Shown: positions 1 to 64,000 of the stretch, in pieces | Layout: the number at the start of each line of letters is the position of its first letter | Position numbering within the stretch: position 1 is the stretch's first letter | Assembly: GCA_963777955.1 (NCBI GenBank) | Contig: CAVZSQ010000019.1 | Coordinates: 192,001-256,000 of the forward strand | Reading direction: 5' to 3' | Length of the DNA stretch: 64,000 nucleotides | DNA from: Calditrichia bacterium | Lineage (GTDB): Bacteria > Calditrichota > Calditrichia > JAJRVZ01 | Notes under the pieces: model-generated | Seen by the model: only the letters and a program-made list of their open reading frames with translations | What the model was told of the DNA's origin: nothing | Databases searched by the model: none | Translations under genes and position numbers: made by a program

Positions 1-189
1 ACAACACGGATAGTAATAGAAATTTATAGCAACGCGGGACAGAAAATTACCACTTTGCAGGATTCCGTTCTACAGGCAGGATATCATCTGATACGATTTG
101 ATGGTACAGGGTACGCCAGCGGGGTTTATCTGTGCCGGTTCAAGGCGGATAATTTTGCCATGACCAGAAAACTGGTCCTGCTTCGTTGA
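1..189 (+). CDS. 3' end of a secreted protein with T9SS/FlgD-Ig-type C-terminal sorting domain (partial)
   Basis: Manual frame-1 translation TTRIVIEIYSNAGQKITTLQDSVLQAGYHLIRFDGTGYASGVYLCRFKADNFAMTRKLVLLR* shows IY..G..I..L, ASGVY and terminal K-L-V-L-L-R motifs; not in ORF track because the start is outside the window. Confidence 0.85.
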   Translation, partial: TTRIVIEIYSNAGQKITTLQDSVLQAGYHLIRFDGTGYASGVYLCRFKADNFAMTRKLVLLR

Positions 190-191
190 AA

Positions 192-290
192 TCCATCTCC
201 GAGGTTCGTAGGGTCGAATCATGATCCGACCGCACTGACCCACCCCTTCGTCCCCTCCCTTATACATAAGGGAGGGGAAACAAGGGAAGG
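192..290. repeat. Cluster of palindromic REP-like elements between convergent genes
   Basis: TCCATCTCCGAGGTT (192-206, 14/15 match to the arm at 3467); GTAGGGTCGAATCATGATCCGACCGCAC (208-235, near-palindrome); perfect 13-bp IR TCCCCTCCCTTAT-AC-ATAAGGGAGGGGA (251-278). Confidence 0.75.
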
Positions 291-296
291 TTAAAA

Positions 297-1484
297 TTAT
301 TTAGACAAATTCAATCTAGCTAGCACACCACCATGGTCGGACGGCCATAATAACGAGCCGTCTGTACACTGGTAGCGGTTCCAGGGCTCCTGGCCTATGA
401 CCAGAGCGTAAAAAGGATCTTTCCATTCTTGTTGATTTGAATCCTTTACAAAGATGTAATCGATCCGCTTATTAAAATTAGCCGCTGCATTGCGTAAATC
501 CAGATCGTGTCCATAAGTAAAACCGTCAGGATCATCCTGTTTCCAATTATTTGTCCAGACATCGATATAACCATTATCGATCATATGATTATAGACAGGG
601 CTGGCAGGATATTCTGCGTTGAAATCACCAACCACAACCTGCGGCAGAGAATTGTCCTGCAGGACGGAGGTCAATTCCATGACCTGTCCCATCTGCACCT
701 GCAGCAGTTCCGGGCTGACAGCAGGCTCCAGATGAGTACTTACAAAGCGGTAGTGTTTATTTTTAATTTTGGTGTCGACAATAACATAGCCACGCAAAAT
801 CGTTGCGCCCATGCTCGGAATATTGTAGCGGGCCTGATAGTTTGCAGATACCGCATTTTCAACTTTCACTCTGTTTTTTACCAGGACCACGTCATAATCG
901 GTCATGCGTAAATCATTGATTACGGTCGGATTGCCGTTTTCATCCAGCTCCATTATTACCGGAACTTCAACATCGGTATCCTCAATGATACCGGCGATCT
1001 TATAATCTAATCCCCTGCTGGTAAGTACATTCAGTAGAATGTTCAAATAATCCAGATACGGCTGGGTCGCCGGTTCGGTTCCGCCGACAATGAGGTCACC
1101 CGGTGATTGCATACGGAACAGGGTCACTTCCTGCAAGCCGATCAGGTCAGGTTTGGTTTTTTGTATTTCGTTGGCCAGCAGTTCAGCCCGGCCGGCAAAA
1201 TTTGTAGACAGCAGCATCTGAAAAGCCTGGGTGGAGAGCAATAGAACTTCTTCCGGAGTCGTTGCCGCCATGACCATGTCCACATCTGAGCCGACATAAA
1301 TATTACGGGTCAGCACAGTTATATCGCCATGCTGATACCCCGGATAAAACAGATCATTCGGTTTCAGACACCCCTCTGGATTCAAACTGCTTTGTTCCAC
1401 CGGTGCCAAAGGTTCCTGTTGTTCGCAACTGAACAATACCAGTGACACGGCCAGAACAAACGATAAAAAAGATTTGTACAACAT
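297..1484 (-). CDS. Endonuclease/exonuclease/phosphatase (EEP) family lipoprotein
   Basis: Lipobox LFSC; motifs TRNIY, PDLIGLQEV, STHLE, GDFN, RIDYIF, SDH. Confidence 0.85.
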   Translation of the reverse strand: MLYKSFLSFVLAVSLVLFSCEQQEPLAPVEQSSLNPEGCLKPNDLFYPGYQHGDITVLTRNIYVGSDVDMVMAATTPEEVLLLSTQAFQMLLSTNFAGRAELLANEIQKTKPDLIGLQEVTLFRMQSPGDLIVGGTEPATQPYLDYLNILLNVLTSRGLDYKIAGIIEDTDVEVPVIMELDENGNPTVINDLRMTDYDVVLVKNRVKVENAVSANYQARYNIPSMGATILRGYVIVDTKIKNKHYRFVSTHLEPAVSPELLQVQMGQVMELTSVLQDNSLPQVVVGDFNAEYPASPVYNHMIDNGYIDVWTNNWKQDDPDGFTYGHDLDLRNAAANFNKRIDYIFVKDSNQQEWKDPFYALVIGQEPWNRYQCTDGSLLWPSDHGGVLARLNLSK

Positions 1485-1660
1485 AGGACCTCCCTATAAG
1501 TTTGGTTAATACGTATAATCAATTATAAATAATACGAATGCAGAAAATGCCATGAAGAGGTCAAAATATTGTCAAAAAAATGTCACATGGCGCTGTTTTA
1601 AAGTGCAGGGTCAATCAAGGCAAAAACGTCATAAATATTAGACTATGTCGGTGACTAAGA

Positions 1661-3341
1661 TCATTTGATCATGATCATTTTATGTGCTTTTAGAAATCCT
1701 TCCGATTCAAGTTGATAAAAATAGGTACCACTGGCAACAGGTTTCCCCCGGTCATCTCTGCCATCCCATTCGATTGTGTAATTTCCCACTGCTGTAATTT
1801 TATTTGCAATCAGGGTTCTGACTTCCTGCCCGTTAACATTATAAATCCGCAGTGAGATTGTTGAGCTTCGGGGTATTGAATATTCTATCGTGGTGACTGG
1901 ATTAAACGGATTGGGATAATTTTGATTTAATTTGAATGATTTTGGTAGAAGATCCGTGTTCTTACCAATAGAGGTTGTATCTGATAATGTATCACACACA
2001 ACACTGTCTGCAACTTCTATAACAGTTACACTTAAGGGGAAGTCATTAGAGAAGGGATCTTTTAGTATCATATCTTGAATGGGGGTAACGACGAGTTCAG
2101 GCTCCCCGGCAACTATTTCAATTGTTTTATCTTCGCAGCCGCTATAACCACTGCTATCGGTCTTAACCACATAAATAGTCTTCTGCTGTGAATTAAGATC
2201 CGTTGCCTCTCCGCTAAATATAAACGAATTCTCAGAATCCTGATAACCGAAACCGGTAACCTCGCTATTATCAGTCCCGTATATTTTTGACCAGTCTAAT
2301 GCCCCATTTTCATCAGTTTTAATCAGAAACCCGTCATGATCGGAGGTTTGTTGGGAATAACTGGTGGTATAGCCGTTGATGATAAACCCTGAATCACTCG
2401 TCTCTTGCACCATAAACCCATAATCGTTACTCGTACCGCCATATGTTTTCGCCCAATGCAATTCCCCGGTTTTATCTACTTTAAGTAGTATAGCATCTGC
2501 TGCTCCGGCGCCGCCAGTATAATTATCAATATAACCTGCCAGTATGGCATCTCCGTCATGGCTTATGGAAAGGCAATGTGTGCCCGAGGTTGCTTCTTTA
2601 AATCCGCTACCTATTGCTTCAGCCCATTGGATCTGTCCCGCCATATTCAGTTTGAGTAAAAAAATATCGGCGTCGCCCATACCATAACTCATGGTATAAC
2701 CACAAGCGACAATTTCACTATCACTGCTAACCCGGCAGGAGTAGATATAATCGGTATCATAACCTCCAAAAATACTTATCCAGACTGATTTAAATTCATG
2801 ATCCAATTTCATTAAGTATGCATCTTCCGCCCATTTCCCTCCCAAAATAAATCCTCCATCCGGGCTATTTCTAAGTGTCCGCACATATTGATCCTCAGGG
2901 AACTTATAGGTTTTCGACAGTAATACATTTCCCAGAGAATCGACTTTAATTAAATAAATATCCTGGCCGTCTGAATTCCAATCACTATAATTACCCGCTA
3001 CAGCATAGGTTTGATCATCACCAACCTGGGTAGATGTAATGGATTCTGTAGAAAGATCTCCATAAGTCTTTAGACCAGCCAATTGACCAGTCTGGATTTA
3101 ACTTGAGCAAAAAGGGGCTGTAATATCCGGAATACTCGGAACTGTAGACGCCTCCGACAATAGCACCGTTATCAGGCGTTTGATATATACTTCTGGGGTA
3201 ATAGTTACCGTTGGTATAATATGTTTTTTGAAATACATTTTGCGCCTGAATTTCGCAGGTTATAAAAGAACCGATTAGTACTACCAGAAAAAAAATATTG
3301 ATCTGTTGACGCAAGTATGACTCATGATCATGCCTGAACAT
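1661..3341 (-). CDS. Secreted beta-propeller-repeat protein with FlgD-Ig/T9SS C-terminal domain (+1 frameshift near 3070)
   Basis: ORFs 3018-3341 (signal peptide) and 1661-3082 join at W-S-K-T-Y-G; repeated LLKxDxxGxxxWxKxYG units; C-terminal LNQNYPNPFNP...WDGRDDRG..VASGTYFY. Confidence 0.85.
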
Positions 3342-3466
3342 AATGCACCTCCAGGGAATAACTATGATTAAATTTAAATATTAAGCCTAACTATAATTAA
3401 TATAATTAATCGTGCGTCAAATACAATATATTTCGGAACAGATTTTAGAATTTTGCCGGGGCGCAA

Positions 3467-3501
3467 TCCACCTCCGAGGTTGTCTGAACCTCGGAGGTGG
3501 A
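3467..3501. repeat. Perfect 15-bp inverted repeat (REP-like or terminator) downstream of the RND operon
   Basis: TCCACCTCCGAGGTT-GTCTG-AACCTCGGAGGTGGA. Confidence 0.8.
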
Positions 3502-3514
3502 AAATCAATTTAAA

Positions 3515-6500
3515 CTAGATCCTCTTCTCCTTCACCAGTTCATCGCCATATTTTTCTTTTACCTTGGCGGCATGTTTTGATAAAAATTTAGCCGATAGAA
3601 CTTCGAAGTAACTATATAATATCGGAACAACCACCAGGGTCATGGCGGTGGCTACAATCATACCTCCCATCACCGCACGGGCCATGGGCGCCCAACTTTC
3701 GCCCCCTTCTCCCAATCCCAGCGCCAATGGAAACATGGCCAGAGTGGTAGTCAACGCAGTCATCAATACAGGCCGCAGACGAACGTGTCCGCCCTGCATA
3801 ATCGCATCATTCAGCGATAAGCCCCTGGCCCGCAGTTGATTGATATAATCCACCATCACGATGCCATTATTAACAACAATACCCACCAGCATGATAATTC
3901 CGATAAAAGCCATAACGCTCAAATCCGTACCGGTAAGCAACAAGGCCAGAGTTACCCCGATGATCGACAGCGGTACCGTAGACATGATAATAAAAGGATC
4001 TATAAACGATTCGAATTGCGATGCCATAACCATATAGGTCAGGATAACCGCTGCCAGCATGGCCAGGAGTAAATACATGAAAGATTCCATCTGTTCTTCG
4101 GCCAGGCCGCCGATCTCGATGCGAAAATCATTGGGCACCGTTATTTTCTTGATCACATCCTTGACATCAGCGGTGACACTGGTCAGTGCCCGACCCGAAA
4201 TATTGATATCCACCGTGACCAGCCGTTCCTGGTCTTCGCGCAAGATTTCCTGCGGGGCCTTGGAATAATCAACCGTAGCGATGGAACGCAGTGGTATTTG
4301 AGTACCCAGTGGAGTCATGATCAACAGGTTTTCAATATCGGTTTTACTGGCGCGGGAATCTTGATTCAACTGTACCCGGATATCGTATTCATTACCCGCA
4401 TCGCGGTACTGGGTGGCCACCGTACCCAAAACACTTGTGCTCACGACCTGGCTGATTTGCGAGGTACTTAAGCCCAGGTCGGCAATGCGCTGGCGGTCCA
4501 GATTAACCCGCAACTCCGGCACCGCCTCCTTGATGCTGCTTTTTATATCAGCGACCCCTTCTATCGTATTCACTTTCTGTTCGATTTGGTTAGCCAGAGC
4601 TTCGGCTACCTGCAGATCATGACCAAAAATTTCCACAACTATATCTCCGCCGGCACCCATCATGGCCGCTTCGCCGCGGTCTTCGAAGCGGGCATCCACA
4701 TCGGGCAAACTTTTGATCTTTTCACGCAGGGCATCCTGGATTTCAAACATGCTGCGATCACGCTCGGACATCTTCTTCAGCATAATATTTATATCACCCT
4801 GGCTGGAAACACGGGAAGAAAACAGGGCGAAAATTCCTTCACCTTGTCCAAAATTGGTATACACGTTTTTCGCCTCCGGCACGTTCTGGAGGATGATGGA
4901 ATTCAACTGGTGCATGCTCTGTTCCATTGACTCCAGGCTGGTTCCGGGGGACCTGTCCACGGACATAGCTATAAATCCCTGATCGGTTTTAGGAACAAAT
5001 TCACCGCCGGTTAATGCCAAAACGATAATTGAGAGGATAAATGCTACACCTGAATAAATCAGAACTTTAGCCTTGTGTCGAAGTGCCCAGGCTAAAACGC
5101 CGTCATAAAAATCATGCAGTTGATCCAGCCACCTGCCGACCTGCTGATTTAATTTTGTTATCAAAGTCCACTTGTGGTCACCGACAGCAGGTCCCAGGTC
5201 TCCGCTATCCGTCTTCTTCTTGATGCGCAGGAATCTGGAAGTCAGTAACGGCACCAGGGTCAGAGCAACGATCAGCGAAGCTGAAAGCGAGATGACGATC
5301 GTCAGCACCATATCTTTAAATAATTCACCGGCTATACCGGGCACAAAAAGAATGGGTACAAACACGGCCAGAGTGGTCAGAGTAGAGGCGGTGATGGCCA
5401 TGCCGACGCTGGTGGTACCGTTGATGGCCGAATCCCGCAAACCCTCACCCTCTTCGCGGCGACGGAAAATACTCTCCAGAACTACAATGGAGTTGTCTAC
5501 CAGCATACCGACAGCCAGAGCCAGTCCGGCCATGGAAATGACATTCAGAGTCAAACCGGCCTGATCCATAACCGCAAATGTGACAATCATCGAGACCGGA
5601 ATAGACACAGCCACTATCAGGGAACTGCGAATGTTGCGCAGGAAGAACAACAGTACCAGGAAGGTCAGGGCCATGGCCTGGTAAGCTGTATCCACCAGGT
5701 TGGAGATGGACTGGGTGATGAAGCTGGACAAATCGATAACGGTTTCAATATGCACCCCTTTGGGCAAGTCCATTTCAATCTTGTTAATATTGTCCAGCAC
5801 TTCGCGGGCCACCAGCACGGTATTGGCATCCGATTGTTTTTGTACCATCAGCATGACCGCCGGCTGATTATTATTCCAGACCTTCATACGCTGGTCGGCA
5901 AAACCGTCCACCACGGTAGCAACATCCTTGATCTTGATAACCGTACCGTTCATCATGCTTACACTGGTGTTTTCGATCTGCTCCAGATTGGAGTATTCAC
6001 CCACCGTTTGCAGGGTAAATTCCTGCTGGGCGTTATCGATCCAGCCTGACGGCAACTGCAAATTGTTCATCTGCAGTGCAGCCGTCATCTGTTGCAGCGA
6101 GATATTGTGCGCGCGCAAACGGGCCGGATCCGCCAGTATCTTGATCTCGCGGCGCAGTCCGCCCATGGTATAAGAAGAAGCCACACCGGCGATACGCTCG
6201 ATGCGCGGTTCAACGTCATCCTCCGAAATCTGTCTTAATTCGGCCTGACCGTGAAAATCGGAGGCCACAGCCATGTAAAGGATTGGCTGCTGCGAAGGAT
6301 CGAACTTAAAGACCATCGGTTCGCTCATCTCCTGGGGCAGGTAATCTTTAATATATTCCAGGTTGGTGCGTACATCGATTTCGGCCTGATCCATATCGTT
6401 ACCCCAGCCGAATTCCAGCATTACCAGTGAGAATCCCTGCGCTGAAGTCGAACTGACCTTTTTCACGTTTTCCACCGAGGCTACGGTTTCTTCAACCAGC

Positions 6501-6694
6501 CTGGTTACTGAAGTTTCTATATCGTAGGGACCTACCCCTGAATACTGGGCAATGACGGCTAACATCGGAAAATCCATTTTAGGATACAAATCAAGATTTA
6601 GCCGTAATAATGAGAAAAGACCGAATCCCACGGCCATCAGGTATAGCATGGAATAGGTTACGCCATTTTTAATGGCACTTTCGGTCAGTTTCAT
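3515..6694 (-). CDS. RND efflux permease (AcrB/AcrD/AcrF family)
   Basis: 1059 aa; two large periplasmic loops; GMLVDNSIVVLE, GIVVNNGIVMVD and RLRPVLMT motifs. Confidence 0.95.
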   Translation of the reverse strand: MKLTESAIKNGVTYSMLYLMAVGFGLFSLLRLNLDLYPKMDFPMLAVIAQYSGVGPYDIETSVTRLVEETVASVENVKKVSSTSAQGFSLVMLEFGWGNDMDQAEIDVRTNLEYIKDYLPQEMSEPMVFKFDPSQQPILYMAVASDFHGQAELRQISEDDVEPRIERIAGVASSYTMGGLRREIKILADPARLRAHNISLQQMTAALQMNNLQLPSGWIDNAQQEFTLQTVGEYSNLEQIENTSVSMMNGTVIKIKDVATVVDGFADQRMKVWNNNQPAVMLMVQKQSDANTVLVAREVLDNINKIEMDLPKGVHIETVIDLSSFITQSISNLVDTAYQAMALTFLVLLFFLRNIRSSLIVAVSIPVSMIVTFAVMDQAGLTLNVISMAGLALAVGMLVDNSIVVLESIFRRREEGEGLRDSAINGTTSVGMAITASTLTTLAVFVPILFVPGIAGELFKDMVLTIVISLSASLIVALTLVPLLTSRFLRIKKKTDSGDLGPAVGDHKWTLITKLNQQVGRWLDQLHDFYDGVLAWALRHKAKVLIYSGVAFILSIIVLALTGGEFVPKTDQGFIAMSVDRSPGTSLESMEQSMHQLNSIILQNVPEAKNVYTNFGQGEGIFALFSSRVSSQGDINIMLKKMSERDRSMFEIQDALREKIKSLPDVDARFEDRGEAAMMGAGGDIVVEIFGHDLQVAEALANQIEQKVNTIEGVADIKSSIKEAVPELRVNLDRQRIADLGLSTSQISQVVSTSVLGTVATQYRDAGNEYDIRVQLNQDSRASKTDIENLLIMTPLGTQIPLRSIATVDYSKAPQEILREDQERLVTVDINISGRALTSVTADVKDVIKKITVPNDFRIEIGGLAEEQMESFMYLLLAMLAAVILTYMVMASQFESFIDPFIIMSTVPLSIIGVTLALLLTGTDLSVMAFIGIIMLVGIVVNNGIVMVDYINQLRARGLSLNDAIMQGGHVRLRPVLMTALTTTLAMFPLALGLGEGGESWAPMARAVMGGMIVATAMTLVVVPILYSYFEVLSAKFLSKHAAKVKEKYGDELVKEKRI

Positions 6695-7773
6695 AAAATT
6701 TCACTCCTCTCTTTTACGATAGCAACGGCGCTGCTGTCGCGCAGATTATTCTGCCCCGTGACGACCAGCGTATCACCGATCTGAATTCCTGTTTTAACTG
6801 CCAGGCTGAGATGATTGACGTACATAACTTCCAGTTTTTTCTGCAGAGCCATACTGTTATCGACGACATAAACGAAGTAATTTTTAACCACTTGCTGTTT
6901 GCCGTCATTATCTTCCAGGGTTGTGTTCTCGATGGTCGCGGTGCGCGGAACCACCATTACATTTTCCAGAATGCCGGTAATTACTTCAATCTCCGCATAC
7001 ATACCCGGTTTGAGCAGCTTTTCCTTATTATCCAGCAGAACTTCGACACTGGCCATGCGGGTAAGCGGATCAAGCACCGGGCTGATTTTGACGATCTCCC
7101 CTGCGAACTTGTGATCCGGATAACTTCGTACGGTTACGTAAGCTTTTTGTCCCAGGGCCAGTTTCCCCATGTCTTCTTCGGTGGCGTCCAGGGTGGTCTT
7201 GACCCTTTCCATCTGCACAATTGAAACCAGCGGCACGGCCATATTGGCCATATCGCCGTTCTCATAATAGCGTTTACCGATAATGCCGGAAATAGGCGCC
7301 GGTACGGTTGCATCTCTCATGACGCTGCTGGCGCTTGTCAGGTTGGCCTTGGCCGCTTCATACTGAGTTTTGATCAGGTCGAACTGCTGGGCGCTCATCA
7401 CATTTTCCCGGTTCAGCCGCTCAGCCCGTTCAAATTCTACTTTGATATTGGCCTCCTGGGCCCTGGCCGCGTCCAGCGCAGCTTCAATGGTAGTGGCAAA
7501 TATGCGGGCGATCGGGGCGCCTTTGGAGATATATTGCCCTTCATCTACATAATATTTTTCGATACGGTCAGGGACCTTGGAGAATACTTTAACCTCGAAT
7601 TCCGCTTCGATATCACCGGTATATTTGATACTCTGTATTACATTGCCCAATTTAACCGGCATGACTTCCACGGGTATTTTCTCTTTCACGGCGTCTTCAG
7701 CAGAAGTGCCGCAGCCGAATAATATAATTGTTGAAGCCAACATTAATACGCTCAATAAGCAGACCTTTTTCAT
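6691..7773 (-). CDS. RND periplasmic adaptor (membrane fusion protein)
   Basis: Lipobox LFGC; APISGII and LKPGMYA motifs; overlaps permease start. Confidence 0.92.
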   Translation of the reverse strand: MKKVCLLSVLMLASTIILFGCGTSAEDAVKEKIPVEVMPVKLGNVIQSIKYTGDIEAEFEVKVFSKVPDRIEKYYVDEGQYISKGAPIARIFATTIEAALDAARAQEANIKVEFERAERLNRENVMSAQQFDLIKTQYEAAKANLTSASSVMRDATVPAPISGIIGKRYYENGDMANMAVPLVSIVQMERVKTTLDATEEDMGKLALGQKAYVTVRSYPDHKFAGEIVKISPVLDPLTRMASVEVLLDNKEKLLKPGMYAEIEVITGILENVMVVPRTATIENTTLEDNDGKQQVVKNYFVYVVDNSMALQKKLEVMYVNHLSLAVKTGIQIGDTLVVTGQNNLRDSSAVAIVKERSEIL

Positions 7774-7807
7774 TTTAAACTCCCTTCTTGCGGATCGGTC
7801 ATTAACA

Positions 7808-9196
7808 TTAATTCAATTGTGTTTTGCCGGTAGCCTTGCGTATAAAGGAACATGCTACCTGGTATCCATATATGGAACTGAAATAATTTACCTGGGCCTG
7901 GGTCAAAGCCAGCCGGGAAATCATCACGTCCAGTTGGGTATTGGCCCCTTCGTTGTACATCAGGTTGGCCATGCGCAGGGCCTCCTCGGCCAGCGCCACG
8001 GTTTCCGTGGCTGACTGATACTTCTGCCTGGCTTCATTGAAATTATTGTAAGCTACTTCCACTTCGGCGCTGATCATATCGTTTAATTGTTTTTCGTTAT
8101 CTTCCATGATGCGGTAATCCAATCTGGCCTGCTGGTAGTTCTGGACCGATTTGAATCCATGGAAAAGAGGAATCTGCAGACTTACTGCCGAAGTAAAACC
8201 CTTGCTGAAATCATTCTGCGCAAATTTCATATCATTTCTCATGGCCATATAAGAGTAATCGGTCTGGAAGAAGATCCTGGGCAGGAAACCGCTGCGGGCT
8301 ATATTTACCCCCTGCCGGGTCATATATTTCTGTTCGTTAATGGCCATTACTTCCGGCCGGTTTTGAAAAGCCATGTCCTGCAATTCGGCCAGGCCCAGTT
8401 GTCCGAAATCATCTTCCTGGTAAGCGAATTCGCCCACCACCTCGATATTAGATTCCTTTTCCAGTCCCAGCAGAGCCCGTATGCGGGTCAGGGCCATCTG
8501 GTAGTTGTTACGGGCCGAAATTACATTGGGTTTTTGATTGGCTACTTCCACTTCGGCGCGCATTTTATCGAAACCCGAGGCCGTTCCGACATCATATTTT
8601 TTCAGCACTACATCACGGTTTGCTTCGACCTGGGCCAGGGCTTCTTCCTGGACTTTGACCAGTTCCTTGGTCAGCAGGCAGCCATAAAAGGCAGTTATGC
8701 TCTGGTACAACAGTTCATCTTTTCTGGCCTGTAAATTTTGTTCGGCCGCCCGGCGGGCCGCATAAGCCAACTTGATACTGGCCAACCCGGCACCGCCTAA
8801 AAACAGGGGTTGGGTTAGTGTCGCGCCATACGTAAACGTATTTTCCAGGCCAAAAGATAATTTTACAAAATCCGGCATATCCTCGGTCCCCGGAAAACCC
8901 TGCCCCAGCATGGCCTTGATAAAATTGGGGATGGTTTGTTCCTGAATAGCCCAGGCATGCTGCAGGGCAGCCGAAGCATCCAGGCTGGGCAGAACAGCGG
9001 AGTATGAGCCCAGAACTCCGGCTTTTGCCTTGTCGTATTCTTTTTCGGCGATTTTGATTTGCGGATTGTTATTCATGGCCAGTTCAATGGTTTTATCCAT
9101 GGTCAGTACTATTTTCTCCTGTTGTGCCGGCAGCGGCTGTATAAGTATTATAACCGTCAATACGGCAAATAAATTTTTTAACATGCTCCTGTTCAT
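7808..9196 (-). CDS. TolC family outer membrane efflux protein
   Basis: Signal peptide; ELAMNNNP, LTQPLF, LQIPLF and Y..G..T.LDV repeats; operon context. Confidence 0.92.
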   Translation of the reverse strand: MNRSMLKNLFAVLTVIILIQPLPAQQEKIVLTMDKTIELAMNNNPQIKIAEKEYDKAKAGVLGSYSAVLPSLDASAALQHAWAIQEQTIPNFIKAMLGQGFPGTEDMPDFVKLSFGLENTFTYGATLTQPLFLGGAGLASIKLAYAARRAAEQNLQARKDELLYQSITAFYGCLLTKELVKVQEEALAQVEANRDVVLKKYDVGTASGFDKMRAEVEVANQKPNVISARNNYQMALTRIRALLGLEKESNIEVVGEFAYQEDDFGQLGLAELQDMAFQNRPEVMAINEQKYMTRQGVNIARSGFLPRIFFQTDYSYMAMRNDMKFAQNDFSKGFTSAVSLQIPLFHGFKSVQNYQQARLDYRIMEDNEKQLNDMISAEVEVAYNNFNEARQKYQSATETVALAEEALRMANLMYNEGANTQLDVMISRLALTQAQVNYFSSIYGYQVACSFIRKATGKTQLN

Positions 9197-9221
9197 GCTC
9201 AGCTCCTTTTAGTCGAAAAGA

Positions 9222-9818
9222 TTATTCGTTCAATCCTTTAAACAACACTTCAATTATTTCCTCGGCCAGTTGGTCGGTCAAAACTTTCTTTTTACTGTTC
9301 ATTTGATGCCACATAAAATGAGTGATGGTACCGAGAATCATCTCCACGGCTATCTCAGGTTTGACACTTATACCGAATTCTCCGCGCTGAATACCCTCCT
9401 GGATCAGTTTCATCAGGGCATGTTTTCTCTTCAATTCCTCCTGGCGTAAATTTTCAGCTAATGGTGTATCTTCAATTTTTACAAACATATACAGAAAAAA
9501 TTTAACAAATTCAGGATACTTGAGACATTGCTCAAAATGCAGCTTAAATAGTCTGATTAATTTATCTTTTGTAGTTACAGTTGAATTCAAGATCTCCTGA
9601 ATCTGGCTATCATTGTAAGCCAATCCTGTATCCATCAGCGATTGATATAATTTCTCCTTACTTTCAAAGTAATAGTATATCATCGGCTTGGAAACGCCGG
9701 AATGCTCGGAGATTTCCCGCATCGATACGGCATTATACCCTTTTTGGGCCATTAATTTAGCCGCAATATGAAAGATCTTGGATTTGGTATCAACTTCGTT
9801 CGCATGATTACTGTGCAT
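9222..9818 (-). CDS. TetR/AcrR family regulator of the efflux operon
   Basis: HTH KGYNAVSMREIS..SGVSKPMIYYYFESKE; likely start ATG 9818 after AAGGAAAG. Confidence 0.9.
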   Translation of the reverse strand: MHSNHANEVDTKSKIFHIAAKLMAQKGYNAVSMREISEHSGVSKPMIYYYFESKEKLYQSLMDTGLAYNDSQIQEILNSTVTTKDKLIRLFKLHFEQCLKYPEFVKFFLYMFVKIEDTPLAENLRQEELKRKHALMKLIQEGIQRGEFGISVKPEIAVEMILGTITHFMWHQMNSKKKVLTDQLAEEIIEVLFKGLNE

Positions 9819-9844
9819 ATCTTTCCTTTGATTTAGCGTCCCCC

Positions 9845-9860
9845 TACTGACCGGTAGGTA
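9845..9860. promoter_or_regulatory. Putative TetR operator
   Basis: Imperfect palindrome TACTGACC|GGTAGGTA, 26 nt upstream of the tetR start. Confidence 0.55.
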
Positions 9861-9997
9861 AATTCTGTAAATATACGAAAAGTTTTCAAAAAGTTGCATG
9901 AAATTTCATATTTTTTAGCAGGGTTCTGGCCCGGAAATTATGCCTGTGTCTATGACATCCGGATGAAACTACTTGCCTTTATAACCTTATACCATTA

Positions 9998-11093
9998 TCA
10001 CTTTTGTGGTCGGTAGATCTGCTGATAATCCTTCAGTCTGATACCCGGCGCGCGATAGCGCTTCCAGTAATAAGTGAGTGCAGTATAGGAGAAGATACCA
10101 TTGACAAATTTCAATTTCAGCAATCGTTGAATAATCAGATAGAGACAATACATGATAAATAAAACAATATAACCGTCAAGCAGCGTTCCGGCCAAAGGAA
10201 CCGTTATTAAGTTTGAAAACGGCGTAGCCATTAGAATCCACACAGCAAACGGCAGCATTGAAATCAGGATCATAAAGGCCAGCATTAAATGCGAGGATTG
10301 TATAGCCACCCGCGGACAATTGTTGATGCAGCGCATGCAACTTTCACAATGGAATGACCAGTAAGGCCGGTTGCCTTTAATGGAAATGGCGCCCACCGGG
10401 CAATTCTCGACACAGATCATACAAGCATCGCAACTGCTGGAATAGATGAAGGTTTTGGCCAGTGCAAATCTGCCTATCAGATAATAAAGAACACTGATGG
10501 GAAAAACGGCCAGGTCGAATGGCAGCGAAATCAAGACCCGCCGGAATTTCCGTTTCCCGGCAAGGATATCAGCAATGAACAAGCGTGTTTCTTTTTCGCA
10601 GCGCTCGAGCAGAAAATCGATCCATGATTTGCGGTAAGCCGGATGCAGGGAGATCCAGTTCGAGGGCATATCCAGGGGTAATCCCCCACGTATCCGGTAA
10701 CCTTTCAAAAGCAGAATCAGCATGGGCAGCAATTGGGCCAGACCGGATAATCCGGGAATCTGCCAGCGTCCAAGTTTGCTTCCGGCTCTGGTGTTAAGTA
10801 AAAATACATCCATACCCCTGCCGCGGGGGAAACGCAATATAAAATAAAGCATGGAAGGCGCCAGGCTGAAGCCATGGGTGGGATAAAGAAAACCGACCAG
10901 GCTTTTTTCCCGTAATTCGCTATTTATCTGCTCTGTAGCCGCGATCGATGGCCTGTAAATGGACTGCCAGACCTTGTTTGCCGGCCTCATCCGCCAGCCA
11001 GCGACCTGCAGTCAGAGCATTACCGGTACCCGTGAAATAGTAGAGGACCAGGCTTGACCAGCAGAGATCATGATCTTTTATATTACTGCTCAT
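9998..11093 (-). CDS. EFR1-type flavodoxin-ferredoxin fusion with membrane helices (+1 frameshift near 10925)
   Basis: N-terminal YYFTGTGNA flavodoxin motif (ORF 10920-11114) continues into GFLYPTHGF...MPSNW, CDACMICVENCP and CESCMRCINNCP (ORF 9998-10990). Confidence 0.8.
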
Positions 11094-11682
11094 TGGTACC
11101 CCGGGCGATATCATCGATAAAGACCTGTTCCAGATGTACTGCGCACCGTTGTGCAGGCAGACGGGACATGATCATATAAGCGGTTATGCCGTCCAGCGCT
11201 GCCATCATTGCCAGGGCGCGGCCCCGCGAATCATGCGGCCGCAGTTCTCCCCGGGCAACCCCCTGCTCCAGTAAGTTTTGGTAAAAGGCAATCATCTCTT
11301 CAGTATATGACGCGATAGAAGGCCACAGATCCGGGCGGGTAAGCATTTTGGTCAGAGAGAGCAGAGTAAAGGTAATTTCGCGCGGATGATTGGCCCAGTG
11401 CTTGAGATAACGTCTGATAAAGAAACGCAGACCGGCCGCAGGACTCTTTTTTCGTTTAGCCTGCAGCATAAATTCGTAGACAGGCTCCATATAACTGGCG
11501 TTAGCCGCCAGCAGAACATCGTCTTTTCCTGAAAAATAATGATACAGTCCCCCTTTGGTCAGTCCGGCCCTTGCGGAAATAGACTCCATGGAGGCGATTT
11601 CATAACCCTTTTCTACGAATTCCTGTACTGCCGCGTTAATAATATCGGCAATACGTTTATCCCGTGGTGCTTTCTTTGTCAT
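11083..11682 (-). CDS. TetR/AcrR family regulator
   Basis: HTH KGYEIASMESISARAGLTKGGLYHYFSGKD; overlaps downstream gene. Confidence 0.92.
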   Translation of the reverse strand: MTKKAPRDKRIADIINAAVQEFVEKGYEIASMESISARAGLTKGGLYHYFSGKDDVLLAANASYMEPVYEFMLQAKRKKSPAAGLRFFIRRYLKHWANHPREITFTLLSLTKMLTRPDLWPSIASYTEEMIAFYQNLLEQGVARGELRPHDSRGRALAMMAALDGITAYMIMSRLPAQRCAVHLEQVFIDDIARGTNEQ

Positions 11683-11687
11683 AATAA

Positions 11688-11734
11688 ATACCTACCGTCG
11701 GTATAAATCTAATATCCTGAGCTGGTAAAATCAA
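11688..11734 (-). promoter_or_regulatory. Sigma70-like promoter with adjacent TetR operator
   Basis: Minus strand TTGATT-N17-TAGATT (11734-11706), then palindrome ATACCGAC-G-GTAGGTAT (11704-11688), 5 nt before ATG. Confidence 0.6.
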
Positions 11735-11857
11735 TAATAATTTTATCACATATTCTTATCTGCATTTTTAATTTTTTCGATCGGATGCAGAATTTAATAG
11801 AATATTTGAGTATCTATCTTTATTTTTTATTTATTATAATTAAAAACAGGCAGAATT

Positions 11858-12674
11858 ATGGATTTTTCATGGTTTTCAGACTTACACCCTGTTATGCAAG
11901 TCTCTGCTGGCCACCACTTTCACCTGGTTTCTCACCGCGCTGGGCGCAGCCGTTGTATTTATTTTTAAATCGATCAACCGCAAAGTCCTGGACGGCATGC
12001 TGGGTTTTGCTGCCGGAGTGATGATCGCCGCCAGTTTCTGGTCGCTGCTGGCCCCGGCTATCGAGATGGCCGAGGCATCGGGATCCGTCGCCTGGGTGCC
12101 GGCAGTCATCGGATTTCTGTTGGGGGGATTATTTCTCAGGGGTTTAGATTCGATATTGCCGCATCTGCATATGGGTTTATCTTTGGATCAGGCCGAAGGT
12201 ATCCATACCAAGTGGCGGCGGGTGGTTTTACTTATTCTGGCTATAACGCTGCATAACATTCCTGAAGGACTGGCAGTCGGTGTGGCTTTCGGGGCCGTGG
12301 CTGCCGATATTCCCAGTGCTACCCTGGCCGGAGCTATCGCCCTGGCTATCGGTATAGGCATACAGAATTTTCCGGAAGGGGCCGCTGTATCGGTTCCGCT
12401 GCGCCGGGAAGGACTTTCACGTCTGAAATGCTTCTTTTACGGCCAGGCTTCCGCTATCGTTGAACCGATTGCCGGAGTGCTGGGCGCAGCGTTGGTACTG
12501 CTGATGAGACCCATTCTGCCTTATGCCCTTTCCTTTGCCGCCGGCGCGATGATCTTTGTAGTAGTCGAGGAATTGATTCCAGAATCACAGCAGGATAAAA
12601 ATACGGATATTTCCACCATGGGCGCCATGGTCGGTTTCGCTGTAATGATGATGCTGGATGTAGGACTTGGATAG
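11858..12674 (+). CDS. ZIP (ZupT/GufA) family metal transporter (+1 frameshift near 11900)
   Basis: [14 protein letters not shown] then [17 protein letters not shown]...[22 protein letters not shown] and IQNFPEG motifs. Confidence 0.9.
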
Positions 12675-12822
12675 TACCACTAGTTAGTAAATTTGATGCT
12701 GGGCAAGGATGAACGATAATGGTTAAAAAATAAAACCTTGTCGAGCGCAAGCCGTAGAGGTACAGGAATAAAATGGAGTTCTTTATCCTTTACCCTTTAT
12801 CTTAAACAACTGGAGGCAAACA

Positions 12823-14694
12823 ATGAAATTATTTACCAACCTTTTCAGGTTTAGTTTAAGTTCGATTTTGATCATCAGGACGGCAATACTCGTATCACGG
12901 ATGCAACCATCCAAGGCGCGAAGAAGACCTGTTTCCTACGATATATCCACCCTGTTCAACCAGGAACCGCGCCCCTGGCAGGGAGACAAACTCCTCAACG
13001 ATCCGGAAAATTTTCAATTTATCATTATCGCCGATCGTACCGGCGGAAACAGGCCGGGTATTTTTGAACAGGCCATCGAAAAAATTAACTGGCTGCAACC
13101 GGAATTCGTTATGTCCAGCGGAGATCTGATCGAAGGGTATTCCGATGATATAAATACCATCGAGACGCAATGGCAGGAATTTTCGAACGTTGTTGCTGAA
13201 TTACAGATGCCGTTTTTCTTCGTACCCGGCAATCATGATATCAGTAATAATCTGCAGTTACTCGAATGGCATAAACGCTACGGCTCACCCTACTATCATT
13301 TTATTTATAAAAATATCCTGTTTCTGATCCTGAATACGACAGATCCTGCCCACGCTGCGATCAGCCCTGAGCAAACAGCGTATTGTTTAAATGTACTGCA
13401 TAAATATAAAAACGTACGCTGGACTATGGTGTTCATGCATGAACCGCTCTGGCATTATGGCGGTATTAAAGGTTATCTGCCCATCGAAGCGGCTTTAAAA
13501 GACCGTCCCCATACCGTTTTTTCCGGACATTACCACCAGTACCTGCATTCCCAAAAGAATGGGCACGACCACTACATTCTGGCCACCAGCGGCGGAGTCA
13601 GCCAACTGCGCGGAAGTCAATTCGGCGAATTCGACCAGTTGGTCTGGGTTACCATGACCGCACAGGGACCGCAAATCGCCAATCTGGCTATTAACGGAAT
13701 ACTGTCTGAGGATATTGTCAATGATTCCACTTATACCATGGTTCAGACTCTGCTCGATGGAAACTGGGTACATATTGAACCTGCGGTCAATTCCACGGCG
13801 GAATTGACGGAAATCAACACGATGATTCATTTTGATAATCCGGCCCGGTACCCACTGAAAGTAAAATCTCAAATACCAAATTCCAAAGAAATCCACTTTT
13901 CCCCGGAGTACATCGAGCTGGTTGTCCCGGCCGGCAGCTCAAAAGAAATTCCACTTCAGGTCAGCCTGGCCCAGGCGACACCAATTCAGAACCTGGAACC
14001 ACTCTGGTTCGATTTCTACGGTTCCTATCTGTATCCGCAGGATACCACCCTGGCTCTGCCAACCAAATGTGAATTCCTGTTAGACTGGCAGCACAATTGT
14101 CCCCGGGCCCTGACGGTCGGCGACATTGACGGAAAAATCGATGACTGGTACAAATCATTATTCATCCAGTGCCGGCGTCCGCAGGCTATTATAGAAGACT
14201 GGGACTGGCACGGCGTTCAGGACGGTTGGTTTCAATTCGCTACCATGTACGACCGGGATAATCTATACCTGGCTCTGGAATTTTTCGACGACCGCACGCT
14301 GGTCTATCCTGAGAATCCCGAATTGAAGCAGGACAGGTTCTACATTGAAATCGATCCTGCTCCGCAGGTAAAAAAACCGGCAGACGCTGCTCCCGGAAAA
14401 ATACTTAAAATACAATTGTCCGCAGGAATGGAGGTTGGAAAACCGGCGATCAACGATTCATCGATTAAGGCTGCCCTGGTAGTGAATGCGGATAAATACA
14501 TGATTGCTGAACTCGCGATCCCCTGGCGTATTATTTATAAGGAAGAAGGTACCTCCCGATCCGTTTTCCGGTTAAATATCGGCGTAATGGATCATGATAA
14601 TCCGGCCAGCAGCAAACCGTCCATTTTATTATGGCGACCGAAGTGGGATTTTAAACAGAACTATCCAGAATCAGGAATATTCACAAAAAAATAG
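12823..14694 (+). CDS. Calcineurin-like metallophosphoesterase with C-terminal sugar-binding-like domain
   Basis: ADRTGG, GDLIEG, PGNHD, MHEP and SGHYH motifs; C-terminal IDGKIDDW...YDRDNLYLA...ELAIPW. Confidence 0.8.
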   Translation: MKLFTNLFRFSLSSILIIRTAILVSRMQPSKARRRPVSYDISTLFNQEPRPWQGDKLLNDPENFQFIIIADRTGGNRPGIFEQAIEKINWLQPEFVMSSGDLIEGYSDDINTIETQWQEFSNVVAELQMPFFFVPGNHDISNNLQLLEWHKRYGSPYYHFIYKNILFLILNTTDPAHAAISPEQTAYCLNVLHKYKNVRWTMVFMHEPLWHYGGIKGYLPIEAALKDRPHTVFSGHYHQYLHSQKNGHDHYILATSGGVSQLRGSQFGEFDQLVWVTMTAQGPQIANLAINGILSEDIVNDSTYTMVQTLLDGNWVHIEPAVNSTAELTEINTMIHFDNPARYPLKVKSQIPNSKEIHFSPEYIELVVPAGSSKEIPLQVSLAQATPIQNLEPLWFDFYGSYLYPQDTTLALPTKCEFLLDWQHNCPRALTVGDIDGKIDDWYKSLFIQCRRPQAIIEDWDWHGVQDGWFQFATMYDRDNLYLALEFFDDRTLVYPENPELKQDRFYIEIDPAPQVKKPADAAPGKILKIQLSAGMEVGKPAINDSSIKAALVVNADKYMIAELAIPWRIIYKEEGTSRSVFRLNIGVMDHDNPASSKPSILLWRPKWDFKQNYPESGIFTKK

Positions 14695-14731
14695 ACGGCA
14701 TAATAATTTTTGAGGCCTGTGACAGCCTGAC

Positions 14732-15325
14732 TCATTTGTGATGGCGCTTTTTCAAAACATTGACGACCTGAGCTATGGTAACTTTCTTACAAGTCATTAA
14801 AACCAGCAGGTGATAAAGCAGATCGGCAATTTCATTTTCCAGCCGATCCCTTTTTTTATCGAGGGCAGCGATGATCACCTCGGTCGCTTCCTCCCCCACC
14901 TTCTGGACAATCCGGTTCAGTCCTGCGCTGAATAAACGTGATGTATACGAGGTTTTTTGTGGATTGATTTTTCTGTCGGCGATAATTTTTTCCAGTTCAT
15001 CCAAAAAATTGCCGTTTGAATTTTTTTCATTGAAACAGGTATCAGAGCCTTTATGACAAACCGGACCCGCCGGATCGACTTTAATCAACAAGGTATCACT
15101 ATCACAGTCCGTTAAGATTTTCTTACAGGTCAGGTAATTTCCGGAGACTTCACCTTTAGTCCACAGGCGCTTTTTGCTGCGTGAATAAAAGGTGACCTGT
15201 CCTTTCTCCCTGGTTTTTTTTAATGCCGCCTCATCCATATAAGCCAGCATTAAAACCCTGCCTGTCTGTTCATCCTGGATTATGGCCGGAATCAAACCAT
15301 TGCCTTTCTTAAAATCTAATTTCAT
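14732..15325 (-). CDS. hisIE: Bifunctional phosphoribosyl-AMP cyclohydrolase / phosphoribosyl-ATP pyrophosphatase
   Basis: [39 protein letters not shown]. Confidence 0.96.
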
Positions 15326-16079
15326 AAACGCACCGCCACCTGATTATTTATTAAATATTTTTTGAGTTCGGGAATCGATATCTCGCCGAAATGGAACACA
15401 CTGGCCGCCAGGGCTGCATCGGCCTTGCCGGTGGTCAACACTTCCAGGAAATGCCGATTCATACCGGCGCCGCCGGAGGCTATAACCGGTACCGGCTTAC
15501 CCGTTCCGAGATCATCCGGGTTAAATCCAGAGCATAACCGTCCTTGGTGCCGTCATGATTCATGGAAGTCAGCAATATCTCTCCGGCACCACGCTGAACC
15601 ACCTCATCAGCCCAATCCAGTGTAAGCCGTTCGGTAGGGGTCCTGCCGCCATTGACATAGACCGACCATCGGCCATCCACATTTTTGGTATCAATGGCCA
15701 CCACGATACACTGACTGCCAAATCTGCCGGCCAGCCGGTCGATTAAATCCGGTTTTTTAACCGCGGCCGTATTGATGGTAATTTTATCGGCTCCCGCCTG
15801 CAGCAGCCGGGTGACATCATCTTCGGTATGAATTCCTCCGCCGACGGTAAATGGTATATTAAGATTCCGGGCAATACGCTTCACCAGATCCTGAAAGATA
15901 CGGCGCTGTTCGACCGTGGCGGTTATATCCAGAAAAACCAGTTCATCGGCCCCCTGCTCCGCATATACCTGGCCCAGTTCTACCGGATCACCGGCCTGGC
16001 GCAGGTTGACAAAGTTAATCCCTTTGACGGTTTGACCGTCTTTCACATCCAGACAGGGGATGATCCTCTTAGTCAGCAT
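15322..16079 (-). CDS. hisF: Imidazole glycerol phosphate synthase subunit HisF (frameshift near 15495)
   Basis: [22 protein letters not shown]; continues in another frame as [10 protein letters not shown]...[11 protein letters not shown]...VRL*, with ATGA overlap to hisIE. Confidence 0.93.
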
Positions 16080-16794
16080 ACAATTCTTTCAACTCCCGAA
16101 AATTTATATATCCTTCATAAAAGGCCTTACCAATTATTACTCCATCCACATCCAGGCTATTTAAAGTCTGAACATCTTTGATCGTGGTTACTCCGCCGCT
16201 GGCAATCAAAAAAAGGTCCGGAAATGTTCCCTTTACCAGGCGATACATATCAACTGCAGGCCCCTGTAATAAACCGTCTTTTTCAATATCTGTACAGATA
16301 ACGGTTTTAATTCCTGCCTGCCGGAATTCTGTTAAAAAGTCCAGCAGATCGATCCTGGTGTTCTCCGACCAGGCGCCGATCTTCACGAAACTTTTATAGA
16401 AATCGGCGGCCAGGATGATTTTATCGCTGCCATATTTTACAAGCCATTCGCAAAATAATGCTCGGCAGGTGACCGCGATACTACCGATTGCAACCTGGGC
16501 AGCACCACAGCGGAATACCAGATCCAGATCGGCCTGTGAACGAATGCCGCCGCTGAAATCGATTAGCAGTCCGGTATGTGCCGCAATTTTTTCCAGCACC
16601 AGATGATTAACCACTTTTCCTTGCCTGGCACCGTCAAGGTCGACCAGATGCAGGCGTTTACAGCCGTGCTGTTCAAATTCTATGGCCACAGCGAGCGGAT
16701 CAACATCATACTGTTTTACTGCATCAAAACGACCCTGGCGCAGGCGGACGCACCTGCCGCCAATCAAATCGATAGCCGGGATGATCGTGATCAT
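16069..16794 (-). CDS. hisA: ProFAR isomerase HisA
   Basis: [32 protein letters not shown]. Confidence 0.95.
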
Positions 16795-17381
16795 AGCTCC
16801 AAAAAATTTTTAAGAATTAACTCTCCGACTTTTCCGCTTTTTTCCGGATGAAATTGCAGCGCATAAAAATTATCCTGTTGTAAGGCCGCACTGAACGGGA
16901 CGATGTAATCGGTGATCGCCGCGGCAGCCGCGGTAGCCGCGTCCGCCTGGGCATAATAACTATGGACAAAATAAACATAACTGTTTTCCCCTACCCCAGC
17001 AAAGAGAGGACCTTTTAAAGTACAGATAGTATTCCAGCCCATATGGGGTACTTTATGCCCAGCTGGAAATTTCATGACATTTGCCGGAAAAATTCCCAGA
17101 CCGCTGGTTGCATTTTCCTCGCTGTAGCGGCACAGCAACTGCAGGCCCAGACAGATGCCCAGCACCGGCTGCTGTAAATGAATGATGACCCGGTCAAGTT
17201 TACGGGCCATGAGGTAACTCATGGCCGAACTCGCTTCACCCACCCCCGGAAAAATTACTTTATCAGCCTGCTGTATCAGTAGCGGATCGTCGCTGATCAG
17301 CGGTATCACACCCAGTCGTTCCAGGGCCAGTTGCACGGAATAAATATTCCCGGCATTATACTTTATAATAACGACTTTCAC
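16791..17381 (-). CDS. hisH: Imidazole glycerol phosphate synthase glutaminase subunit HisH
   Basis: FPGVG, GICLG.Q, VPHMGWN, YFVHSY, QFHPEKSG. Confidence 0.96.
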   Translation of the reverse strand: MKVVIIKYNAGNIYSVQLALERLGVIPLISDDPLLIQQADKVIFPGVGEASSAMSYLMARKLDRVIIHLQQPVLGICLGLQLLCRYSEENATSGLGIFPANVMKFPAGHKVPHMGWNTICTLKGPLFAGVGENSYVYFVHSYYAQADAATAAAAAITDYIVPFSAALQQDNFYALQFHPEKSGKVGELILKNFLEL

Positions 17382-18469
17382 AGTAATCCTTTGGTACTGG
17401 GCAATAATTTACCCTGTGCATCCCGCTGCACGGCCATGCGCAAAGCCCGCGCCGTTGCTTTGAAGATCGCCTCGATTTTATGGTGTTCGTTCTCCCCCTC
17501 AGCCCGGATATGCAAATTGCAGCCGGCCTGATCGCTGAATGATTTAAAAAAGTGATAAAACATTTCAGTGGGTACATCGCCGATCTTTTCCCGCTTGAAT
17601 TTCACTTTCCAGACCAATACGGATCTGCCACCCAAATCCACAGCAACCCGGGCCAGCGCTTCATCCATCGGCAAGACAAAACCGTAGCGCTGCATGCCCT
17701 GTTTATCTTTTAAAGCCTGCTGCAGAGCCATTCCCAGTACAATAGCGGTATCTTCGACCGTATGATGTTCATCTGTGTCCAGATCCCCTTTGATGTTCAT
17801 CTCCAGATCAAAGCCGGAATGACGGCTGAACAACTCCAGCATATGTTTTAAAAATCCTAACCGGCAGCGTATGCGGTACTTTCCATTGCCATCCAGATTT
17901 AACCGGACGGTTATGTCGGTTTCAGTGCTTTTTCTGTTCACCACGGCCTGGCGTGGTCTTCCGGTCAGAAACTCATATATTTTAGACCAATCGCTAGTCG
18001 TCAGAGCCGCATCTTTATTTTTTTTGTTATTAATAAATATGGCCTGGCAACCCAGATTCTTAGCCAGTTGGATATCGGTCAACCGATCGCCGATTACGTA
18101 GGAATGGGCTAAATCATGCTTCCCTTTCATATATTTTTTCAGCATCCCCGTCCCCGGTTTGCGGGTTGGAGCCTGGTCGGCCGGAAAGGTACGGTCGAGC
18201 AGTACCTGCGAAAAATGAATATTCTCATCGGCCAGCACCTGCAGCATAAAATTATGCACCGGCCAGAATTTTTTTTCCGGCAGGAAATGCGTGCCCAATC
18301 CATCCTGGTTGCTTACCAGCACCAGTTCATAATCTGTTTCGGCAGCAATTTTACGCAATGCGGAAATAACTCCCGGCAAAAACCGCATCTTGGCAAAGGA
18401 ATCCACCTGTTCATCCGGCGTCTCAAATAAAATAGTGCCATCACGGTCAATAAATAAAACTTTTTTCAT
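17378..18469 (-). CDS. hisB: Bifunctional histidinol-phosphatase / IGP dehydratase
   Basis: HAD motif FIDRDGT plus DEHHTVED, PMDEA and NEHHKIE. Confidence 0.96.
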   Translation of the reverse strand: MKKVLFIDRDGTILFETPDEQVDSFAKMRFLPGVISALRKIAAETDYELVLVSNQDGLGTHFLPEKKFWPVHNFMLQVLADENIHFSQVLLDRTFPADQAPTRKPGTGMLKKYMKGKHDLAHSYVIGDRLTDIQLAKNLGCQAIFINNKKNKDAALTTSDWSKIYEFLTGRPRQAVVNRKSTETDITVRLNLDGNGKYRIRCRLGFLKHMLELFSRHSGFDLEMNIKGDLDTDEHHTVEDTAIVLGMALQQALKDKQGMQRYGFVLPMDEALARVAVDLGGRSVLVWKVKFKREKIGDVPTEMFYHFFKSFSDQAGCNLHIRAEGENEHHKIEAIFKATARALRMAVQRDAQGKLLPSTKGLL

Positions 18470-19517
18470 CGGAGATCTCCTTGAGAGCTGCTATTAATAT
18501 TTTGTTTTCAGTCTGCCGTGCCCACCGTAATACGCAGACAGTTTTGACAGCCCGGTATGTTAGAACGATCCCGGATGATAATATTCCTTTTGAGCAGGTT
18601 CTGATAGACCAGTCCGGCATCCCTGACTTTAATTAACAGAAAATTGGCGTCGGAAGGATAAACTTTTTCTACTACAGGCAGCCCGGCCAACTTCTGCTCC
18701 AGGTAGCGACGCTGGGCCAGGATGCGGGTAACCAGTTTATCCTTGCGGTGCATCCTGCCGAAGGCCTTTAAAACCGTTTGCTGGGTTAAACCGCTTACAT
18801 TGTAAGGATACTTGACATTATTCATGACTTCGATTATCCGGGGATCAGCATAAGCCATGCCCAGGCGGATATTGGCCAAACCCCAGGCCTTGGAAAACGT
18901 CTGCAGTATCACCAGATTCGGATATTTTTTCAGCCAGGACAAAAATGTTTTTTGCGGACAGAAATCTATATAAGCTTCATCTATAACCACCATGGCTTTA
19001 ACTGTTTTCAGTATCCGTTCCACGTCGCCGGGCTGCATCACATTGGCCGTCGGATTGTTGGGTGAGCAGATAAAAAGTAATTTATGCCGGGAATCCACTT
19101 GCTGTATAATTTGTGCGGTATCCAGCCGGAAAACGGGCGTCAGGGGTACTTCGCTGACAGCGATATCATTAACCCCGGCAAAAAAAGTATAGACGCCGTA
19201 GGTCGGTGGAAAGATCATCAGCGCATCCTGGCCCGGTTCGCAAAAAAGGCGGATCAGTACATCGACAGCCTCGTCACTGCCGTTGCCGATAAAAATTTGG
19301 TCTTCGTGCAAACCCTTGATCCTGCCCAGTTTTGCCTTGATTTCCTTTTGCAGCGGATCGGGATAGCGGTTTAGTTTTTTGCCGGTCACCGATCCCAGTG
19401 AATTTTCATTGGCATCCAGAAAAATACCGCGGCGGCGTTTCCGCTGTATTCCAGCCGGGCCGAAGAATATGGCTGTACTTTTTTTATATTCGGCCTGATC
19501 AGATCGGTTATCTTCAT
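18447..19517 (-). CDS. hisC: Histidinol-phosphate aminotransferase (frameshifts near 19435 and 18510)
   Basis: MKITDLIRPNIKKVQPYSSAR from ATG 19517 (ATGA overlap with hisD); LDANEN, GNGSDE, CSPNNPT, DEAY, TFSKAWGLA..RLG; C-terminal ENKILIAALKEI in a shifted frame. Confidence 0.92.
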
Positions 19518-20822
19518 CGGCGCTTTCTACCTTGTTTATCCAGACGCACCCGGACCGAATTGCCATGTCCGGACAGATTTTCAGCTTCAGCCAGGGTTTG
19601 GATGGAGGGTCCTAACCACCGCAAACCCCTACGGCTGAGTTGTTGAAAAGTAATCATTTTCAGGAAACTTTCCACATTAATTCCGCTTTGATGGCGGGCA
19701 TAACCGCCGGTGGGCAGCGTATGATTTGTGCCCGAAGCATAATCTCCCGCTGCTTCAGGCGAGTCAGGTCCGATAAAAACACTGCCCGCATTTTTAATAG
19801 CCGGTAGTATCCGGGCCGGATCTCTTAAATTCAGGATCAGATGCTCGGGGGCATATAAATTAATATACTGCACGGCGCGGTTGAGATCGGCGATGAAGAT
19901 CAGTTTACCATGCTGCAAGGATTGCCGGGCAATATCTTTTCTGGGCAAGATCTGTAATTGGCCACGAAGTGCCTTTTGCACTTTGCTCAGCAAGGCTACC
20001 TGCGTTGTGACCAGAATAACCTGGCTGTCGGTGCCATGTTCAGCCTGGGCTAGCAGATCTGCGGCAACGAATTCCGGATCAGCAGTTCCGTCGGCTAAAA
20101 CCAGCACCTCCGATGGCCCGGCCGGCATATCGATTCCCACTCCATCCAATTGCACCAGTTGTTTGGCCAGAGTGACATATTGATTGCCGGGTCCGAATAT
20201 TTTATAAACAGCCGGAACGCTTTCGCTGCCATATGCCATGGCTGCCACTGCCTGGGCACCGCCAAGTTTGTAAATATGTTTCAAACCCAGATAATGACAG
20301 GCATAAAGAATAAGCGGATTCACTGCACCCTGCCGGTCAGGGGGGGAGCAGACGATTATTTCCCTGCATCCGGCCAGCAGTGCCGGGATGCCCAGCATCA
20401 GTACCGTAGAAAATAAAGGCGCCCGGCCGCCGGGAATATATAAACCCACCTTCTCAATTGGCAATAGTTTACGCCAGCACACCACACCAGGGACCGTCTC
20501 AATCTTGCGCAGCCGGCTGCCGCCGCCGAAGGTCTGCCCGGCATGAAATTTCCTGATGTTCGCCGCAGCAATCGTCATAGCTTTTTTCAACTCAGGCTGT
20601 ACCTCTGCGACCGCCGCAGTTATTTCCTGCCTGCTCACTTTCAAACCGGCGAGTCTGGCCTGATCAAAACGAAGTGTTAATTTTCGCAAAGCCGGGTCGC
20701 CCTGCTCTCTGACCATTTTAAGTATTGAGTCTCACCTGACCAAGCATTTTACCGCGGTTGAGTACCGGACGCTTAATCAGCAATGGCCATTCTGTTTTTG
20801 AAGGATTTCGGATAATTTTCAT
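19514..20822 (-). CDS. hisD: Histidinol dehydrogenase (+1 frameshift near 20730)
   Basis: MKIIRNPSKTEW...RP N-terminus; GLYIPGG, GPGNQYV, DMPAGPSE, AQAEH, APEHL, GDYASGTNHTLPT. Confidence 0.94.
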
Positions 20823-20839
20823 TTTAATATTTTCCCGGT

Positions 20840-21694
20840 TTATACAATCATCTTTTCAATAGGTATGACCAGAATGCCCTCGGCACCGGCCTTCTTCAGA
20901 TTTTCAATATTTTCCCAGAAGTCATCTTCATGTATAACCGAATGCATCGAACTCCAGCCGCTCAGGGCCAGCGGCATCACCGTCGGGCTCTTCATTCCCG
21001 GCAGCATTTGCGAGATTGTTTTCAGTTTTTCATTAGGAGCATTCAATAAAATATATTTATATTTTTTCGCTTTATTAACTGCCCGGATACGAAAAAGTAA
21101 TTTATCCAGAATACTTTTCTTATCAGGATTTAACCCGGGATGTTGTACCAGAACTGCTTCCGAGTGCAGCACAACCTCCACTTCCTTCAATCCGTTACTC
21201 AGTAAGGTACTGCCTGTATTGACAATATCCATAATTGCATCGGCCAGCCCGATTCCGGGAGCAATCTCCACCGAACCGTTAATTTCATGAATGGTCACAT
21301 CAACTTTGCTGGCTGTCATAAAATTGCCCAGGATATTAGGATAGGAAGTGGCAATTTTCAAACCCTGCAAATCCTTGATGGAACTGTATTCCATTGATTT
21401 GGGAACAGCGATGGCCAGGCGGCAGCGGGCAAAACCGAGTTTTTCAGAGATAACCAATCCCCGTCCCTTTTCATGAAAGATATTTTCACCTACAATTCCC
21501 GCATCAGCGATCCGGTCAGCGACACATTCCGGAATATCATCATCGCGCAGGTATAAGATCTGGACCGGAAAGTTTTTAGCCTCGGCTTTTAATTTCGACT
21601 TGCCGCCGTTATCGAATTCAATACCGGTCTCTTCCAGCAACCTGACTGTTTTCTCGCTTAATCTGCCTGTCTTTTGGATCGCCAGTGTCAACAT
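20840..21694 (-). CDS. hisG: ATP phosphoribosyltransferase (long form)
   Basis: LAIQKTGRL, RDDDIP, IATSYP, GSVEIAP..GLADAI.D, C-terminal PGMKSPT regulatory domain. Confidence 0.96.
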   Translation of the reverse strand: MLTLAIQKTGRLSEKTVRLLEETGIEFDNGGKSKLKAEAKNFPVQILYLRDDDIPECVADRIADAGIVGENIFHEKGRGLVISEKLGFARCRLAIAVPKSMEYSSIKDLQGLKIATSYPNILGNFMTASKVDVTIHEINGSVEIAPGIGLADAIMDIVNTGSTLLSNGLKEVEVVLHSEAVLVQHPGLNPDKKSILDKLLFRIRAVNKAKKYKYILLNAPNEKLKTISQMLPGMKSPTVMPLALSGWSSMHSVIHEDDFWENIENLKKAGAEGILVIPIEKMIV

Positions 21695-21715
21695 ACTTTA
21701 TACCCTTTCTGATTG

Positions 21716-21746
21716 AAATAAAAAACCCGGTTCCTGAGAACCGGGC
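21716..21746 (-). terminator. his attenuator terminator hairpin
   Basis: Minus strand GCCCGGTTC-TCAG-GAACCGGG followed by TTTTTTATTT, upstream of hisG. Confidence 0.9.
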
Positions 21747-21784
21747 TTATTTATCTATGATTCAAGTTTTTACGGTAAATAAAA

Positions 21785-21853
21785 CTAGAACATACCCGGC
21801 TCCTGTTGAGTATGAGCATGGTGATGAACATGATGTGAAATATAAGTTTTCAT
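21785..21853 (-). CDS. hisL: his operon leader peptide MKTYISHHVHHHAHTQQEPGMF
   Basis: 22-codon ORF with 6 His codons directly upstream of the terminator and hisG; below the ORF-track size cutoff. Confidence 0.9.
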   Translation of the reverse strand: MKTYISHHVHHHAHTQQEPGMF

Positions 21854-21876
21854 ATAATAAATATGCAATTTTTCTA

Positions 21877-21905
21877 ATATTAATAAATGTCTCCGACAGT
21901 ATCAA
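21877..21905 (-). promoter_or_regulatory. Putative sigma70 promoter of the his operon
   Basis: TTGATA-N17-TAATAT on the minus strand, 23 nt upstream of the leader ATG. Confidence 0.55.
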
Positions 21906-21921
21906 GTATAATTTATCGGAT

Positions 21922-22278
21922 TTAACCTGCTTTCTTCGTACCCACCGGTTTGGCTTTAAATACTATGGAAGTAATCAATTCGGTTAAAAAGCCATAGATT
22001 AAACCCATGACCAGGGTACCGACCATAATTCCGATATTATCTATCACCGGTAAAGCCATCGGAATACTGGCGATGAAACCGAGCACCAATCCATGTTGCC
22101 ACCAGACCAGGCGCAGGGCGCTGATCCCGATGGTAAATCCCAGCATGGTACGACCGATAATGATCATCCAGCGCTGCAGGAGTGTGATTTCACTATTGGA
22201 ACTGGCCAGTAGCATACATATAATACCAAAAATAAACCCACACAGTGTGGCGATAAGAACACGTTTCAAAGTCAACAT
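21922..22278 (-). CDS. Small hypothetical membrane protein (about 4 TM helices)
   Basis: Gly-rich hydrophobic helices; start MLTLKR after AGAGGAGG. Confidence 0.75.
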   Translation of the reverse strand: MLTLKRVLIATLCGFIFGIICMLLASSNSEITLLQRWMIIIGRTMLGFTIGISALRLVWWQHGLVLGFIASIPMALPVIDNIGIMVGTLVMGLIYGFLTELITSIVFKAKPVGTKKAG

Positions 22279-22325
22279 GTTATACCCTCCTCTATTAATG
22301 GCCAAAAGTTACTTAACAGGCAAAT

Positions 22326-22517
22326 TCATTTTTTTACCAGCAGGCGCTGAACAGGCAGCACGATGCCGAACAGGATGCCGAGTCGCAGCGAAAGGCTCCA
22401 GTCGATAATTCCAATCCCATGTACCAGGATTGAATACAAATAACTTATCAGCAGGCTTAACAAATAAACCAGAATGAAAATAATGATGAACTCCCGTAGA
22501 AATTCTTTAACACTCAC
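22326..22517 (-). CDS. Small hypothetical membrane protein (2 TM helices)
   Basis: 63 aa hydrophobic ORF, GTG start preceded by GGAGGA. Confidence 0.6.
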   Translation of the reverse strand: MSVKEFLREFIIIFILVYLLSLLISYLYSILVHGIGIIDWSLSLRLGILFGIVLPVQRLLVKK

Positions 22518-22648
22518 AGCGATTCCTCCACCTCTGCAATGTTACGGCGGCTGTGGAAATTATTGACGGTATGAAAACGGTCGAGAGTAGAATATAAGGA
22601 ACTATAAAATTATCACACAATAATTATTTATAAATCTTACAGTATCCC

Positions 22649-22909
22649 TTATTTCCTTTTTCTCTTTTTACTTGCGGTCAAAAGTGCTGCTTTTTTGAGC
22701 GATACCCGGCGTGCCTGAAACCGTGCACGATGGATCAACCGGCTGAATCTGCTCAAATCTGGAGGAGCCAGTACCTTTAACACCAGCATGTCTTTATCCC
22801 CCACGACGACAAATTCCATACCTGCTTTAAGTCCCATTTGATTCCGAACAGTTTCCGGAATGACAATTTGTCCCTTGGAGGACAATTTGGTAGTGGACAA
22901 ATTAGTCAT
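22649..22909 (-). CDS. AbrB/MazE/SpoVT family DNA-binding protein
   Basis: TTKLSSKGQIVIPETVRNQMGLKAG signature. Confidence 0.85.
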   Translation of the reverse strand: MTNLSTTKLSSKGQIVIPETVRNQMGLKAGMEFVVVGDKDMLVLKVLAPPDLSRFSRLIHRARFQARRVSLKKAALLTASKKRKRK

Positions 22910-23783
22910 TTTTATCCTTTTTAATAGGTACTATTCCGGCCATTTCTCCGATCACGTTCACCAGTTCCTGATCTGCCGGTACGATAATCTTGGTATTATT
23001 TTCCAGCGCGCTTTGCATGGTTTCCAGCCGTTTCAGTAACTGGGCGTTTCCGACAAAATATTTATTCGCCGCCTCGTTCACCAGCCGGATCGCTTCCGAC
23101 TGACCTTCAGATTCCAGGATCCGGGCCTGTTTTACACCTTCTGCTTTCTTAATGGCGGCTCTTTTTTCCCCGTCAGCAACAGTTTCAACCGCGGTGGCAT
23201 AATCGACCGCTGCAATCTTCTCATTCTCTGCCTTGACAATTTTATTCATGGTATCCTGCACATCCTTGGGCGGATCGATCTGTTTTAATTCTGCCCGCAC
23301 AATGTCAATTCCCCAGGAGGTGGTTTCCTTGATCAATACTTTGTGCAATTCATCATTAATTTTTCCTCTTTCACTGTTGGCAGATTTTAAGGTGAGAGTA
23401 CCGATAATATTCCTCAGGGTGGTGCGGGCCAGGGCAACGATCTGAGCAGTCACATTATTGACATTGTATTGACAATTTTTAACGTTTTCTTCATCCGGCC
23501 GGACCCGGAAATAAATCTGGGCATCAACCATGGCATTCAGATTGTCATTAGTGATGATTTCCTGGGGTGAGGCATCGACCATTTGTTCGGTGATATTGAC
23601 CCGGTACAGGTGGTCGATCACCGGAATGATCCAGTGAAAACCGGGATTGGCAAAATGATGATACTTACCAAGCCGTTCCACCAGACCGCGATTGGTCGGG
23701 CGTACGATGCGGATGCCAATCAGGAAAAAGAACAATACGATAAAACCGATGGTGCCCATCCAGTTATACAGGAATACTTCCAT
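22902..23783 (-). CDS. SPFH/band 7 (stomatin-like) membrane protein
   Basis: N-terminal TM; LVERLGKY, PGFHWIIP.ID, QEIITNDN, TTLRNIIG, AEG motifs. Confidence 0.92.
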   Translation of the reverse strand: MEVFLYNWMGTIGFIVLFFFLIGIRIVRPTNRGLVERLGKYHHFANPGFHWIIPVIDHLYRVNITEQMVDASPQEIITNDNLNAMVDAQIYFRVRPDEENVKNCQYNVNNVTAQIVALARTTLRNIIGTLTLKSANSERGKINDELHKVLIKETTSWGIDIVRAELKQIDPPKDVQDTMNKIVKAENEKIAAVDYATAVETVADGEKRAAIKKAEGVKQARILESEGQSEAIRLVNEAANKYFVGNAQLLKRLETMQSALENNTKIIVPADQELVNVIGEMAGIVPIKKDKND

Positions 23784-24075
23784 TCCAACCTCCTCTGTAT
23801 TAATTTATTAATCACGGAAACGTCAAAATATGATATCATATTTTCTTGAAAACCCATGTTAAATATACAATATGAATAAATGACTATAAATCGATTTATT
23901 CAGAAAAAACTTGTATTTTTTAAGCAATCTCCCAGCCAGCTTATTATATTAATCGCCGGGCGTATACCAGACTATCTTTCAGGACAGATTTTTGACTGCC
24001 TTTTGACAACTCGATGACATTACTATAAAACTATTAAAATATATTGTCAGGTAGTTTATCGACCAGGAGAAAATT

Positions 24076-25170
24076 ATGAAAATTATAATATCTATCCTCT
24101 TAATAATACTGGGTATAACCTTTCCCTTAAAAAGCGACATTTTGCATCTGAACAATGGTGAAATGATCGCCGGACAATTGCTTGAAGTAACATCGGCCGG
24201 ATTAATTTTTGAAATACGAGCCGGATTAATCATTCAGGAATACAGAACCTTTCCCTGCGGCGATGTACTGCAGGTCATAGATGATTATGGAACAATGCTA
24301 TTTGAAAACAATCAACTTAAAGTCGAATATCTATCCGATTATTATAATCGTCTGCCACAAGCACCTTCACTTCCCTTCAGACTGGATACCCTCTATCTTA
24401 AGGACAATTCGATACTGCCGGTGTATATTAGCGAAATATCCGATGAATTTATTTTTTACCGGTCGGGTGATAAACGACAAAAAACAACGGGCCGACAATC
24501 CGTCCACCAGGTCGACCACATCAATGGAAATTCTGTCGAACAATACCGTCAGATTCATTGTTTCTATCCGGAAAAAAGGATCACGACCTTTCCAAGATTG
24601 GGGATCGAAATGGGCTATGGACTGATTTCAACTCATCTGGGCACACTTTCTAATTTAAAAGTAGACTCGTCAATAACAGGTATGAGTACAACAGAAACCC
24701 AGCAGTTTCGTGCAGTGAGCGATAACTACAACGGTATGCAAGTGGAATTATTCCTGGAGATAAATCCCTACCTTAGTATTCATGCCCTGGGTTATTACAT
24801 CGGCGGATTCAGTGGTTCGACTGTCGACGATTATGAACCGGAGCGAGACGAATCCTATTCTCTCGCCGCAACCGAAGTACATCTGACTTATCCTGAATAC
24901 TTTATCAAGCCCTGGGCGGGTCTGGGCTTTGCGTATCAATCAATTACCGTGATCAGCAATCTTGAAGGATTTGACGCCACCTGGCGATATCAATCAAATG
25001 CTTTCGATCTATCGGCAGGACTTGATCTAGCCATTTCACAAACTGTGCTTTTCTCCTTGTCCTGGCGCTCCATGTTGTTCCCTGAAAAACAGATAGATAA
25101 AAACCATCGCTATGGATCGATCAACCCGGCCAACCAGGTTTTGGGCGGTGGTCTAAAAATAATTTTTTAA
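24076..25170 (+). CDS. Hypothetical exported protein with probable C-terminal outer-membrane beta-barrel
   Basis: Signal peptide; two D.L.L.NG-type small domains; KPWAGLGFAY and terminal GGGLKIIF. Confidence 0.65.
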   Translation: MKIIISILLIILGITFPLKSDILHLNNGEMIAGQLLEVTSAGLIFEIRAGLIIQEYRTFPCGDVLQVIDDYGTMLFENNQLKVEYLSDYYNRLPQAPSLPFRLDTLYLKDNSILPVYISEISDEFIFYRSGDKRQKTTGRQSVHQVDHINGNSVEQYRQIHCFYPEKRITTFPRLGIEMGYGLISTHLGTLSNLKVDSSITGMSTTETQQFRAVSDNYNGMQVELFLEINPYLSIHALGYYIGGFSGSTVDDYEPERDESYSLAATEVHLTYPEYFIKPWAGLGFAYQSITVISNLEGFDATWRYQSNAFDLSAGLDLAISQTVLFSLSWRSMLFPEKQIDKNHRYGSINPANQVLGGGLKIIF

Positions 25171-25185
25171 AATGAGGTGATTAAA

Positions 25186-26755
25186 ATGAAAATATTAATC
25201 ATCGGCCTGATCCCCCTGTTACTCTTCGGTTGTCTCAAATATTCTTATCAACAAAAGATGAACTATACTGCGTTCGGTCGACAGATCGCCGAGACCGACA
25301 CGCTATCTTTCATTACTAAAAATGGGGACCAGTACTCATTACAGGTAGTGTCGGTATCTGCGCATGAAATACAGGGTCAGGGCAGGATGAAAAACCAATC
25401 TCATTCCTGGCAGGATTTTTCCGGAACCGTAGATCTGGACAGCATTGACATTCTGCTATATCAGAAAACAGCGGCCGCGCCACTTTTTGTTATTGCTGCC
25501 GGTGCAATAATAGTAGGAGAGATTTATCATTCCAGTTTATCCGGACCGGACGAACCAGCCTTGGAGATATCCTATCCCATGGGATCATCGTGTCCTTATA
25601 TTTATAGCAAAACCGATACAGGTTATTGCCTGGAAGCCGAAGCTTTCGGTACGGCGCTGGGCAGGGCCCTGGAAATAGAAACCAGCAGTTGTCTACCGGC
25701 GCTGAGTTTCAATGAGCCTGACCTGCAGATACGCATCAGCAATGAACGCTTAGAAACCCAGTATATCAATTCGGTATCACTGGCAGTGGTAACTCATCCA
25801 GCTGACGCTGTCGTGGTATTAGACAATGCCCAGATCTCCCTGGCTGGTATCACACTCCCAAAAACCGTTGCTGGCCATCGACCATTCCGGAAAGAATGTA
25901 ACCGCCCTGATTGATTCTGAAGACAGCAGATATTGGGAATCGGATCTGGCCAATATCACCTTTAATTCCTCACTTCAGGACGGCCTGGAATTGCGTTTCG
26001 CCCGGCCGGAAAACAGTGGCAACGCAGCTCTGCTAATTGATGCGATCAATACCGAACTGATCACCAGCGTCTATCAAAGTGTATTTAGTTTTCTGGGTGA
26101 CGACGCTTTATTATTTTTACATAAATTGGAAACCGACAGCAATATAATTGCTCTGATGCATAAATGGTTGCAGGATTGTGCACTGCACGTCTCTGTCTGG
26201 AATAACGGCCAATGGGAACCAGCTGGTTCCATTTTCCCCGAGGCCAATGCGGTACCCTTTCAACGCCTGGTTTACCTGCAGATTCCCGAATCAAGTTCTG
26301 CCGATAAAATTGTTCGTATCAGGTTGCATTCGTTGCCGGATGTGTGGAAAATAAACTCAATTACTCTGGATTGGATGCCGGAGCGGGCACGGGATATTCA
26401 AACCGTGCCCCTGCACCAGGCGGATGGACCAGGCGGCTTAAGCGGAAAAGAAATTTTATCACGGCAAGACCAGGATTATGCGGTACTTTTACCCGGGGAT
26501 AAAATTGATTTGTGGTTCGAAAATAAGGGGCTTATAAAAAGTCCGGCGGTCACAGCGGTGCTCGCAGTAAGCGGTTATCTGCATGAATGGTTGCGGCAGG
26601 ATGATACTATTAATACTTTTTCCCTGGGCGCCGCAGGTATTTGGGGGAACGATCGTTTAGCTGCTTTGACCTATTTAATGAACGAAAAGCGACTATTATT
26701 ACCGCCCATCTATTCCGATTGGAAAAATCACAAACTGCAAAAAAGTGTACGATAG
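25186..26755 (+). CDS. Hypothetical lipoprotein (+1 frameshift near 25830)
   Basis: Lipobox LLFGC; overlapping ORFs 25177-25914 and 25826-26755; SCPYIY...E..YIN...L..V.HP segment and C-terminal GYLHEW. Confidence 0.65.
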
Positions 26756-27098
26756 CATCAGGAACAATCCTGATCAATAAGTATTTGTGTTAACTAGTTT
26801 AATCTGGATAGTATACTATACGATTTAACCGTTGTGCTGTTCTTCAGCGATCCCACCAAAAGACTCATAATAATATTTAATAATAATTATATTTTTTTTG
26901 TTTAAAAATAAATTCTTCATTATATTTTTAGCAAGCAATTAAACATTCGCGGTTGAGGAATTTTAATGCAGTTTGTTTTTCCAGACCAATACATGATTTT
27001 CAACCTTACACATTTACAATTAAAAATATCGAAGCAATAGGTTATGCCAGGGGGATAGACCCGCCTTGCCATAATTCATAATATACATGGAATCTACT

Positions 27099-27116
27099 TC
27101 GTGAATAAATTAACAT
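27099..27116. promoter_or_regulatory. Candidate Rex (NADH-sensing repressor) operator
   Basis: TCGTGAA-TAAA-TTAACAT vs consensus TTGTGAA-N4-TTCACAA (11/14), 14 nt upstream of the hdrA-like start. Confidence 0.5.
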
Positions 27117-27130
27117 AGAAGGAAAGAGGC

Positions 27131-28948
27131 ATGGATATCAAAAAAGTAACGGGAATTATTTTTACCGATAGTACTAACGGCTACGCTCCTGCTTATGACC
27201 TTTCCACACTTGTCAGTTATGCCCGGCAACTTGACGGAGTCAAGCTGGTCTGGAACACCACTGACTTGCCGATGTCCAATGTTCAGCAGATGGCCGAAAA
27301 AATCAAGGAACATGGATTAAATTACCTGATTCTGGCCGGTGATCTTCCGGGTCTGCAAAAAACCTTCTTTGCCAGCGCGATGATAACCGCAGGCCAGGAT
27401 CCGCTGCAGATCTTCCTGGCCAGTTTTCTTGAATACGGTGTCGTTTCCCCTGCTGAGACTGAACGGGCCAAAGCAATCCTCTATTGTGCAGTCAGAGGTC
27501 TGCGTTTTGAACAGGCAGCTCTACCCAAAGAAACACCTGTTCATCCCGACACTCTGGTTATCGGTGCAGGCATTGCCGGAATTCAGGCTGCTCTGGAGAT
27601 AGCCAATGGCGGGCAAAAAGTATATCTGCTGGAAAAAACCGGAACAATCGGCGGACATATGGCCATGTTCGATAAAACCTTCCCTACCCTGGATTGTGCA
27701 GCCTGTATCCTGACACCCAAGATGGTGGAGGTAGGTCAGCATCCCCTGATCGATCTTTTGACCTATTCCGAGGTGCAAAAAGTGAGCGGCCGGCCCGGCG
27801 AATATAAGGTGAAAATATTAAAAAAAGCCCGGCGGGTAAATATAGCCACCTGCATTGGTTGCGGTACCTGCACGGAAAAATGTCCGGCTACCGCCCCGAG
27901 CGAATTCGATGCCGCTACCAGTCTGCGCAAAGCTATCTATATCCCCTTTCCGCAGGCCGTACCCAATAAATACCTGATCGACGAAAAAAGTTGTATTTAC
28001 CTGGACCGCGGTAAATGCGGAGTCTGCGTAAAAGTATGCCCGGTACCCGATTGTATCAATCTGGACGAAAAGGACGAAGAGGTCGAGTTAACCGTCGGCA
28101 ACATTATCGTGGCCACCGGATTTCAAATATTCGATGCCCACCGTGCAGAACAATTCGGTTACGGCAAATTCCCTAATGTCATCACCTCGCTGGAGCTGGA
28201 ACGTCTGGTCAATGCCGCCGGTCCGACCGGAGGCGTTATTCACTTTCGTTCCAAAGACAAACGGGATAACTGGATTTTCTCCCCGGAAAACGATCAACCG
28301 CAAAGCATCGCCCTGATCCATTGCATCGGCAGCCGTGATGAAAACTTTCATAAATATTGCTCCAAGGTTTGCTGCATGTACTCGCTCAAGCTGGCCCACC
28401 TGATCCGTGAAAAACTTCCGACGGCAGAGATCAGCGAATTTTTTATTGACATGCGTGCCTTTGGCAAAGGTTATGAAGAATTTTATGAACGCATCAAGGA
28501 AGAGGGTATAAATATTATCCGCGGTCGCACAGCCAAAGTTGAACAATCCAATGGCCAACTGTTATTGCGCACTGAAGATATCCTGCACAATCGCCTGCTG
28601 GAAACAAAGGTGGATATGGTTGTGCTGGCGGTGGGCTTGGAACCTCGTGAAGATGCACAGAAGATAAGCGACCTGTTAGGTATTCCCTGCAGCGCAGAAG
28701 GCTGGTTCCGGGAAGCAAACATAATCAGCGATCCGGTAAACACTTTTAGCGGGGGCATCTCCATAGCCGGAGTATGCCAGGGTCCCAAAGATATTCCCGA
28801 TACAGTGGCCCAGGCTTCCGCTGCCGCATCACGGGTGCTGCAAAGTATCATCAATGGAAACGTCAAAGAAAGTATCAAGGATTTAACTTTACAGAATGTC
28901 GAAACTCAGGCTAATCAAATTTCAACCAGAGTGGAGAACCAATCATGA
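27131..28948 (+). CDS. hdrA: HdrA-like flavoprotein 1 (FAD, inserted 2x[4Fe-4S] domain, Cys-less N-terminal domain, no C-terminal ferredoxin domain)
   Basis: VIGAGIAG, DKTFPTLDCAACIL, CIGCGTCTEKCP, CIYLDRGKCGVCVKVCP, CIGSRD..YCSKVCCMYSLK, GPKDIPD. Confidence 0.92.
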   Translation: MDIKKVTGIIFTDSTNGYAPAYDLSTLVSYARQLDGVKLVWNTTDLPMSNVQQMAEKIKEHGLNYLILAGDLPGLQKTFFASAMITAGQDPLQIFLASFLEYGVVSPAETERAKAILYCAVRGLRFEQAALPKETPVHPDTLVIGAGIAGIQAALEIANGGQKVYLLEKTGTIGGHMAMFDKTFPTLDCAACILTPKMVEVGQHPLIDLLTYSEVQKVSGRPGEYKVKILKKARRVNIATCIGCGTCTEKCPATAPSEFDAATSLRKAIYIPFPQAVPNKYLIDEKSCIYLDRGKCGVCVKVCPVPDCINLDEKDEEVELTVGNIIVATGFQIFDAHRAEQFGYGKFPNVITSLELERLVNAAGPTGGVIHFRSKDKRDNWIFSPENDQPQSIALIHCIGSRDENFHKYCSKVCCMYSLKLAHLIREKLPTAEISEFFIDMRAFGKGYEEFYERIKEEGINIIRGRTAKVEQSNGQLLLRTEDILHNRLLETKVDMVVLAVGLEPREDAQKISDLLGIPCSAEGWFREANIISDPVNTFSGGISIAGVCQGPKDIPDTVAQASAAASRVLQSIINGNVKESIKDLTLQNVETQANQISTRVENQS

Positions 28949-30075
28949 ATATCCGCGTTAATCCCGATTTTCCTGCAGAATTAAAAAAGTACGGCAAGGG
29001 CGAATGGAATGACTGTTTCCATTGCGGTAATTGTACCGCTATTTGTCCCCTGACCGAAAATAATAATCTTTTTCCCAGACGAAGCATCCGCCTGCTGCAG
29101 ATGGGTTTAAGCGACCAACTGGCCTTAAATGTTGACCCCTGGTTGTGTTATTATTGCGGGGACTGCTCAAAAACATGCCCCCGTAATGCCAATCCGGGCG
29201 AGTTGATGATGAGTTTAAGGCGGTATTTGACTTCCATCTATGACTGGACCGGCCTTTCCAAAAGGTTTTATACCACCAAATTCTGGGAATTTGGTATGAT
29301 TATCTTTCTGTCTCTGTTGGTAATCAGCCTTTTTGCCTTCGCGCTGCCGCCTCTGGATCCGACACTGACCCCGCAGGGGGGTGTAAAAATAAATCAATTC
29401 GCTCCGGTGGAATGGATTGAGATCGGCGATTGGACAATGGCCGTCATTGTCGCTGCCCTGCTGATCTCAAATATTCTGCATATGTACTATAAAGTGATAC
29501 TATCGGATAAATCTATCAAGATACCGTTCCTGTACTACTTTAAAGAATTCTGGCTGCTGATCGTTCATTTCCTGACTCAGTTGCGTTTTTCCAAATGCGA
29601 TGCCGAAGGTAAAAGATACTGGTTTGGTCACTGGCTGCTCATGTCCGGTTACACGATCATGTTCACTGTAATCGTTGTCTTCTTACCATGGTTTCAGACT
29701 GAAGAGATACATCCGCTGTATCATCCCCAGCGCTTCCTGGGTTATTATGCAACATTCGGATTGTTATTTGGATTGGTATTCGCCTTGATTGGCCGCATAA
29801 AGAAAACCAGCGAAAAATTCAAATTTTCTCACTTCAGTGACTGGTTTTTCATCATCATGCTGATCATGACCACGGTTACCGGTATTATGGTGCATATCTT
29901 CAGGGTCAACGGCATGCCGGCGGCCACTTATTATACCTATATTGCTCATCTGGCGATTCTGGTGCCGATGATCATGATCGAAGTACCATTTTCTAAATGG
30001 TCGCACCTGGCTTACCGTCCTTTTGCGGTTTATTTTTCCAATTTAAAAAATACAGCCCTGGCACAACAAAAATAA
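28945..30075 (+). CDS. QmoC-like subunit: HdrC-like 2x[4Fe-4S] domain fused to an HdrE/NarI-like membrane cytochrome b domain
   Basis: CFHCGNCTAICP, PWLCYYCGDCSKTCPR; about 6 TM helices with His in GHWL, VHIF, AHLA and PFSKWSHLAYRP. Confidence 0.85.
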   Translation: MNIRVNPDFPAELKKYGKGEWNDCFHCGNCTAICPLTENNNLFPRRSIRLLQMGLSDQLALNVDPWLCYYCGDCSKTCPRNANPGELMMSLRRYLTSIYDWTGLSKRFYTTKFWEFGMIIFLSLLVISLFAFALPPLDPTLTPQGGVKINQFAPVEWIEIGDWTMAVIVAALLISNILHMYYKVILSDKSIKIPFLYYFKEFWLLIVHFLTQLRFSKCDAEGKRYWFGHWLLMSGYTIMFTVIVVFLPWFQTEEIHPLYHPQRFLGYYATFGLLFGLVFALIGRIKKTSEKFKFSHFSDWFFIIMLIMTTVTGIMVHIFRVNGMPAATYYTYIAHLAILVPMIMIEVPFSKWSHLAYRPFAVYFSNLKNTALAQQK

Positions 30076-31831
30076 ATGAATGAGGATAAAATGGAAGAAC
30101 CTAGAATAGGGGTTTATGTCTGCTGGTGCGGTTCGAATATTGCTAAAATGGTCGATGTGCAGGACGTGGCAAAATTCATCGCTAAACTGCCCGGTGTCAT
30201 AATCGCCCGTGATTATAAATACATGTGTTCGGATCCCGGTCAGGATATGGTTATTAAAGATATTAAAGAATTTAAACTGAACCGGGTGGTGGTTTCCGCC
30301 TGTTCTCCGCGAATTCATGAAATCACTTTCCGTAAAGCCCTGGAGAACGCCGGTTTAAATCCCTATATGTTCGAGATGGCCAATATCCGCGAACAGGACT
30401 CCTGGGTGCATGAAAACCGGGTGGAAGCGACACATAAAGCCAAGTCGCTGGTAGCTCGCCGCCGTTTACCGGGTCAAACATCACGAAGCGCTGGACAAGC
30501 GGACGGTGGATATCAATCCGGCCACATTGATCATCGGTGGCGGTATCGCCGGTATCTCGGCAGCTCTGGAGATTGCCAATGCCGGCAAAAAGGTTTTTCT
30601 GATCGAAAAGACAGGTGAACTGGGTGGAAATTTAACCCGCGTCGATCTTACCTTCCCCTATCTGTACAGTGCTCAGCAAATACTGAATCCGATCATCGCA
30701 CAGGTAAAAAAACATCCCAATATTTCTATTTTTCTGAACAGCACTATTGATGAAGTGTACGGATATGTGGGAAATTTCGAGACAACTTTGAAAAATCAAA
30801 ATGGCCAGGATCTGCTATTAAAATTCGGAAATGTCATCGTGGCGACCGGCCTGAAACCATTTGATCCGGCCGTGATCCCCGAATATAATTACGGCAAACT
30901 GCCGGATATCATTACCTCTTACGAATTCGAGCGTATGCTGCTAAGCGGGCAGATCCTTAGCAAAGCAGGAAAGATCCCTAAAAATATTGCCATCATCCAT
31001 TGCGTGGGCAGCCGGAATCCCAAATATCATCCGTACTGTTCCCGCACCTGTTGTTTGACTGCGCTCAAGTATTCCAACCAGATCCGCTCAGCCCTGCCGG
31101 ATGCGAATATCTATCAATTGTATGCTGACATGCGGTCTATGGGCAAAGGCTGCGAGGAATTATATACCCGTACTTCCAGGCAGGGGGTTATGTTCCTGAT
31201 GTTTGATCAGAAACGCAATTTGCCGCGAGTGCGCAAAGCGGATACGCACGATAACTGCAGTATGGTAATCGAAATGAATGAATTATTGTCTGGTGAAACT
31301 GTGGAGGTCCCTGCGGATCTGGTCATCCTGATGGTCAACATGGAAGCGCATGATGATTCAGCGGACGTGGCCCATGCGGTCGGTGTGAGTAAATGCGGCA
31401 ATGATTTCTATATTGAGAAACATCCCAAACTGGATCCGGTGGCCACTACCACCGATGGTGTATATATCGCCGGCAACTGTCAGAGCCCCAAGCACATTCC
31501 TGATTCCATTGCGCAGGCTAAAGCGGCTGCAGCCCGCATCCTGGCCACTATCAAGGTTGCCTCGGTTAATGTAGAAGTGACCACCGCCCAGGTGAATGAA
31601 GATATTTGCTGCGGCTGCCAGACCTGCATAAAAGTCTGCCCGTATACAGCGATCAGTTACCTGGCGGACAAGAAAGTTTCTTTTGTTAATGATATCCTGT
31701 GTAAAGGGTGCGGAACATGCGGATCGGCCTGTCCGACCGGTGCCATTCGCAGCAGGCATTTCACCGATCAACAGATCATGTCCGAAATCGAAGGTATCCT
31801 GCAATTTGAAATGGAGGAGGCTGTACCATGA
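30076..31831 (+). CDS. hdrA: HdrA-like flavoprotein 2 (N-terminal Fe-S domain, FAD, C-terminal 2x[4Fe-4S], no inserted ferredoxin; +1 frameshift near 30457)
   Basis: [65 protein letters not shown] and [12 protein letters not shown]. Confidence 0.9.
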
Positions 31832-32253
31832 GTTTTCGACCCACGATCATATCCTTTCTGTGCAACTGGTGTTCCTATACGGGTGCGGATCTGGCCGGAA
31901 CTTCGCGTATGAAATATTCTTCAAATATCCGGGTGATCCGGGTAATGTGTTCAGGCCGTATTGACCCTACTTTTGTTTTGAAAGCCCTGCGCGAAGGAGC
32001 GGACGGTGTTTTAATCTGCGGATGTCATCCCGGTGATTGTCATTATCATGAGGGTAATTATAAATGCCTGCGCCGCTTCCACCTGTTACAAAAATATCTC
32101 GAACAGATGGGAATCAATAAAGAGCGTATACGCCTGGAATGGGTCAGCGCCTCCGAAGGGAAACGATTCGCTGAAGTTGTAAACAGCATGACCGAGACCA
32201 TAAAAAAACTGGGTCCGTGCGAAGTTCGTCAAACCATGGAAAAACTAAATTAG
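31828..32253 (+). CDS. mvhD: MvhD [2Fe-2S] subunit
   Basis: [39 protein letters not shown]. Confidence 0.96.
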
Positions 32254-32267
32254 CAGGGAGAACAAGG

Positions 32268-33248
32268 ATGGCCGAGGTTCAGCAAAAACCAAAAATAAAA
32301 ATGGCCGTTTACTGGGGTGCAGCATGCGGTGGTTGTTGTGTATCGGTACTCGATGTCCATGAAAAATTATTTGACGTGGTGGCCGCTGCCGATCTGGTAT
32401 TCTGGCCGATTGCCCTGGATATTAAATACAAAGACGTTGAAGCGATGCCGGATGGTCATATCGATGTCACCCTGTTCAATGGTGCTGTGCGTAATAGCGA
32501 GAACGAGCATATGGCCAAACTGCTGCGCCAAAAGACAAAAGTACTGGTAGCCTACGGTTCCTGTGCGCATATGGGCGGGATTCCCGGTCTGGCCAATTTC
32601 AGTACTAAGGAAGAAATTTTTAAAAGGGTTTATCTGGAGAGCGAATCCACCATTAATCCCGATAAAATTATGCCCCAAACTAAATTCCAGGTAAAAGAAG
32701 GCGAACTTGAATTGCCGGTTTTTTATAACGATGTACGGGCCTTGAACCAGGCGGTTGATGTGGATTATTACCTGCCCGGTTGCCCACCGCAAACGGAACG
32801 ATTACTGGAAGTATTTATGGCCATCGTCAGCGGTGCCACTCTTCCGCCTAAAGGATCGGTGGTCGGTGCCAACGAAAAGGCGCTCTGTGACGAATGTGAA
32901 CGCACCAAGAGCGATGCTAAAACAATTAAAAGATTTTACCGGCCTTATGAAATTGTCGATGACGGTAAAACCTGTTTTCTGGAGCAAGGGGTTATTTGTA
33001 TGGGTCTGGCCACCCGCGGTGGTTGCGGATCACGCTGTATCAAGGGTAATGCCCCCTGCCGCGGTTGTTATGGGCCACCGATCACGGCACCCGATGCCGG
33101 CACCAAAATGATGTCTTCACTGGCGACCATGATCGATTCCAACGATGCGGATGAGATACAGAAAATTGTCGGGCAAATCGCCGATCCGGCCGGGACTTTT
33201 TACCGGACCAGCCTGCCCACTTCGATTATCAGGAGGAAACTAGCATGA
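32268..33248 (+). CDS. mvhG: [NiFe]-hydrogenase small subunit MvhG
   Basis: ACGGC, GSCA..GGIPGLAN, PGCPP, CDEC, CFLEQG.ICMG..T..GC...C...N.PCRGC; no Tat signal. Confidence 0.93.
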   Translation: MAEVQQKPKIKMAVYWGAACGGCCVSVLDVHEKLFDVVAAADLVFWPIALDIKYKDVEAMPDGHIDVTLFNGAVRNSENEHMAKLLRQKTKVLVAYGSCAHMGGIPGLANFSTKEEIFKRVYLESESTINPDKIMPQTKFQVKEGELELPVFYNDVRALNQAVDVDYYLPGCPPQTERLLEVFMAIVSGATLPPKGSVVGANEKALCDECERTKSDAKTIKRFYRPYEIVDDGKTCFLEQGVICMGLATRGGCGSRCIKGNAPCRGCYGPPITAPDAGTKMMSSLATMIDSNDADEIQKIVGQIADPAGTFYRTSLPTSIIRRKLA

Positions 33249-34706
33249 CGCGGATAACCATCGATCCGATTACCCGTCTGGAAGGACATGGCAAAATAGA
33301 AATTTTTCTGGATAATGCCGGTGATGTGGAAAATGTATACTTTCAGGTCCCCGAATTACGCGGCTTTGAAAAATTCTGCGAAGGCCGGCCAATCGAGGAA
33401 GTTTCAGCGATTGTCACCAAGATCTGCGGAGTGTGCCCGGGTTGTCATCACATGGCAGCCGGTAAAGCGGCCGATGCCGTTTTTGGTGTGGAGCCGACAC
33501 CGACGGCTAAGAAGATCAGGGAATTGTTTTACATGGCTCATTTCGTCCACAGCCACATTGCCCATTTTTATGCTCTGGCCGCCCCAGATTTTGTAGTCGG
33601 ACCCACTGCCCCTCCGGCCGAGCGCAATATTCTGGGAGTGATTGCTAAAGTCGGTGTGGAAATTGGCACGGAAGTGATCAAACAACGCCGTATTGCCCAG
33701 GAAATACAGGCACTACTGGGCGGCCACCAGACCCATGTTGTACTGAATATCCCGGGAGGTGTGCGGAAAGGTTTGACTGAAGAACAACGTCTTGATATAG
33801 TCAAGAAGGCCGAGGGCTTCGTCGAATTCGCCAAATTTTCGTTAAAAATCTTCAACGATGTGGTTCTGGCCAATAAACAGTACGTCGATATTATACTTAA
33901 CGGTCCCTATTCCTTAAAATTACATTCCATGGGTCTGGTGGACGAAAACAATAAAGTCAATTTTTATGATGGTAAAGTACGGGTTGTGGATACTACCGGT
34001 AAAGAACATTGCAAATATGCCCCCCGCGAATACCAGAAGTACGTGGCCGAACGGGTTGAACCATGGAGTTATCTGAAATTTCCATACCTCAGGCAGATCG
34101 GTTGGAAAGGATTTGTAGACGGCCAGGAATCCGGGATTTACCACGCCACACCTCTTTCGCGTTTGAATGCTGCCGATGGTATGGCCACCCCGCTGGCTCA
34201 GGCCGAATATGAAAGGATGTATGCAACTCTGGGCGGGAAACCGGTCCATGCCACGCTGGCTATGCACTGGGCCCGTTTGATTGAACTCCTCTATGCGGCG
34301 GAACATTGTTTAGAACTGGCCAAAGATAAATCCATCACTTCCACCGACTTGCGGGCCAAACTGGATAAAAAGCCCAGCGGAAGGGGTGGGCATCGTTGAA
34401 GCACAGCGCGGCACCCTGACTCACCATTACTGGACGGATGAAAAAGGTATCATTACCAAAGCCAATATCATAGTCGGCACAACCAATAACAATGCAGCCA
34501 TCTGTATGTCGTTGAAGAAAGCCGCACAGGGATTGATAAAAAAAGGCGTACCGGTGACCGAAGGTATGCTCAATATGGTGGAAATGGCTTTCCGGGCTTA
34601 TGATCCATGCTTTTCCTGTGCCACCCACAGTTTACCTGGAACAATGCCCATGATAGTAAACATACATGATTCAGCAGGGATTATAATTCAAACTTTAAAA
34701 CGATGA
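33245..34706 (+). CDS. mvhA: [NiFe]-hydrogenase large subunit MvhA, group 3c-like (+1 frameshift near 34380)
   Basis: IDPITRLEGH, RGFE, L1 KICGVCPGCH, EAQRGTL.HHY, L2 RAYDPCFSCATH plus cleavable C-terminal extension. Confidence 0.93.
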
Positions 34707-34732
34707 AGAATTCTATTTAAAGCAAGTAGTAT

Positions 34733-34759
34733 ACAGGGGCGGGTTTTTCTCGCCCCTGT
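34733..34759 (+). terminator. Stem-loop between mvhA and the maturation protease gene
   Basis: ACAGGGGCG-GGTTTTTCT-CGCCCCTGT followed by TTATTT. Confidence 0.6.
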
Positions 34760-34778
34760 TTATTTAAGGGCTGGTTAA

Positions 34779-35246
34779 TTGAAAAATACAACTTTAATTC
34801 TGGGCATTGGTAATGAGATCCTTAAGGATGACGGTATCGGCCCTAAAATCGTCAGCCGGCTGGCTGGTGAATTTCCAGCAAGTGACTTCGACTATCAGTC
34901 AGCCAGCCTGGGCGGATTGGAATTAGTTGAATTGATCCGGGGTTATCAAAGAGTAATCTTAATCGATGCAATTAATACAGGCCAGGGTCAGGTAGGGGAT
35001 GTATATTTCTTTACACCTCAGGATTTTAAGGAAACATTACATTTGTCAAATTTACACGATATCTCTTTCCTGCAGGCGCTGGAATTAGGCAGACATATAA
35101 ATATCCCAATCCCTGAAGAGATCCAGATTATCGCTATTGAAATAAGGGAAGATAAAGTCTTTGGTGAAGATTTCAGCCCTGAATTACAAAACCGCTATGA
35201 ACAGATCTATAAATCAATTAAAGATTACCTTAAAAAAATCGGGTGA
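34779..35246 (+). CDS. Hydrogenase maturation endopeptidase
   Basis: ILGIGNEILKDDGIG, ILIDAI and SNLHD motifs; follows mvhA. Confidence 0.93.
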   Translation: MKNTTLILGIGNEILKDDGIGPKIVSRLAGEFPASDFDYQSASLGGLELVELIRGYQRVILIDAINTGQGQVGDVYFFTPQDFKETLHLSNLHDISFLQALELGRHINIPIPEEIQIIAIEIREDKVFGEDFSPELQNRYEQIYKSIKDYLKKIG

Positions 35247-35286
35247 GGATTAAACTGGCAAATAGATACTGCAGGTTAAGCGCACA

Positions 35287-35697
35287 TTAAGTATCAGCCA
35301 ATACAATTTCATAGTCACTGCTCAATTCCACAGCTTTCTGCAGGGTAGCATAGATCGAACAGTATTTAGTATTGCTTAGTTCAATAGCACGCGCAATTTG
35401 ATGATCATTCAGATTGTGCCCGGTGAACTTGTAATGGATATGAATTTTCCTGAATTGCCAGGGCGGTTGATCTTCACGTTCACTTTCCACTAATAGCTGC
35501 ACAGCGGTCAAATGCTGGCGTTGTTTTTGGATTATATCGACCACATCCCAGGCCGAACACCCGGCCAGGCTTAACGGCAGCAGATCGGCGCCGTTCACAC
35601 CCCAGGGCTGGGTCATGACAATCGGAAAATCGTTACGGTCTTTTAACAGAAAAACTTTATCCCGGATCCAATCTACTTGTACATATTCACTGGTCAT
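35287..35697 (-). CDS. OsmC/YhfA family protein
   Basis: LAGCSAWDV...KYCSIYATL two-Cys motif; start could extend to 35745. Confidence 0.85.
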   Translation of the reverse strand: MTSEYVQVDWIRDKVFLLKDRNDFPIVMTQPWGVNGADLLPLSLAGCSAWDVVDIIQKQRQHLTAVQLLVESEREDQPPWQFRKIHIHYKFTGHNLNDHQIARAIELSNTKYCSIYATLQKAVELSSDYEIVLADT

Positions 35698-35798
35698 GAT
35701 TTCAGTTAAAACTGGAATTCCTGATGTAACATTCCGAACCCGCATCAGTTTTTTTTGACAGGAAGATATTTCTGTGGTCAGCGATTCAACTTTGATAA

Positions 35799-36404
35799 TC
35801 AGAGAATAAAAGTAGCGAGCCCGATTCCTATGAATATTCGATCCTGATCGATAACTTCACCTTCTTCAATCACAGAAATTCCATACTTAAATTGCATCGT
35901 TATGCCGGTATTACCCGACAGGTGATATAAAATTCCGGCTCCCAGGTCGAACTCGCCCTTTTGATCCCCAACGTCGTTTGAATAAAACAGATAATCAGTG
36001 AAAATATAAGGCCGCCATCTATCTTTCCCAAAATAGTATTTGAATATGGGCCCCGCATAAGTCAGACTGGCATTTGTGACTGATTTACCGTCAATATCTG
36101 AGCTTAGGTTCTTATAGGTAAACAACAATCCCAAGGATAGATTATTCATCAGAAAATGTGAAACACCCACATCGACCTGAAATGTTTCCATTATTAATTC
36201 CGCATCAGCTGTTAAATCATACGTGGTTGTCAGACGGTCATAGAAAATGGATCCATTAATTTCAAAAGAACCTTTGCTGGTCAGCAGAGCTGAATTAATC
36301 TGGGTGGTTACATCGGTATAAACTTTTTTTAAATCGGTTTCCTGGGCCAGTATCTGTGAACAGACGATGGCAAGCAGAACAATGAGTATCGACAATCGTT
36401 TCAT
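35799..36404 (-). CDS. Outer-membrane beta-barrel protein
   Basis: Signal peptide; GPIFKYYF, RPYIF, GAGILY amphipathic strands; C-terminal GIGLATFIL. Confidence 0.75.
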   Translation of the reverse strand: MKRLSILIVLLAIVCSQILAQETDLKKVYTDVTTQINSALLTSKGSFEINGSIFYDRLTTTYDLTADAELIMETFQVDVGVSHFLMNNLSLGLLFTYKNLSSDIDGKSVTNASLTYAGPIFKYYFGKDRWRPYIFTDYLFYSNDVGDQKGEFDLGAGILYHLSGNTGITMQFKYGISVIEEGEVIDQDRIFIGIGLATFIL

Positions 36405-36490
36405 ACCCTTTTCTCCTCAATTGAAGTAAATTCTTTAACAAATAGCAGATGAGATTTTCTAGGGATATACGCAGGTTCTGGCTGAATGAC

Positions 36491-37130
36491 TCATGATTTT
36501 TTTAATAACCAGGTCACTCCGGTAACCTCACTCTCCAGCACATCAATTTCATCCTGCTGCGCCCGCAGATACCCTTCGAATAATTCCTTTTTCTGCGGAT
36601 GCTGTTCTGTTAATTCGCGAATCCGCAGAACGATCCACTTATACATTTCAGCATTTTCTTCAGTCAATACCGCCGGCCTTCACAAAATACGTCAATAGCG
36701 ACAGGGTTTTCTGCGGATCGCCGCAGATCCAACCGACCGAGCCCATGATAACCAGGTCGTATAATTCCGCACCCGTTTTGAATTCTCTGATATCCCCGCA
36801 CCCGAAGCGGCACATCGACTGTACACCGTATTCTTCCGCCTGGCCTGATGCCTCGGCTACAAACGCGGGCAGGCCGTCGAGGCCATAGCAATTGAAGCCG
36901 AACTCTCTGGCCAGATTCACCGAAATAGCCCCTTTCCCGCAGCCCAGGTCCAGCACACTGATCTTGCCCTGGCGGTGCAGGTTATGTTTCTTAATCAGAT
37001 CAATAATACCGTTTACCGGCGTTCCTAACTCCCACAAATCCTGTAATAAATAAACCAGGTAGGGATAGATCCCGGCATCCTGGTTCCCATCAAGCGATTG
37101 CAAAACACTTTTTTGCAGGTCGTCCAGCAA
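36491..37130 (-). pseudogene. Class I SAM-dependent methyltransferase, disrupted near 36665
   Basis: VLDLGCGKG motif; ORF stops at VKAGGID*, and a plausible C-terminus EENAEMYKWI...QQDEIDVLESEVTGVTWLLKKS* follows in another frame. Confidence 0.7.
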
Positions 37131-37142
37131 AATTAATCCTGC

Positions 37143-37880
37143 CTAATTTAATTTTCTGATCATGATCTTCAGATCTTTTTTATCCTTCAACAATTCAACC
37201 AATTCCTGAACATTTGTATCCCCGAAGTGATAGGGATACAGAACCTTAGGATTGAACATACGGACTGCCCTGGCCACCATTCCCGGTGCCATGGTATACG
37301 GCAGATTCATCGGCAGGAAGGCAATATCGATATCTTTCAGATTTCTCATTTCCGGTACATTCTCCGTATCGCCGGCGATATATATTTTTATATTACCAAA
37401 AGTCAACACATAACCATTACCAATCCCGCGGGGATGGAAAGGCTCTCCGTTATCCCTTTTATTAACCAGATTGTAAGCCGGCACCGCTTCCACCTTAATT
37501 CCCTGTACAACTTTACTCTCCCCGTTCTTTAAAATGGTTCCCATTTTAATTTCTTTGGCACAGGTGGCGGTCAGGATCAAATCCGTTGTCGGTTTCTTAA
37601 TAGTGGTGATTGCATTTTTATCCAGATGATCCCCATGGTGATGGGTGACCAGGATAATATCCGCCGGGGGAAGATTAGAATAATTGGCATACTGCCCCAC
37701 CGGATCGACGTGGATAACCAGGTTGTTGTACTGGAATATCAAAGTTCCATGTCCGATAAAGGTAACAGCAATATCTCCCGTTGTTGTTTTGATCGTATCC
37801 GTTTGAAATTGAATTTGCGCCATTGACACGGAAGCCCCGATTAGACCTGTGAAAAATAAAGTATAGATTAGTTTAATCAT
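37143..37880 (-). CDS. MBL-fold metallo-hydrolase, exported
   Basis: THHHGDH, HPRG.GNGY, YIAGDT, LPYTM, YPYH. Confidence 0.9.
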   Translation of the reverse strand: MIKLIYTLFFTGLIGASVSMAQIQFQTDTIKTTTGDIAVTFIGHGTLIFQYNNLVIHVDPVGQYANYSNLPPADIILVTHHHGDHLDKNAITTIKKPTTDLILTATCAKEIKMGTILKNGESKVVQGIKVEAVPAYNLVNKRDNGEPFHPRGIGNGYVLTFGNIKIYIAGDTENVPEMRNLKDIDIAFLPMNLPYTMAPGMVARAVRMFNPKVLYPYHFGDTNVQELVELLKDKKDLKIMIRKLN

Positions 37881-37921
37881 ATAATTCTCCTTTAGAATTA
37901 ATTTAAATCGTTAATTCTTTA

Positions 37922-37949
37922 GTGGAGACGCACGGCGGTACGTCTTCAC
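37922..37949. repeat. GTAG-type REP-like palindrome
   Basis: GTGGAGACGCACGGCGGTACGTCTTCAC, a degenerate form of the palindrome GTAGAGACGCACGGCCGTGCGTCTCTAC. Confidence 0.7.
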
Positions 37950-37951
37950 GG

Positions 37952-38293
37952 TTAATCGCGATTAAAATGCGGCATGGAATCCGGTATAACAATTGCTATT
38001 TCCATAAAACCACTGTACTGGCCATTCAGATACCAGGGGGTTTGATATATCAATTTCCTGATATTACGCTTATTAATTGTATACACATTAATCTGTTGTT
38101 TGTTCATCAGTTCCTTGAGTTTGCTGCGGGCTGGTTCCGGATGACACTCCAGTAGATTCGATCCTAACAATTCTATACCACCCTCATCCTGAAATGATTT
38201 TATGGCCTGATCATTCAGCTCCAGGATTAAACCATCGGTATCACAGACGGTAATGGCTCCGTTAAATTCTTTTACCCATTTATTTTCATTCAT
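37952..38293 (-). CDS. Stand-alone PAS domain protein
   Basis: AITVCDTDG.I...N, LLGSNLLECHP, IYQTPWY..G.Y.G..E. Confidence 0.85.
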   Translation of the reverse strand: MNENKWVKEFNGAITVCDTDGLILELNDQAIKSFQDEGGIELLGSNLLECHPEPARSKLKELMNKQQINVYTINKRNIRKLIYQTPWYLNGQYSGFMEIAIVIPDSMPHFNRD

Positions 38294-38311
38294 ATTTGCA
38301 CCTTAAGTTTT

Positions 38312-38338
38312 AGACGCACGGCCGCCGCAGGTCTCTAC
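38312..38338. repeat. Second, degenerate copy of the GTAGAGACGCACGGC REP-like element
   Basis: AGACGCACGGCCGCCGCAGGTCTCTAC. Confidence 0.6.
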
Positions 38339-38347
38339 AGTATGTTT

Positions 38348-38761
38348 CTATGAATCTTCATCATGACGAACTCTCTGACGCTTAATTTTTATTTCTCCCC
38401 GCATATGTTTTTGTTCCAGGCGGCCCAATGTCACACTCAGAGAAGGTTTGGTAATCTTTCTTTTCCGCAGAATCTTGCCGGCCTCCTGCAGTAATTGTTC
38501 CAACCGTTTTAAGGCATCACGGCGATTGGCCTGCTGGGTACGGAAGCGTTGCGCACGGATGATCAGTACCCCATTTTTATCCGCTTTTTTGCCAGACAGG
38601 TGTTCTAACCTTTTTTTGATATGTTCCGGAATTGAAGTTGAATTGCGGATATCAAAGCGCAGCCGTACCGCGGTGGAAACCTTGTTTACATTTTGTCCGC
38701 CGGGACCCGCCGAACGGACAAACTCGAATGAAATTTCAGATTCTTTAATCTGATAAGACAT
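38348..38761 (-). CDS. arfB: Alternative ribosome rescue factor B (peptidyl-tRNA hydrolase)
   Basis: FVRSAGPGGQNVNKVSTAV, RTQQANR, basic C-terminal tail. Confidence 0.93.
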   Translation of the reverse strand: MSYQIKESEISFEFVRSAGPGGQNVNKVSTAVRLRFDIRNSTSIPEHIKKRLEHLSGKKADKNGVLIIRAQRFRTQQANRRDALKRLEQLLQEAGKILRKRKITKPSLSVTLGRLEQKHMRGEIKIKRQRVRHDEDS

Positions 38762-38816
38762 GTGCAAAAATCCCTCTGTGTAAAATTCGCCGTATAGTAT
38801 CATGTTTTTGCTATGG

Positions 38817-39660
38817 TCAATTTAATGCCAATCCCGTGTCAGTAATCTTTATTGTTCTGCCGGTACCCATATTAATAAATTCTTCACCATATGCGTCTCT
38901 GAACATTTGAATTTGCTTGTCACCCGTACAGTGTGTGGCACCGCATTTCCGTACTTCCAGTTTTCTAAATTCTTTTATTATTTCATGCACTGCTGCATCG
39001 GAATGTTCTAACAGATGAAATCCACCCAGGACCAAATATATATCTTTGTTTAAAAGTTTTTTTGCTGCCTTCAGTATATTCAATAATGCCCTGATGAGAA
39101 CAACCGGTGATGATCACCAGACCTTGTTTTGTATTGATGATCATTGATTGTTCTTTTATCTGTCCACCCATCTCTCCGCTCAGGAATACATTGCGGCAGA
39201 TCTCGACCGGTTTATCCACCCGTGTGATCTTTTTTATTCCAGTCTTTAAACCAAAATCTTCGGAAAAAGATACAGGTACAAATGCAGGAATATCCGGATT
39301 TCGTGAATATACTTCTGGAATCCCGCCGGTATGATCCTGGTGCTCATGCGACAGAATCAATTGCTCGACCTGTCGCAAATCAACATGTAAAATGTCAATG
39401 TTATTAACAAGTATACCACCAATTCTTCCGGTATCGAATAGTATGGTTTTTTCTAATCCTTCGATCAAACACGAAAAACCCCAGTCGGATTCGGTTTCAG
39501 GCTTATAAATATAATTATCGACCAGGATTGTGATCTTAAGCGTGTCGCCGACCATCGCAGGGACAGAGCGGGGTGTCTGCATTAGTTGTAATGAAAACCC
39601 GGTTGTGCTTAAAACATTGATCAATAAGGTCGCAAAGACAAACCGTTTCAACCAGGACAT
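38817..39660 (-). CDS. MBL-fold metallo-hydrolase (+1 frameshift near 39085)
   Basis: WGFSCLIE, LFDTG, SHEHQDHTGG, TGCSHQG, then GGFHL and THCTG in the next frame. Confidence 0.85.
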
Positions 39661-39710
39661 AGGCTAGTTCCTCATTTGATTATATTACTCATTTTCATAT
39701 CGCCTTTTTT

Positions 39711-40832
39711 TCAATAGGCCAGGCGTACAACATAGTTATTCTGCTGAGTCAATAAAGCCGCGGAATTCTTTTCAATCGTCAGTGGCAAAATAAAATCGGG
39801 TTTACCGCTGCCGAAATCAACTTTATCAGCCGGCAATTTCGTCAGATTGGTGACCAGGCAGCCGTTCCGCGGATCGTAAGGATTGAGTTTGTCCCATTGT
39901 TTTGTGTCAATCAAATGTTCCAGTTCCTGCAGATATTCCAGGTATTTTCCCCTGGTGATAACCGGAACCGCTTTTCTGATCTGCCTGGCAATGGTATTAA
40001 TATCCGATTCCTGAATCGATTTTGTTTCAAATTTTGTCACAGCAAACAGCAGGGGATTTCCAAAATATTTTGGGCCATATTCAGCAATTTGCCGGCGTAC
40101 ATCCATAGGTATGGTCAACTCAGCCGAACTGTTAAAATAATCCTGCCGCAGGACCACTTTCTTAAGGACCATGGCAGATAACAGGTCATTTGCCGAGACA
40201 GTCGTGTTGAACTGATGTTTAATATCCCTGATCGCTTGATACACCTCTGCTTTTGGAACATGCTCAATTTTGACCGTGTATTTCGCATCATGCACTGGTG
40301 GTTTTAATCCGCTTGATTTGAATAAAAATTCTCTTAGCCTTGTTCGCCGGTGCCGGGGTTTATACAACAAACGGGTTATATATTTTTTAAACAGAACCGG
40401 GTTGCTGCGGCTGATAGCAGCCAGGACACTCAAAAAATAAAAATAACTATAGCCGTCCCCGGCCAGATGATTCATTTTAGGTATCAGTACCGTGCCATTG
40501 GAATACTGTATAATCTGCAAATGAAATAATTTTTTCAGAGTCACCGGACTGAATTTGCTGTATTTGTCAAACAAGCCGGCGGAGGTATCTTCTGAATCAA
40601 TTTGCTGACCCAGGCTCTTCTCAGCCAAACAATCACTTTCGGTGTAGCGGTCAAAATGGATTTGCCCGGCACGGTACTCGCCGAATAATGGCCAGAAATC
40701 AGCAGATACATTTTTCAAAGCCGCACGGACTTTAGCTGTCTTTAATTTCTGTTTATAAAAAAATGCCATCTCGATAGGATAAATCCCGTTTGTAAAAACC
40801 GAATCAACCTGTGAGATATTCAGTGTTTTCAT
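39711..40832 (-). CDS. CoA-dependent acyltransferase with BAHD-like HxxxDG and DFGxG motifs
   Basis: NHLAGDG, FWPLFG, DVRR, YFGN, VDFGSGKP. Confidence 0.8.
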   Translation of the reverse strand: MKTLNISQVDSVFTNGIYPIEMAFFYKQKLKTAKVRAALKNVSADFWPLFGEYRAGQIHFDRYTESDCLAEKSLGQQIDSEDTSAGLFDKYSKFSPVTLKKLFHLQIIQYSNGTVLIPKMNHLAGDGYSYFYFLSVLAAISRSNPVLFKKYITRLLYKPRHRRTRLREFLFKSSGLKPPVHDAKYTVKIEHVPKAEVYQAIRDIKHQFNTTVSANDLLSAMVLKKVVLRQDYFNSSAELTIPMDVRRQIAEYGPKYFGNPLLFAVTKFETKSIQESDINTIARQIRKAVPVITRGKYLEYLQELEHLIDTKQWDKLNPYDPRNGCLVTNLTKLPADKVDFGSGKPDFILPLTIEKNSAALLTQQNNYVVRLAY

Positions 40833-40856
40833 TCTGTGACGCCATACCCGTTTGAT

Positions 40857-42062
40857 TTATTTTACAGGGCTTAATCTCAACAACACTACATCATGTCCGG
40901 CCAGTTGCCGGTTGAATTTCTTTTTGGTAGTGCCCAGATCTTTTTTAGACCATAAATCGCGGACAGCGAAGATTTGTTGCTTGAAATTTATATCCCGCCG
41001 GGACAAAGAATCGGAAACTGTATGTTCGCTCCAGGGGAATTCAATGCTTTTGACCTCAGTCCCGCGATTGAGAAAACAGATTGCCCACCGGCCGGCAGAT
41101 AATGGTTTAAACCAGATTTCAATATTATCCTGTGCCGAGTATTTAAATCCCTGCACACCCAAAGAATCCTGGTCGATGCTGATCACTTCCTGATTAGTCA
41201 ATATCTGCAGGGTTTCCCTGGACATATTTTGCAGATCATTTCCGGCCATCAGCGGCGCAGCCAGCATACACCACATGCTAAAATGTGCCCGGTCTTCGTT
41301 CACCGACATACCATTACCTACTTCCATCATATCAGGATCGTTCCAGTGGTCCGGTCCGGCATGGCTGCGCAATCCTTTTTGCATGTCCAATATTTGCATA
41401 ACACCCCATGATTTCCAGGTACCATGATCGACCACCCCATCAAAAACAGCACTGATATCGCCGGTAGTCCGCCAGAGATGACCGATAGATTTGCCCCATT
41501 CCCACGGTTTATTACTACCCCATTCGCACATACTAAAAACGATCGGACGCCCGGCGGCATACAGGGCATCGCGCATGGTTAAATATGCGCCTTCGGCTTT
41601 GAGCCCTTCGGTATTACACCAGTCATATTTCAGATAATCCACACCCCATTCGGCATACTTCAGGGCATCCTGGTATTCGTGTCCGCGCGAACCCGGCCGG
41701 CCGCCGCAGGTCTGCGACCCGGCATCCGAGTATATGCCGAATTTCAATCCTTTAGAGTGGATGTAATCGGCCAGGGCTTTGATACCGGAAGGAAAACGCT
41801 GCGGATCAGGTTGAATAAATCCGAGCTGATCACGCTGGCCATGCCAGCAATCATCGATTACAATGTACTGATATCCGGCTTCTTTCATGCCGCTGCTGAC
41901 CAGTGCATCGGCGGTTTCACGGATCAGTTTTTCGCTGACGTCGCAGGAAAATTTATTCCAGGTATTCCAACCCATTGGCGGAGTCAGGGCCAAACCGTTG
42001 AATTTTTGGGCGAATAATGGCAGGGTCAACATAAAAATGAATAAACACGTCAATTGTTTCAT
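40857..42062 (-). CDS. Alpha-galactosidase, GH27
   Basis: LTPPMGWNTWN, IDDCW, YLKYDWC, WRTTGDI, WNDPDMMEVG. Confidence 0.95.
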   Translation of the reverse strand: MKQLTCLFIFMLTLPLFAQKFNGLALTPPMGWNTWNKFSCDVSEKLIRETADALVSSGMKEAGYQYIVIDDCWHGQRDQLGFIQPDPQRFPSGIKALADYIHSKGLKFGIYSDAGSQTCGGRPGSRGHEYQDALKYAEWGVDYLKYDWCNTEGLKAEGAYLTMRDALYAAGRPIVFSMCEWGSNKPWEWGKSIGHLWRTTGDISAVFDGVVDHGTWKSWGVMQILDMQKGLRSHAGPDHWNDPDMMEVGNGMSVNEDRAHFSMWCMLAAPLMAGNDLQNMSRETLQILTNQEVISIDQDSLGVQGFKYSAQDNIEIWFKPLSAGRWAICFLNRGTEVKSIEFPWSEHTVSDSLSRRDINFKQQIFAVRDLWSKKDLGTTKKKFNRQLAGHDVVLLRLSPVK

Positions 42063-42279
42063 GATTTTTTCCCCTATATTAGGTTATATTTTTTTGAATT
42101 TTTTTAAAAGAGCTGATTCAATGCGATATTTATTCGTATACAAGGTCACATGTCTACTCCCTAGAAAGCATATCTGAATATTACAGGGAAATTAAAAATC
42201 TCTTCCGTCCTTCACTACAAAATAATATAGACATATAAATTTATCATGACAATCACAATTTAGAATGAAATCATATTGA

Positions 42280-42906
42280 TTACCTGTACAACCCCCCGGT
42301 CTGTTCCATCCAGCCGGCTATTGTTTCCACTGCCCGAGAGATATTATTATCCGAGACATCCAGAATCAGCGCCGGCAAAACCGACTCTGCCAGCAGTTTT
42401 CGCAGCAAATCCTGCTCAGCACTAAATTTATCCAGATCATCATATTGCGCCGGTTTACCCGATACTTTAATCCGTTTCTTCCGGGCTGCAGCAAATGATT
42501 CCGGCCGGCGGGTACATAAAACCACTCTGAAACCAAGCGGCAGCAATCGCTCTTCCAGCCAACTAAAATCGTACTTCTTCTGGTAGACCATTAACTGATA
42601 CATCCGCGTGGACAGATGAAAGCGGTCCACAATCCAGGAATAATAAGGCAGCAATTCGAACAAATGCAGCCAGGTGCGGTAAGTTTCCATGGCCCGTTCT
42701 TCTTCTGCCGGCTCAAAATTGATCAAGCCCCGGCCCCAGGGGAAATTGGTAAAAGCACACCATTCAGCAGAAATCAAGGGTGAGTGGTAGCGGTACTTGC
42801 GCGGACCCACAATACGCGGATGTTCGTTCAGGGCAAAAGCGATTTCGGTTTTAAAAGTCAGACGGGTCCCTTCCAGTATTATTTTTGGACAAAGTTTTGC
42901 CGGCAT
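42280..42906 (-). CDS. Hypothetical protein, NMP/dNK-kinase-like fold with degenerate P-loop
   Basis: IILEGTRLTFKT (Walker A-like, G replaced by F) and WIVDRFHLS. Confidence 0.6.
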   Translation of the reverse strand: MPAKLCPKIILEGTRLTFKTEIAFALNEHPRIVGPRKYRYHSPLISAEWCAFTNFPWGRGLINFEPAEEERAMETYRTWLHLFELLPYYSWIVDRFHLSTRMYQLMVYQKKYDFSWLEERLLPLGFRVVLCTRRPESFAAARKKRIKVSGKPAQYDDLDKFSAEQDLLRKLLAESVLPALILDVSDNNISRAVETIAGWMEQTGGLYR

Positions 42907-43251
42907 TTGCTGATCCTGAGTTTTTGTTTTAATCTGCTGATTAGATTAAAATTATACATTATAGCCTGTACATGCAATAAGTCGATTTTCGACGCTTGCA
43001 CCAGGGATGATTATACGTACCTTTTTCAAGTATCAATCAAATTTTCTTTTTATATTTCTATTTCATAAAAGAAACATAAATACCAGGGATCTCGTACAAG
43101 TTTGTACCATAAGTAGTACCCATTATCAGAATTAAATAAAATGATGAAATAAAACCCTGTTGAGGAGGGTTATTAGTTAGCGTATGCAACATATTTGACT
43201 GGATACTAACTATGATTAACGGCTTACTAACACACTACAGGAGGATTTTAT

Positions 43252-46008
43252 ATGCGTCATCGATTAATTACGTGGCGGGTGCTGTTTCTGCTAATACTTC
43301 TGCCCGTCGTGCTCATCGGCCAGGGGAATAAGATGAGCGGAAATCTGCTGATTGACATCCCCTACCAGAAATTTGTGCTGGATAACGGGCTGACCGTGAT
43401 CATACACGAAGATCACAAAGCACCCATTGTTGCTGTAAATGTCTGGTATCATGTAGGTTCTAAAAATGAAAAGGCAGGCAAGAGCGGTTTTGCCCACCTG
43501 TTTGAACACCTGATGTTTAACGGCAGCGAGAACTTTAATCAGGACTATTTCCAGGCCATGGAACGGGTTGGTGCCACCGATCTGAATGGTACCACTAATG
43601 AGGATCGCACCAATTATTTTCAAAACGTACCGGTCTCCGCTTTCGAACTGGCTTTGTGGATGGAATCGGATCGGATGGGACACCTGCTGGGAGCTGTAGA
43701 CCAGGCAAAACTGGATGAGCAGCGCGGTGTGGTTCAAAATGAGAAACGCCAGTATGAGAACGAGCCGTACTCGATCTCCGAAGAATTAATTACCAAGGCC
43801 GTTTGGCCGGCCGGGCATCCCTATGCCCATACTGTTATCGGATCGATGGAAGATCTGACCGCTGCCTCGATGTCCGATGTACAGGAATGGTTCCGTACCT
43901 ATTATGGTCCGGCCAACTCGGTCCTGACCATTGCTGGTGATGTACAGCCCCAGGCGGCACTGGAACTGGTCAAAAAATATTTCGGCGATATTCCTTCCGG
44001 TCCCCCGGTGGCCAGATTCGCTTCCTGGATCAACAAACGCACCGGCACTATTCGCCAGCAGGCACAGGACCGTGTGCCTCAGGCCAAGTTATATCAAGTC
44101 TGGAACATCCCTGGCTGGGGAACCGCCGGTGCCTGTCACCTGGACCTGATCAGCGATGTACTATCCGTGGGAAAATCATCCCGCCTGTATAAACGGTTAG
44201 TATATGACGAACAGATTGCGACCAATGTCGCCGCATACATTGATATCAGAGAAATCGCCGGATTATTCATCATCGAGACAACTGCCAAACGCGGTGAAGG
44301 TCTAGATAAGATCGAACAAGCGATCAATGAAGAACTGGCAAAATTTATAAAAGCTGGACCTACAGCGGAAGAACTGGATAGGGCAAAAACCGCTTATGAA
44401 GCTAATTTTATTCGCGGTATCGAGCGCATCGGTGGTTTTGGCGGGAAATCGGATATTCTGGCCCAGAATCAAGTTTACGGCGGCATACCGGATTATTACA
44501 AAACTACCTTGAACAGGGTCAAGACACTCACGGTCAAAGACCTGCAGCAGACTGCTGCCGAATGGTTGGCCGACGGAGTTTATAACCTGGAGATACATTC
44601 GTTCCCGGAATATAGCAATAACTCCACTGACAGCACCCTGCGTAAAAATATGCCCACGGTGGGTGAATCACCAATGGCCAAATTCCCGGCGATGCAGAAG
44701 GGTGCCTTGAGCAACGGTCTAAAAATTATCCTGGTAAAACGTCCAGCTGTACCGCTTATTAATTTCAGCATGCTCTTCGATGCCGGTTATGCGGCCGATC
44801 AACTGGCCACACCGGGTACAGCCAATCTGGCTATGAATATGATGGATGAGGGGACTAAAACCCGCTCCGCCCTCCAGATCAGCGATGAGTTACAAAAACT
44901 AGGCGCCACTTTGAGCACAGGATCCAATCTGGACATGTCACGTGTTTTCATGTCGGCACTTAAATCCAAACTGGAACCATCACTGGCCCTGTATGCCGAC
45001 GTTATTCTAAATCCCTCATTTCCACAACAGGACCTGGAGCGGCTGAAAACACAAACAATTGCCGGGATTCAGCGTGAAAAGGCTGAACCGATGACCATGG
45101 GCTTCCGGGTATTACCGACATTATTATATAGCCAGGAGCATGCTTATGGCACACCTTTCACCGGTTCCGGATTCGAAGCGACCGTGGCCAAGTTGACCCG
45201 TGAGGACGTTGTGAAGTTTCATCAGAACTGGATTAAACCGAATAATGCGACTTTAATCATCGTCGGCGATGCCACCCTGGCCGAAGTTCAACCTGTACTG
45301 GAAAAAGTTTTTGCATCCTGGAAACCGGGTGAAGTTCCCAGTAAAAACATCACGGATGTAGCTCAGAAAAAATCACAGGTATACATTATGGATAAACCCG
45401 GTTCGCCGCAATCGGTTGTTTTTGCCGGATTCGTTACATTACCCCAGAACAATCCTGATGAAATTGCCATTCAGGCGCTGAATACCCTGCTGGGTGGCTC
45501 ATTTACCTCACGGATTAACATGAACCTGCGTGAAAACAAGCATTGGTCCTATGGTGCCCGTTCGATGGTTGTCCAGGCTACAGCCCAACGTCCTTTCTTC
45601 GTTTTTGCGCCGATACAATCCGATAAAACGAAAGAATCGATGATCGAGATCGACAAGGAATTGCATGAGATTCTGACTAATCGTCCAGCCAGCACAGAAG
45701 AAGTAAGCAAAGTAAAAAATAATTTAAGTTTGCGTCTGCCGGGACAATGGGAAACCAATAACAGCGTGGGCAATTCGGTGGAAAATATCGTGCGGTTTAA
45801 ATTAGCCGACGATTATTACGATAAATATGCACAGGCTGTACGCTCCCTCTCCACCAGCGAAGTAGGTACAGCAGCACAAAAACTATTGCACGCGGACAAT
45901 ATTATCTGGGTAATAGTCGGCGATAAAGCCAAGATTGAATCCGGTATCCGTGAATTGAATTATGGTGAAGTAAAATACCTTGACGGCGATGGTAAGGTGA
46001 TGCAGTAG
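43252..46008 (+). CDS. M16 family zinc protease (PqqL-like, fused halves)
   Basis: SGFAHLFEHLMFNGS (HxxEH), NGTT..DRTNY, SRINMNLRE.K.WSYG. Confidence 0.95.
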   Translation: MRHRLITWRVLFLLILLPVVLIGQGNKMSGNLLIDIPYQKFVLDNGLTVIIHEDHKAPIVAVNVWYHVGSKNEKAGKSGFAHLFEHLMFNGSENFNQDYFQAMERVGATDLNGTTNEDRTNYFQNVPVSAFELALWMESDRMGHLLGAVDQAKLDEQRGVVQNEKRQYENEPYSISEELITKAVWPAGHPYAHTVIGSMEDLTAASMSDVQEWFRTYYGPANSVLTIAGDVQPQAALELVKKYFGDIPSGPPVARFASWINKRTGTIRQQAQDRVPQAKLYQVWNIPGWGTAGACHLDLISDVLSVGKSSRLYKRLVYDEQIATNVAAYIDIREIAGLFIIETTAKRGEGLDKIEQAINEELAKFIKAGPTAEELDRAKTAYEANFIRGIERIGGFGGKSDILAQNQVYGGIPDYYKTTLNRVKTLTVKDLQQTAAEWLADGVYNLEIHSFPEYSNNSTDSTLRKNMPTVGESPMAKFPAMQKGALSNGLKIILVKRPAVPLINFSMLFDAGYAADQLATPGTANLAMNMMDEGTKTRSALQISDELQKLGATLSTGSNLDMSRVFMSALKSKLEPSLALYADVILNPSFPQQDLERLKTQTIAGIQREKAEPMTMGFRVLPTLLYSQEHAYGTPFTGSGFEATVAKLTREDVVKFHQNWIKPNNATLIIVGDATLAEVQPVLEKVFASWKPGEVPSKNITDVAQKKSQVYIMDKPGSPQSVVFAGFVTLPQNNPDEIAIQALNTLLGGSFTSRINMNLRENKHWSYGARSMVVQATAQRPFFVFAPIQSDKTKESMIEIDKELHEILTNRPASTEEVSKVKNNLSLRLPGQWETNNSVGNSVENIVRFKLADDYYDKYAQAVRSLSTSEVGTAAQKLLHADNIIWVIVGDKAKIESGIRELNYGEVKYLDGDGKVMQ

Positions 46009-46033
46009 GTTTATGCTTTAAATAATGAAGGTT

Positions 46034-46256
46034 AAAGGCCAAAGGTTAAAGGGTAAAGAAATCTATTTTATCTTTACCTTTTTACCTTTGGCTTTTATTT
46101 AAGATTCCTGTCAGCGTACGATTAAGCGAGCCACGTGCTAGCTGGAATTACATTGTTGCCTTTACCCTTTATCCTTTTCCCTTTCTTTGTGCCTCTGTGC
46201 CTGCCTTACGGCAGGTCTCCGATCTGTCTAACGCCAGATCTCCGACCTTTGTGCCT
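46034..46256. repeat. Heptamer-repeat hairpin and short degenerate repeats between convergent genes
   Basis: 46034-46059 and 46071-46096 are 23/26 inverted copies built from AAAGGNN units; further TTTACCC/TTTATCC and TTTGTGCC units; CCTGCC-TTAC-GGCAGG hairpin. Confidence 0.65.
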
Positions 46257-46258
46257 TA

Positions 46259-47743
46259 TTACTCAATATACTGCTCCAGCACTCTGATAATCCCCTGTTC
46301 ACATACCTTACAGTAGGGTTTTGTGCCCTTGGAGAACATGATACAATCCAGCATGGGGCGGTACAAACCCGTGGTTGAATAGCCGGCCCCTTCAAAAGCG
46401 CCAACCATACCGTTATATTTGCTGTTTTTTAGAAAGGTATCCAGCTGTGCGGTAAGAGTACGGTCTATATTTTTGCTTTGAGCCTGAAGTTCTTTGATTT
46501 TAGCGGCATTCAGGGTGCTATCCTTTTTCAATTCCGTTATTTCTTTATTCAACTGGCGCCGTTTTGCCACCCAGGCCTGGCCCAGGGAATCGTACCCGGC
46601 CTTCTCCCAGGGTGTGGGCAGGGCGATAGCGGGGGTCATGAAGTTTTTCCACTTCAGTTTATTCGGATCCAATAATGCCGTGATATTATAATCGATCGGC
46701 TCCACCCCTTTTGGATAAAAGTCATTATAAGCAACATCCGAACTGTAATATTCGTCGGCCAGGCCGCCAAAGGAATGTCCGAATTCATGCAGAAACACAT
46801 ATTCAGTCCACTGGTTATCAGTGGTAAAAGTACAATAAAGATTGTAAATACCTCCGCCGCCGTAGCGCGTATGATTAACCATGATGACAATGGCCTCATA
46901 GGGGACAGCTGCGGCCAGATCGCGTATCGACTTGTTATCTTCAGTCAGCATATACCGTTCCAAACCAAGTGAATGGAAAGTAGTGCTTAAGACCGTTCTT
47001 TTAAAAACTCCGGCACCCGGTTCATCCACACCGCTTTCCAATGACGGCTTAAAAATACCATAAATGTTGAATTTATCTTTCAGGGATTTATAGGGTGGCT
47101 GGTTAAGAAATAACTGCGTCACTCGTTTCAGATCGGTTTTATATTTATCCTCTTCATCAGCAGTATATCCCTCGGCCAGGATAACGATATCCGCTTTACT
47201 GTGCGGATCGCCGCTGTAATTACTGTTCATGACCTTAACCGAACGATCAGTGAAATTCTCCCGGATAATATAAATATTATGCGGATCGATTTCGGTCGCA
47301 AATAATTCATGTAACTGATTCATCCGATCGCGCCCTTCCAGTACGAAACGTACCTTATTCCTGGGCATGGGGATCAGCACGGACTCATGGTAGGTTCTCG
47401 CTGTGCATTGCAGGGCCGGATCGCTGGTTTTATACTCGCCGAAATAACTATCGAATCCCCGCGAGAAAATCAACTTATTTGTGGCCAGATCATAAATTTT
47501 AACGCAATACCGGCCGAGGTTTAATGGGTCAATAAGCCGGGTCCGGCTTCCCGCCCAGATACCATAGCGGTAACAATGATCCAGGGTGATCATTTCATGT
47601 TTTGCATCACCGCTGTGAAAATAATCGATGCGCAGGGTCTGGTCAGTAAAAAACTGAGCAAAGTTTAACGATGCCGGTACCTGGGCCTGCAAAAATAAAG
47701 GCAGAATTAGAAGTACATAAACGATGCTTTTTAATAATCTCAT
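46259..47743 (-). CDS. Peptidase M64 (IgA peptidase-like)
   Basis: LAEGYT, YGGGGIYN, HEFGHSFGGLADEY, FEGAGY...GLYRP..DCIM, CKVC. Confidence 0.93.
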   Translation of the reverse strand: MRLLKSIVYVLLILPLFLQAQVPASLNFAQFFTDQTLRIDYFHSGDAKHEMITLDHCYRYGIWAGSRTRLIDPLNLGRYCVKIYDLATNKLIFSRGFDSYFGEYKTSDPALQCTARTYHESVLIPMPRNKVRFVLEGRDRMNQLHELFATEIDPHNIYIIRENFTDRSVKVMNSNYSGDPHSKADIVILAEGYTADEEDKYKTDLKRVTQLFLNQPPYKSLKDKFNIYGIFKPSLESGVDEPGAGVFKRTVLSTTFHSLGLERYMLTEDNKSIRDLAAAVPYEAIVIMVNHTRYGGGGIYNLYCTFTTDNQWTEYVFLHEFGHSFGGLADEYYSSDVAYNDFYPKGVEPIDYNITALLDPNKLKWKNFMTPAIALPTPWEKAGYDSLGQAWVAKRRQLNKEITELKKDSTLNAAKIKELQAQSKNIDRTLTAQLDTFLKNSKYNGMVGAFEGAGYSTTGLYRPMLDCIMFSKGTKPYCKVCEQGIIRVLEQYIE

Positions 47744-47756
47744 AAATCTCCCCTTT

Positions 47757-48659
47757 TTATTTTTCTTTAAGCAATGATTCCCTGGCTTTAATCAATTCCT
47801 GTTTTTGCTTTTTGGATAATTGCGGGTAGTGCAGTTTCAAATCAGCGATAGTCGAAACCAGAATATCCGCTACCAGGGCCCTGGTTATCCATTTGTGATC
47901 GGCTGGAATCACATACCAGGGCGCCCAGCTGCTGGAGGTTTCATTGAGCATCTCTTCGTAGGCTGACATATATTTGCTCCACAGTCCACGCTCGGCCACA
48001 TCCGCAGCAGAAAACTTCCAGTTTTTCTCCGGATTTTCTAAACGCTCCAGAAACCGTTTCTTCTGTTCTTTTTTTGATACATGCAAAAAGAATTTAAGCA
48101 CAATAATGCCATTACGTACCAGGTGCCGTTCAAAAGCATTGATGTCATTGAAACGGTTCTGCCAGAAAGACCTGCGGTTTTCTCCGGAAGGTAGTTTCTG
48201 GGCAACCAGCCATTCCGGGTGCACCCGTACTACCAGCACCTCTTCGTAATAGGATCGGTTGAAAATACCTACGCGGCCGCGTTCCGGGAGGGCTTTCATA
48301 CAACGCCATAAAAAGTTATGATCCAATTCCTCGGCTGACGGTTGTTTAAAACTGAATACCTGGCAGCCCTGGGGATTCAGACCTGACATCACATGTTTAA
48401 TGGTGCTGTCTTTGCCGGCCCCATCCATCGCCTGCAGAATCACCAGCACAGAATAGTTATCACTGGCGTAAAGCAGATCCTGTGCTTCAGCCAGAGCCAG
48501 CAGATCCTTTTCCAGGACTTCTTTTAACTTTTCTTTTAATGCCGCTTTATTCTTCGGCCGCATTTCAGCGTGATTTACAAAATCGGTAGGAAAATCTTTT
48601 AATTTAATCTTTTCAGCGGGAGAGATCTGTACTGCCTGAATGATTTTTTTTGAAAACAT
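47757..48659 (-). CDS. ppk2: Polyphosphate kinase 2 family protein
   Basis: QAMDGAGKD, FNRSYYEEVL, KFFLHVSK.EQ, WKFS..D, APWYVIPAD.KW; likely start 48659. Confidence 0.93.
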   Translation of the reverse strand: MFSKKIIQAVQISPAEKIKLKDFPTDFVNHAEMRPKNKAALKEKLKEVLEKDLLALAEAQDLLYASDNYSVLVILQAMDGAGKDSTIKHVMSGLNPQGCQVFSFKQPSAEELDHNFLWRCMKALPERGRVGIFNRSYYEEVLVVRVHPEWLVAQKLPSGENRRSFWQNRFNDINAFERHLVRNGIIVLKFFLHVSKKEQKKRFLERLENPEKNWKFSAADVAERGLWSKYMSAYEEMLNETSSSWAPWYVIPADHKWITRALVADILVSTIADLKLHYPQLSKKQKQELIKARESLLKEK

Positions 48660-48844
48660 CTTTAACCCCTTTTGTATTAAAACTTTCTGACTTACCTTAC
48701 ATATAAACATATCCACTCCGCCCGGAAGCGGATTGCCCAAGTACAGTAAAGATAAGAATTTTGATGATTTCATGAAATAAAAGTATTAATATTAAAGTTT
48801 GTTAAATAGTATATCTGTCATTTTAATAAACAAAGGAGAAAGTG

Positions 48845-49682
48845 ATGAACACATTTTTCAGGATTGGTTTCGTATTCTTATTAACGCTTATTTTGTTAAC
48901 CAACAACAGCCCGGCTCAGACCAGAAATGTGCAGGTCAGTCCGGCTGCTACCGCGGTACAGACCGTCGGAATAACCGATATCACGGTTACCTACCATCGT
49001 CCTGGTGTCAAAGGACGCGTGATCTGGGGCGAACTGGTTCCTTACGATCAGATCTGGCGGACCGGTGCCAATAATGCCACCACGATCGAATTTTCGACCG
49101 AGGTAACCGTCGCCGGGACCAAGATTGCTGCCGGCAAATACAGTCTGTTCACCATTCCTGCCCGTGAAGAGTGGACAATCATCATTAATAAAAACACTAC
49201 CCTGTCGGGAACAGACGGTTACAAGCAGGAAGAGGATGTCGTGCGCTTCAAAATAAAACCACAGGCAACAGAGCATCAGGAATGGATGATGTTTACTTTC
49301 GAAAACCTGTCAAAGAGTTCCGCTGATCTGGTGCTATGCTGGGAAAAAATGAAGGTGGCTTTCACTATTAATGTAAATACAGATGACCTGGTTCTAAAAG
49401 GTTTTAAAACAGATCTTGGCTGGCAATCTGCTTCCCGCGCTGCCTCTTATTGCCTGGACAATAATGTTGCCCTGGAAGACGGCAAAAAATGGATTGATCA
49501 GTCACTGGCCGTGGAAAGAAATTACTGGAACCTGACCCTCAAGGCCAGATATCAGGCCCTGGACAAAAATAACAAGGCAGCAGCAGAGACCATGCAGGAA
49601 GCACTTGACCTGGGACAAAAAATGGAAAGAAAACCATGGAATTTAGATGCAGATGGAAAAATTACTTAAGGAATGGAAATAG
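48845..49682 (+). CDS. DUF2911 domain protein (+1 frameshift near 49640)
   Basis: SPAA...Q.VG.TDI.V.YHRP.VKGR.IWG.LVPY..IWRTGAN; shifted end QMEKLLKEWK*. Confidence 0.88.
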
Positions 49683-49700
49683 CAAAGTATAATATAGAAT

Positions 49701-49741
49701 TCTTTATAACTTGCCTGCCAATCGCAGGCAAGTTATAAAGA
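49701..49741. terminator. Perfect 18-bp inverted repeat, likely bidirectional terminator
   Basis: TCTTTATAACTTGCCTGC-CAATC-GCAGGCAAGTTATAAAGA between convergent genes. Confidence 0.75.
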
Positions 49742-49742
49742 T

Positions 49743-50580
49743 CTATGGTACTCTCAGTCGGCGAAGCTATAAGCGAATCCGGGGGCATTGAAATTTTTAC
49801 TCTTATCGTATCCAGACCGGGCACGACCACTTCAACTCCAGGCAGAATATTAATTCTTGTACGCGGTACTTTTAAAACCATCATACTATCCTGAAGTACT
49901 TTCATTTGATCTCTTAATTCCTGTTCATAATTATCCTTCCAGACCAGCCATTTTTGTTTCTCCAGTTCTTTAAGCACTTTGACCATCTCCCGATCCGAGT
50001 TACGTAACAGCTCCATGCGCAACTGACTGTCGATAATCACCTGCAGATTGGAATCGTACTGGAAGAGCCGGCGATTGACTAACTCTTTTTGCTTTTCTTT
50101 TTCTTTTAAATTCTTTTCAAAGATATATACCTTTTTTAAATGATCCCCCAATTCCTGCCATTTTTTTCCGTCTTCAGGAGAAGGTAGATATGTATCCGGA
50201 TCCGGCTGCCCTTGATTTACTGTTATTTTAGTTTCACCCGGTATTGGTATATTCAAGGCTAATTGCATAGTTTCTTTGACTTTATGCAAGCGCAAACTAT
50301 CCTCAAGATTTTCCACATTTAAAATCTCTGCTGCCAGTTTTTCTACCTGACCCGGCGTAACTTTTTTCTCTTCAACTTGCTGTTTGAACTGATCATAAAG
50401 TTGGGTTAATTCTTCTTTATTCTTATTTTCAGGGATCACCGCCATTAACTTACTGCCGAGGAAATCCAGGTAATGATTAATGTTTTCAGTATCGATCTTT
50501 TGCACGATAAAATAAATACTCATACTGAAAATAAAGATCAAACAGATAGCCAGGGTAATATTATTCAGGTTTTTTTTCAT
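49743..50580 (-). CDS. Hypothetical membrane-anchored protein (as assembled the ORF runs to 49666; true stop probably 49743)
   Basis: N-terminal TM helix, charged helical body; a +1-frame TAG at 49743-49745 abuts the 18-bp IR. Confidence 0.6.
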
Positions 50581-50909
50581 GATTGCTCCTGCCACAAACC
50601 AGCAAGAAAATCGGAATTAATAATTATTACTTTATTTGTATAAAAAGTATTCTAAGCCAATAAACGTGAATAAAGCATAAATGTTTCAGATTTATCTTAA
50701 ATTATAAAGTCTGTTAAGGCAATTAATAAATCCGAATTTTATGAATTGATTCTGTTTAATTAAAATCGTATATATATTTGAGTTTTCAACCAACATATGA
50801 AAGACAACCGGGTTAAACCAGGGTGAGGGCGATTAAAAACATAAAATGAATCTGCCGGCCGTATTTTTTAACATTACTGCCTCAGATCATATTAACACAG
50901 GACAGCAAC

Positions 50910-51605
50910 ATGGACGAACCAAAAAAAGCACAAAGAATCATCAATACGCTGACCGGTCCGTGGGAGAAAAAACACCTGCCATTGTGGGCCCAGGCCTTAC
51001 CACCATGGATAAATTCTGATCACCTGACCATCCTGGGAATTCTGGCCGGATTTATTATCGGTGCCGGTTATATATTATGCCGATACTCACATTGGTGGCT
51101 GCTGTTGACAAATTTCGGATTACTGGTACACTGGTATGCCGATAGTCTGGATGGGACACTGGCCCGCATCCGGCATAAGGAGCGGGAACGTTACGGATAC
51201 TTCGTCGACCATATGAGTGATGCCTGGACTACACTTATACTCTGTGTTTCGATTGGTTTCTCTACTATGATGCAACTGGATATAGCATTGTTCGTGGCAA
51301 TCGGTTATCTGCTGATGATGGTTTATGCACACGTGCGCGCATATACGCATCATGATTTTGTATTATCCTACGGCCGCTTCGGACCTACTGAAGTACGGAT
51401 AGTAATCGCTCTGCTTAATTTCGTGCTCATTTTCTGGAATCCCGTCATATACCGGCAGGGATCAGAAGTACGCACCCTGCTGGATGCAGCAGGATTTACC
51501 ATAGGTTGTATTTTCATCATTATTTTTATGACTGTGGGTATCCGGGAAGCCATCAAACTTGACCGGCTGGACCGGGCTCATCATACGCCTGATCAGATCA
51601 ATTGA
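50910..51605 (+). CDS. CDP-alcohol phosphatidyltransferase family protein
   Basis: DSLDGTLAR...YGYFVDHMSD signature; GPTE.R. Confidence 0.9.
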   Translation: MDEPKKAQRIINTLTGPWEKKHLPLWAQALPPWINSDHLTILGILAGFIIGAGYILCRYSHWWLLLTNFGLLVHWYADSLDGTLARIRHKERERYGYFVDHMSDAWTTLILCVSIGFSTMMQLDIALFVAIGYLLMMVYAHVRAYTHHDFVLSYGRFGPTEVRIVIALLNFVLIFWNPVIYRQGSEVRTLLDAAGFTIGCIFIIIFMTVGIREAIKLDRLDRAHHTPDQIN

Positions 51606-51643
51606 TAGCCTTCCCTACCCTGACGTCAGAGTAAAACCTAATC

Positions 51644-52577
51644 ATGCAATTCAAAGATTATTATCAGATATTAGGCGTAGATAAAATAGCTACAGCGGCA
51701 GAGATACGCAAAGCTTATCGGAAATTAGCTGCCCAGTATCATCCTGACCGTAATCCGGGCAATACTGCATCCGCAGAAAAATTTAAGGAAATCAATGAAG
51801 CCAATGAAGTGCTCAGCGACCCGGAAAAACGAAAAAAGTACGATCGCTTCGGACAGAACTGGAAACACTACCAGGAATCCACACCCCCGCCACAGGGGGA
51901 TTTCAACTGGTCGGAAGCCTTCGGCCGGCAGCAGGGCTCAGACTGGGCAACCATTCGCTGATTTTGACATCAATGATCTTTTTGCCAGACGGGACAGTAA
52001 CGACTTCTTTGAAATGCTTTTTGGTTATTCGTTCGACAACACAACAAGACCAAGACCTTCCGGCAGGAAAGGACGGGATATTACTGCGGAGACAAAGATT
52101 TCTCTCGAAGAAGCCTATCATGGCACTACCAAACTTTTCCGCTTAAACGATCAGACACTGAAAGTGGCAATTCATCCCGGCATTAAAAACGGACAGGTAT
52201 TAAGGTTGAGCGGTAAAGGTGCAGCAGGCAGAACTGGAACAGCCGGAGATTTATATATAACTGTCAATATTGAAACACATCCCCGGTTCAGAAGAGAAGT
52301 CCATGATTTATTTACTGAAATTTCTGTCGATCTCTATTCAGCCATCCTTGGCGGGCAGGTGGATGTGGACACCTTTAAAGGTAAGGTTCTGCTGACCATA
52401 CCTCCCGGAACAGATAACGGTACTACTTTAAGACTCAGTGGTATGGGCATGCCCCAGTATGAACAACAGGACAGCTATGGTGATTTATATGTAAAAGTAT
52501 GGTTAGCTATTCCCCGTAATTTATCCGCGGAAGAAATAGACTTGTTTAAAAAACTCAATGCTTTACGAAGCCGGTAA
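51644..52577 (+). CDS. cbpA: DnaJ-class chaperone, CbpA-like (+1 frameshift near 51938)
   Basis: J-domain KDYY...YHPD; C-terminal [20 protein letters not shown]; no zinc finger. Confidence 0.85.
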
Positions 52578-54543
52578 TTCCCGGCCAGTTATCTGTACGG
52601 AACGGAGAAGCAGGCAGTCCTTCTTTATTATATAAATTACATCCTTCCGGATTATCCGCCCAGGCATAACGCACCGCGACCGGTTTCCTGATCGTATCAT
52701 GCCAGACCACCACGGAATTGCCCTCGATCCTGGCCATCGCCCGAATAAATTTGCGATCTGCAGCGGCAATCGTAAAACCCTGCAACACATCACCATCTTT
52801 AATGATCAATCCGCTGCCCATATGCTTGAATTGCAGGCGGATCTTGCCGCTTTCAACTTTCATCCGTTCATAGACTGGACCTGAAAATACAATTTTTTCA
52901 CCATAAGCTACTTTTCGGGCCGCCAGCGCTAAACGTCTGCCCACTTCCTGTTTATTTTTGGGATGGATGTCTTTTGCTTCACCAATATCAATCGCCACGG
53001 CCAGACCGGTATTTTTTAATTTCAGAGCCATTGACTGGGCTTCACGCAATTCAGCCCAACTGCTCTCTCCCGGTTCCGGGAGTGCAGGATTATAATTTGC
53101 CAGCTGAACAATCAGGAAAGGAAAATCGGGTATATGCCAGGCTTTCCGCCAATCTTTGATCATCAACGGTAACAAGGTACGATATTGATAGGCCCGGCCG
53201 GTATTCGATTCACCCTGGTACCAGATAGCGCCCCGGATGTTCATTTTCACCAATGGATGGATCATGGCATTGAATAAAAATGTCGGTGTGTCCTGAATCC
53301 TCGGGGAGGGGGGCAATACAGGTTTATCAGCCAGAGACATACCCGGCCGGTACTTCCAGGAACCGGCCAGAGGGATGGACAGGGCTCCGCTGGAATTAGT
53401 CAACTCCAGGTGTATATCACCGGGCTGGCTTTGCCACAAACCGCCTTCACCGTAAAAATTTAATACATGAATGACCAGAGAATTGGCACCTGGATTTAAA
53501 AATTCAGGATTCAGCGAATATACGCGCGGTTTATCCCAGATCGTCATCCGACCCACTTCTCTGCCATTTAACCAGGTTATATCCCACTCATCTATCGGAC
53601 CAAGGTGCAATACTGCCTTTTGTATCTGGGTCACTTCCGCAAGATTAAAATTGATTCGGTACCAGACCGATCCTTCATAGCGGCCTAAAGCAGAAGAATC
53701 CCAGACCTGCGGAACGGACATACTGAGCCAATCCTGGTCATTAAACGCAGGATCCGACCATAATGGTTTGCCGTCTTGAAAACCCTGGTCTTTAGCCAGA
53801 ATAGATTGTTCCCACGCTATTAATTTCTGCAGATGAGCAGTTTCGGTTTTCTGCACATCCCAGTTTATGTCATCCATCTTTGCGACAAAGGGTCGAAAAT
53901 CGGACACCTTGCGGATGGACTCACGACTGACCCATGCCTCAATGACAGTACCGCCCCAGGAAGTATTGATCAGTCCGACCGGTATCCCCAGTTGCTGATG
54001 TAAATCTCTACCAAAGAAATAAGCCAGCGCCGAAAATTCCGGTATACTGGTGCTGCTGCAAACTGACCAGCCACTCCCGGCGACATCGTCTGATGGCTGG
54101 GAACAGGTTGATTTCGGTACGGTAAACAACCGAATAGCTGGGTAATCAGCGTCGTCAATTTCCTGGTTATAATTGGTTATTTTCCCCCATCCGGCCAGAG
54201 GCATCTCCATATTAGATTGACCTGAACAGATCCACACCTCCCCTACCATAATATTCTGCAGATTAATTTCAGTTTTACCGCTGATCTTCATTTCAAATGG
54301 CCCGCCAGCCGCGCCAGAAGGCATGTGCACGGTCCAGGTACCATCTTTAGCCGTATTAGTCCGCATTTCTTTATCCCGGAAAACGATCGTGATTTTTTCT
54401 CCCGGGTCAGCCCAACCCCAGATGGTACATGAAGTTTTCTGCTGTAAAACCATATTATTACCAACTAATTTGGGCAATTTAATCCCTGCATCAGCCGGAT
54501 TAATTATCATCAGCATGAATAGGATCAACACAATAATTTTCAT
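52555..54543 (-). CDS. Sialate O-acetylesterase family protein
   Basis: GEVWICSGQSNME, WGGT.IE.W, IWYQGESN, VQLAN, DIHP.NK, VRYAW, PASPFRTD. Confidence 0.92.
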   Translation of the reverse strand: MKIIVLILFMLMIINPADAGIKLPKLVGNNMVLQQKTSCTIWGWADPGEKITIVFRDKEMRTNTAKDGTWTVHMPSGAAGGPFEMKISGKTEINLQNIMVGEVWICSGQSNMEMPLAGWGKITNYNQEIDDADYPAIRLFTVPKSTCSQPSDDVAGSGWSVCSSTSIPEFSALAYFFGRDLHQQLGIPVGLINTSWGGTVIEAWVSRESIRKVSDFRPFVAKMDDINWDVQKTETAHLQKLIAWEQSILAKDQGFQDGKPLWSDPAFNDQDWLSMSVPQVWDSSALGRYEGSVWYRINFNLAEVTQIQKAVLHLGPIDEWDITWLNGREVGRMTIWDKPRVYSLNPEFLNPGANSLVIHVLNFYGEGGLWQSQPGDIHLELTNSSGALSIPLAGSWKYRPGMSLADKPVLPPSPRIQDTPTFLFNAMIHPLVKMNIRGAIWYQGESNTGRAYQYRTLLPLMIKDWRKAWHIPDFPFLIVQLANYNPALPEPGESSWAELREAQSMALKLKNTGLAVAIDIGEAKDIHPKNKQEVGRRLALAARKVAYGEKIVFSGPVYERMKVESGKIRLQFKHMGSGLIIKDGDVLQGFTIAAADRKFIRAMARIEGNSVVVWHDTIRKPVAVRYAWADNPEGCNLYNKEGLPASPFRTDNWPGITGFVKH

Positions 54544-54814
54544 CTGCCACTCCTTAAACCATATACTCAACGACTAATATCGAAGATACATAAACAGGTT
54601 AAAAATAATATACAAATTTTATATCAATCAAGCAGATCAATTAAATAATTTTGAAACAGATTACATAATCAGCTAAATCTATCTGGCAGCATTTCTTAAT
54701 TATAGAAAAAGTGTATGTATAATAATATAAATTTAAGATGAGTATGATGATCTAAAATGGAAAACCAGAATAATCAGATTACAGGAAAAAAGAATTTAAA
54801 ATACGGATATAACA

Positions 54815-55198
54815 CTAATTTTTCTCAAGGTATTGCTGGGTCAGTTCTTCCAGAGTCTTGCGGGTTTTGAAAGAATTATAGGGCTTGCCCTCACCGTAAG
54901 GTGAGAACTGGATTCCGGCCAGTCCGGAATTCTGTACCCGGATTTTATTCGTCCAGACGACCTGCCCGCGAACATTGAATTTTTCTTCACCCGGAACAAT
55001 AATTTGCAGAATTAACAGGCAGCCCGGACGCAGTTCTTCTTTTATCTCAATGCAGGCTCCATTCTTGGTTATATCTTTCAGATTGGTCGGACCATTAAAA
55101 CGGCTAAACAGATTTATCTTTTTATGAATCTTATATAAACTTTTAGCTCCTGGTATCGAAAATCTCTCCAGATGCCGGCGCTCCTTAAAATCTTCCAT
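54815..55198 (-). CDS. PilZ domain (c-di-GMP binding) protein
   Basis: ERRHLER (RxxxR), DITKNG, GQVVW, AGIQF. Confidence 0.85.
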   Translation of the reverse strand: MEDFKERRHLERFSIPGAKSLYKIHKKINLFSRFNGPTNLKDITKNGACIEIKEELRPGCLLILQIIVPGEEKFNVRGQVVWTNKIRVQNSGLAGIQFSPYGEGKPYNSFKTRKTLEELTQQYLEKN

Positions 55199-55549
55199 TA
55201 CCTCTCGAGCATTTTCTTAAAAGATTCTTGAATATCCAGATTAATTCATCTTAATTTAGACTATAATTTCCCAAAACCACTGAATTTATTCAGTGACCGT
55301 GGTCACACCTTTATCCAATCCATTAATTTAAAAAATATTGAATTTATATTATAAACAATTATATTATATCTATTAAAGTACTACCGGACAGCAGTTGACT
55401 TATACCGACGTTAAGATTTGATCCGTTGAATTATATTTTTATTGAAGTTTAATATTATCTGTTTAGAGTGAAGAACACAGAATTAGATCAAGCGATTACA
55501 GTACCGGGATGAATAGTTATCATTATAAATTCAAATGAGGAGAAAAAAA

Positions 55550-56209
55550 ATGAACCGTAAGTTAAGCATAGGATTATTGTTGCTGATCTCGACGATTATA
55601 TACGCTCAGGAATACCGGGTGGGTGATCATGAGTTGATTTTTATGCCCACAGCCTATACCATGGATAAAGGCTCAGCATATTTTTCAGACTATGAATTGT
55701 TTTTCCTGAATTACACCTTTGCGCCGACATCTACCACGCATGTTGGTCTTTTTACTCTATTTCCAATTACTGCTGATTTTCTGGAAACCGCTACTGTGGG
55801 TGTAAAACAGAACTTGGTACGCGGTAGCGGTGTCGCTGATGCCGCCTGGGCTACCTTTACTCCAAAAGGTTCCATTCTTACTATCGGTGATGTTGTAAGC
55901 ATAGGAAAACCGTCCCATGGCTTGCATATAGCTGTCAGCGCAATCACCGATCTGAATTCAGACAACTCAGATTGGTACGCGGTTTATTTGGTCGGCTATC
56001 GTTACGATTTTTCCAGAAAAGCATCACTGCTGCTGGAATACATGAATGCCCAGGTACTCATGGATGAAGGAGATTTTAACGGTCTGATCAGTATAGGCAT
56101 TCGTTTTCATAGCGAGAGTATTGCCTGGGAGATCGGCGGTTTCAGGCCTCTGCATGAAACCGGAGATTTTTTCTTATTTCCTATAGTAAAAGGTACTTTT
56201 CTATTCTAG
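55550..56209 (+). CDS. Hypothetical exported, probable outer-membrane protein
   Basis: Signal peptide; FMPTAYTM.KG..YFSDYELFF; terminal GTFLF. Confidence 0.65.
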   Translation: MNRKLSIGLLLLISTIIYAQEYRVGDHELIFMPTAYTMDKGSAYFSDYELFFLNYTFAPTSTTHVGLFTLFPITADFLETATVGVKQNLVRGSGVADAAWATFTPKGSILTIGDVVSIGKPSHGLHIAVSAITDLNSDNSDWYAVYLVGYRYDFSRKASLLLEYMNAQVLMDEGDFNGLISIGIRFHSESIAWEIGGFRPLHETGDFFLFPIVKGTFLF

Positions 56210-56487
56210 TCGTATAAAACCTGATCGTTTAAATTTTGATACAAAATTGAAAGGGGTGCAGCCCGTTCCCTTTTCATTATCTATATTCACAATTACCCGG
56301 ACTCCTGCGGCCTATCTTGTTTAAATCTTATGCCTTCAGGGATTCGATCACAATAGAATAAAAATTATTCAGCAGGTCTGCGACGATTAATATTTTGTCT
56401 ATAAATTTATATTTATATATTTTTAAATATTTATTAAGTTGAAATATTTATGCAACCAGGTCAACGAAATTAAAGGGAGTTAATCTT

Positions 56488-57333
56488 ATGAAAACTTTGA
56501 TGAAAATGATTGTGCTGATCAGTATCTGTGGCATAATCCAAGTGGTCATTGCGCAGGAGGCTGAAAAGAAGGAAGAAATCAAATACGGCTGGCTAAAAAG
56601 CATGGTGGGTAATGTCGGTTTCACGCAGAATGCCTTCGATAACTGGGTTAAGGGGGGTGAAAATTCCTGGTCCTGGCAATCGGATGTACTGGCTAAGTTT
56701 ACCGAAAAACAACCGAAATATGAATGGGCTAACAGCGGTAAATTATCTTACGGAAAGACTCAGGTCGGGAAGCAAGAAGCCCGTAAAGCAGCCGATGAAA
56801 TAAAACTGGAAAGTGTATATACCTATATGATTAATTGGCCGATGAATCCATATGTTTCAGCGATGGGCCAGACCCAGTTCAGCAAGGGCTATAATTATAC
56901 TGATAATTCAAAAGTGGAAATATCCAATTTCCTGGATCCAGGATATTTTACTGAAAGCATCGGATTTAAATATGCCCCGTCCGAGATTATCCAGACCCGT
57001 ATAGGTGCCGCCTCCAAACAGACGGTTACCGATAAATTTGCCGGCATTTATGCTAAAGGTGATAAATTCAGGGTCGAGTACGGTGCTGAAGCGGTGACTG
57101 ACCTGATCGTCAAACTGGGACAGAATCTTTTATACAACTCAAAACTGGAACTGTTTTCGACGGTAAAACGCTTCGATGAAATCGACGTTAACTGGGACAA
57201 CATGTTCAGCGTAAAAGCCAGCAAATATATTAATGTGACCTGGAATTTAAGACTGTATTATGATAAAGATATTTCCTTGCAGCGTCAATTGAAAGAAACG
57301 CTGGCTGTCGGACTTACCTACACTTTTCTGTAA
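56488..57333 (+). CDS. DUF3078-like outer-membrane protein
   Basis: QNAFDNW.KGGE, YGKT, RKAADEI, TQFSKGY.Y, S.FLDPGY, YDKD, Q.KE.L.VGLTY. Confidence 0.85.
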   Translation: MKTLMKMIVLISICGIIQVVIAQEAEKKEEIKYGWLKSMVGNVGFTQNAFDNWVKGGENSWSWQSDVLAKFTEKQPKYEWANSGKLSYGKTQVGKQEARKAADEIKLESVYTYMINWPMNPYVSAMGQTQFSKGYNYTDNSKVEISNFLDPGYFTESIGFKYAPSEIIQTRIGAASKQTVTDKFAGIYAKGDKFRVEYGAEAVTDLIVKLGQNLLYNSKLELFSTVKRFDEIDVNWDNMFSVKASKYINVTWNLRLYYDKDISLQRQLKETLAVGLTYTFL

Positions 57334-57335
57334 AA

Positions 57336-59357
57336 TTATGATAATTCTCCGGCAATTAATTCGGCAATATCCTTGACCGCCAAGGCCGATCCGGTTCCGA
57401 TTTCATTACCGGCATCGCGCAGCATGGTCAGGCAGAACGGACAGGCGGTACACAAAACAGATGTACCGGTTGATTCAGCCTCCCTGTATCTATTGCGACG
57501 GACGGCGTCCTGTCCCGTTTCTTCTTCCTTCCACATGTTGCCGCCGCCGGCTCCACAACAGAAACTGCGATTTTTTCTGCGGGTCATTTCAATCAATTCT
57601 ATACCAGCCTGTTCTAAAACCTGGCGCGGCGGATCAAAGACTCCATTGTGCCGCCCAAGATAACAGGGATCGTGAAAGGTAACAGTTTCATTGCCGGTCC
57701 GGTTCAGAGCAAGTTTTTTCTCGGATATCAACCGGGTTATGACCTGAGTGTGATGTACAACTTCATAATTGCCGCCGTATTGCGGATACTCATTTTTTAA
57801 AGTGTGCAGGCAGTGCGGACAGGTTACCACGATTTTTTTAACCCTGGCAGCGTTGAGGATGGCAATATTCTTTTCAGCCAGCATGGCAAACAAGTATTCA
57901 TTGCCGGTTCGACGCGCACTATCGCCGGTGCAGGATTCTTTGTTACCCAGCACGGCAAAATTTACATCAGCCCGGTTGAGAATTCGAACAAAAGCACGGG
58001 CAACCTGTTGTCCGCGCTGGTCAAAAGCTCCGGCACAGCCTACCCAGTACAGGAGCTCAAAATCCGGATTCTGCTCGACGGTTTTTACCATTAATCGCGA
58101 ATCCTCTTTCACCCATTCCAGACGGTCCTTATTCAGATTCCAGGGATTTCCGTTCCGTTCCATGCCGTTAAAAGCAGTCTGCAATTTGTGCGGGAATTTA
58201 GCTGCGCTCAGCACCTGATCGCGGCGAATGTTGAGGATATCATACATTGGTTCATTGCCCACCGGACAGATTTCCACACATGCCGCACAACTGGTACAAC
58301 CCCATAAGGCCGACTCGCTCAGGGCAAAATCCAGCAGGGGGGCACTGCTCCGCCCTGCCCTGATTAAGTCGTACCGTTGCTGATTGATATAATAGCGCTT
58401 GTTGATTTCCAGTGCGGCCGGACTTAATTCTTTACCGGTCAGGTACGCCGGACATACTTCCTGGCAGCGGTTGCACATGATACAGGCATACGCATCGATT
58501 AACTGTGATTTGTCCAGATGTTCCAGACGATTTACACCGAAATGGTCGGCGGAGGCATCTTCCAGGTCCAACTTTTCCAGTGTCCCCGGTGCATTACGCT
58601 GCTTTTTTGTCAGATAATTGACAGGACCCATGAACAGGTGGGCATGCTTGCTCAAAGGGAAATAAGGAATGAAAACCAGGATCAGTCCGATGGCGCCCCA
58701 CCAGGAGATATGATGCAAAACAGCAAGGGTTGGAGGATTAATGGAAATCCAGTAACGCGAAAGCAGCGATGCCAGGGACTGGCAGGGATCCCCTGTACCT
58801 GACTGAGCCAGTTTAAAACTTTCCCCCAAGAACCGGAGGCCGACGTGAAAAAAAATGAATAGTCCGACGATCAGGGAATCGCGGAGGATACCCCGGCGTA
58901 CAGGTTGATAGATCAGGACATTTTCTCTGATCTGCAAATGAGTTGATTTAAATATGAATCGCCTGATTAAAAAGAAAACTACCGCCAGCAGGCACAGAAC
59001 ACTGAAAACATCGACAAAAAGGCGGTACAACCTACCCGGTTGGGTATCATGGATGAGACTATTAAAAGCCAGACTGAATCCGGCAATGACATCAAACAGG
59101 TTGACCAGGAAATACAGCATGAAAGCCCAGGCGATTAAAGCATGGATGATGCTGATCAACGGCCGGTTAGTGAAAACGGTACGCTGGGAAATTAAAACGG
59201 ATATTGCCCTGGTAATTCTTTTAAAAGGATGGTCAAAATATAGTTTCCCCTGCCCGCGGTTGATGACTTTGATCATAGTGGAAAATGTACGCCAGCACAG
59301 GAGCAAGCATCCTAAGGACAGGACCACGAATATAATTTTCTCCGGAAGTGAGAGCAT
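57336..59357 (-). CDS. Membrane-bound Fe-S oxidoreductase (NarI-like TM + 2x[4Fe-4S] + two CCG domains; FadF/HdrF/EMO-like)
   Basis: SKHAHLF, CIMCNRCQEVCP, CTSCAACVEICP, WVGC, CTGD, TCPHC, HDPCYLGR, CCGAGGG, ACPFC. Confidence 0.9.
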   Translation of the reverse strand: MLSLPEKIIFVVLSLGCLLLCWRTFSTMIKVINRGQGKLYFDHPFKRITRAISVLISQRTVFTNRPLISIIHALIAWAFMLYFLVNLFDVIAGFSLAFNSLIHDTQPGRLYRLFVDVFSVLCLLAVVFFLIRRFIFKSTHLQIRENVLIYQPVRRGILRDSLIVGLFIFFHVGLRFLGESFKLAQSGTGDPCQSLASLLSRYWISINPPTLAVLHHISWWGAIGLILVFIPYFPLSKHAHLFMGPVNYLTKKQRNAPGTLEKLDLEDASADHFGVNRLEHLDKSQLIDAYACIMCNRCQEVCPAYLTGKELSPAALEINKRYYINQQRYDLIRAGRSSAPLLDFALSESALWGCTSCAACVEICPVGNEPMYDILNIRRDQVLSAAKFPHKLQTAFNGMERNGNPWNLNKDRLEWVKEDSRLMVKTVEQNPDFELLYWVGCAGAFDQRGQQVARAFVRILNRADVNFAVLGNKESCTGDSARRTGNEYLFAMLAEKNIAILNAARVKKIVVTCPHCLHTLKNEYPQYGGNYEVVHHTQVITRLISEKKLALNRTGNETVTFHDPCYLGRHNGVFDPPRQVLEQAGIELIEMTRRKNRSFCCGAGGGNMWKEEETGQDAVRRNRYREAESTGTSVLCTACPFCLTMLRDAGNEIGTGSALAVKDIAELIAGELS

Positions 59358-59490
59358 ATTTTTCCAATGCGGTTGACTATTCTATAGAGTCAGGAATTCA
59401 ATTATGAATAATAATTTGAATTTAGAGGGAGCTAATTTTAAAATCAAACCATTTGTAAAGAACAGGCATTCAGGCACCAGGGTACTGAGT

Positions 59491-59717
59491 AACCCCTCGA
59501 CTCCGCTCGGGGAACGCCAAACCGGTCGTCGAGCGAAGTCGAGACGACCCTTAACTCGTCATTCCGGGCATGTCGAAGACCTGGCGCAGACAGGATCCGG
59601 GATCTATCTTGATCAAAATAGCAGAGAATATCCCCTCCGTAGAGGCATGGAATCCCGGTTTTGGCGGGAAAAAGGGGTGTGTGATTAAATCAGGGACTGG
59701 TTGTGACCTGTCCCTAT
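59491..59717. repeat. Mosaic of several short palindromic repeat families
   Basis: CTCGACTCCGCTCG / CGAGCGAAGTCGAG inverted pair; GTCATTCCGGGC...ATCCGGGATCT; TCCCCTCC...AGGGGTGTGT; AGGGACTGGTTGTGACCTGTCCCTA. Confidence 0.7.
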
Positions 59718-59729
59718 AATGATGGTTAA

Positions 59730-60215
59730 TTATACCTGCAAATTACTCAAAACCAGTTTTCGCTTGACCGGGCTCAGGTAATCCACGAATAAAATTCCAT
59801 TTATATGATCGATCTCATGCTGGATAACCCTGGCCATCAGCTCGTCGTATTCTTCAGTCTTCTCCTCACCGTCAAGGGTCTGATATTTAAGGGTTATCTG
59901 CTGCGGGCGCAACACATCTTCGCGCACGCCGGGAACAGACAGGCAGCCCTCTTCCATTTTGATTTCGCCCTTGGTTTCCACGATAACCGGATTAACAAAG
60001 ATCAGCGGACCGAAATTCTTATTCGTTTCTGAAATATCGATCACGATTAATCGTTTGGACACGCCGATCTGAGGTGCAGCCAGACCAATGCCTTCCGAAT
60101 CGTGCATGATATCAAGCATTTCATGGGCCAGGTTGTGCAAACTTTCGTCAAACTCAGTGACTTCCCTGGCCACTTTGCGCAGCACATCATCGCCGATAAT
60201 TCTTATCCGGTACAT
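59730..60215 (-). CDS. def: Peptide deformylase
   Basis: GIGLAAPQIG, EGCLSVPG, QHEIDH. Confidence 0.97.
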   Translation of the reverse strand: MYRIRIIGDDVLRKVAREVTEFDESLHNLAHEMLDIMHDSEGIGLAAPQIGVSKRLIVIDISETNKNFGPLIFVNPVIVETKGEIKMEEGCLSVPGVREDVLRPQQITLKYQTLDGEEKTEEYDELMARVIQHEIDHINGILFVDYLSPVKRKLVLSNLQV

Positions 60216-60287
60216 AACTTCCTGCTGTCCTCAATTACCTGTTCGTATCTTTATTAAAATACAAAATAATTCCCCCCATACACAAGA

Positions 60288-60320
60288 TAAAAAAAGCCCC
60301 ATAAATTTCTTTATGAGGCT
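60288..60320 (-). terminator. Rho-independent terminator after the iscA-like gene
   Basis: AGCCTCATAAA-GAAA-TTTATGGGGCT-TTTTTT on the minus strand. Confidence 0.8.
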
Positions 60321-60370
60321 CAGATGGTAATGAAGATTCCCCGGCCTTCATTATCCAGTATTAACTTTAA

Positions 60371-60694
60371 CTAGGCTTGAAAAGACGAACCGCATCCGCA
60401 GGAGCCCTTGGCATTGGGATTTTTAAAAGTAAAGCCCGATCCGGTCAGGTCTTCGGCATAATCAACTTCCATACCAGCCAGGTACAGGAAACTTTTTGCA
60501 TCTACCACGATCCGGATCCCTTTTTCATCAAACTGCTGATCCTGTTCATCCTGCTGCGTAACAAAATCAAGAGTATAGGTGAAACCGGCACACCCTCCGC
60601 CTCTCACCCCCAGGCGTAGAGCGCTACCGGTTTTATTATCGCGCACTAATAATTCTTTAACCTTCAGTGCTGCTTTATCTGTAAGTGTAATCAT
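60371..60694 (-). CDS. A-type Fe-S cluster carrier (IscA/ErpA/HesB)
   Basis: GGGCAG, NPNA..SCGCGSSF. Confidence 0.95.
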   Translation of the reverse strand: MITLTDKAALKVKELLVRDNKTGSALRLGVRGGGCAGFTYTLDFVTQQDEQDQQFDEKGIRIVVDAKSFLYLAGMEVDYAEDLTGSGFTFKNPNAKGSCGCGSSFQA

Positions 60695-60808
60695 AGTTAT
60701 ATTTGATCCTTATTTTTAGGTCGACATTGTTTTTTATAACATTTTTTTCAGAAATAATATTTCCTGAAATTATTTTATTTATAGCAGGGGAAGAGAAATT
60801 CGAAGGTA

Positions 60809-62809
60809 TTATTTGCTTTTCGGCGGTTTTTTAGTTTTTACATTTTCCAGGGTGTAAAACGCCCGGAGTAATTCAACCAGATTAAGATTATAAGCTAATG
60901 TTCCATTGGCACGATGGGGTTCATCACCCTCACAGATTTCTGAAATATATCCGGCACCCTGTTTATAGAATAACTCGCTGAATCTATTGACGTATTCCCG
61001 CAACATCTCAACCGTTTCGGCATCCTTGCCTCTGAATCGTAAGACCGCATCTATGTATAATCCAACGGTCCAGGGCCAGACAGCACCACGATAATAAGGC
61101 GGGTTCTTTTTAGTAACCTCAGTTTCCAGTTTACCGGTATATGCTTCATCGCGAACCGAAAGGGTACGCAGTCCATAGGGAGTCAATAACTCTGCTTCAA
61201 TCTGCTGTAAAACCAGGCTGCCGTTCTTCGAATCCACGATAGGAAATGGCAAGGCAATTAAAAAAAGTTGATTGATCCGGAAAGAACGATCGCTAAAGTT
61301 TTCACGGATCAGATCGTAATAGCGTTTTTGCTGATCATCCCAGAAATAAATTAAAAAAGAGTTCCGGCAGTTGATAGCCATGCGGCTGAATCGTTTAGCC
61401 AGCCTCTTCTTACCCAGTTCCTTGCAGAAGAACTCCATTATTCTTAAGGCATTATACCACAAGGCGTTAATTTCCAGCATTTTGCCATAACGCAGTACCT
61501 GCCCCTCCTGGTTGCGCAAAGGAATCCAGCTGGTGGCGGTTTCCTGATCCCCGCTGAAAATCAGATGATCCTTATCGCTGTAAATATTATGCCGTGTCCC
61601 GGTTTCATAAGCATTGATGATGGAGAGACAGGGATTTAATAAAACTTGTTCCAGATAGGAGTTATCCCTGTTCAGACCATAAAAGAAGTAAAGAAAATTG
61701 ATAAATAAAAGACTATTGTCGGCATAGCGGTCGTCGCTGCCCCGATTCTCAAAAGGATAGCGAAACGGCAGCAGACCTTCGGTCAGTTGGTTCAGAAACC
61801 GTTCAATGATCTGCTTGATTTTATTCTGATTATCCAGCAGCACGGTCAGACCCGGAAGGGAAAACAACATTTCGCGGGTTGAAACCTGGTAATGATGGTA
61901 GGCAGGCAAAATCAGGTCCGGTTGCTTTTGGGAATCGATGATACTGCCGCGCACTTTTTCAACCAGGTCCAGGCAAAAATCAGAGTCGTGCACAAACACC
62001 TTTGAGCGGCTGGAGCGGAATTCTTTTTCACGCCGGTATAATTCTTCATAATCAAAATTGCTGAGCCGTTCAGTGCTGATAAACAGATCCAGCGTTTCAT
62101 AGGCTTCCAGAGTACAGGAAAAAAATCCCGGATTGAGCAGGTCTTCGGTCGGCGACTGTCCCTCCGCTGTGTTTTCAGTATATCCGGGCAGGTACTTATA
62201 ATTAAAGTACCATAAGGGCGCAGGGGTAAATTTCCCCTTCAGATAAAAAATATTCAGTGCCGGCATCTCGGCTTTGGGAAGAAAGCGTACCATATTTTCT
62301 TCCAGATAACTATCCGTATTGATATAAGGCAACTGATGGGACAGTTCGTTAGTTTTACGGAAAGCAATTATCGGTTTCAGAATTAATTGCAGGGCCGCTC
62401 CCTGATTTTTGTTGGCATAACGCATCACCAGGGTATTCTGGTCATGCAACAGGAATAATGTTTTTTCCAGCCGTTGGTTATTTATTATATAAGTGAAGCG
62501 GGGAAAGGGATTGATACTGACCTGCCGCAGGTACTTATAGCCGTCCGGAAATACGGCACCGGTGTATTGATTAGCAGAGATCTCATAAATATAATGATCG
62601 ATGAATACCGACTCTTCGAACTTGGACAACAGGATTAACCGGTCATTCATTGATCCGCTGGGAATTGCCAATAGTCCATGATAACACCGACTATTCAAAC
62701 CGTACAGTGTCGAACAGGCAAATGTTCCCAGATTATTTATTTCCAGCCACTCCTTATTGATACTGAAGTCAAAATTTTGTAACTGGTCCCGATCATATTC
62801 AATTCTCAT
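60809..62809 (-). CDS. Glycogen debranching enzyme-like (amylo-alpha-1,6-glucosidase family) protein with degenerate active-site motifs
   Basis: EWLE.N.LG, R.YHGLL, EDL..PGFF, EINALWYNAL, R.NQL, LLTPYGLRTLS, G.VWPW. Confidence 0.85.
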   Translation of the reverse strand: MRIEYDRDQLQNFDFSINKEWLEINNLGTFACSTLYGLNSRCYHGLLAIPSGSMNDRLILLSKFEESVFIDHYIYEISANQYTGAVFPDGYKYLRQVSINPFPRFTYIINNQRLEKTLFLLHDQNTLVMRYANKNQGAALQLILKPIIAFRKTNELSHQLPYINTDSYLEENMVRFLPKAEMPALNIFYLKGKFTPAPLWYFNYKYLPGYTENTAEGQSPTEDLLNPGFFSCTLEAYETLDLFISTERLSNFDYEELYRREKEFRSSRSKVFVHDSDFCLDLVEKVRGSIIDSQKQPDLILPAYHHYQVSTREMLFSLPGLTVLLDNQNKIKQIIERFLNQLTEGLLPFRYPFENRGSDDRYADNSLLFINFLYFFYGLNRDNSYLEQVLLNPCLSIINAYETGTRHNIYSDKDHLIFSGDQETATSWIPLRNQEGQVLRYGKMLEINALWYNALRIMEFFCKELGKKRLAKRFSRMAINCRNSFLIYFWDDQQKRYYDLIRENFSDRSFRINQLFLIALPFPIVDSKNGSLVLQQIEAELLTPYGLRTLSVRDEAYTGKLETEVTKKNPPYYRGAVWPWTVGLYIDAVLRFRGKDAETVEMLREYVNRFSELFYKQGAGYISEICEGDEPHRANGTLAYNLNLVELLRAFYTLENVKTKKPPKSK

Positions 62810-62869
62810 ATAGAATTTTTAATCTCCCGGTTATACTTTCATACTTTAAAGATAACTTGATTACCACCG

Positions 62870-64000
62870 CTAATCCGGTTCTGCCGGATATTTGATCAGC
62901 ATCCAGGAGAACGCGGCAACCGCAAAGGGAATTGCCTGTTCATCCAGATCAAAATAACCGGAATGCAGTTTTCCATGCATGGAACCATCATTAATTCCGA
63001 CACGAAAAAATACACCCGGCACTTTACCGAGATAATGGGCAAAATCTTCACCACCCAGCGTACGGCTGCGCGGTATTATTTTTTTACTGTCCATGATCCC
63101 GGCCAGTATTGAGCGAACCCGGTCGGTTACCCGGGCATCGTTTATTACCGGAGGCGCCCCTTTGATGAAAGTAAAGGTACCCTGTGCCCCCCATTTATTA
63201 CTGGCAGCCCTTACCGTAGCATCGATCAGAGACAGTAATTTCTCAGCCTGCTCGTTATGGGTCACCCGCAGCGTACCTTCGGCCGTGAAGCGGGAGGCAA
63301 TCAGGTTATAACTCTCCCCGCAAATGATCCGGCCGATGGTAAACACCAGCGGCTGATCGATTGTTTCCAGACGGTAGATACTGCCATACAACTCAGTCTA
63401 ACACCGACACACCGATAAAGCAGGGATCGACTGTATCTGCCGGCCGGGCCGAATGCCCTCCCGGACCACATATTTCAATTTTTATTTGAATCGATTGAGC
63501 AGTGATCCAGCCCGGTAATAAACCAATGGTACCGGTATTCAGCGACGGATCAGCATGCAGGCCAAAGACCGCTGTGATCCCATCCATTTTACCGGCCTGT
63601 ACAAAATCGATAGCCCCTCCGGGAATTGGTTCTTCAGCATGCTGAAAGATAAAGCGTATATTCGTATTAAGATACTGCTGAAAACGGGCCAGCGTCCAGG
63701 CTGTCCCCAGCACCACGGCGGAATGAAAATCATGACCACAGGCATGGCATACATCTGGTACACTTGAACGGTAAGCTACTTCTTTTTGATCAGCAACAGG
63801 CAGGGCATCAAGGTCGGCACGCAAAGATAACCATGGTTTATTTTCTGCCAGAATCAGATCGCAGCAAAATCCGGTAGGTCCCACCATATCAATATTAAAA
63901 TTATATTTCTCCTGCAGCCGCTTGCGCAGATAAGCCGATGTATTGTATTCCTGCCGGCCTATTTCCGGATGGATATGTAAATATCGGCGAATATTTTGTA
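62870..64000 (-). CDS. M20D amidohydrolase (5'-partial; +1 frameshift near 63395)
   Basis: RRYLHIHPE (read to the window edge), LRADLDALP, HACGHDFH, FQHAEE, GGHSARP, GEDFA.Y, LHS..FD.DE. Confidence 0.9.

Follow-up and report, generated by a model that had tools for sequence, protein, structure and literature searches.

The closest described system is found in Archaeoglobi. In Ca. Methanoglobus nevadensis / M. hypatiae, MvhAGD, two HdrA proteins and a QmoC-HdrC protein have been proposed to couple H2, menaquinone and ferredoxin (bioRxiv 2022.12.01.518715; bioRxiv 2023.09.08.556235; ISME J 18:wrae026, PMC10945360), and the archaeal Mvh-Qmo-Hdr cluster is highly transcribed, at 995-2,431 RPKM (bioRxiv 2023.09.08.556235; PMC10945360). 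A precedent for the same two acceptors is EtfABCX, which bifurcates electrons from NADH to menaquinone and ferredoxin (PMC10734219). No characterised HdrA-type enzyme with H2 as donor and a quinone as high-potential acceptor was found in the literature searched.

Could a bacterial operon support such a coupling? We analysed a 64,000-nucleotide stretch (the window) of a Calditrichia bacterium contig, for which a first-pass annotation had proposed a hybrid hydrogenase complex that passes electrons from H2 to quinone and ferredoxin. The anatomy described below agrees with a membrane-anchored, HdrB-less and Apr-independent Mvh-HdrA-QmoC complex. The novelty implied by that annotation goes too far, since the same hypothesis has already been put forward for Archaeoglobi (Buessecker et al. 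bioRxiv 2022.12.01.518715; Lynes et al. bioRxiv 2023.09.08.556235, ISME J 2024); its remark that no such complex is biochemically characterised holds for the literature found, archaeal papers included.

Operon layout and gene calls

Seven closely packed genes lie on the forward strand between 27131 and 35246, in the order and at the coordinates first annotated, as borne out by ORF and profile matches:

27131..28948, + strand: hdrA1, 605 aa; predicted bifurcating subunit and ferredoxin exit
28945..30075, + strand: qmoC-like, 376 aa; predicted haem b / menaquinone module; NF038018 205.8 bits, cut-off 300
30076..31831, + strand: hdrA2, with the layout of QmoB but no fused MvhD; one extra base interrupts the frame
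31828..32253, + strand: mvhD, [2Fe-2S] adaptor; PF02662, E 3e-58
32268..33248, + strand: mvhG, hydrogenase small subunit
33245..34706, + strand: mvhA, large subunit of an Mvh-type (group 3c-like) [NiFe] hydrogenase; frame interrupted by one extra base
34733..34759, + strand: terminator-like hairpin in the mvhA/protease gap; 11 pairs, 8 of them G-C; a pattern match only
34779..35246, + strand: hydrogenase maturation protease; TIGR00072 above cut-off

The sequence bears out both the ATGA overlaps (28945, 31828 and 33245) and the abutting TAA/ATG at 30075/30076. For mvhG we chose the ATG at 32268, which has a purine-rich stretch just before it, instead of the GTG at 32217 given in the ORF list. 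Upstream of hdrA1 there is a Rex-like site with 3 mismatches (p about 0.04; three patterns were scanned across 27 regions), which is not a general feature; Fnr and Crp patterns showed no enrichment over the regions scanned, and promoter-like sites were no more frequent than in shuffled sequence.

The set for a cytoplasmic Mvh-type [NiFe] hydrogenase is complete, consisting of MvhG, MvhD and an MvhA that carries the TKICGVCPGCH and AFRAYDPCFSCATH motifs (both CxxC) and a cleavable tail. A PDB search with the intact MvhA homologue from locus L029 gave 5odc_F as best match (E 1e-117), and MvhA is 81-87% identical among Bacteroidota loci.

Distribution of the operon

A synteny search showed that the order recurs: hdrA1-qmoC-hdrA2 is kept in 23 of 30 related loci and runs on into mvhD in 19, so the arrangement is not due to chance. 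The run from qmoC through mvhA is found in 15 of the 30, and 4 further loci hit a contig edge after mvhD. Both hdrB and aprAB are missing from all 30 related loci and from 7 additional loci of Mvh type. Within Calditrichota the operon is confined to one genus (2 of 86 genomes), into which it probably came from Bacteroidales by transfer; both trees are quick and midpoint-rooted. The literature searched gave no description of the operon in Bacteroidota or Calditrichota, by title, abstract or passage, although Pereira et al. 2011 or Appel et al. 2021 may already list the bacterial arrangement. Neither its spread in Bacteroidales nor the likely transfer into one Calditrichota genus was found in that literature.

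Frameshifts in hdrA2 and mvhA

One extra base near 30456 splits hdrA2, and another near 34377 splits mvhA. Does the operon therefore represent a recently decayed locus? The assembly does carry both frameshifts, and no sequencing run contained at least half of the sampled words from this strain, so that the strain's own reads went unseen. Both changes, however, are single extra bases that are missing from a genome of the same genus (G043) and from contigs of related organisms (for the base near 30456, 3 contigs from 2 of the 4 runs; for that near 34377, 2 contigs from 1 of the 4), and unrelated host genes are split as well, namely hypE, the Flx-Hdr hdrA and a phosphomannomutase. We regard the extra bases as probable assembly errors and decay of the operon as very unlikely. 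An apparent frameshift at another locus (L002) is an N-gap and not a real frameshift.

Two complementary HdrA proteins

HdrA1 has a degenerate N-terminal domain without cluster cysteines. Its FAD domain carries DKTFPTLDCAAC, with the equivalents of K187, C194 and C197, together with the HA4 cluster motif and the equivalents of E356 and K409; a 2x[4Fe-4S] ferredoxin domain is inserted, and the C-terminal ferredoxin is absent. HdrA2 possesses the N-terminal cluster domain, an FAD domain, the HA4 motif and a C-terminal 2x[4Fe-4S] domain, and its FAD domain is devoid of K187, C197 and the inserted ferredoxin. The features of a bifurcating HdrA (FAD motif, HA4 cluster, Cys197 and the equivalents of Lys187, Glu356 and Lys409, the last three of which we take to be the bifurcation-site residues) are invariant in 17 of 17 HdrA1 sequences. 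With 17 sequences for each protein, the DKTF segment is invariant in HdrA1 (26/26) versus 2/26 in HdrA2, and HdrA1 is the more conserved in 5 of 5 other FAD-proximal segments. Since the E356 and K409 equivalents are retained in HdrA2 as well, assignment of the flavin to HdrA1 is not exclusive.

Judged from their motifs, the two proteins are complementary and together retain one bifurcating unit, to which HdrA2 would contribute the mobile arm; HdrA1 would supply the conserved site for the flavin, together with Cys197 and the way out to ferredoxin. This division of domains fits the arm/FAD'/HA4'/HA5' model in PMC12350162, where the inserted ferredoxin domain of HdrA is the known way out for low-potential electrons; Cys197 complementarity, reported in PMC9012536, matches the HdrA1/HdrA2 pair. 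HdrA proteins of 1,120-1,157 aa from other Calditrichota were considered as tandem fusions, and motif mapping resolved them into one full HdrA with an insertion.

The HdrA pair might instead be a mere wire within a plain H2:menaquinone oxidoreductase that has a cytoplasmic active site and reduces no ferredoxin. The operon lacks a ferredoxin gene, and for QmoABC, the nearest membrane relative, bifurcation has been proposed but not demonstrated in the sources as far as consulted. The inserted ferredoxin domain of HdrA1, needless for a plain wire, is nevertheless strongly conserved among the 17 sequences, and we consider a wire unlikely.

The QmoC-like membrane subunit

The QmoC-like protein starts with an HdrC-like 2x[4Fe-4S] domain, followed by six predicted membrane helices. 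His229, His335 and His354 are present in 52 of 52 QmoC-type sequences, while His317 is specific to the clade; the three-histidine pattern resembles the three haem ligands of EMO/EtfD. The ligand pattern fits one haem on the cytoplasmic side, and a putative outer haem would rely on His335 and perhaps also His317. The protein is of QmoC type, as first annotated, and has the conserved histidines, but scores below the NF038018 cut-off of 300 (205.8 bits, against 376 and 389 for Apr-linked QmoC), shares 24-28% identity with Apr-linked QmoC and occupies a separate branch of the tree. In that tree, locus L115 is tagged apr without an adjoining aprA, and locus L004 is tagged tusA with none on its short contig. 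The branch from HdrC-like clusters through haem b to quinone, envisaged in the first-pass annotation, has the domain and the three family histidines in its favour, with haem binding a prediction from these residues. Fold matches of the model to EtfD (Z 9.9, rmsd 4.4, 216 aligned) and NarI (Z 8.3, rmsd 5.9, 180 aligned) lie at Z 8-10, where helical bundles can score by chance; Foldseek returned nothing at E<=0.001, and the Fe-S loops in the model are of low confidence. Near QmoC relatives occur without hydrogenase: in 28 of the 40 loci sampled they are linked to TusA, and in loci L017-L020 they are fused to a receiver, so the membrane module is not specific to H2.

The predicted complex scored 0.87, compared with 0.48 for the best control, and passed a mark reached by 116 of 157 solved pairs and 2 of 215 mismatched pairs. 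Contacts were at least 93% consistent between runs, with a partner pLDDT of 82, and involve HdrA1 residues 398 and 402-405 (the HA4 loop) and QmoC residues 22-33 and 77-81; the HA4 loop of HdrA2 is not among the contacts named. The QmoC-like Fe-S domain is thus predicted to dock on the cluster loop of HdrA1, and the pass may reflect memory of solved HdrABC structures.

Possible electron acceptors in the host genome

Where would the high-potential electrons end? The cluster has no CCG-domain HdrB, as first annotated; a CCG protein encoded elsewhere in the window is HdrF/EtfD-like (57336-59357, 22 kb from the cluster). The annotation's absence of aprAB, sat and dsr extends to the genome, which is 91.8% complete and has no match to aprA, dsrA or sat, and none to aprA/B by HMM or tblastn. 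One could picture the branch ending at the Flx-Hdr HdrB, the HdrF/EtfD-like protein or AprAB, so that a disulfide or APS is reduced and not quinone. The host does encode three CCG proteins, HdrD has been proposed to substitute for HdrB in Ca. Methanomixophus, and aprA is found in 3 of 21 searched genomes holding this QmoC clade (beside its own qmoABC in the one long-enough locus). Yet the sole host HdrB lies in a separate hdrCBA-mvhD-flx (Flx-Hdr) operon on contig C26, where it has its own HdrC and HdrA; the QmoC-like protein matches HdrC only over its N-terminal ~110 residues, the remainder being membrane helices; and aprA/B are unmatched in this host. Such an ending has, in our estimate, a very slim chance. 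A genome encoding aprAB or hdrBC that are co-expressed and co-purify with these subunits had been named as evidence against the quinone branch: hdrBC do exist, but are confined to the Flx-Hdr operon.

A quinone ending is compatible with the host. The doubt about menaquinone raised by the missing mqnC of the futalosine pathway is settled by the men operon, with menGFDBAE above cut-offs. Also present are hypBDF, quinol sinks (NrfHA, fumarate reductase and ACIII/cbb3), a group 3b hydrogenase, 2-oxoacid:ferredoxin oxidoreductase genes and succinate dehydrogenase/fumarate reductase. No RnfC scored above cut-off, and a crude motif scan, too coarse to exclude their presence, gave no match for cytochrome bd or [FeFe]-hydrogenase.

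Proposed mechanism and energetics

We slightly favour a membrane-anchored complex in which electrons from H2 are divided at the HdrA1 flavin between menaquinone and ferredoxin, with 2 H2 + menaquinone + 2 ferredoxin(ox) as reactants. By analogy with solved HdrABC, electrons would pass from MvhAG to MvhD, carried on a mobile arm of HdrA2's N-terminal and C-terminal domains, and from the arm to FAD in HdrA1, the partner subunit. Of the two electrons, the high-potential one would travel through the HdrA1 HA4 cluster and the two QmoC clusters to the cytoplasm-side haem b (His229/His354) and menaquinone. Its low-potential counterpart would use the HdrA2 shuttle cluster, completed by the HdrA1 Cys197 equivalent, and leave through the inserted ferredoxin domain of HdrA1 to ferredoxin. 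For menaquinol reoxidation the host could use NrfHA, fumarate reductase or ACIII/cbb3, and reduced ferredoxin might feed a complex I without NuoEFG, Flx-Hdr or biosynthesis. The bifurcation first annotated is consistent with the HdrA1 site residues, ferredoxin exit, family histidines and host menaquinone; bifurcation itself, haem binding and direction are inferred.

Calculated with ferredoxin at -450 mV, bifurcation yields -59 kJ at 1 bar H2 and -13 kJ at 10 Pa; with ferredoxin at -500 mV it is uphill at 1 Pa H2 (+8 kJ). Might the complex mainly run in reverse, confurcating menaquinol and reduced ferredoxin into H2 as an electron sink in fermentation or syntrophy? At 1-10 Pa H2 and ferredoxin at -500 mV the reaction is near equilibrium (-3 to +8 kJ), the 2-oxoacid:ferredoxin oxidoreductases are encoded, and succinate dehydrogenase/fumarate reductase could give quinol. 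Reversal, however, requires H2 of about 1 Pa or lower and strongly reduced ferredoxin, a membrane-potential cost would presumably come on top with a quinol site on the outer side, and the host already has its group 3b hydrogenase and several quinol oxidases. We therefore think reversal improbable as the main direction, and retain H2-driven bifurcation as the preferred reading.

More tentatively, and at somewhat under even chances, the operon could define a widespread bacterial class of membrane-bound bifurcating hydrogenases, with a single-path HdrA heterodimer and a two-haem quinone module, by which sediment Bacteroidales and, laterally, one Calditrichota genus reduce menaquinone and ferredoxin with H2. 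The HdrA-pair/QmoC chassis would then be a general platform for quinone-linked bifurcation with swappable inputs (hydrogenase, TusA/DsrE sulfur carriers, receiver/GcvH-like sensor). The published candidates are hot-spring archaea that are hard to grow, and a conserved bacterial version widens the organisms and genes available for testing. The asymmetric HdrA pair offers a natural route to assign the bifurcating flavin, a question shared with QmoABC. If active, the complex would give heterotrophs that abound in sediments and wetlands a further way of using H2. Its genes can be mistaken for markers of sulfate reduction or of methanogens.

Comparison with known systems

In gene content, the Archaeoglobi Mvh-Qmo-Hdr cluster agrees with ours in all six core genes (a qmoC/hdrC fusion, two hdrA, mvhD, mvhG, mvhA) and in the absence of HdrB and AprAB, and the same coupling has been proposed for it. 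Its order by locus tag is qmoC-hdrA-hdrA-mvhDGA, compared with hdrA1-qmoC-hdrA2-mvhDGA here, and its hosts are hot-spring archaeal methanogens, whereas ours is a bacterial heterotroph.

MvhAGD-HdrABC of hydrogenotrophic methanogens (PDB 5ODC, 8RVU, 9SW2) shares the Mvh hydrogenase, the HdrA fold and cofactor motifs and the HdrC-like clusters. It has HdrB, which is absent here, where a membrane fusion replaces HdrC; and its one full four-domain HdrA forms a homodimer, whereas here the domains are split between HdrA1 and HdrA2. With a complementary heterodimer in place of the homodimer, a single electron path is predicted, not two.

QmoABC of sulfate reducers has in common two HdrA-like flavoproteins and an HdrC/cytochrome b fusion with the three histidines, and HdrA2 plus MvhD correspond to the QmoB layout. 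Unlike in QmoABC, MvhD has a gene of its own, with MvhGA next in line; QmoA in locus L058 has 421 aa, compared with 605 aa for HdrA1 with its inserted ferredoxin domain; and QmoABC partners AprAB, whereas here AprAB, Sat and any linkage to sulfate reduction are lacking.

EtfABCX relies on an Etf-family flavin and NADH, in place of HdrA and H2. The EMO/EtfD membrane domain (PDB 9OJN; bioRxiv 10.64898/2026.08.18.745454), the best fold match at a Z (9.9) that helical bundles can also reach by chance, shares the three-histidine haem pattern, and its HdrC-like clusters adjoin the haem and menaquinone site, as proposed for the QmoC-like subunit. EMO has CCG domains and receives electrons from ETF, whereas the QmoC-like protein has no CCG domain and instead carries an N-terminal Fe-S domain and the extra His317.

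Gene content and integrity of the operon

The seven genes claimed by the first-pass annotation, with their order and junctions, were all confirmed in the window sequence.

27131-28948 (+), hdrA1, HdrA by family scan
28945-30075 (+), qmoC-like gene, QmoC family match under the cut-off (205.8 versus 300 bits)
30076-31831 (+), hdrA2, HdrA by family scan
mvhD, mvhG, mvhA (33245-34706) and protease gene (34779-35246), all (+), FlpD/MvhD, VhuG, VhuA and maturation protease by family scans

Could the operon be a pseudogene in this strain? One extra base splits hdrA2 and another splits mvhA, as such decay would have it. In the same-genus genome G043 both bases are absent and both genes are open throughout. 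The base at 30456/7 is likewise missing from related contigs (3 contigs, 2/4 runs), as is that at 34377 (2 contigs, 1/4 runs), and the host assembly contains further split genes (hypE, the hdrA of the flx-type operon and a phosphomannomutase gene). Judged from these comparisons, the breaks are probably assembly indels, and we regard decay as very unlikely. The operon is real and conserved, and probably functional.

The first nickel motif of MvhA (33416-33448) reads KICGVCPGCH, with an additional cysteine, in the window and in all 16 QmoC-linked MvhA of our tree; HdrB-linked MvhA carry RICGVCP(E/T/S)AH. The former is a possible marker for the QmoC-linked subgroup. A palindrome resembling TATGAC-N4-GTCATA recurs 5' of hdrA1 in seven loci (L008, L011, L015, L022, L024, L120, L122), with none seen in the window, and a Crp/Fnr-family gene lies just upstream in L120 and L124.

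Distribution and probable lateral transfer

A scan of GTDB genomes returned 30 loci, and the synteny search proposed at first pass bore out the arrangement: 23/30 have the order hdrA1-qmoC-hdrA2, mvhD is next in 19, and the run reaches mvhA in 15. Four hit a contig end after mvhD or inside mvhG, five lack mvh despite continuing sequence, three have another layout and three are too short. Neither hdrB nor aprAB is present in any of the 30. Loci with hdrA1-qmoC-hdrA2 but no mvh include those of Rikenellaceae MAGs (L017:5976-13661; also L018-L020). There, HdrA1 (1,013 aa) has a response-regulator receiver plus a GcvH-like domain fused in front. Another receiver/GcvH-like protein, of 530 aa, is encoded after hdrA2, and upstream there is a two-component pair.

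A QmoC-like match at E<=1e-40 was obtained in 98 of 401 genomes from the order to which one Bacteroidales carrier belongs. Forty loci from this order, a non-random set picked by score tier, comprised 7 Mvh-type, 28 TusA-linked, 3 aprBA-qmoABC and 2 other. The commonest relative in this sample (28/40) is a dsrE-tusA-mvhD-like-hdrA-hdrA-qmoC operon without hydrogenase; these loci are L091-L112, L116, L117, L121, L123, L127 and L129. AprA exceeded the cut-off in 3/21 genomes with this QmoC clade, and in the single long locus among these carriers aprA has its own qmoABC. Canonical aprBA-qmoABC clusters occur in several genomes of the order (L058, L114, L118, L119).

How might the operon have reached Calditrichota? 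The QmoC-like gene is found in 2/86 genomes of the phylum, the host and G043 only, and MvhA-like genes in 25/86. Identity to the window MvhA is at most 64% in the phylum outside the genus versus 81-87% in Bacteroidota loci. Among 17 fetched Mvh loci of the phylum, hdrB adjoins mvh in 14 and the other three are cut short; qmoC was seen in none of them. A quick tree built from 16 Bacteroidota and 13 of these 17 phylum loci, with a single 3b sequence as outgroup, places the window MvhA inside the Bacteroidota QmoC-linked group (SH-aLRT 100); QmoC falls within the 19-row Mvh-linked set of another (support 97). Both flanks match the same-genus neighbour genome. Acquisition from Bacteroidales would be the simplest reading. 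Other Calditrichota (L042-L045, L047-L051) have Mvh with HdrCB and a 1,120-1,157 aa HdrA bearing a large insertion.

Two complementary HdrA subunits

HdrA residues were compared with 5ODC, numbers being counted by hand. HdrA1 retains Lys187, Cys194/Cys197, Glu356, the cysteines of the HA4 cluster, Lys409 and the inserted ferredoxin, invariant in 17 sequences; its N-terminal cluster cysteines and C-terminal ferredoxin are both absent. In HdrA2 these last two elements are present, the C-terminal ferredoxin being well conserved, and there is no Lys187, Cys197 or inserted ferredoxin. We take the equivalents of Lys187, Glu356 and Lys409 to be flavin-related residues of bifurcating HdrA. Invariant positions in FAD-proximal segments number, for HdrA1 versus HdrA2, 9/15 vs 4/15, 26/26 vs 2/26, 5/10 vs 3/10, 8/10 vs 3/10, 12/14 vs 4/14 and 12/16 vs 6/16. 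Against an HdrA1-only flavin, Glu356 and Lys409 are also kept in HdrA2.

In a published model, an arm made of the MvhD-type subunit together with one HdrA's N- and C-terminal domains serves the other HdrA's FAD; the high-potential electron exits through HA4 of the FAD-bearing subunit, and the low-potential electron reaches that subunit's inserted ferredoxin via a shuttle cluster (PMC12350162). With this model, the domain split would leave exactly one electron path, centred on HdrA1. Cys197/N-terminal complementarity is described for tandem HdrAs of ANME (PMC9012536).

The QmoC-like membrane subunit

Residues 1-95 match HdrC, and six predicted membrane helices follow (model pLDDT 81.6). His229, His335 and His354 are present in 52/52 Mvh-, TusA- and Apr-type sequences; His317, in 23/24 Mvh-linked sequences, tracks clade, not partner. 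In EMO and EtfD two histidines are described as ligating a cytoplasm-side haem, with a third on the outer side. By analogy and inferred topology, His229/His354 would lie on the inner and His317/His335 on the outer side. A fold search ranked EtfD first (Z 9.9, rmsd 4.4, 216 aligned) and NarI second (Z 8.3, rmsd 5.9, 180 aligned) and HdrC fourth (Z 7.4, rmsd 2.6, 99 aligned), all modest for a helical protein; Foldseek gave no significant match with the same model.

The multimer modelling suggested earlier, with both HdrA cores and QmoC 1-100, scored 0.87 against 0.48 for the best control, and predicts docking of the QmoC Fe-S domain at the HdrA1 HA4 loop, which would touch its first cluster region (contact agreement >=93%, partner pLDDT 82). 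The score mark is reached by 116/157 solved and 2/215 mismatched pairs; the pass may reflect memory because solved HdrABC structures resemble the predicted arrangement.

Host context and energetics

The claimed independence from Apr extends beyond the window: aprA, dsrA and sat have no match in the host genome (4.24 Mb, 91.8% complete, 5.0% contaminated), nor did AprA and AprB of L058, an aprBA-qmoABC locus, as tblastn queries. The absence of HdrB held for the operon and not for the genome. Three CCG proteins are encoded: HdrB, a LutA-like protein and an HdrF/EtfD-like one.

Window 57336-59357 (-), HdrF/EtfD-like membrane Fe-S/CCG protein, 673 aa, no etf genes seen adjoining
L032:7863-14513 (contig C26), hdrC-hdrB-hdrA-mvhD-flx-type operon containing the HdrB, frameshifts at the hdrB/hdrA junction and within hdrA
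L040:2222-12588 (contig C21), second nuo cluster, no nuoE, F or G seen
C3:19109-21196 and C5:8327-10432 (separate contigs), two near-identical nrfHA-like copies, possibly a strain mixture
C18:51119-56678 and C19:146151-157862, multihaem cytochromes of large size with 20 and 25 CxxCH motifs, plus clustered genes for proteins with 6-12 haems

These CCG proteins could supply a partner in trans, as could an Apr; with HdrB in its own operon and aprA unmatched, we consider this very unlikely.

Menaquinone synthesis, a further check proposed at first pass, is encoded (menG, F, D, B, A and E, each passing its cut-off), as are hypB, D and F, a group 3b hydrogenase, Sdh/Frd, cbb3 oxidase, an ACIII-like cluster and an NrfHA-like pair (NrfH above cut-off, NrfA just below). 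Complex I comprises one full set and the second nuo cluster, possibly a ferredoxin-fed form. The genome thus encodes menaquinone synthesis together with sinks for quinol and for ferredoxin.

H2 lies at -414 mV. Published values are -74 mV for menaquinone and about -450 mV for ferredoxin (PMC10734219). For 2 H2 + MK + 2 Fd(ox) these give -59 kJ with H2 at 1 bar, -13 kJ with 10 Pa and -1.5 kJ with 1 Pa; with ferredoxin at -500 mV the value at 1 Pa turns positive. H2 uptake with bifurcation is, by a slight balance of probability, the favoured direction over most of the H2 range. Reverse confurcation, in which the same complex makes H2, is unlikely. A plain H2:quinone wire would have no need of the inserted ferredoxin of HdrA1; we think it equally improbable.

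Relation to known systems

Is such a complex new? Buessecker et al. (bioRxiv 2022.12.01.518715) describe, for a relative of Archaeoglobus without AprAB, a gene cluster for Mvh subunits, two HdrA and a fused QmoC-HdrC, and offer a speculation on how electrons flow between H2, ferredoxin and menaquinone. Lynes et al. (bioRxiv 2023.09.08.556235; PMC10945360) report the same archaeal cluster transcribed at 995-2,431 RPKM, hypothesise H2 -> menaquinone + ferredoxin bifurcation, to be tested, and list qmoC/hdrC, hdrA, hdrA, mvhD, mvhG and mvhA on consecutive locus tags (Dataset S5). Related literature includes PMC3333476, PMC5165239, PMC7380581 and bioRxiv 2024.09.26.615249. The concept is already in print. 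What the present copy contributes is a likely transfer between phyla, a host in which the whole quinone context is encoded, and an assignment of the bifurcating flavin to HdrA1 that lends itself to testing. On its input side the operon resembles MvhAGD-HdrABC and on its output side QmoC/EMO, yet it belongs to neither the canonical Mvh-Hdr nor the canonical Qmo family; DiSCo describes a distinct QmoABC, with both QmoA and QmoB HdrA-like. In gene content, the window operon matches the Mvh-Qmo-Hdr kind proposed for Archaeoglobi.

Follow-up and report, generated by a model that had tools for sequence, protein, structure and literature searches.

Two HdrA paralogues encoded in one operon have lost complementary sets of Fe-S domains, and this loss is real and conserved, not chance. 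In the window (the whole 64,000-nucleotide stretch of a Calditrichia bacterium contig that we analyzed), hdrA1 (27131..28948, + strand; 605 aa) and hdrA2 (30076..31831, + strand; ~580 aa in orthologues) encode proteins neither of which carries all four domains of homodimeric HdrA. By analogy with solved Hdr complexes, the two very probably form one asymmetric heterodimer. We also consider it reasonably likely that this heterodimer is part of an Mvh-HdrA1A2-QmoC complex that would bifurcate H2 electrons to ferredoxin and membrane menaquinone. The widest reading, a widespread bacterial H2:ferredoxin/menaquinone bifurcating hydrogenase with one active flavin and with HdrA halves split independently of QmoA/QmoB, is tentative and has somewhat less than an even chance of holding in full.

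Complementary domain loss in HdrA1 and HdrA2

HdrA1, assigned from alignments, profile matches, conservation, and an AlphaFold model, aligns to solved HdrA (5ODC, residues 30-579, E 2.8e-139), and the model (pLDDT 82.4) has 5ODC_A as its best fold match (E 5.5e-59). An earlier note on this DNA described an alignable N-terminal domain stripped of its cluster cysteines, followed by a retained FPTLDC motif, an inserted 2x[4Fe-4S] domain, and an end shortly after the FAD domain. This description stands: none of the four cluster positions in the remnant N-terminal domain holds a Cys, and the protein ends 26 residues past the 5ODC match with no C-terminal ferredoxin. Within FPTLDCAAC, Cys189-Ala-Ala-Cys192 (codons at 27695..27706, +) corresponds, by sequence and by counting on the 5ODC alignment, to Cys194/Cys197 of 5ODC and Cys202/Cys205 of M. 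marburgensis HdrA. The inserted ferredoxin domain (27833..28063, +; profile and alignment) is the predicted low-potential exit, and the FAD/thioredoxin-reductase domain, the HA4 cluster ligands, and the equivalents of Glu356, Arg357, and Lys409 are all present.

HdrA2 is the mirror image that the earlier note saw in it. It keeps the N-terminal 4-Cys cluster domain (CWCG/MCSDPG/ACSP) and the C-terminal 2x[4Fe-4S] ferredoxin, while its FAD domain reads FPYLYSAQQ, without the Cys pair but with the HA4 ligands, and its alignment passes straight from 8RVU residue 243 to 319, over the inserted ferredoxin. Every motif that had been quoted for either protein occurs in the sequence.

Conservation of the complementary pattern among orthologues had been set beforehand as a test, and there the loss is strictly complementary, not random. 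In the best 80 of 508 confirmed relatives, collected with A1 as query, 75/75 A1 proteins miss the arm clusters but have both the Cys194/Cys197 pair and the inserted ferredoxin, and 58/58 intact A2 orthologues show the mirror pattern; these counts leave out loci where a contig or locus end cuts off a complete A1 (6/80) or A2 (22/80), and they are not counts of independent events, since the orthologues are related and were gathered via A1. Feature by feature, the Cys pair occurs in 75/75 A1 and 0/58 A2 proteins, the inserted ferredoxin is present in 75/75 A1 and a gap in 58/58 A2, the Glu356, Arg357, and Lys409 equivalents are kept in 75/75 A1, and the arm clusters in 58/58 A2. The earlier note had also assigned both proteins the residues "E.ER" and "CC....K", which holds for the Glu356 and Lys409 equivalents, conserved in both (58/58 in A2), but not for the Arg, found in 75/75 A1 and replaced by K, Q, E, or D in at least 49/58 A2 orthologues. 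Because A2 keeps these Glu and Lys equivalents and, in 57/58 cases, its glycine motif, the HdrA2 flavin may also be active.

In solved Hdr complexes, as their published accounts describe them, each protomer's arm and MvhD work with FAD', HA4', and HA5' of the partner, Cys202'/205' being positioned between MvhD and FAD' (PMC12350162, PMC13580544). Here A1 carries all of the primed, partner-protomer parts and A2 all of the arm parts. The earlier division of roles, with A2 as input arm with MvhD and A1 as bifurcating flavin and ferredoxin exit, fits this cross-protomer mechanism, but it is incomplete and less new than implied. Alternatively, HdrA1 and HdrA2 might act separately as homodimers, or use a partner from another locus (HdrBC or AprAB) as high-potential acceptor, in the manner of a second Qmo. 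In support, contig C26 of the host genome (G000) carries a further cluster, hdrC-hdrB-hdrA-mvhD, and aprA has a match in 18 of 51 operon genomes tested. However, an A1 homodimer would lack the arm and an A2 homodimer both the Cys pair and the exit domain, while the C26 cluster has an HdrA of its own. AprAB as obligate partner is rejected: 33/51 operon genomes, the host among them, have no aprA match (control G068 left out), and where aprA loci of operon carriers were inspected, aprBA stands with a qmoABC set of its own (5/5). Neither aprA nor dsrA has a match in the host genome, which is 92% complete. We therefore regard separate action or an outside partner as very improbable and retain the asymmetric heterodimer.

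A conserved operon with a membrane subunit and a hydrogenase

The conserved order is hdrA1-qmoC-like-hdrA2-mvhD-mvhG-mvhA-protease. The earlier note left unnamed the QmoC-like gene lying within its coordinates and omitted the Mvh hydrogenase; its reading is incomplete because these are the parts that define the reaction. MvhA, MvhG, and MvhD adjoin HdrA, as in methanogen MvhAGD-HdrABC. The [2Fe-2S] adaptor gene mvhD (31828..32253, +; Pfam FlpD, E 3.4e-58) is followed by mvhG for the hydrogenase small subunit (32268..33248, +; start read off the sequence; VhuG model E 1.6e-65, below the model's cut-off), mvhA for the [NiFe] large subunit (33245..34706, +; VhuA model E 1.7e-97, likewise below cut-off), and a hydrogenase maturation protease (34779..35246, +; TIGR00072, 100.6 bits against a cut-off of 47.45). 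MvhA, ~487 aa in orthologues, has the motifs KICGVC and DPCFSCATH. MvhD keeps the equivalents of Cys15, His67, and Asp70 (C/H/D in 57/57 copies), residues tied in Hdr to transfer toward the bifurcating flavin (PMC13580544).

The QmoC-like gene (28945..30075, +) encodes 376 aa with an HdrC-like 2x[4Fe-4S] domain and about six membrane helices, as judged from profile, hydropathy, and conservation. It scores 205.8 bits with NCBIfam qmoC, below the cut-off of 300. Eight cluster Cys and three His (His229, His335, and His354) are invariant in 69/69 proteins; the fourth His of true QmoC is Gln212 here and Gln in 64/69, so the predicted haem content is uncertain. The nearest folds to its model are EtfD (Z 10.6), NarI (Z 9.8), and HdrC (Z 9.5), modest values for helical bundles, and Foldseek returned no match at E<=0.001.

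Among the best 80 of 508 relatives, the order A1-QmoC-A2-MvhD-G-A is complete in 53 loci, collinear up to a contig or locus end in 26, and different in 1. Second operon copies hold the same six genes in permuted order (4/4 inspected). Carriers include Bacteroidota, Ignavibacteria, Aminicenantes, Acidobacteriota, Thermoleophilia, and one deltaproteobacterial MAG, most of them being anaerobic Bacteroidales MAGs; an A1-type gene occurs in 18/301 sampled genomes of the order to which G062 belongs. No hdrB or hdrC lies inside the conserved operon, the CCG-domain matches of the host genome being located elsewhere, and no ferredoxin or polyferredoxin gene lies within the conserved order.

HdrA2 had been taken for one open reading frame, which it is not in this assembly: its N-terminal domain (30076/30091-30456) and the remainder (30455-31831) are in different frames, with a one-base break near 30457, and mvhA is likewise in two frames, with a break near 34377. 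Other genes in the same assembly are broken in this way. The two breaks could mark a decaying pseudogene cluster, a reading also favored by a search of 60 relatives of the host genome, in which the best match to hdrA1 is a full-length HdrA at 51% identity and no close orthologue was found. However, close contigs in public runs have exactly one base fewer at each break (3 contigs in 2 runs each), the hdrA2 and mvhA frames are whole in orthologues, breaks of the same kind recur across the assembly, and all catalytic motifs are intact. Decay is thus improbable, and the hdrA2 break is probably an assembly error. The sequencing runs listed as carrying the sequence include no RNA run, which speaks neither for nor against expression.

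Proposed electron path and direction

In the proposed complex, H2 would be oxidized at MvhA, and electrons would pass via MvhG to the [2Fe-2S] cluster of MvhD, which would sit on the mobile HdrA2 arm made up of N-terminal cluster domain and C-terminal ferredoxin. From there they would reach the FAD of HdrA1, aided by the Cys189/Cys192 pair unique to that subunit. The high-potential electron would travel over the HA4 cluster into the QmoC-like subunit, with its HdrC-like clusters and putative b-type haem(s), and this subunit would reduce menaquinone in place of heterodisulfide. The low-potential electron would pass by a shuttle cluster on the HdrA2 arm to the inserted ferredoxin domain of HdrA1 and on to ferredoxin. 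In this scheme bifurcation would take place at one flavin, and the flavin site in HdrA2 would serve as a relay or a structural element. A contact between the HdrA HPKL loop (His525) and HdrC found no support in the literature searched and is left out of the mechanism. The bifurcation signature (Glu356, Lys409, and HA4 ligands) is present, and the host genome has a futalosine-pathway menaquinone gene (PF02621 match). PF02621, which covers the futalosine pathway alone, matched 2/5 operon genomes tested; UbiA-family matches, found in all controls too, are not specific for menaquinone.

The heterodimer might instead be a plain H2:quinone wire, with the inserted ferredoxin of HdrA1 serving only for docking or structure. 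This would suit the lack of a ferredoxin gene in the conserved order, and the available text on QmoABC (PMC3333476) demonstrates no bifurcation. Yet a wire needs no such machinery as the Glu356/Arg357/Lys409 equivalents, Cys pair, and inserted clusters of A1 (75/75) and the arm clusters of A2 (58/58), and we give it little credence.

With assumed potentials, the bifurcating reaction is calculated to be exergonic, at -49 to -59 kJ per 2 H2, and to reach equilibrium at about 8e-6 to 5e-5 bar H2. Given this equilibrium, and since direction is unreadable from sequence, the complex could run backwards, confurcating menaquinol and reduced ferredoxin into H2, through which fermenting or syntrophic cells would dispose of electrons. 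Bacteroidales, to which most carrier MAGs belong, are known as fermenters. Confurcation is also the favored proposal for QmoABC in the account cited above (PMC3333476). Nevertheless, the forward reaction is favored by ~50 kJ at higher H2, and HdrA-bound Mvh-type hydrogenases are described as oxidizing H2 in solved systems (PMC12350162, PMC13580544), so that we regard reverse operation as unlikely. H2-oxidizing bifurcation to menaquinone is our preferred physiological direction, held less firmly than the heterodimer. The literature searched, in which most subscription papers fall outside coverage, yielded no biochemistry of this complex and no paper on the operon in bacteria.

Relation to known systems and implications

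The arrangement is not novel in kind, as both the heterodimer, as a proposal, and the gene set have been published for archaea. The available text on Ca. Methanoglobus nevadensis and Ca. M. hypatiae proposes that an "Mvh-Qmo-Hdr" cluster passes electrons from H2 to menaquinone and ferredoxin (bioRxiv 10.1101/2022.12.01.518715, 10.1101/2023.09.08.556235). By description, that cluster resembles ours in having MvhAGD, two HdrA, a QmoC/HdrC fusion, no HdrB or AprAB, and the same proposed reaction. It is, however, called unique to methanogenic Archaeoglobi, whereas the operon here is widespread in bacteria, and the same text describes no complementary HdrA domain split. Chadwick et al. 2022 argue for HdrA heterodimers from complementary Cys197, N-terminal, and C-terminal-ferredoxin patterns in ANME tandem or fused paralogues (5/6, 12/13, 3, 4) and the fused HdrA of Moorella MetFV-HdrABC-MvhD (PMC9012536). 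The pattern they describe recurs here, one copy bearing Cys197 and the other the N-terminal cluster domain, and the C-terminal ferredoxin likewise complementary (75/75, 58/58). Methanogen MvhAGD-HdrABC (5ODC, 8RVU, 9SW2) shares the Mvh input, the HdrA fold and cofactor ligands, and a mobile arm serving the partner flavin, but is described as a symmetric homodimer whose two flavin sites are equivalent and whose high-potential electrons go to HdrBC (PMC12350162, PMC13580544); the operon here encodes an asymmetric pair, no HdrB, no soluble HdrC, and a predicted membrane sink. The Qmo heterodimer or this cluster may also have been covered in a 2021 treatment of HdrA(BC) modules by Appel.

The comparison with QmoA and QmoB for which the earlier note had called reveals the same split (reference loci having a QmoC over the NF038018 cut-off or lying beside aprA). 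QmoA, like A1, lacks the N-terminal domain and C-terminal ferredoxin and keeps the Cys197 position and inserted ferredoxin; QmoB, like A2 plus MvhD, has the N-terminal domain, C-terminal ferredoxin, and MvhD but neither Cys197 nor inserted ferredoxin. QmoABC, known from green sulfur bacteria and sulfate reducers, also pairs two unequal HdrA-like flavoproteins with QmoC (PMC3333476). In contrast, the operon here has a separate MvhD, a co-encoded hydrogenase, and no AprAB, and its membrane subunit matches QmoC in architecture but scores under the cut-off for that family and has one conserved His fewer. QmoA and QmoB form their own clade (support 100/100). Orthology of A1 with QmoA (AU p 2.6e-5) and of A2 with QmoB (AU p 2.1e-6) is rejected in AU tests on a 34-row subset (LG+G4), the groups having been defined once the first tree was known. 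Because the trees reject orthology (AU p<1e-4), the two splits appear to be of independent origin, and HdrA symmetry would have been lost at least twice by the same kind of split.

In symmetric HdrA dimers, assignments are blurred by two identical flavins and arms; with arm and flavin on different genes, single mutations can show the bifurcating flavin and the role of the Cys pair, the latter named as a critical gap in a structure paper of 2026 (PMC13580544). If our reading is true, this is a natural one-site Hdr for direct testing of the step from MvhD over Cys194/Cys197 to the flavin, probably in cultured Draconibacterium, and the long-proposed bifurcation by Qmo-type complexes becomes directly testable. 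If the reaction is right, heterodisulfide reductase or Qmo labels on these genes mislead, and H2 would supply many sediment and wetland Bacteroidota with both reduced quinone and low-potential ferredoxin, with no need for a pathway of methanogenesis or sulfate reduction.

A complementary pair of HdrA paralogues

The two paralogues lie in a tight operon of seven plus-strand genes, hdrA1 (27131-28948), a gene for a QmoC-like membrane Fe-S protein of 376 aa (28945-30075; 205.8 bits against a family cut-off of 300), hdrA2 (30076-31831, in two frames), mvhD (31828-32253), mvhG (32268-33248), mvhA (33245-34706, in two frames) and a hydrogenase maturation protease gene (34779-35246). The earlier note had read HdrA1 and HdrA2 as a pair with mirror-image losses of Fe-S domains; every motif it quoted is found in the sequence, while the QmoC-like gene between the two was left unnamed and the split frames of hdrA2 and mvhA went unmentioned.

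Against solved HdrA, HdrA1 aligns over residues 30-579 and ends before the C-terminal ferredoxin. Counted on this alignment, its FPTLDCAAC motif provides counterparts to Cys194 and Cys197 in 5ODC (Cys202/205 in M. marburgensis). In HdrA2 these two Cys and the inserted ferredoxin are missing, and the C-terminal ferredoxin is retained. The complementarity that the note had seen in one genome is confirmed, and it holds among orthologues, counted over 75 complete A1 (window sequence included) and 58 complete A2, which are mutually related, were collected with A1 as query and do not represent independent events. All four Cys of the N-terminal cluster are present in 58/58 A2, and neither CxCGxN nor MCS occurs among the 75 A1. 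Conversely, the Cys pair and the inserted ferredoxin are each found in 75/75 A1 and 0/58 A2, while the C-terminal ferredoxin is found in 0/75 and 58/58, respectively. The four HA4 ligands, Glu356 and Lys409 are present throughout both groups, Arg357 is invariant in A1 only, and HPKL marks A2 (58/58 versus 0/75 A1). The corresponding Cys, His and Asp of MvhD are conserved in 57/57 copies. We infer, with good support, that HdrA1 and HdrA2 form a heterodimer, as has already been proposed in print for such pairs.

HdrA2 (30506-31831) also has conserved extra Cys, without counterpart in HdrA1 or full-length HdrA: the Tyr of GKGY is replaced by Cys (GKGC) in 54/58 A2, and a C-G-N motif precedes HPKL. 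These could form an extra metal site or a disulfide.

Frame breaks, gene order and genomic distribution

Both frame breaks fall in genes whose orthologues have whole frames (L033 and L094 are examples of loci with intact copies). Close-relative contigs from public runs have one base fewer at 30457 in hdrA2 and at 34377 in mvhA (three contigs from two runs in each case, among four runs in all). Assembly error is the likelier cause of both breaks, although this is not proof because the compared runs come from another strain. Overlapping or truncated ORFs resembling one-base frame breaks also occur at 14732-21694, 25177-26755 and 38817-39660, which we take to be the histidine operon and two other genes, suggesting that the assembly is indel-prone.

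A scan of genome contigs confirmed 508 relatives. Of the best 80 loci among these, 53 show the full order A1-QmoC-A2-MvhD-MvhG-MvhA, 26 follow it as far as the contig or locus reaches, and one departs from it. The largest ORF upstream of hdrA1 belongs to one family in 19/69 loci (L031-L110), where it is divergent and presumably HypF-like, and to another in nine, presumably CRP/FNR-like; in four it is HypB-like. Of 301 genomes sampled from the taxonomic order of a Draconibacterium genome (G062), 17 carry an A1-type gene at full length (57-67% identity; the centre genome is among the 17), and one more has a fragmented copy. Draconibacterium aestuarii also encodes a QmoC-like protein. Four of the A1-carrying genomes have a second, paralogous operon copy (L162-L165), permuted to mvhD-mvhG-mvhA-hdrA1-qmoC-hdrA2 in 4/4; thus, the six genes stay together despite rearrangement. 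A gene that is presumably response-regulator-like precedes this copy in 3/4. Because none of 60 relatives of the host genome yielded a close A1, the distribution of the operon within the host's own group is patchy. HdrA of ~820-840 aa in host relatives (L006-L014) has an in-frame TGA in place of the Cys197 codon, which likely encodes selenocysteine.

The host genome (92% complete) shows no match to aprA or dsrA and contains a futalosine-pathway gene. Elsewhere in it, on contig C26 (31862-38515), a separate hdrC-hdrB-hdrA-mvhD cluster, with hdrB and hdrA apparently fused through a frame break, is followed by three further genes, which we assume to be Flox/Asr-like.

Relation to Qmo and to other HdrA pairs

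Among operon genomes tested, 18/51 have an aprA match, and the aprA carriers inspected have their own aprBA-qmoABC (5/5); the operon described here is therefore a separate system, additional to aprBA-qmoABC. Five Bacteroidota loci (L156-L160, in G146, G136, G137, G142 and G166) hold a full aprA-qmoABC cluster, with aprB seen in two; three of these genomes were tested for dsrA, with no match. The same split is seen in true QmoA and QmoB, collected from loci whose QmoC exceeds the cut-off or that adjoin aprA: QmoA resembles A1 but has no N-terminal domain at all, and QmoB resembles A2 fused to MvhD. In an unrooted FAD-domain tree (65 rows, 332 columns), QmoA and QmoB are sisters (100/100), whereas A1 and A2 each form a clade of their own (100/99 for both), placed close to bacterial HdrA of full length. 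Grouping A1 with QmoA or A2 with QmoB was rejected by a constrained-topology test on a 34-row subset, under a simple model and with groups named after the tree was seen. The operon thus resembles Qmo in design without being Qmo, and the complementary split probably has more than one origin.

A third group of HdrA pairs (L120, L122, L123, L150, L155), likewise accompanied by QmoC-like genes, shows the same complementary loss and no adjoining Mvh hydrogenase within the stretch read; its A2-like members group with A2 at 83/95 only. The A1-like protein of L120 and L122 has a large insert, presumably resembling an NAD(P)-binding flavoprotein. At L151-L154, a QmoC-like gene is followed by a 300-aa N-terminal HdrA half, and the C-terminal half lies several kb further downstream, so that other genes interrupt this HdrA.

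The membrane subunit and a proposed electron path

All 69 QmoC-like orthologues and all six true QmoC share the eight cluster Cys together with Cys218, His229, His335 and His354. A fourth His, present in 6/6 true QmoC, is replaced by Gln in 64/69 QmoC-like orthologues, and Met180 is invariant in the latter only. Beyond the Fe-S domain lie about six hydrophobic helices. The predicted model (pLDDT 87.2) is nearest in fold to EtfD (Z 10.6, rmsd 4.4, 218 aligned), followed by NarI (Z 9.8, rmsd 5.5, 173 aligned) and HdrC (Z 9.5, rmsd 2.3, 99 aligned), a result consistent with a quinone-linked cytochrome b, although the scores are modest.

In solved Hdr complexes, with primes marking the partner protomer, FAD', HA4' and HA5' are served by the arm and MvhD of the other protomer. 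The Cys202'/205' pair sits between MvhD and FAD' and has been proposed as the mediator of that transfer (PMC13580544); Chadwick et al. 2022 (PMC9012536) make Cys197 the cross-protomer ligand of the N-terminal cluster. One structure legend puts cluster HA3 in the C-terminal region, and with either placement both arm domains fall on A2. All primed elements are present in A1 and all arm elements in A2; a single A1/A2 dimer would therefore hold exactly one complete bifurcation path. The QmoC-like subunit would take the place of HdrBC, and the likely net reaction would be 2 H2 reducing menaquinone and ferredoxin with two electrons each. At assumed potentials of -414 mV (H2), -75 mV (MK) and -450 to -500 mV (Fd), this yields a computed -49 to -59 kJ, with equilibrium at ~1e-5 to 5e-5 bar H2. 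A1/A2 binding, bifurcation and the direction of the reaction are all inferred.

Related proposals exist. Chadwick et al. 2022 also propose heterodimers for tandem and fused HdrA of ANME and Moorella, complementary, like A1/A2, in N-terminal domain, Cys197 and C-terminal ferredoxin. For Ca. Methanoglobus, two preprints (10.1101/2022.12.01.518715, 10.1101/2023.09.08.556235) describe MvhAGD with two HdrA and a QmoC/HdrC fusion, proposed to pass electrons from H2 to menaquinone and ferredoxin. The larger system of Mvh, HdrA pair and QmoC-like protein is of a known, uncharacterised kind, to which our results add residue-level complementarity in bacteria, the prediction, linked to the cysteine pair, of a single active flavin, and evidence that its split and that of QmoAB are convergent.
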